A DNA stretch of 20,000 bases, taken from positions 108,322 to 128,321 of the forward strand of contig PS015088.1 of the NCBI GenBank assembly GCA_048213135.1, written 5' to 3'. Below are positions 1-20,000 of this stretch, one piece after another (the stretch's first letter is position 1; the number at the start of each line of letters is the position of its first letter). The notes beneath the pieces were generated by a model that was not told the DNA's origin, made no database searches, and was given only the letters and a program-made list of their open reading frames with translations. Made by a program: the position numbers and the translations under genes. This stretch comes from Reclinomonas americana ATCC 50394 (lineage: Eukaryota).

Positions 1-519
1 CGCAGGCAACCTGTGACACAGTGCATGTGCATGTGCGTGAGAGAGAGGGAGACAGAGAGACAGAGACAGACAGTGCCAGAGAGCGCGTTTCTTACCTCTC
101 TCCTCTCTCATGCATACTCTCTCTCTCTCACACACACACTCTCCCTCTCTCACACACACGCACCGTCTCATAGCGTACCACAGCGCAGAGCGAGAGAGTC
201 ACTCTTATCTCCTCACTCCCTACCCCTTCCCCTCCCTTCCCCCTTCTCCCCCTTCTCCCTTCTCCCCCTTCTCCCTTCCTTCCCCCTTCCCCTCCCTCCT
301 CCTTCTCCTTCTCCCCCCACCGACCTCCCCCAACACCAAATCCAGCTGCCCGAGGCCCACATGCGAGCGGAAGACCAGCACCGAGGCCGCCGACTCACCG
401 CCCGCCGAGGGCGAGGCGGGAGTGCTGCTGGGCAGTGAGAGCGCGTCGTTGAGCGCCTGCGAGAAGTTGCCCACGAGAAGCTCTTCGAGAACTTCTTGAA
501 ACTCGGCGCGGTGTGTCAT
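1..519 (-). CDS. COPE: Coatomer subunit epsilon-like protein, 5' part (exon 519-325; intron 324-11; continues off the window start)
   Basis: ATG at 519 gives MTHRAEFQEVLEELLVGNFSQALNDA...VLVFRSHVGLGQLDLVLGE. This resembles the recalled epsilon-COP N-terminus (F-x-LG-x-YQ-x-x-IN-x-A ... LVFRSYIALGSYQLVISEI). Donor GTCGGT at 324, acceptor CAG ending at 11. Confidence 0.65.
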
Positions 520-1060
520 CTCTCTGCTGGTGAAGGGAAGATTGATGGAGCGGGACACAGGCGACTTCGCTTCCGTGTGTCGCTCGCTCGCTCTCTGCTG
601 CAGATGCTGTACTGTGTAGTTATACGCCTTACTCAACTGTGCATGCTTGCTTTGAGCGGCTTCGTGAGACTTGTCTCTATAATTCGATATCAGTATCGAT
701 ATCGCGAATTATAGTGTTTCACTTTCTTTCCTGTTGAAAACCGATGGGTTGAAAAGAGGTTGCCCACGAGAAGCTGTTCAAGAACTTCTTGGAACTCGGC
801 GCGGTGTGCAATTGCTCTGCAGATGAAGGGAATATTGATGGAGCGGGACAGGCGACTTCGCTGTTGTGTGTCACTCTCTTGCTCTCTGCTGCAGATGCTG
901 TGCGGTGTAGTTATACGCCTTGCTTTACTGTGCATGCTTGCTTTGAGCAACTTCGTGAGAGTTATCTTTGATAATTCGATATCAGTATCGCGAATTCGAA
1001 ATGCACGCTTCTGTCTCGTTTTTCACTTACTTTCCTGTTGAGAACCGATGGCTTGAAGAG
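466..1060. repeat. Diverged tandem duplication, unit about 293-302 bp (466-758 and 759-1060)
   Basis: Both copies begin GTTGCCCACGAGAAGCT, share long blocks such as GCTCTCTGCTGCAGATGCTGT and ATAATTCGATATCAGTATCG, and end TTCCTGTTGA(A/G)AACCGATGG. Confidence 0.95.
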
Positions 1061-1253
1061 AAACCAAGTGAACGCGTTACCTCCCGTCATTGTGTTTTCT
1101 CTGATCATTCACTGTTGATCATGAAAACGACGAAGACTAAAAAACGGATTCGTGTATTTTTAGCATTTTCGTACAACTCTCTCTCTTCCTCCCTCTCCTC
1201 TCTCCCTCCCTCTCCCTCCCTCTCTCCCTCCCTCTGTGCGCCTCGGCTTCACC

Positions 1254-1732
1254 TCAGTGCTCCCAGTGAGTCGAGACGTCTGTGCTCAACACGACGCCAC
1301 AGTCGGCGCACTGCAGCCTGTTCCAGTTGCACGCGACGCCATACGATGTGTGCCAGTGACTGGTCTTGTGTGCACACACGGCCTTCTCTGCCTCTCCATC
1401 GTCTGTGCGAGCAGCAGGCCTCTTGTTGACTCCGTGATCACCGTGAGCGGGAGAGCCCGTGTCGGAGGCCATGCGAGGCAAATGATGCGTGTCTGCCTCT
1501 TGACGTGCTGATTCGTCTATCCTCCTCTCTGCGGCGACGATGGAGTTGGCGGTGGGGCGTTGCACGACCTTGGAGCAGTGCGGGCACATTTCGAATTCGA
1601 GTCGGGCGCGGAAGGGCACCTGTATGTGGTGTTGTGGTGAGCTGCGGCTCTGAGCAGCAGGGCGTGGCGCGGGATGCGTACCATGGTGTGGCAGGAGTTG
1701 CACGGGAAGGCCTCTCTTCTCTCCGCCGCCAT
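1254..1732 (-). CDS. Small Cys/His-rich putative zinc-binding protein, 138 aa (exons 1732-1682 and 1619-1254)
   Basis: Removing a 62-nt GTACGC...CAG intron joins MAAERREAFPCNSCHTM to VPFRARLEFEMCPHCSK, creating a CxxC-x14-CxxC zinc-ribbon pattern. The C-terminus carries CAH...C...CADC. Confidence 0.6.
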
Positions 1733-1914
1733 TTGCTGATTAGATTACGATCAGATTGGATGATTGTGAACGAGTGCGGTTACTGTCCTCGTGAGTCCTT
1801 CTTCCGCCACCGGCGCCTGCTTGTGAGCTGCTTCGCTAGAGCGGTGCATCTGTTGCTGGCGCTCGTATTGATCTCGACCGCGTTTGATACACCTCCCCGG
1901 CACCCGCAGAGCCA

Positions 1915-2100
1915 ATTGCCTGGCGCGCAGAATCGTGTGCGGCACTGTTCTGCTGCGTTGTTCCAGGAGCCAGCTTGGTCTGGCAGTAGCGAAGGGGGTG
2001 GCGATCCACGCCCACAATCGACAAGTACACGAGATGAGGCGGAGGAGGGCCTGCCGTCTTCTCAAGTGCGTCACTGAGACCTTCACATCCGTGGAGAAGC
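1915..2100 (-). pseudogene. Frameshifted fragment of an NAD(P)H-binding / atypical SDR (NmrA-like) oxidoreductase
   Basis: One frame reads PHLVYLSIVGVDRHPLRYCQTKLA (YxxxK motif). A different frame continues SRTVPHTILRARQ. Together they match the recalled motif H(L/V)VY(I/V)SIVGVDR..Y..AKL.AE...SG.P.TILRATQF. No Gly-rich Rossmann N-terminus is seen. Confidence 0.6.
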
Positions 2101-2199
2101 CGCGCGATTGGAAGCCAAGTACCGCAGCTTGTCTTTTCTTCTGCAAGTCATTCGCACGCTTATGTTTCCGCCCTCCCCCTCTCCCCCAGCTTTCCCCTC

Positions 2200-2405
2200 T
2201 GGCGCTTCAATGCTCTGGCACGGATACATTGCCCTTCCCTTCGCCCTCTCCCCGCTTTCCCCTCTTCCTCACCAGTGGGTATTGGTGCTTTAAAATGCTC
2301 GGCACGCATATATTTCCCTTCCCTGCGCCCTCCCCCTCTCCCCCAGCACCAATGGGTATTGGTGCTTTAAAATGCTCGGCACGCATACATTGCCCTTCTC
2401 TTCAC
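2200..2405. repeat. Short tandem repeat, about 78-bp unit, 2 good copies plus 1 degenerate copy
   Basis: ACCA(G/A)TGGGTATTGGTGCTTTAAAATGCTCGGCACGCATA starts at 2271 and 2348. A degenerate GCTTCAATGCTCTGGCACGGATACATTGCCCTT starts near 2204. Confidence 0.85.
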
Positions 2406-2442
2406 CCTCACCCTCTCTCCCCTCCTCTCCTCCCTTCCCCCT

Positions 2443-5400
2443 TCAAGTCGAAAACGCCTTGTTCAACTGCTTCTCCAACGTCTTGCGCATACCCGCATTG
2501 AAGACACTGCTGGGGAAGTTGTCCTCGTTCGTCGAATCCTCACGCCACGCCTCGCACAAACTCTGCATCCGCACGACGGATTCAGGCAAGCTCTCAATTG
2601 CAACACCTCCCTCATTTCCACGCTGCCCTCACCTCCGCATCATAGATTCCCTTGCTGCGCAGATGCTGAGCCACTTGCGCGCACGTCTCCGGCTCCCACA
2701 AGTGCTGCAGGTACTGGCGAAGGAAATCTGCAAGCACACGAAAGGTCAGTACTGTTACTTCCTCTTCTTCTCTTCCGCGTCCATCTTTTCTTCTCCTCTG
2801 TCTCCTTCATCTTCTCCTTGTTCCTTTTCTTCTCTTCCACGTCCGCCTTTTCTTCTCCTCTGTCTCCTTCATCTTCTCCTTGTTCCTTTTCTTCTTTTCC
2901 TTCTGCTTCATCTCCTTCTTCCTCTTCTTCTTCTACTTCTCCTTCTCCTTCTCCTCCTTCTCCTCCTCCCTTTTTCTGTTCTTTATTTTCTTCTTCTTCT
3001 TCTCCTTCTCCTCCTTCTCCACCTCCTCCTCCTCCTCCTCCTCTTTTTCTTCTTCTCCTCCTTCCCCTCTTTCCCCTCCTTCCCCTCCTCCCCCTCCGGA
3101 TCCCCTTCTCCTCTTCCGCCTTCTCCTCTTCCCCCCTCCTCCTTCTCCTCGCCACTCACCCGCCACCGGCACATCACCCGGCCCATTGGGATTCACCCAC
3201 GCACTGACTGGCTGCGGCACCGGCACCGCAGATCCACTCCCAGAGGCCACAGACTGCGGAGAGATCACAGCGCTGGTGCTGTGGGCGCTCGAGCTGAGCG
3301 GCGAGTGTCCACTGTCATGCTCGACTTCCGAGCCGGCGGCGTAGGCTTGCTCCAGAGTCGGGAAGCGACCACTGGAGCCGAGAGCGGCGGGATTCTCTTC
3401 CATCTGCTCGGCCAGCGTCTCGAGGTTGTTGAGTGCGAGGAGGTAGGCTTCGTGAATGGCACGCAGCACCGACACCTCCACGTCGAGGTCTTGGAGTCGC
3501 TCGTCGCGGTACGTGCGGATGAAACGCACGCGCTGCACACCGTAGCCACCGTCACCCGATGCGCACATGCGGTCGCGCATGGCAATGGTGTCGGCGTGCG
3601 CCTCGGCCAGCAACGCATTGCCGGTAAACTCGCCGCCCAGCAGGTCGACCTTGGAGACGAGAATCATCGTTGGGATGCCATCTACAAGAAAGTGAGTGGT
3701 GAGACGATGCGCTGAACAGAACACTTCGCAGTCGACGAACCAGGTGGCAGAGCATCGCGGGCACGCGAGATAAAGGTCAGCATCTTCTCGCGGGTGGCAC
3801 CGTTGCCGACATTGTCGGCCGGGATGATGAGCAGCAGGCAGTGCACCTGCATTGACACAATGTAAGTCAACCCCAAACCTGAATGAACAGTCGGCAGAAG
3901 AGTGACATAGGGAAAGAGAACAAGAGGGTGGCTGCTGAACGCTGTGAATTCGCCTGTCGCACAAGTCTCACCTCGTCACAAACAGTTGGGTTGGGATTGA
4001 AGCACGTCGGGTCTTCGCGGCCCATGCGGCGGAAGTCCCAACCGGCTTTGGCCTTGCCTTGCACAATGTACGCAAGCTCGTCTGCACAGCACTCTGTCAA
4101 CATCACAAATTGCTTCCACTTCGAGAACACAGATGGGTCTCACCGCGCTCATACAGTCCCTTTTGCCAGCCCATCATGTCCAAGAACGCCAAGTGCTGGA
4201 ACCGAGGGTCGCGCAGCGCCTTGTGCACCATCAGTCGCTGCGTCAGGCTCGTGGAGGAGTCACCGGAGCAAGCCACACGTTCGCCCTGTGATGTTGTAGA
4301 CCGCGAGATGAGAACGAGCTCTTACGATGCCTCTCGGGCACCAATCTCACCGGCGAGTTCAGCCCAATGCTCTTCAGGGTGTTCAGCAGCGACGTTTTGC
4401 CGGCCTTGACCTCGCCGGCCACCAAGAAATTGATGCGCAGCTTGGGGCCAAACACCTGGCGCAGATACTCCAGGCGCGTGGTGTTGGCCAGCTTTTGCAG
4501 CAGTTGCTCACGTCTGCCACGATAGGGAAGTCAGCAGACAATGAAACACAACTCACGGGTGACATACTCAACTCGTCCACTAGTCCTCCACCGGGCGCCT
4601 CGTGCTGCGCCTGTAGCAGAATGCGAGCTGCAACCTCCTTGTGGCGGCGCTGCAGCTCCTCAGCTACAGCATCGGCAATGGGCTGTTGGATGGCATCCGG
4701 GAGAGTGTCGTCCAGAGCGGCGGACAGTGCGGCAGGCAGGTCTCGCTGCACGGCCTGCGGCAATGCGCGTGCAAGGCCGTCGGCAAGTTGTCGCTGCATC
4801 GCCGGCGGCAGCTTCTGGTCTACGAGGCCATTGATCGTGTTGGGCAGCAGCTCGTTCAGCACCGGCGGCAGTGCCGCGGGCAGCGCTGCGGGGAGCACAG
4901 ATTTGATGGCCTCCGGCAGGATGGTGCGCAGGGCGTCGGGGAGAACGCGATGCACAATCTCATCCACCCGCTCGCCGAGTCGCTCCTCCAAGAAGCGCTC
5001 GAACGCACCAATGTCGACCGTGGTGTCTGCAGACGCGGAAACGGATCAGTGTTTTGACACGAGAAGCTGCATACGAAGAGATTTACCGATGATCTCGTGC
5101 ACCTCCAGTTCCGTCCAGGCCATGTTTGCGTTGCCGCCCAGCATCCAGTACTCATTCAAACCCTGTGGGCTGTATGTTCCGCCAACATTGCTGCACGAGG
5201 GGAGTAGAGACACGTTAACAAGGATGGACAGCATGGTCCAAGTAAGTGAGACACTCACACGTAGACGTTGTTGTTGCTGTTGAAGTACAAATCCTACAAA
5301 CATGCGACAGCATGCGCAAGGTGAGAATTTCTCCTGCTGACTGCAAACGCACGAGCTGGCAACTGTAGCGCAACGTGGTTGCTCCCCCAGGCACCGTAGT

Positions 5401-6018
5401 AGCTGTTTTGATGGTATACTGCACTCTCCTTGCTCTGGTACTGGTCAAAACGACGCTCATCGCGCTTGCCTTGCACAATCAACTGTGCATTCAAGAAGAC
5501 AGATGAGAACGAGCAACACCAATCAACGACTGCACCGAGACAGCAACTCACGGAGAAGATGAACGCCTCCGAGTCGTAGTGGTACTGCCCGTTAGTGCCC
5601 CACTAATGGAACACACAAAATCAGATCAAATTACATTTGTACATGACGGATGGATTGACGCAACGTGTGTGGTCTTGAAGCCACCAAGCAGGAACTGCGA
5701 CCCACCACTGCCACCTCCGGCAATGGTGATGGTGTTGCGCAGGCCAGAGGCATCCGTCTTTTGATGGAATGTCGAATACGATGAACCATCTCGTGTGTAC
5801 CGGTACACCAGACGCAGACGACTGATGCACACATGCACACGCAGCGAGAGGTTAGAAGAGGTAAGAAAAAAAGAAGAAGAGAGTGTGTGTTGCGAGACAT
5901 GAGCGCACCACGACGAGTATCCGAGAAAGTTCTGAATGGCCGTCACATCGGCCTCAGTCAACAGAGCGCTCTCCACCACAGGCAGAATCTGGCGACGAGG
6001 ACGAGATCCGCTTGCCAT
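2443..6018 (-). CDS. TLDc-domain, IFI44/IFI44L-like P-loop NTPase with an LP-repeat linker and a C-terminal SAM-like domain, about 758 aa, 14 exons
   Basis: Exons 6018-5909, 5821-5665, 5602-5552, 5482-5375, 5293-5259, 5190-5087, 5026-4573, 4513-4351, 4285-4144, 4081-3972, 3846-3741, 3681-3160, 2727-2633 and 2562-2443 sum to 2277 nt in one open frame. TLDc motifs: LVYRYTRDGSSYSTFH, LLGGF, DSEAFIFSL, WGSNHDLY, ELEV. NTPase motifs: FLVAGEVKAGKTSLLNT, FLDMMG, PTVCDEVHCLLLII, GIPTMILVSKVD. The 4573/4513 junction is the least certain. Confidence 0.85.
2728..3159. repeat. Pyrimidine-rich (CTT/CCT) low-complexity intron with an internal duplication of about 45 bp
   Basis: TTTTCTTCTCCTCTGTCTCCTTCATCTTCTCCTTGTTCCTTTTCT occurs near 2786 and 2848. 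The region is bounded by a GTGAGT donor (3159) and a CAG acceptor (2728) on the minus strand. Confidence 0.85.
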
Positions 6019-6254
6019 GGCTCTCACACACAAATGAGAAAATTGTGATTCCGTTTGCATGCGACAGGACATGCATTCCCGTCTTGGTGGATATTGACAG
6101 GACTGTTTCGAAACGCGACAGAATTGCAGTGCGTCTCGTTGCCGCTGGTGGTGTGTGTTGTAGTCTGAGAGACTGTGAGTGAGAGTGCGTCTTTGAGAAG
6201 CGCGCCAACTGCCCAGCTGCAGCAGACAGGACGCAATATCCCGTTTCCTATCCA

Positions 6255-8404
6255 ATGCTCTCTGACGAGCAACAGTTGCAGCTGCTGTGCTGGATTGGCC
6301 GCGATGGGTACGCATGCACACACATGCCACTCTTCTGCACCACTGCATGCTCACTTGTGTTCCCAGGCAACGACTTCGTCTTCACGAGTTGCATTCGTCG
6401 CGGAGTGGTCGCTCGGGGTTCTCCACTGCTGAGGTGGCCAATGTGGCCGAGCGATACGCTTCCTCGTCGTTGTTTGTGGTGTTGTGGACGGCCAATCAGT
6501 CGATTGTGGGCGCATACACAACGCGTTCGTGGAAAGCCGCGCGATGTGACCCGCATGCGTTCTTGTTTGCAGTTGCGCACTCGTGTGAAAGCAGAAGCTT
6601 TTGTGAGTCTCTGACGTGGGGACTCCAGCTGGCAGTGGGCGGTCAACCAGTGGCGTGTGTGCTGGAGAATGCAGGTGTCGCGAGGCATCAAGATTATGTG
6701 TGCGGATTGGTTCGGAAGCATCCACAGGTGGACTCGAGAGTGATCAGCTTTGGCGCTGGTCCGGTGAGTGTCTACTATATGCACTGTCATGGCCGTCTCT
6801 TCCTCGCGCGTGCTGAGTGCAGTGGTGCAGGATCTCGCGTTGCAGCACGGTGTGTTGCTTGTTCCATCGCGTAGTATGTTTTCCAGTGCTGCGACGTATC
6901 AAGCACAAGACACACTGCGAGTGGTGTGGTGAGCATGCTGTGCTGTGCATCCACCACGACTCGGCACTCAATGACACTGTTTGCGTGCCACAGCAACCCT
7001 GGCCACTCATTCGAACCCTTTGACGATCACACTAGGCGACTCGATCCCGAGCTCTTCAGCAGCACCGGCTCGCAAGTGGTGCAACTCGCAGTGTATGCCG
7101 TGGTCGCAGGTTCGTTGCACTCTCTCTTTTGTCTGCGTCGTGCTTCTAATTCTGTGCCACAGGGGGCGAGCCACTTCGAAAACCTGCTGCGCACTCCACT
7201 GCAGCCGCACCTCCACCGTCACTGCCTGCACACCGCCTGTCTGAACTGCAGGCGTTGAGCGGGCAGAGCGACCAGTGTGTCAGTGCACTGCGGCAGCTGC
7301 CGAATGTGGATGACCTGTTGGCAAAGCTGCACACCGTGCTATGTTACCAGCAGGATTCCATCCAGAGCCTGTGCGCTGAGAACTCCGCCTTTCGCCAGCT
7401 GCATGCCGTGCCATCGCTGCTGGTGCGTCTGTCCACCTGCACTCTTGCATTGATGCCTTCTCTTGTTTTCACCACGCCAATCTCCAGCAGGTTACAGTTG
7501 GAGGCACTGGCGCAGCACCGAGCGCGACCGGAAGACCATTACCACCGCCAGCACGTCAGCCTGTTGTACAACCACCACCACCACCACCGCCTCCTCCACC
7601 TCCACCCTCGCCACCTCTCCCACCACTTCCGCCACCTGCTGAATCTGTGGACCACGTGAATCGCACTCGAGCACCCGACATGGAGTTTGCACTCGACGAC
7701 GACGACAGGCATGCCGAGCGTGCCATAATGTCGCCAGTGCCGCGGATGATGTACGTTCCGCGGATTGTTGTGGTGTGCTCACAAATTGCAGAGCGTGACT
7801 TTACGTCGGCCTACTGCCTGCCCGAGGTGTGCCGAGCGTTGCAAGTTGCAGGTACGTCAGGAGACAACACAGAGAGGATTGGAGGTGGTGTGAGTGTGCT
7901 CAACACGAAGAATCGTCTCAGGTGCCTTCCGAGTGGTCTCCCTGGCCGATCGTCCTCGCCACATCGACGGTGTTTTGGTTGCTCTGCGCGTGTCGGGACG
8001 GATAGAGACTGACGAGATTCGCACCTTCTTTCGTCGGGTGCTCGGCAGTGGTGGTGGTGCGTTGCAGTCATACCGATAAGTGGCTTCTCCTTTGCAACTC
8101 ATGATCGCTGTGTGGTGCAGCAGGCTCTTCGTCGTCATCATCATCATCATCGAGAGAACCCGTGCGACAGGTGCTGTTGTCGTTCATGAATGAGCCGAGC
8201 AAGCCGTGTGACTCGGATGACGAGCTGAAGACCGGTATCCCGGCCTCGGAGCTGGCACGCAGCGGGATTGCATGCATCGACATGCGCTTCGTGGAAAAGT
8301 TCCCCAGTCCGTCGCGCTTTGTCACAGACCGCGGATTCAACCGCCAGCAGCTGGCGAGATTGGACGAGGCGCTGGGTGGCACGGGTGACGAGTGGAGCGA
8401 GTGA
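6255..8404 (+). CDS. Divergent TLDc-domain protein with a helical segment, a polyproline tract and a C-terminal helical (possibly SAM-like) domain
   Basis: Exons about 6255-6307, 6367-6602, 6675-6763, 6831-6928, 6994-7109, 7163-7422, 7491-7851, 7922-8056 and 8121/8124-8404, all phase-compatible GT-AG. TLDc-like motifs: MLSDEQQLQLLCWI, SGFS, IVGAYTTRSW, DPHAFLFAV, FGAGPDLAL, LAVYAV. An extra intron near 7720-7791 and the true start are uncertain. Confidence 0.7.
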
Positions 8405-9237
8405 AGCGCGCGAACTGTTTTGAATGGCGAGAGGCCGGCGCCGGCATTGATTTTTCTGCCACAACGGCCGACTTTTTCCCTGCAACCACCAGTGACCGGT
8501 TGTCGACACACTTCCCCAAAGCGCTATGAACGCATGGGCGCCAGCGCATTTGAAGGGAAAGGCGCGCGCCAATCATCATCAATACACATGCATGCGCAAA
8601 TTCGAACACGGAAGGACTCTGTCGATGCCTTGCGCGGCCACACGTGCAAGTCGACACGCTCGCACTGCAAACGGCAGCGTGTGGGATACACAAGAGAAGA
8701 AGAAGACTTTCTGTATTCCCAGCGCGGCTTTTGGACATTCCAATTGTCGGCGGAGTCACACATTGTCGTTGTGCGCACGAGAGAAAGACGAAACACAAAC
8801 ACCACACTCACACTCACACTGTTGTCATTTTCTCTGTTTGCGCAAGTGAGTGAGCGTGAGCGTGCGAGTGAGTGAACACAAGAAAGAGAGCGACGTCATC
8901 GCACAAGTGTGTGTGCGCGCGAGAGTGGGAAAATGTCCGCGGCCATGTCCACAGGGTGAGCTAAACACACCGCTCTCTCTCTCTCTCTCTCTTTCTTCCT
9001 CCCTCTGTCACACACACGCACATGCACCACACCACATCCTCTCTGCTCTCCCACAGCGAGAGCAACACATTCCTTTCGCACCCTCAGGCATATTCGCCAC
9101 TGTGTGATGGCGATGGATATTCTGCTCAGCCCAAATGAGACATTCTCTCCTCTCAAAAATCGTTTGTACACGCTCTCTTTCCCTCACACACTTGTCTCTG
9201 CGCACATGCGCCTGTGAGCGCGCGCACGAGAGAGACA

Positions 9238-10137
9238 ATGAGTCGCGCGTGTGCGTGAGTGGGGGCACAGACCGTGTGAGACCATATTTGAGTGTTAGAC
9301 ACGCCCACTCGCTTTTCACTCCGTATGTGTTCTCTGGCACACTCACTCGCTTTGCCTCAAATACAGAACTGAGGTCGATGCCGCACCTCCACCTCCACCA
9401 CCAGCAGCAGCAGTGGAGAAAGTCGCCACTGACTCCTCCTCATCATCGACGTCATCATCAGTTGGTGTGGTGCGCATCTCGCCCTCCACACTCGTGCTCC
9501 CGCAGCATTACTCGTCCGAGGAGGCGGCCGCCCTCAGCGTGGCCATTGCCAAGGGCGACATTGAAGAGGCGCGACTCATCCTCTACCGCAACCGCGCGCT
9601 CTTCAAAGCCGACTTACCCGACGCCGCCATGTCGAGTGAGGTGCGCCAGTTGGCCTCGCAGCGACGCCTGCTCAAGGCCATGATGCTGCGCGCGAATGGA
9701 GTCCCGGTCGAGTCGCTGCTGGCCTACCTCCACCAGGACGAGAAACAAGCGGACGGCGACGCTGCTGTGCCTGTGCCGCCGCACGTTGCCGGGACGACGC
9801 CGTTGCATTTGGCGGCGCAGCTCGACGAGACCGACATGATACGGTACACACAAAGAAAAAGAGCGTTTCCTTGTGTAAGTCGCCGCCGTTTTCTGACTTA
9901 GATGATGATGGCAGGTGGCTGGTGAATGAGCAACCGTGGTTGTTGGTGGTGCGAGACGCGCACGAGCGAACGCCGGCGGATGTGGCGCGCGCCATGGGAA
10001 ATCGAATGGCGGGCGAGGTGTTGCAGCAGTTGCTGATGGAGCACTTGTCTGCTGGTCAGTCTTCTTCTTCGTCGTCTGCAGAAGATCATCAAAAACACGG
10101 TGGTTTGTTGTTTGGTTTTGGGCGGCGGGCGTCGTGA
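9238..10137 (+). CDS. Ankyrin-repeat protein (exons about 9238-9254, 9367-9843, 9915-10137); may be the 5' part of the downstream kinase-HECT gene
   Basis: ALSVAIAKGDIEEARLIL, GTTPLHLAAQLDETDMIRWLV and DAHERTPADVARAMGN are ankyrin-type motifs. The intron at 9844-9914 (GTACAC...CAG) restores the frame. The first exon is tentative. Confidence 0.75.
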
Positions 10138-10821
10138 GTGGTTGCGGTGGTGGTGGGCGGGTTGATGTCGTCCTCCTGCTTCTCCTACTCCCACGTCACG
10201 TACGCACACACACGCGCGCGCTCGTGCCTGCCACTTGCCACCTTGTTGTGCCTGTTTCTCCACACTGCAGAGCACATTCTCCTCTTTTCCTCTTTCGAAT
10301 ATACCCTCATTCGTTTCCCCTCTTCTCTCTCTCATTCCCTTCTTTTGCCTCTCTCTCTCTCTCCCTCTCTGTGTGTGCGTGCATGGCATTCTCCTTTTTC
10401 TTTCTTTTTGTCGTCAGGCTCAATGGGGATGGTGCATCACTCCGCTGCCGCCGGTCGCAAAACTCCCTCTTTCCCCTTTGCTCATTTCCTCCCGTTACTC
10501 TTTTTTTTCCCTTCTGTTGCGCGTTCATGCACACCTCCCACCTTCACTTTATTCTCTTCTCTACTGATGCTGCCACCCGCCCTGCTATCACCGCCTTTCT
10601 CCGATACCATTGGCGACCACTATTCCTCTTTATTCGAACACTCCTATTCTGGTCGCATATGATTCACGTGTTCCCATCTCCTATCCTCCCGTCTCCTCCC
10701 TATCTTTTCCCCTCTCCCAGTACTCTCATTCACCTCGTTTCTCATTCTAATCGATGTTATTCACCCTCACCCCATTAAGATTCTTCGTGTTCGAATGTCC
10801 AACAATTTGTGCGCCACACAG

Positions 10822-13800
10822 GCTCGCAAGATGTCGTTCAATTGCAACGTGCATTGCAAGAACACGAGACGGCGCTCATCCAGGCGCGCATGATCCTGGA
10901 GAGCTCCGATGCCGCCGCACGCGCTGCTCGCGAGGAGCTGCAAGCGAATTTCATTCAGATACTGACCACGGAACGGGAGGCGCATGAGCGCAATGAGCTC
11001 GTGCATCGCCAGCGCGAGGAGCAGCTGCGGTCGCGACAGCAGGAGTTGGAGAAGCGGAACAGTGAGTCACGGAAGATGGCCGACGAGGCGCGCGCGGAGT
11101 TGCGGAGAGAGCGGGATGCGCGGTTGCGAGCCGAGGCCGAGCTGGCGCAATTACGGCAGCGCTACGATCCGTTGTCGGGCGGTTCCGGCAGTTGCGTTCT
11201 GTCGCCAAGAAAAGGGGATAGTATTATTATTGTGGTGGCCTGACACACTGCTCATTAGGCGACTCGTCGTCGGGGAATGGGGATCGCGAGTCGAGTCCAC
11301 CGCAGGGCAGCTCCAGTGCCGACGCCCAGAGCAGCCCGATTGCGGAGATGCACCGCAAGGTGGTGGAAATGCGGCGGCAGCTGCATTCGTTGTGCATTCC
11401 GTCGGTGTTGCGGGCTGTCAGTGTGGTCACGGAGGTGCGTTGTGGGAGCACAGGGAGGAAGAGAGGGAAAGAGGGACAGAGAGGATGAGGAGGGGGGCAC
11501 TGTCAGTGTAGTCACGGAGGATTGTCGTGGGAGCACAGGGAGGAAGAGAGGATTCTCGTCGCTTCTTGCTACCTTTTCTTCTTTACTCCCCCTTCCTTAN
11601 NNNNNNNNNNNNNNNNNNNTTCCTCATCCTTCCCTTTCCCCTTCTCCCCCTCACCTTCCCCCCCCTCCACCGACAGGCCCGCGAGGTCCAACGAAGTGCC
11701 AAATTCGCCGAGCAATTCACCACCAGCTCAGCGTACCGCGCCGCCGCCGGCTGCCGACAGCTGGTGGACACGGCGAGCGGATCGTTGAGTCGATTCACTC
11801 TTCCTCCCGCCCTCTCTCCCCTCTCCAGTCCCTCACCAGCACACAGATGGAATGACACGCTGGAGAGGGCCACCAACGACCGCCTCATGCGTACCGAACT
11901 GGCGGTGCGCACTCTGCGCTCCATCATTGAGAAAACNNNNNNNNNNNNNNNNNNNNNNNNNNNNNNNNNNNNNNNNNNNNNNNNNNNNNNNNNNNNNNNN
12001 NNNNNNNNNNNNNNNNNNNNNNNNNNNNNNNNNNNNNNNNNNNNNNNNNNNNNNNNNNNNNNNNNNNNNNNNNNNNNNNNNNNNNNNNNNNNNNNNNNNN
12101 NNNNNNNNNNNNNNNNNNNNNNACAGGCGCTGCTGTCGGAACACGAGTCGCTGGCCGGCTCTCTGCAGGCACAAGCCAGCACTCCCACCATCAATGGCTC
12201 CTCGTCGCCGGACTCGGTCGACGACGAGTCGAGCAACTCGAATTCATCGAGCGGTGCGTTTTCCCTCCTATCCTCCCAGTCTCCCATCAATCTGCCCTCA
12301 CACACATTCTCCCCTCTCTGCAGACTTGTCGTCCAACGCCGTCGAAGTCGTCAGCCCGGCGTTGATTGCTCAGTTGCACCGATGGATGGAGACTCACTGG
12401 GCGCGCATCGAAGCCGCCGTGCTGGCCACGGACGGTAGCGTCGTGTCACACGGACTCAATGGCAACATTCACCACGAGGCCGACGCACTGTCGCAGGCCC
12501 TCGATGCTGTGCCGGTCACCGCCGAACACGTCGGCCTCATTCGCTCCATTCTGGTGCGTGCGTGGGTGGAGAAAGGGGGCGAAGGGACTGTCATATTAAG
12601 AGTCTCACACGCGCGTGTGCAGGGCAAGAGCGCGCGTTCGTGCAGCTCCGTCCTGGCCCTGCTCGTCACCGAGTGCAATCGCCTCTCGCGTGGCCTGGAC
12701 GTGCAACGGCGCTCCATCCACGTGTGCGACGAGGTCACCGAGGCCTCGCACGAGGCGCGTGTGGCCGACCGCGCACTGCGACGAGCACTGGTGCGGGGAA
12801 GGAGATCTTTTTTTCTTCTTGCGCATATCGGCTCACCACCACATGCAGGTCGACTTGGAGGAGCAGCAAGACGACGGCGCCAGCCAACCGGTGCTTGCCA
12901 TGCTGGCCACCACTGTGGAGGAACGCCGCGAGGCACTCGGCAAGGCGCAGGAGAGATTAGCCCTGTGCAGTCACGCCCTGACGCTGCTGGAGAACGAGGA
13001 GTGGGTGCCGGAGCTCACGCTGCGGTCTCAGCGTGCTGTCGAGGCACTTGGTCAGCAGGTTTGTGAAAGGAAGGGAGAGGGGAAGGGAGGGAGAGAGAGA
13101 GAGAGAGAGGAGGAAGGGGGAACGATAGAGGTTGGTGGTGATCTTAACAAAAGGATCTGGAGGAGAATTTGGAAAAGGGGGAAACAGAGAACAGGATGAG
13201 GAAGAGAAGAGGCAGAGAGTATGAGTGTGCATTGCGCAGAAGTAGCCACGAGGCCGCGAGCAGGTCATGACTTCGGCCCTGCTTTTATGTACTTCTCTCC
13301 CATTCAATACTCGCCCCTCCGTTTTCTGTATATCGCCCTCCACTCCTGTCTCCCGTTTCTGTCTTCTTCCATCTCCCTTCTCTTCTTTCTGTCTCCATTT
13401 TCTACCGTTTCACCTTACTTCTCCCACCCACTCGTCTCCATTCGCGCTTCTCCCAAGTCGCACTTTTCATTCCCTTACCCACCCTTGACGCCCTTCACGT
13501 CCTTCCTTTTCGCACTCTTCCTCTCCATGCTTCTCGCTCTCCGCCCTCCCTCCTTCCCAATCCTTCCCCCTTGATTACTTCCCCCTTCATCTTCTCCCTT
13601 TTTTTCCCCTTTCCCCCTCTGCCCCTTCCGTCTTCCCCCTTCGTCTTCCCCCCTTCGGTCTTTCCCCTTCACCTTCCCCCTTCACCTTCCCCCTTCACCT
13701 TCCCCCTTCACCTTCCCCCTTCACCTTCCCCCTTCACCTTCCCCCTTCACCGTCCCCCTTCACCTTCCTCTTCCACCTTTCCCCTTCCCCCTTCCCCCCC

Positions 13801-16800
13801 TTTTCCTCACCCGCGCTCTTGTCCACCACCGCAGCACGTCATCCCCACCGTCCTACTGCGAAGCCCCTTCCTGATGCCGACGGTACGCGAGGACGCATTT
13901 GTCGACGTGGAGGAGGTGGCGGGTCGGAGAAACGTGTATCGCGCAAGGTGCGTCACCTCACTCGTCTCTTTTCTTGCTTCGCAGCGCTAACTCCTGTCAT
14001 GCAGGTTGCGAGAGGACGGCAGCCGGTGGATTCTCAAGCGATACACGCTCGGCGATGAGCAGGCACGCCACCGCTTCCTTCGCGAAGTCAGCATTCTTCG
14101 ACAGGTTTGTTTCATTGTTTCTTTTTGTCTGTCTCTTCTCTCCCTCTCACTCTCTCTTGCAGGTACAACACCCGAACGTGGTCCGCCTGCGCGGTTACTT
14201 TTTGGGCGACAAGAGCGCCGAGGATGTGATTGCCGTGTTCTCCTACCCGGGACTGCGCTCGTTGACAACATGGTGCCGCGAAAAACAGCGATCGGAGAGC
14301 GAGATCCGTGAGGTGTTCTTTGGATTGTTGCAGGTGCGGTTGTTCTTTCACATCGTTGCCTGTTGTGTGAGAGACCACAACTGAACACACATCGGGGGAC
14401 TTCGATGCAGGGATTGGTGGCTCTCCATCAGCACGACGTGGTGCATTGCGACTTGAACTTTGAGAATGTGATTATCAGTGCCGACGGGCAGCCGCGCATC
14501 GTCGACTATGACATTGCCGATGGTCCTCGGCCGCTGACGCGTCGCTTGGCAGTGGCAGGTGTGTTCTGCTACGCACGCTGCTTCCCCACTATTTGCACTC
14601 ACCTTTCCCTTCATCCGCACAGCCGAGGGCTCCGACGGCTTCCTCGCACCCGAGGTGATCGAGTGCATGGCCCGCCAGCGAAACGGCCTGCTGGCCTCCA
14701 CGGAGCCGTCCCGTGACCTGTTTGCTCTGGGTGTTATGCTTTTCCAGGCGATGGTCGGCATGGATCGAGCAGTGTCGGTGGTGCCCGCGGGTGCCAGCGG
14801 CGGCTGGGAGGTCCATCTGGATCAGGCCGCCATCACCTCGCCCACGCTTCTGTCACTTGTTCTGGCACTGGTCAGTGATATGCGCACATGTGTGCGTGTG
14901 TTTGTCGTGCGTTGTCTCACTGCCGTGGCACACAGGTTGAACCCGATCCAAAGAAACGCATTTCGGCGCTCGACGCACTGGCACACCCATTCTTCCGACT
15001 CCACTCATTACCGGCGTATGCCGTCGACGCGGCCACTTCACTGGCCGAGCAGCGCGTACAGTCGATTCGTGAGCAACTCGCACGCATGAGGACACACGCC
15101 GGACCGTACATTATGCCAGTTGCGGGCATGCAGAGATTTTTCTTTGTCGAAGAGGCTGAGTGACTCAACTGTGGGTGCGCGCACAGATTCAAGTTTCGCG
15201 CGAATCACTGGTCACCGACGGCGCCTCGTTCTTCCTGTCCATGGAGCCGTCGAACTGGATTGTGCCACTGCGTGTCTCGTTTTTGGGCGAGGAAGGAGTG
15301 GATGCGGGCGGCCTCACTGCGGAGTTTTTCGCTCAGGTTTGTGAACACACTGTTCTTCTCATCGCCTGTTGATCCTCTTTGTCATCCCAACACGCGATGC
15401 TTTCCTCGCATCTCCTTTCTCGTTACCCTTCTCGCTCCTTTCCAACTGTTGCTTTTCTTGATCCTCTCTGTCATCCCAACACGCGATGCATTCCCCGCAT
15501 CCCCTTCCCGTTACCCTTCTCACCCCTCTCCAACTCTTGCTATCCTTTTGCCGTCCCAACACGCGATCCTTTCCTCACATCTCCTCTCTCGTTACCCTTC
15601 TCGCTCCTTTCCAACTGTTGCTTTTCTTGATCCTCTCTGTCGTCCGACTCTTTCCTCCCATCTCCTTCCCGTTACCCTTCTCGCTCTTCCCCAGCTCTTG
15701 CCTTTCTTGATCCTTTTTGTCGTCCCAACACGCAGTTCATTCGTCGCATCTCTTTCCCTTGTTGCTTTCTTGATCCTCTCCGTCGTCCCAACACACGATC
15801 CTTCCACATCCCCTTTGCCCTTCTCACTCTTCCCCAGCTCTTCCCTTTCTTGATCCTTTTTGTCGTCCCAACACACGATCGTTTCCTCGCATCTCTTTCC
15901 CTTGTTGCTTTCTTGATCCTATCTGTCGCCCCAACACGCGATCCTTTCCTCACATCCCTTTCCCTTTACCCTTCTCGCTCCTCTTCGGCTGTTGCTTCTC
16001 GTGATCCTTTCCTCGCGTCTCTTTCCCTTCACCCTTCTCACCCCCTCCGCTCCTCTTGCAGTTCTTTGAGCAACTGTGCACCAAGTCGAACGCATTCGTG
16101 CGGGAGGACGAGCACGACGCGCAGTACTACCACGTGGCGCCGCTGCACGTCATGTCGCGCGAACACCGAGAGCAAGCGGAGCTGACGTTGCTGGCGTTTG
16201 GTCGCGCCCTGGCCAAGTGTCTGTCGGAGGCGCACGCGGCGCTGCCGGCTCCCCTGTACTCGGACGTGATCCTGGAGCTGCTCGGCTCGACTCCACGCGC
16301 GCGCATGTTTTGCGATCCAAATGATGTGACGGCCGACGCTGCCGAGGCGCTGCTGCGCGCACTCGAAGTGATTGTGCCGTCGGTGGCCAGGAGCTTGCGC
16401 TTCACCCTGGTGCAGTTCGAGGCCTCCATGTTGTTCTTTGACGATGTTGTACCCGAGTTTTTGCCAAGCACTGTCAGTTGCGTGCGGATAGGGAGAATGG
16501 GATTGGCATGGCGAGTGGCTCACGAGATTGCTTTGCAACACAGATGCACGTGATGGCGTCACGGAGGAGAATCGCTTGTCGTACGTTTGTGCCCGCGCTC
16601 GCACGGTGTTGCTGGGTCAGGGCCGGTTGGACGCCATCTCAATAATTAAGCGCGGAGTCCGGGATTGTCTGGCACCCGCGTTGGGCGATCAGGTGTGTGT
16701 GCGCGCGCGTCATGGAATCGTTAGTCGTGGCACTCATTTCTTCTCGAATATGCTGCAGCTGCTCAACTCCATGGGTGCCTTTGAATGGCTGCGCGCACTG

Positions 16801-17214
16801 CCGGCAACGCAGGAGTCTGTCGGTGCGTCCTTCTCCTTCATCGTCTCCCCTGTCCCTCTCACCACCGCATCGCTCACCGCTCGCACAGATGCCGAGGCCC
16901 TCATCGACCTGCTGCGCTTTGAGCACTTCCCTGACGCAAGCGAGGCACCCCATGTGCTGGCCCAGGCGCTGCGCGAATTCACACAAGATGAGTTGCGCCA
17001 GTTCCTCAAGTTTGTCACCAATCTGCCGGGGCTGCCGTTCGGACATCCGCGACCGGTGTTGGTGGTGGCCTCGGCGGCTGGTGTCGAAGAGCTCCCGACG
17101 GCGCACACCTGTGTGCCGCAGTTGGATCTCAGCTGGCATCACTCGTCGGCCGAGGTGCTCGGTCGTGTGCTGCGGACGGCGATTGCGCAGTGTGTTGGCT
17201 TTGGATTCGCGTAG
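10822..17214 (+). CDS. Coiled-coil + atypical protein kinase + C-terminal HECT E3 ubiquitin ligase fusion protein (multi-exon; 5' exon unresolved; spans two N gaps)
   Basis: Coiled-coil exons lie at 10822-13058. Kinase exons (13835-15118) show WILKRY, FLREVSIL, HPNVVRL, HCDLNFENV, IVDYDIA, GFLAPE, DLFALGVML and DPKKRISALDALAHPFF. HECT exons (15187-17214) show VSRESL, LRVSFLGEEGVDAGGLTAEFF, FGRALAKCL, FLKFVT, LPTAHTC (catalytic Cys) and terminal GFGFA*. The kinase and HECT parts join in frame across intron 15119-15186. Confidence 0.88.
13059..13834. repeat. Long intron with purine then pyrimidine low complexity and a 13-bp CCTTCACCTTCCC minisatellite (about 13665-13770)
   Basis: Tandem CCTTCACCTTCCC units are directly visible. 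GTTTGT donor and CAG acceptor. Confidence 0.85.
15365..16040. repeat. Intronic compound minisatellite, about 8-9 units of 60-90 bp
   Basis: TTGATCCTCT(C/T)TGTC(A/G)TCCCAACAC(G/A)CGAT recurs, followed by variable CGTTACCCTTCTCGCTC / GTTGCTTTCTT modules, inside intron 15337-16061. Confidence 0.9.
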
Positions 17215-17265
17215 TTCTCCTCTTGTGCAGTGTACACTTTGTTTTACCCCCTTGTTTATTTCTTC

Positions 17266-19472
17266 TCATCCGGGACACCGACTGCGATACTCTTCCACCA
17301 GCTCGGCGTTGAGCGAGGGTGTGACCTTTCGCCGTGCGCTGTCAAAGTCCGCCGTGCACTGCGCGTTGTCAACAGTGAGCATGAGTTGGAAGGGAGGTCA
17401 TGGGCATTGTGTCGCACCACCACTGCCGAATTCATATCTCTCCGGAGCGCAGACATGGCCGCCTCTGTGCACAGCGCTTTGAGCTCGGCTCCCGTCATGA
17501 ATTCCGTCTGCACACAACATGTCTCAGTGCACCGAGGAGAGTGATGGCGAAAAAAACGAGCGTCACACCTGCTCGGCGATCCTGGTGAGGTTCAGCCTGT
17601 CGTCGAGCGGCATGCCACGCGTGTGCACTCTCAAGATGGCGACACGAGCCTCCAGATCGGGTGGTGGCACAAACAGCAGGCGATCGAAGCGCCCGGGGCG
17701 CAACAGTGCGGCGTCCACCATCTCGGGTCGATTGGTCGCCGCCATCACCAGCACATCTCGCCGCAGCGCACCGACGCCGTCCATTTCGTTCAACAGCGCC
17801 GTGAGAATGCGGTCTCGTACGGCATCTGAGCCCCCACTTTCACCACCATCTCCACGCTTGCCGACCAGTGCATCGATTTCGTCGAGGAAAATGACGGACG
17901 GTGCGGCCAGGGCGGCCTTCTTGAACAGCTCGCGAATGTACCGCTCGGCGTCGCCGACATATGGCGAGTACACGGTGGCACCACTGGTGTGGAGAAAGGT
18001 GAGCGACGCAGAGGCCGCGACAGCCCGCGCCAAACTGGTCTTTGCGCAACCCGGCGGTCCGTGCAGGAGAATGCCGCGCGGTGGCGACAGACCCATGCGC
18101 TCAAACGTGTGCCGGTACCGCAGCGGCCACTGGATCGCCTGCGCCAGTGCCAGTTTCACGTCCTCCAGGCCACCAATGTCGTCAAACGACGCCACCGGTG
18201 CCGACACGCCGACTTCGGCGGCCTCTCGATGCAGCGATGGACGCACCACCGACCGTGCATGCTCAAAGTGCGACCGCCCGACGCGCACATTGGCGGCGGC
18301 GGCAGCGACAGCCTCTGCGTCGGCGGCCAGAAACGCGACGCGACACAACTCGGCCAGATCCGCCCCCACGAATCCAGCGCACGACTCGGCAATCGTCACT
18401 GAAGGAAAACAATAGTGAGAGGAGACAAGGACGATGATGGAAAAGCAAGCAATCCATGCAAACCAAGATCAACATCGTCTGCCAGTCGCATGCGGGAGGT
18501 GCGCGCACGCAGGATGGCCACCTTGCCGTCGAGTGACGGTGGCGGTATCTCGATCTCGCGATCAAAACGACCGGGCCTGCGCAGAGCGGGATCCAACCGT
18601 GATGCGGCATTGGTGGCCGCCAGCACCACTACTCCCGATGATTGTTCGCCGGGCGCGTGATCGAGGTCGTCCATCAGCGTCTGCAATTGCGCGACGATGC
18701 GTGCGCCGTAATGACTGCCGACAGAGTCGCGCCGCTGACACAACGCGTCGATCTCATCCATGAAAATCACCACGGGCCGATTGCGCGATGCTATTTCGCG
18801 TGCTTCTGCAAACGCCTCACGCAACCGGCGCTCCGTCTCACCCATGGTGTCGTCGGTGACCGACGCACAGTCGATGCACACCACATGCGCGCCGCACTCG
18901 CGCGCCACAGCACGCGCAGCACTGGTCTTGCCGACGCCTGGAGGCCCCGTGAGCAGAGCACCACGCGGTGGACGCACACCCAGTCGAGTGAACACTTCGG
19001 GGACGCGGTGCGGCAGCACCACCAGTTCGCGCAGGGAGCGGAGGACGGAGTCGAGCCCTCCAAGCAACTCTCCCTCCTCTTCCTCCTCCTCCTCTTCGTC
19101 CTTGTCATCCTCCGACAGAGGGGAAGGAGACCTCCCTGGTGACGACTGCTGCTGTAACCGCAGCCGTGTGTTGGCGGTGACGAAAAAGAAGCGATCGGGC
19201 GGAGCACTGGCCTCGGCTGCCACCGCCGTCGAGAAGCGCACATTTGCCACATGCAGTGGAAGCACGTCGGTCGCTGCCTTATCGTCATCACCGACCGGCA
19301 TCAACACTGTGACACCGACCTCCAACAGCGGAAAGCGACGCAGGAATGCTTGCACGCGGGCGGCGTCGACGGGTGATCGAGAAGAAGATGACGACGACGA
19401 AGGGCAGTGCACTGTGACGGAGCTGGCGCGGCGAGGGATGGGGCGGCCAGATGTGAGCACGTCAATGGTGGC
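17266..19472 (-). CDS. AFG2B: CDC48-family double-AAA+ ATPase, SPATA5L1/AFG2B-like (ribosome biogenesis); 5' end unresolved
   Basis: Exons 19472-18464, 18398-17569, 17507-17418 and 17358-17266. D1: GPPGVGKT, IFMDEID, DPALRRPGRFDRE. D2: GPPGCAKT, YSPYVGDAE, IFLDEID, ALLRPGRFD. The GCAKT and SPYVGD variants fit the recalled SPATA5L1/CDC48B subfamily. Confidence 0.85.
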
Positions 19473-19479
19473 CTGCGAG

Positions 19480-19800
19480 AGAGGGATGAGAGAAGGGGAA
19501 AGGGAGAGGGGAAGGGAGGAAGGGGAAGGGAAAGGGAAGGACAGAGGAGGAGGAGGAGGAGGAGGAGGAGGAGGAGGAGGAGGAGGAGGAGGAGGAGGAA
19601 GAGGAAGAGGAAGAGGAAGACGAAGAGGAAGAAGAAGAAGAAGAAGAAGATGATGAAGGTGGAAGGGACGTGGAGAAGAAGAAGAGAAGAAGATGATGAT
19701 GAAGAAGAAGGAAAAGGAGAAGGAGAAGAAGAAGGAGAAGAAGAAGAAGAAGAAGAAGAAGAACAACAACAACAACAACAAGCAGAACAACACCAAATCC

Positions 19801-19889
<89 letters not shown>

Positions 19890-20000
19890 GAAGAAGAAGA
19901 AGAAGACAAGATACACAAAAAGACAAAGAAAAAGAAAAAAAAAGAAAAAAAGAGAGACGATAGACGACGAGACACGTACGTACGTACGTACGTAGTACGT
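19480..20000. repeat. Compound microsatellite (GGA)n-(GAA)n-(AAC)n-(ACGT)n, probably intronic in the AAA gene
   Basis: Directly visible. It lies just upstream of the CAG acceptor at 19473 on the minus strand. Confidence 0.95.

Follow-up and report, generated by a model that had tools for sequence, protein, structure and literature searches.

The gene described here lies on the minus strand of the window, a stretch of DNA of 20,000 nucleotides. It is one genuine gene that codes for protein, and it comes from a microbial eukaryote with many introns and closely packed genes. The best explanation of this gene, which we hold with modest confidence, is a TLDc-GTPase gene having the domain order of IFI44/IFI44L and, in addition, a stalk, a disordered stretch and a tail (Table 1). 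There is very little doubt that it is a real fused gene, its IFI44-like architecture is probable, and a kinship with IFI44, suggested by architecture and short motifs, would be slightly more likely than not. The window holds about one gene per 3 kb at 57% GC, which together with the short introns fits a protist, and an Rfam scan of it gave no matches.

Table 1. Positions in the window of the TLDc-GTPase gene, its parts and the adjacent TLDc-like gene
Feature	Positions	Strand	Remarks
TLDc-GTPase gene, whole coding span	2443..6018	-	14 exons, stop 2445-2443
Exons 1-6	6018-5915, 5821-5665, 5602-5552, 5482-5375, 5293-5259, 5190-5087	-	
Exon 7	5026-4557	-	
Exons 8-12	4506-4351, 4285-4144, 4093-3972, 3846-3741, 3681-3160	-	
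Exons 13-14	2727-2633, 2562-2443	-	
TLDc-like domain	5087..6018	-	exons 1-6, about aa 1-187
Helical stalk (predicted)	4557..5026	-	exon 7, 156 residues
P-loop GTPase domain	3392..4506	-	exons 8-12, about aa 344-615
G1/P-loop GEVKAGKT	4393..4416	-	aa 374-381
Candidate G2/switch I SLTQR	4235..4249	-	aa 408-412, Thr410
G3 DMMG	4169..4180	-	aa 431-434
G4 SKVD	3644..3655	-	aa 528-531
Ser/Ala/Pro-rich stretch	3160..3391	-	end of exon 12, aa 616-692
Intron 12	2728..3159	-	432 nt, GA-rich (minus-strand) low complexity
C-terminal tail	2443..2727	-	exons 13 and 14, 71 residues
Divergent TLDc-like neighbour	6255..7109	+	tentative exons 6255-6307, 6367-6763, 6831-6928, 6994-7109; continues downstream

The N-terminal head was weakly matched by the Pfam family TLD (PF07534), whose match to 5665-6018 (exons 1-2) had an E value of 8.2e-4 and 19.8 bits, under the cutoff of 24.5 bits, and aligned residues 63-101 with profile positions 24-60, that is, 37 of the 170 profile positions; a longer ORF gave E 0.0028 and 18.1 bits against the same cutoff. 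The match covers so few positions because the domain is split over six exons, and only some fifth of its length is present in the pieces that match TLD. It came from among a total of 34 pieces scanned with Pfam, and neither exons 3-4 nor exon 6, each scanned alone, had a TLD match. Neither the TLDc pieces nor a two-row TLDc profile found a TLDc chain when searched against PDB sequences: exons 1-2 read through intron 1 gave two antibody chains, exons 3-4 two chance matches and the two-row profile two actinidin chains. The head also contains the motif RLRLVY at aa 36-41, and in both this gene and its divergent TLDc-like neighbour an intron lies immediately ahead of the RLRL motif in identical phase. 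The neighbour starts at an ATG 236 nt away from the one at 6018. It is modelled as four exons with an open frame of 221 aa, and its Pfam TLD match had E 0.045 and 14.1 bits over profile positions 20-94. When the two TLDc regions were compared pairwise, the score of 36 was met by 118 of 1000 shuffles and is not significant, and the PDB search with the neighbour's TLDc exon gave one match, which is not a TLDc chain.

The motifs quoted in the first-pass annotation, which had described the gene as IFI44-like, were all found in the spliced model. SLTQR is a candidate for G2, judged by its position between G1 and G3. The residue after DMMG is Trp (aa 435), not Gln, and G3 and G4 are 97 residues apart, a spacing that exceeds that of Ras-like, Roc or IRG domains. 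The first residue of G4 is usually Asn or Thr, and here it is Ser. Furthermore, DELAYIVQG stands at aa 447-455, PTVCDEVHC, which is interrupted by intron 10, at aa 478-486 and a 23-residue segment beginning TYRDERLQ at aa 575-597. From these motifs the G domain is likely to be a functional GTP binder. A six-frame scan of the 20 kb for GxxxxGK[ST] gave five matches, namely this P-loop (at 4416), one in an AAA ATPase and three in GA-rich low-complexity frames, and self-tblastn of the spliced model found no paralogous G domain in the window. Among the matches listed for the AAA ATPase exon (at least 120 of 7843) archaeal CDC48 predominates, and the best identities among the matches listed are 59% with a protein named for the jakobid Seculamonas ecuadoriensis, 54% with Gigaspora and 51% with Dichotomocladium. 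The first of these fits a protist host and points to Discoba at most.

The head and the G domain are separated by exon 7, for which a repeat linker had been claimed; LP repeats do exist there, as ten LP dipeptides mostly spaced 4 or 8 residues (aa 215-295), and AlphaFold2, run on the stalk as a single sequence, predicts the region to be helical (helices 5-59, 63-69 and 74-142; mean pLDDT 70.6). A Foldseek search of the stalk model against the PDB returned 81 matches at E≤10 and none at E≤0.001; they are generic long helices, the best at E 1.9, and were set aside as uninformative. The Pfam family DUF445 matched the stalk weakly (E 0.0019, under the cutoff). After the G domain comes the stretch at aa 616-692, whose 77 residues include 16 Ser, 11 Ala and 10 Pro and which is probably disordered, to judge by this composition. 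Intron 12 follows, within a CT-rich tract of the plus strand (2755-3168); if retained, it would add about 75 further codons rich in Glu, Lys, Arg and Gly up to a stop at 2933-2935, and its in-frame coding score is -0.61 per codon. In both tail exons the annotated frame has the top coding score. The tail had been called SAM-like, for which Pfam offers no match: neither SAM_1 nor SAM_2 appeared at E≤10 when exon 13 (31 aa) and exon 14 (39 aa) were scanned separately, and exon 13 gave RecX_HTH1 alone (E 0.13). This null is weak counter-evidence, because each tail exon is half of a putative domain.

McDowell et al. in 2016 reportedly annotated G1-G4 of IFI44/IFI44L. The present gene resembles these proteins in that a TLDc-like head precedes a P-loop GTPase domain (G1, G3, G4 and a candidate G2) in one spliced gene, in the order of IFI44L, just as had been proposed. 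In addition, both have GxxxxGK[ST] as G1 and an xKxD-type G4, and the residue following DxxG, Trp 435 here, is hydrophobic instead of Gln, as it is in IFI44/IFI44L according to bioRxiv 10.1101/2020.02.24.963900. Oyster CgIFI44L has an architecture of TLDc plus MMR_HSR1 (PMC11682996), and IFI44 appears as TLDC5 in TLDc listings (PMC5614904, PMC8294626). The protein differs from IFI44L in its length, which is about 760 residues compared with 452 in human and 479 in oyster, the latter two figures being from PMC11682996. It differs from IFI44/IFI44L also in the 156-residue, predicted helical LP-repeat stalk that separates the domains, in the Ser/Pro-rich stretch and the small, helical 71-residue tail after the G domain, in a G1 that ends in Thr, not Ser, in a G4 that starts with Ser, and in its host, which is probably not an animal and would therefore be without an interferon system.

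An independent fusion would account for the gene differently: a canonical TLDc domain would have been shuffled onto a protist TRAFAC-type GTPase, the likeness to IFI44 being architectural only, or an IFI44-type G domain would have entered a convergent fusion. This agrees with the stalk and the extra tail, both of which are absent from the 452-479-residue IFI44L proteins described in PMC11682996, and with the TLDc domain of IFI44, which is given in PMC5614904 as the most divergent of the family, having only 15% identity to other TLDc domains, so that the canonical-looking TLDc domain here is no argument for common descent of the fusion. The N-to-C domain order, however, is the same as in IFI44, and an independent fusion is, in our judgement, rather unlikely, if far from negligible. 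We know of no further family in which TLDc is followed by a GTPase domain. Under the preferred reading, that of an IFI44-like TLDc-GTPase, the G domain would be closest to the IFI44 type, an assignment that we consider slightly more likely than not.

That the G domain was instead taken from another named family (IRG/IIGP, septin/paraseptin, AIG1/GIMAP, Roc or dynamin-like) and fused to TLDc is improbable. IIGP and Irga6-type chains are indeed the best Pfam and PDB matches of the P-loop exon, for which Pfam listed IIGP (E 0.084), Septin (0.12), GTP_EFTU (0.14), SRPRB (0.15) and Dynamin_N (0.18), but these matches lie in P-loop positions only, span just 20-27 P-loop residues and are far under the cutoffs. 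Only positions 34-60 of the 375 in IIGP (PF05049) are touched, scoring 12.4 bits where the cutoff is 24; Septin (PF00735) matches at positions 4-26 of 280 only, with nothing past the P-loop, and Dynamin_N (PF00350) at positions 2-18 only. At E≤10 none of these families has a match in exons 9, 10, 11 or 12, the absence of IIGP there being from a per-exon Pfam test that is weaker than a full-length one, and the 97-residue gap between G3 and G4 likewise counts against such an origin. AIG1/GIMAP (PF04548) and Roc (PF08477) had no Pfam match at E≤10 in the G-domain exons scanned one by one, MMR_HSR1, the family given for oyster IFI44L, was not among the Pfam matches of the P-loop exon at E≤10, which speaks against the IFI44 reading, NCBIfam gave small_GTP (E 0.02) on that exon and otherwise chance matches, and PADLOC matched none of eight pieces.

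In the PDB, the P-loop ORF had ten weak matches (E 0.18-1.4), among which the interferon-inducible GTPases of the Irga6 type had E 0.47-1.2, but exons 9 and 12 gave no GTPase chain (no match for exon 9 and one chance match for exon 12), and no IFI44 chain was among the matches of exon 9, exon 12 or the P-loop ORF. By Atlas features, the best matches listed for the P-loop exon (52 residues) are mostly GTPase fragments. The leads among the matches listed favour other families, with Gtr1/RagA at 0.92, two Roc clusters at 0.89 and 0.85, in which 16% and 37% of the members respectively are Roc, and a cluster at 0.85 with AIG1 in 10% of its members. Of the named clusters among the matches listed for exon 12, DO-GTPase2 (0.80) and Septin (0.77) come closest, and for neither exon is a TLD-bearing cluster among the matches listed.

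Searches with single exons found no relatives. Exon 9 (47 aa) had six candidates and none at E≤10, and exon 12 (173 aa), compared with longer proteins, had 3933 candidates and none at E≤0.01. A search with 115 aa of exon 12 against 1.84 billion representatives gave just two matches at E≤0.001. Both are long repeat proteins, one of 1367 aa and TPR-like, the other of 4283 aa, and they were rejected as spurious matches over multiple stretches. Of the pattern matches for exon 12 loci, 454 in metagenome contigs, 276 in genome contigs and 23 in viral contigs, tblastn confirmed none. For exon 12 alone, AlphaFold2 gave one model with a mean pLDDT of 61.4 and four more at 39.5-43.5; they consist of helices throughout, leave the G4 strand unformed and were judged unusable.

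Two known groups of proteins can be compared with the whole architecture. IRG/IIGP proteins (PF05049; Irga6) share the xKVD type of G4 in addition to the weak matches above, but the protein here is without the IRG-type C-terminal helical domain and has a TLDc head. The canonical TLDc proteins (OXR1/Oxr1p, NCOA7, TBC1D24 and TLDC1/mEAK7) have in common with it a TLDc-like domain, which Pfam TLD matches here, but they are without a GTPase domain of their own and have LysM/GRAM, TBC or EF-hand modules as partners (PMC5614904).

The fusion itself is well supported by the gene model. The spliced ORF claimed earlier is borne out as 14 exons, joined by 13 introns that are all GT-AG, into a single open frame of 2292 nt encoding 763 aa and a stop; the earlier count was 758 aa. 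Twelve introns measure 50-125 nt and one 432 nt. Exons 7 and 8 can be joined in frame in two ways, either with the donor after 4557 and the acceptor before 4506, giving 763 aa, or with the donor after 4573 and the acceptor before 4513, giving 760 aa; the acceptor at 4513 combined with a consensus donor was discarded because the frame breaks. Two extra in-frame ATGs lie upstream of 6018, at 6072 and 6060, and intron 1 (93 nt) is likewise open in frame. When coding potential was trained on 885 codons of the AAA and HECT ORFs that Pfam supports in this window, the annotated frame ranks top in 13 of the 14 exons, the exception being exon 5 with its 35 nt, and GC3 of the CDS is 0.74 as against a GC of 0.37-0.57 in the introns. 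The stop-to-stop frame of the P-loop exon has no ATG ahead of the P-loop, and that of exon 7 opens directly behind a stop codon and runs for 75 codons before an ATG occurs. Therefore the TLDc and GTPase parts have to lie on the same transcript, as the first-pass annotation had assumed. A gene-model artefact, with the TLDc and GTPase exons belonging to two adjacent genes or the model being partly non-coding, is accordingly very improbable: exons 7 and 8 can be joined in more than one way (the frame is lost if the first AG acceptor is paired with the consensus donor) and the short exon 5 does not score top in its annotated frame, but the missing ATGs, the one frame open over 14 exons with canonical splice sites, the coding signal in the other 13 and spacings of 50-125 nt between exons, which leave no space for a promoter, all oppose it.

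As to how such a protein might work, GTP would be bound through Lys380 and Thr381, Thr410, Asp431 and Gly434, and Lys529 and Asp531, and, since Trp instead of Gln follows DxxG, hydrolysis would probably need nucleotide-driven dimerisation or a partner. IFI44/IFI44L and the dynamin-like GTPases are said to hydrolyse through dimerisation or a partner. The stalk and the tail may drive self-assembly, and the TLDc head may bind a target, possibly V-ATPase by analogy with Oxr1p and NCOA7, whereby the GTP switch would be coupled to an endolysosomal or a stress/defence function. TLDc proteins are described in PMC8294626 and PMC11094088 as binding or regulating V-ATPase, and by this analogy the head could target V-ATPase here too, which we regard as doubtful. 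A role in defence is equally uncertain, and the candidate defence factor of the first-pass annotation was purely an inference. It is possible, though less likely than not, that the complete IFI44 design is older than animals and interferon and was kept in a free-living or parasitic protist as a larger protein, with a helical stalk and an oligomerising tail, that serves as a GTP-switched cell-autonomous defence or stress factor acting through its TLDc head, possibly on V-ATPase.

Few antiviral genes of vertebrates are induced as strongly as IFI44 and IFI44L. For IFI44, the G1 region predicted to bind GTP is reported in bioRxiv 10.1101/2020.02.24.963900 to be dispensable for restriction of RSV, and cnidarians, which are without interferon, are reported to raise the expression of IFI44/IFI44L homologues in their antiviral cell programmes. 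No description of IFI44 relatives in protists was found in the literature searched. If the gene is a true IFI44-type TLDc-GTPase of a microbial eukaryote, the origin of this design would move below the animals, and the organism would offer a simpler system for the joint role of a TLDc head and a GTP switch.

The TLDc-GTPase gene (6018-2443, minus strand) lies in the DNA as a series of short open pieces in differing frames, as seen in the stop-to-stop ORF list and the sequence, and joining these pieces by their coordinates gives 14 exons in one open frame of 2292 nt and 763 codons, ending with a TGA at 2445-2443. Each of the 13 introns has GT-AG ends; 12 span 50-125 nt and the remaining one 432 nt. 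The spliced ORF observed in the first-pass annotation is confirmed, the frame being open through 14 exons, and all the motifs quoted there are found in the 763-codon model, with intron 10 interrupting the quoted segment at aa 478-486. The model has some latitude: exons 7 and 8 can be joined in frame in two ways (763 or 760 aa), two additional in-frame ATGs stand at 6072 and 6060, no stop interrupts the frame through intron 1, and retention of intron 12 gives a Glu/Lys-rich protein end at 2933 in place of the two tail exons. Intron 12 is formed by one of the three pyrimidine tracts in the table. In addition, one intron in each of the two TLDc genes of the window (4507-4513; 6823-6830) has two AGs at its 3' end, 7-8 nt apart, of which just the second preserves the reading frame when joined to the consensus GTGAGT donor; these paired AGs may be alternative acceptors, or weak donors may be used.

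A codon table trained on 885 codons from the window's Pfam-supported AAA and HECT ORFs ranks the annotated frame first in 13 of the 14 exons, the exception being exon 5 (35 nt), and finds a coding signal in the tail exons. The GC3 of the coding sequence is 0.74, like that of the training genes (0.66-0.71), and intron GC is 0.37-0.57. There is no ATG ahead of the P-loop in the frame of exon 8, so translation of the GTPase exons requires splicing to exon 7, and translation of exon 7 in turn requires splicing to the TLDc exons, because its frame begins directly after a stop and its first ATG comes 75 codons in. This placement of ATGs is the best available argument for the prediction of one mRNA common to the TLDc and GTPase parts.

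Exons 1-2, taken as one piece, hit the TLD profile of Pfam with E 8.2e-4 (19.8 bits, cutoff 24.5; profile positions 24-60 of 170) and a longer ORF holding these exons does so with E 0.0028, while the other TLDc exons are too short for a Pfam score. Since 34 pieces were scanned, the significance is modest after correction, and no TLDc chain was found in PDB sequence searches with the TLDc pieces. Independent support for the TLDc assignment is given by the divergently transcribed neighbour gene, whose ATG is 236 nt from that of the TLDc-GTPase gene: it has a TLD match of its own (profile 20-94), and in both genes an intron of the same phase lies immediately ahead of an RLRL motif. The two may be distant TLDc paralogues arranged head to head on a common bidirectional promoter, with a pairwise likeness of their TLDc regions that is not significant (its score is reached by 118 of 1000 shuffles). 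The neighbour gene is without a P-loop, and its downstream exons encode a Pro-rich region.

Features of the window and GTPase motifs of the TLDc-GTPase protein
Feature	Position	Strand	Sequence or evidence
G1 / P-loop	aa 374-381	minus (TLDc-GTPase gene)	GEVKAGKT
Candidate G2	Thr410	minus (TLDc-GTPase gene)	SLTQR
G3	aa 431-434	minus (TLDc-GTPase gene)	DMMG, then Trp
G4	aa 528-531	minus (TLDc-GTPase gene)	SKVD
TLDc-like neighbour gene	6255-7109, running on to about 7850	plus	ATG at 6255; Pfam TLD E 0.045
Protein kinase catalytic-loop exon	14312-14716	plus	Pfam Pkinase E 3.2e-7, 30.4 bits (cutoff 31.7)
HECT ubiquitin ligase, C-terminal part	16005-17214	plus	Pfam HECT 8e-19, profile 194-305 of 306
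Two-AAA-domain ATPase, CDC48/AFG2/NVL type	17563-20000, leaves window	minus	Pfam AAA 2.4e-38 and 2.3e-38
Tracts >=90% pyrimidine	193-344, 2755-3168, 13515-13827	plus	

The 20 kb hold at least six genes: the two TLDc genes, a possible ankyrin gene, a kinase, a HECT ligase and the two-AAA-domain ATPase. The window has short introns, a GC content of 48-64%, long CT/GA-rich tracts and a (CAA)30 run. Low-complexity stretches are typical of its introns and spacers and yield false long ORFs, including three of the five GxxxxGK[ST] matches; at 19461-19889, ahead of the AAA ATPase, there is low complexity of the poly-Pro, poly-Leu and (CAA)30 kinds. Among the 120 matches listed for this ATPase, mostly archaeal CDC48 and not a fair sample, the highest identities are 59% to a sequence named Seculamonas ecuadoriensis (a jakobid), 54% to Gigaspora and 51% to Dichotomocladium. 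For the host, an animal is unlikely, and a protist, perhaps of Discoba, is a tentative lead. The remaining kinase exons are probably in the ORFs adjoining the catalytic-loop exon. Runs of N at 11600-11619 (20 bases) and 11937-12122 (186 bases) are inside an apparent coiled-coil-rich gene of the plus strand, and therefore the window is from a scaffolded draft assembly.

The distance between G3 and G4 in the TLDc-GTPase protein is 97 residues. Such a spacing is far above that of Ras-like, Roc and IRG domains and near that of IFI44L. The sequence past G4 reads to us as helix, strand and helix, which would fit the end of a G domain; the single-exon AlphaFold model is unusable. As the G domain is spread over five exons, family searches were run exon by exon. 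The P-loop exon gives sub-threshold Pfam matches to IIGP (0.084), Septin (0.12), GTP_EFTU (0.14), SRPRB (0.15) and Dynamin_N (0.18), sub-threshold IRG chains in PDB (E 0.47-1.2) and small_GTP in NCBIfam (0.02), all of them generic and restricted to the P-loop. With exons 9-12, Pfam yields no GTPase family at E<=10; for exons 9 and 12 a PDB search brings up no GTPase chain, and word-based searches give no relatives of these two exons. Scans of metagenome, genome and viral contig collections likewise gave no relatives of exon 12, and against 1.84 billion representatives it gives nothing at E<=0.001 beyond two repeat proteins, which were judged spurious. Among the language-model matches listed, those of the P-loop exon are mostly GTPase fragments (Gtr1/RagA 0.92, Roc 0.89, MMR_HSR1, AIG1 and Arf), the nearest named clusters to exon 12 are DO-GTPase2 (0.80) and Septin (0.77), and no cluster carrying TLD appears for either exon. 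By these exon-wise searches, no rival GTPase family is backed outside the P-loop.

The stalk is the 156-residue product of exon 7 and contains ten LP dipeptides, spaced mostly by 4 or 8 residues; AlphaFold2 predicts helices at 5-59, 63-69 and 74-142 (mean pLDDT 70.6), and all 81 Foldseek matches of the model are generic long helices, none of them at E<=0.001. Downstream of the G domain lie 77 residues rich in Ser, Ala and Pro, and a tail of 71 residues.

In the literature, IFI44L is described as TLDc followed by a GTPase, with 452 aa in human and 479 aa in oyster CgIFI44L (TLDc and MMR_HSR1) (PMC11682996), and IFI44 is ranked as TLDC5 (PMC5614904, PMC8294626). Human IFI44 and IFI44L, according to the preprint of Busse, have G1 GXXXXGKS and DxxG followed by hydrophobic Leu instead of Gln, and IFI44L possesses G4 (bioRxiv 10.1101/2020.02.24.963900). 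The Reclinomonas protein has the same published domain order and, compared with the motifs so described, likewise has G1, DxxG with a hydrophobic residue and G4, but with Thr in G1, Trp after DxxG and Ser in G4. Further putative matches to segments of IFI44L are named in the first-pass annotation. The IFI44-like reading proposed there is partly supported: the architecture stands, TLDc and then G motifs in one frame, but the SAM-like tail is unsupported, as the tail exons, scanned one by one, have no SAM match in Pfam. A serious rival is independent fusion of TLDc and G domain, if both are mobile modules in protists. The TLDc of IFI44 has a reported identity of only 15% to other TLDc domains (PMC5614904), and because of this a Pfam-detectable TLDc in the Reclinomonas protein is uninformative on common descent of the fusion. 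By its likeness in architecture and short motifs, the protein would be a candidate member of the IFI44 family.

As for its working, the G domain is predicted to bind GTP, probably with hydrolysis on dimerisation or with a partner, because the catalytic Gln is absent, as is proposed for dynamin-like GTPases and noted for IFI44 (bioRxiv 10.1101/2020.02.24.963900). The protein would self-associate through the helical stalk and tail, and the TLDc head would bind some target, which for Oxr1p and NCOA7 is the V-ATPase (PMC8294626, PMC11094088). A stress or defence role of the Reclinomonas protein, although speculative, is possible. In antiviral cell programmes of cnidarians, IFI44 homologues are described as upregulated (PMC13319465).

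Follow-up and report, generated by a model that had tools for sequence, protein, structure and literature searches.

A predicted TKUL-like kinase-HECT ubiquitin ligase gene of Reclinomonas americana, a divergent member of a known protist family

The window, a 20,000-nucleotide stretch of Reclinomonas americana DNA, likely holds in its interval 12124-17214 on the plus strand one multi-exon gene, predicted from the sequence to encode a TKUL-like kinase-HECT E3 ubiquitin ligase. The main part of the model consists of 11 plus-strand exons between 13874 and 17214, joined via 10 GT-AG introns into a predicted single open frame of 675 residues with the domain order kinase, linker of about 40 residues, and full HECT domain. 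The joined coding sequence of 2028 nt has no internal stop and ends with TAG, and the introns are 57-77 nt long in nine cases and 725 nt in one. Further upstream exons extend the model to 934 residues. The features of both models are as follows.

12124..12253, plus strand: upstream exon A, open in a frame that continues in phase into exon B, exon A itself being without homology support
12324..12553, plus strand: upstream exon B, with GT-AG borders and a phase that fits exons A and C
12623..12790, plus strand: upstream exon C, where homology to the sequence preceding the kinase in relatives sets in
12849..13058, plus strand: upstream exon D, a coiled-coil-like segment directly before the kinase domain
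13059..13834, plus strand: proposed CT-rich intron of 776 nt, phase 0/0, acceptor CAG
13835..13947, plus strand: first kinase exon with a degenerate glycine loop and an alternative ATG at 13874 (the 11-exon model uses 13874-13947)
14005..14104, plus strand: kinase exon 2 with the beta3 Lys (ILK, AAG 14036-14038) and the alphaC Glu
14163..14333, plus strand: kinase exon 3, hinge and alphaD-alphaE region (tblastn and alignment)
14411..14558, plus strand: kinase exon 4 with the catalytic loop HCDLNFEN (Asn AAC 14456-14458) and DYD (14504-14512)
14623..14870, plus strand: kinase exon 5, APE motif and subdomains IX-X (Pfam and alignment)
14936..15118, plus strand: exon 6, kinase subdomain XI (ALAHPFF) and the conserved helical linker (tblastn and alignment)
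15119..15186, plus strand: intron 6 at the kinase/HECT junction, 68 nt, GT..AG, phase 0/0
15187..15336, plus strand: exon 7, start of the HECT N-lobe (tblastn)
15337..16061, plus strand: intron 7, 725 nt, CT-rich, built of tandem repeats of 63-169 nt
16062..16476, plus strand: exon 8, part of the HECT N-lobe, in which about 17 residues are inserted compared with the family
16544..16692, plus strand: exon 9, small subdomain of the HECT N-lobe (alignment)
16759..16822, plus strand: exon 10, HECT hinge region (alignment)
16889..17214, plus strand: exon 11, HECT C-lobe with the catalytic Cys (TGT 17110-17112), a Phe at -4, and the stop codon TAG (17212-17214)

The 3' end of the gene is bounded, because a convergent AAA ATPase gene comes next, downstream of the stop codon. 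This neighbouring ATPase has its best match in a jakobid protein (59% identity), the other matches being archaeal and fungal CDC48-like proteins.

The Pfam search, run on the translations of the 11 exons taken singly, found Pkinase (Pfam ID PF00069) on exon 4 (E 5.3e-7; 29.7 bits, slightly below the cut-off of 31.7) and on exon 5 (E 0.037), and HECT (Pfam ID PF00632) on exon 11 (E 3.2e-18, 66.9 bits), with no family at E<=1 for each of the remaining eight exons. Exon 8 alone scored nothing in a word-based search against longer proteins, which is weak evidence. The C-lobe of exon 11 matches the structures of E6AP (PDB ID 7qpb, E 2.4e-6) and AREL1 (PDB ID 6jx5, E 6.3e-6). By sequence comparison, the kinase-HECT match of the spliced model exceeds chance, since, for 20 of the 133 closest relatives, one HSP spans the 675-residue model from the kinase through to the HECT domain. 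The best of these matches is P0094 from Naegleria lovaniensis (E 2.7e-60), and P0004 likewise matches in one HSP (E 2.7e-55), the identity over the kinase-linker-HECT module being 22-28% for any homologue. Model residues from about 300 to 675 align with the homologues over their entire HECT region, with N-lobe and C-lobe complete, and the catalytic cysteine lies in an AHTC motif, followed at the protein C-terminus by GFGFA with the Phe at position -4. The first-pass annotation had described a kinase leading, after ALAHPFF and a linker of about 40 residues, in one frame into a complete HECT domain with a catalytic HTC and a terminal Phe motif, and the open spliced model and its collinear homologues bear this out. 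A hidden intron behind the N-lobe insertion was considered and rejected, because its 51-54 nt are fewer than those of any intron of the gene; visual inspection also showed no GT..AG pair accompanied by a pyrimidine tract there.

Judged by alignment, the gene reaches upstream of 13835, over the 776-nt intron, into a coiled-coil-like region common to heterolobosean relatives. The alignments of P0004 and P0094 with the 934-residue model begin at residues 156-164, within exon C, with P0094 matching over 762 residues (E 9.4e-63). Exon D matches P0004 at residues 499-580 (E 2e-4 with blastp and 5.8e-5 with phmmer), collinear with the kinase match. The intron itself contains a 13-nt tandem repeat (13578-13798). 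At its 5' side, exon A is cut by an assembly gap (11937-12122), with a second gap at 11600-11619, and the gene probably extends further upstream beyond both. No Pfam family was matched by exon B. Within the sequence outside the gaps, TPR repeats were found neither in 46 upstream plus-strand frames nor in the upstream exons tested, and Kelch and RCC1 modules were likewise absent upstream. The search for ankyrin repeats upstream gave a single sub-threshold match (E 0.0025, with 18.5 bits where the cut-off is 21.1), and none of the eight closest homologues scanned (0/8) carries this repeat. A coiled-coil frame at 10779-11240 and the ankyrin-like frames showed no significant match to the N-termini of the homologues.

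Two other gene structures have to be weighed, each depending on one of the splice junctions. If the 68-nt segment between kinase and HECT were retained, an in-frame TGA would follow at 15161-15163, as noted in the first pass, giving a kinase-only protein with the HECT part expressed separately. We regard this as hardly plausible: the HECT frame has no ATG before its first in-frame Met, which already lies inside the HECT N-lobe, and a stop closes the frame upstream of 15187, while the segment has GT..AG borders, phase 0 on both sides and a size like that of eight other introns. The homologues run uninterrupted over 15118/15187, with P0003 and P0114 crossing the junction gap-free in tblastn; exon 6 is matched by P0003 (183-244) and P0114 (986-1048), and the tblastn matches of 20 homologues to exon 7 start between 15178 and 15187 (P0003 241-290 and P0017 1189-1238 among them). 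The linker between subdomain XI and the N-lobe is conserved, aligning at unchanged length with 12 homologues. The earlier description of the two domains as fused directly is thus right in that one predicted polypeptide carries kinase and then HECT, but it passes over this conserved helical linker and the further N-terminal region upstream of 13835. The other structure concerns that region, and would have translation start at the ATG at 13874, 17 residues before the glycine-loop position, yielding the 675 residues without an N-terminal region. If splicing did not use the donor at 13059, the upstream frame would stay open up to a stop at 13197-13199, where the coiled-coil exons would end as a separate gene, and the phase agreement alone is expected by chance in about one of three cases. 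This shorter form is nevertheless distinctly unlikely, as six homologues align across 13058/13835, from 48-91 residues upstream into the kinase domain, and the exon D match of 38.5 bits, compared with 18.8 +/- 2.6 for shuffled sequences, was reached by 0 of 200 shuffles. The donor (CAG/GTTTGTG) is the same as that of intron 7, and all full-length fused homologues that were scanned carry 120 residues or more ahead of their kinase domain. Position 13835, given at first as the start of the gene, is better read as an internal exon boundary of the single long gene.

To place this kinase-HECT gene among its relatives, 69 of the 133 closest HECT relatives were scanned for domains, in batches of 34 and 35. 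Pkinase and HECT occur together in 23 of the 69 (17/34 and 6/35), including Leishmania HECT12/TKUL and proteins of Naegleria, Willaertia, Tieghemostelium, and Salpingoeca; among the scanned matches of at least 500 residues within ranks 1-50, the fusion is carried by 17 of 20. TPR repeats are present in six of the 23 fused relatives, which marks them as a feature of the kinetoplastid branch and not of the wider kinase-HECT family. In a HECT tree calculated with a quick method (LG+G4), the gene falls into a cluster of 33 rows that contains all 18 fused rows, on a long branch without starred support, and a long-branch warning applies to the gene and to P0097. The combination of kinase, TPR, and HECT was described for LmjF35.4000 in 2005 (PMC1266030), and a 2013 paper (PMC3673628) noted HECT proteins with a kinase in Naegleria and Ectocarpus. 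The novelty suggested in the first pass, which knew of no characterised kinase-HECT fusion, can therefore not be upheld. Since the pairing is published and Leishmania TKUL has already been studied, the gene is a divergent new member of the known protist kinase-HECT family, not a new kind of enzyme.

The closest named system is Leishmania TKUL/HECT12 (LmxM.34.4000; L. major LmjF.35.4000), which has the same module of kinase, conserved linker, and HECT. Fokkens et al. (Mol Cell 2025) reportedly describe TKUL as a ligase under the control of its own kinase domain. A structure of the TKUL kinase domain is deposited (PDB ID 9gmp). Model residues 20-669 align with P0114 (742-1418), which belongs to the same 90% cluster as the named Leishmania HECT12/TKUL proteins, in one HSP (E 8.9e-41 to 2.8e-40, 25% identity). 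Both share the HECT Cys, the beta3 Lys, the alphaC Glu, the catalytic Asp and Asn, APE, and a degenerate glycine loop. However, TKUL has N-terminal TPR repeats, of which none were found in the upstream sequence examined here, and reads HGDLKPSN and DFG where the present gene has HCDLNFEN and DYD. The gene further differs by the N-lobe insertion and by at least 10 introns; trypanosomatid genes are generally nearly intron-free.

The best full-length matches are heterolobosean proteins from Naegleria lovaniensis (P0094, XP_044545551.1) and Willaertia magna (P0018, KAL9654662.1), a group that corresponds to the "GL-Bikonta" HECTs of Grau-Bove et al. 2013. They have in common with the gene a domain-less N-terminal region, the coiled-coil-like segment before the kinase, an HCD loop, and a DFD-type motif, but are only about 26% identical to it and keep the catalytic-loop Lys. 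The dictyostelid protein of Tieghemostelium lacteum (P0017, KYQ89671.1) has a collinear kinase-linker-HECT module (E 5.2e-52) and, unlike the gene, an N-terminal RCC1 propeller. Canonical HECT E3 ligases (E6AP/UBE3A, HUWE1, AREL1) share the catalytic Cys and the Phe at -4, whereas they lack a kinase domain, and the N-lobe of the gene is too divergent for Pfam to detect on single exons.

The proposed protein would consist, from the N- to the C-terminus, of a domain-poor coiled-coil-like region, an atypical kinase, the helical linker of about 40 residues, and the complete HECT domain. From general HECT biochemistry, the Cys at 17110-17112 would form a thioester with ubiquitin delivered by an E2 and hand the ubiquitin on to substrate lysines, and the homology to TKUL of Leishmania suggests that the kinase domain acts as a regulatory switch of the ligase in cis. 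In TKUL, two secondary accounts describe a switch that works via autophosphorylation and kinase-domain conformation: a preprint states that the ligase activity requires autophosphorylation (bioRxiv 10.64898/2026.05.08.723729), and a review states that a kinase inhibitor acts allosterically to inhibit the ligase (PMC13196369). The earlier suggestion that one polypeptide may couple phosphorylation or nucleotide sensing to ubiquitination agrees, by analogy, with what these accounts report.

How far the analogy carries depends on the kinase domain. The beta3 Lys (ILK), the alphaC Glu (FLREV), the catalytic Asp and Asn (HCD..N), the metal-binding Asp (the first Asp of DYD), and APE are all kept. 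In the catalytic loop, the Lys of the Ser/Thr kinase motif HRDLKxxN, retained in 16 of the 17 homologues with a recognisable loop, is replaced by Asn, and DYD takes the place of DFG or DFD; these changes suggest that phosphotransfer may be weak or lost. The fusion might then be real but the kinase a pseudokinase, serving the HECT ligase as a nucleotide-binding module, a structural regulator, or a substrate-docking module, a reading that we hold to be possible though somewhat unlikely. It gains from the same Lys-to-Asn change in family member P0097, which indicates that this state is tolerated in the family, and from a glycine loop without GxGxxG. Against it stand the catalytic residues listed above and the fact that the degenerate loop is family-wide, GxGxxG being missing from each of the 11 homologues whose alignment reaches this region (11/11) and from the TKUL cluster, for which autophosphorylation is reported; DFD is also frequent in the heterolobosean and dictyostelid branch. 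With Asn, DYD, and the degenerate glycine loop combined, the autophosphorylation mechanism of TKUL is not simply transferable to the present protein. A more specific version, a naturally phospho-dead TKUL switch that does not autophosphorylate and still gates the HECT domain via nucleotide binding or conformation alone, appears unlikely. The preferred reading remains a TKUL-like ligase with a presumably regulatory kinase domain.

The gene opens no new category, as its architecture is already in the literature and biochemical and structural work has characterised one member. It adds to the family a very divergent, intron-rich TKUL-like member, whose identity to each relative in the searched libraries is about 25% and whose lineage those libraries sample poorly, and it shows that conservation of the linker and of the coiled-coil segment ahead of the kinase reaches beyond the kinetoplastids. 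If the phospho-dead reading were true, the protein would be a pseudokinase-regulated E3 ligase, offering a comparison for an allosteric switch without phosphate transfer. With its altered catalytic loop, the gene is a natural case in which to ask if phosphotransfer is required for the kinase to switch the ligase.

In the region of the kinase-HECT gene, coding DNA of eukaryotic kind is interrupted by short introns, and an 11-exon model was derived on the + strand.

Exons of the model, each placed by GT..AG sites and reading frame
13874-13947, +, exon 1
14005-14104, +, exon 2
14163-14333, +, exon 3
14411-14558, +, exon 4 (Pkinase)
14623-14870, +, exon 5 (Pkinase)
14936-15118, +, exon 6 (ALAHPFF)
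15187-15336, +, exon 7
16062-16476, +, exon 8
16544-16692, +, exon 9
16759-16822, +, exon 10
16889-17214, +, exon 11 (HECT)

The donor of exon 8, at 16476/16477, keeps the frame open, and the spliced coding sequence of 2028 nt has no internal stops. Nine introns of this model are 57-77 nt long, and one (15337-16061) spans 725 nt and is composed of CT-rich tandem repeats. The 3' end of the gene is bounded because a convergent gene lies downstream, encoding a CDC48/AFG2-like AAA ATPase on the - strand (17566-18468; Pfam AAA, E 2.4e-38). Among named matches, the top identity of this ATPase, 59%, is with a protein bearing the label Seculamonas ecuadoriensis.

Pfam, run on the 11 exon translations separately, matched exon 11 to HECT (E 3.2e-18), exon 4 to Pkinase (E 5.3e-7, 29.7 bits, below the 31.7 cut-off) and exon 5 to Pkinase (E 0.037), while the remaining eight exons, translated singly, gave no Pfam match. 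The motifs named in the first-pass annotation are borne out: ALAHPFF, the motif of kinase subdomain XI, lies in exon 6, the kinase-to-HECT linker of about 40 residues is present, the catalytic HTC appears as AHTC with its Cys codon at 17110-17112, and the terminal Phe motif reads GFGFA at the C-terminus, placing Phe at -4. The proposed intron 15119-15186 is 68 nt long with phase 0 on both sides, and the in-frame TGA expected on its retention is found at 15161-15163.

Further evidence for the fusion comes from relatives. A search with the frame 16546-17211, two in-frame introns included, against 1.84 billion representative proteins returned 133 matches at E<=1e-3 (P numbers are their handles), the best reaching only 8.8e-15 with 44% identity, which indicates that the window's own protein and its close relatives are absent from this library. 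The Pfam scan took in 69 of the 133, the omitted 64 being mostly fragments of less than about 350 residues. Among ranks 1-50, Pkinase lies N-terminal to HECT in 17 of the 34 scanned, and both domains are found in 17 of the 20 matches of at least 500 residues; the curated Pkinase cut-off is exceeded in 15 of the 17 fused relatives, with P0005 and P0047 below it. Ranks 59-132 show the combination in 6/35 scanned.

When long matches were compared to the window with tblastn, residues 183-244 of P0003 mapped to 14945-15124 and 241-290 to 15187-15336, and residues 986-1048 and 1045-1146 of P0114 mapped to exons 6 and 7, respectively. The matches adjoin, so these relatives are unbroken precisely at the proposed intron. 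The 675-residue product of the 11-exon model aligns with 20 of the 133 matches in a single HSP that begins in the kinase N-lobe and runs to the C-terminus of HECT (E values of 2.7e-60 for P0094, 2.7e-55 for P0004, 1.3e-54 for P0046, and 2.8e-40 for P0114), at identities of 22-28% between the window protein and its relatives, and the linker is conserved and constant in length in a 13-row alignment. The open spliced coding sequence and the collinear single-HSP relatives confirm that kinase, linker, and HECT share one frame; on this sequence evidence we take the fusion to be real at the gene level, the splicing being predicted. P0008 and P0041 are HECT-only by Pfam, yet a single HSP covers the window kinase region (model residues 117-672 and 23-648), suggesting that their kinase domains are probably truncated or degenerate.

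An acceptor site directly precedes 13835, where the feature was first read to start, and on the predicted exons the gene extends farther 5'.

Upstream exons, with short GT-AG introns
12124-12253, +, upstream exon
12324-12553, +, upstream exon
12623-12790, +, upstream exon
12849-13058, +, upstream exon

These four exons reach 13835 in frame across a 776-nt CT-rich intron, the donor of which (CAG/GTTTGTG) is the same as that of intron 7. Both long introns of the gene consist of CT-rich tandem repeats, at 13578-13798 (13-nt unit CTTCCCCCTTCAC, 16.6 copies) and 15369-15986 (units of 63-169 nt, about 2-3 copies each). The extended 934-residue model aligns in one HSP, beginning 48-91 residues before the 13835 junction, with six homologues, namely P0094 (482-1226 against model residues 164-925, E 9.4e-63), P0004 (499-1233 against 156-907, E 6e-62), P0017, P0035, P0018, and P0132. 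Aligned by itself to the N-terminus of P0004, the upstream part reaches 38.5 bits, compared to 18.8 +/- 2.6 for shuffles, with 0/200 as high.

Runs of N at 11600-11619 and 11937-12122, representing assembly gaps, probably interrupt the upstream part of the gene, and farther upstream, in the region with these gaps, Pfam found no TPR, Kelch, or RCC1 modules. The sole upstream signal is a sub-threshold ankyrin-repeat match at 9299-9898 on the + strand (E 0.0025, 18.5 bits where the cut-off is 21.1), followed by a coiled-coil-like frame at 10779-11240. Both share the strand of the kinase-HECT gene and may belong to it.

The catalytic loop of the window kinase reads HCDLNFEN, with Asn at the usual Lys position. 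Of the 17 homologues in which this loop can be recognised, 16 have Lys there and solely P0097 has Asn. DYD stands at the DFG position, DFD being frequent in the heterolobosean and dictyostelid branch, and GxGxxG is absent from the glycine loop, likewise across the whole kinase-HECT family. Because the active site departs from the family, phosphotransfer may be weakened or lost. Its outright loss, making this a pseudokinase variant, would fit the Asn substitution and sits less easily with a kinase fold in which most catalytic residues are kept; we consider this reading less likely than not. The metagenomic P0097 has the loop HRDINWNN and, like the window protein, LPT.HTC and a GFGF ending, and the quick HECT tree pairs the two, with a long-branch warning.

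In this tree, the window sits on a long branch, paired with another long branch and inside no starred clade, and the kinase-bearing rows cluster beyond 499-500 of 500 shuffles. Relatives carry the source names Phytomonas (P0006), Papus ankaliazontas (P0003), Naegleria lovaniensis (P0094), Willaertia magna (P0018), Tieghemostelium lacteum (P0017), and Salpingoeca macrocollata (P0047). The N-terminal additions recognised by Pfam in the 23 fused relatives are TPR (6/23), Kelch (2/23), and RCC1 (1/23), the other 14 having no Pfam-recognised N-terminal module at E<=1e-3 for ranks 1-50 and E<=1e-5 for ranks 59-132.

The first-pass annotation knew of no characterised kinase-HECT fusion, and the novelty of the architecture is not upheld: 23 of the 69 scanned relatives are fused, the arrangement was published in 2005 and 2013, and the Leishmania ligase TKUL (HECT12) is partly characterised. 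At 90% clustering, P0114 groups with the Leishmania protein named "HECT12" or "MAP kinase kinase-like protein" LmjF.35.4000, and its kinase domain matches PDB 9gmp (3.2e-182). In the published accounts, LmjF35.4000 is singled out as a unique kinase that combines three TPR motifs with a HECT domain (Parsons et al. 2005, PMC1266030). In Naegleria gruberi and Ectocarpus, "GL-Bikonta" HECTs were noted to bear kinase domains (Grau-Bove et al. 2013, PMC3673628), and a fitness loss is reported for the hect12 null mutant (Burge et al. 2020, PMC7647121). A 2026 preprint (10.64898/2026.05.08.723729) uses the name TKUL and reports both activities to be important in amastigotes and ligase activity to require autophosphorylation, and a 2026 review (PMC13196369) mentions allosteric inhibition of TKUL by a kinase inhibitor, with reference to Fokkens et al. 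(Mol Cell 85:3711, 2025).

A 129-residue "TmrC" from Dehalobacter (P0143) falls inside the 90% cluster of Leishmania HECT12, and PDB 8ye5, "TmrC", matches the P0114 TPR region (3.5e-79). The bacterial label on a near-identical Leishmania TPR segment is unexpected and could reflect mislabelling, contamination, or transfer.

The HECT domain of the window protein is complete, with its catalytic Cys and Phe at -4. Going by HECT biochemistry, the Cys would form a thioester with ubiquitin delivered by an E2 and pass the ubiquitin to substrates, and the homology to TKUL suggests that the kinase domain, held by the conserved linker, governs the ligase in cis. This control of the ligase by the kinase, taken over from one distant relative via secondary accounts, is plausible, as is the earlier suggestion that phosphorylation or nucleotide sensing is coupled to ubiquitination. 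The window gene is a divergent further case of the known, partly characterised kinase-HECT ligases.
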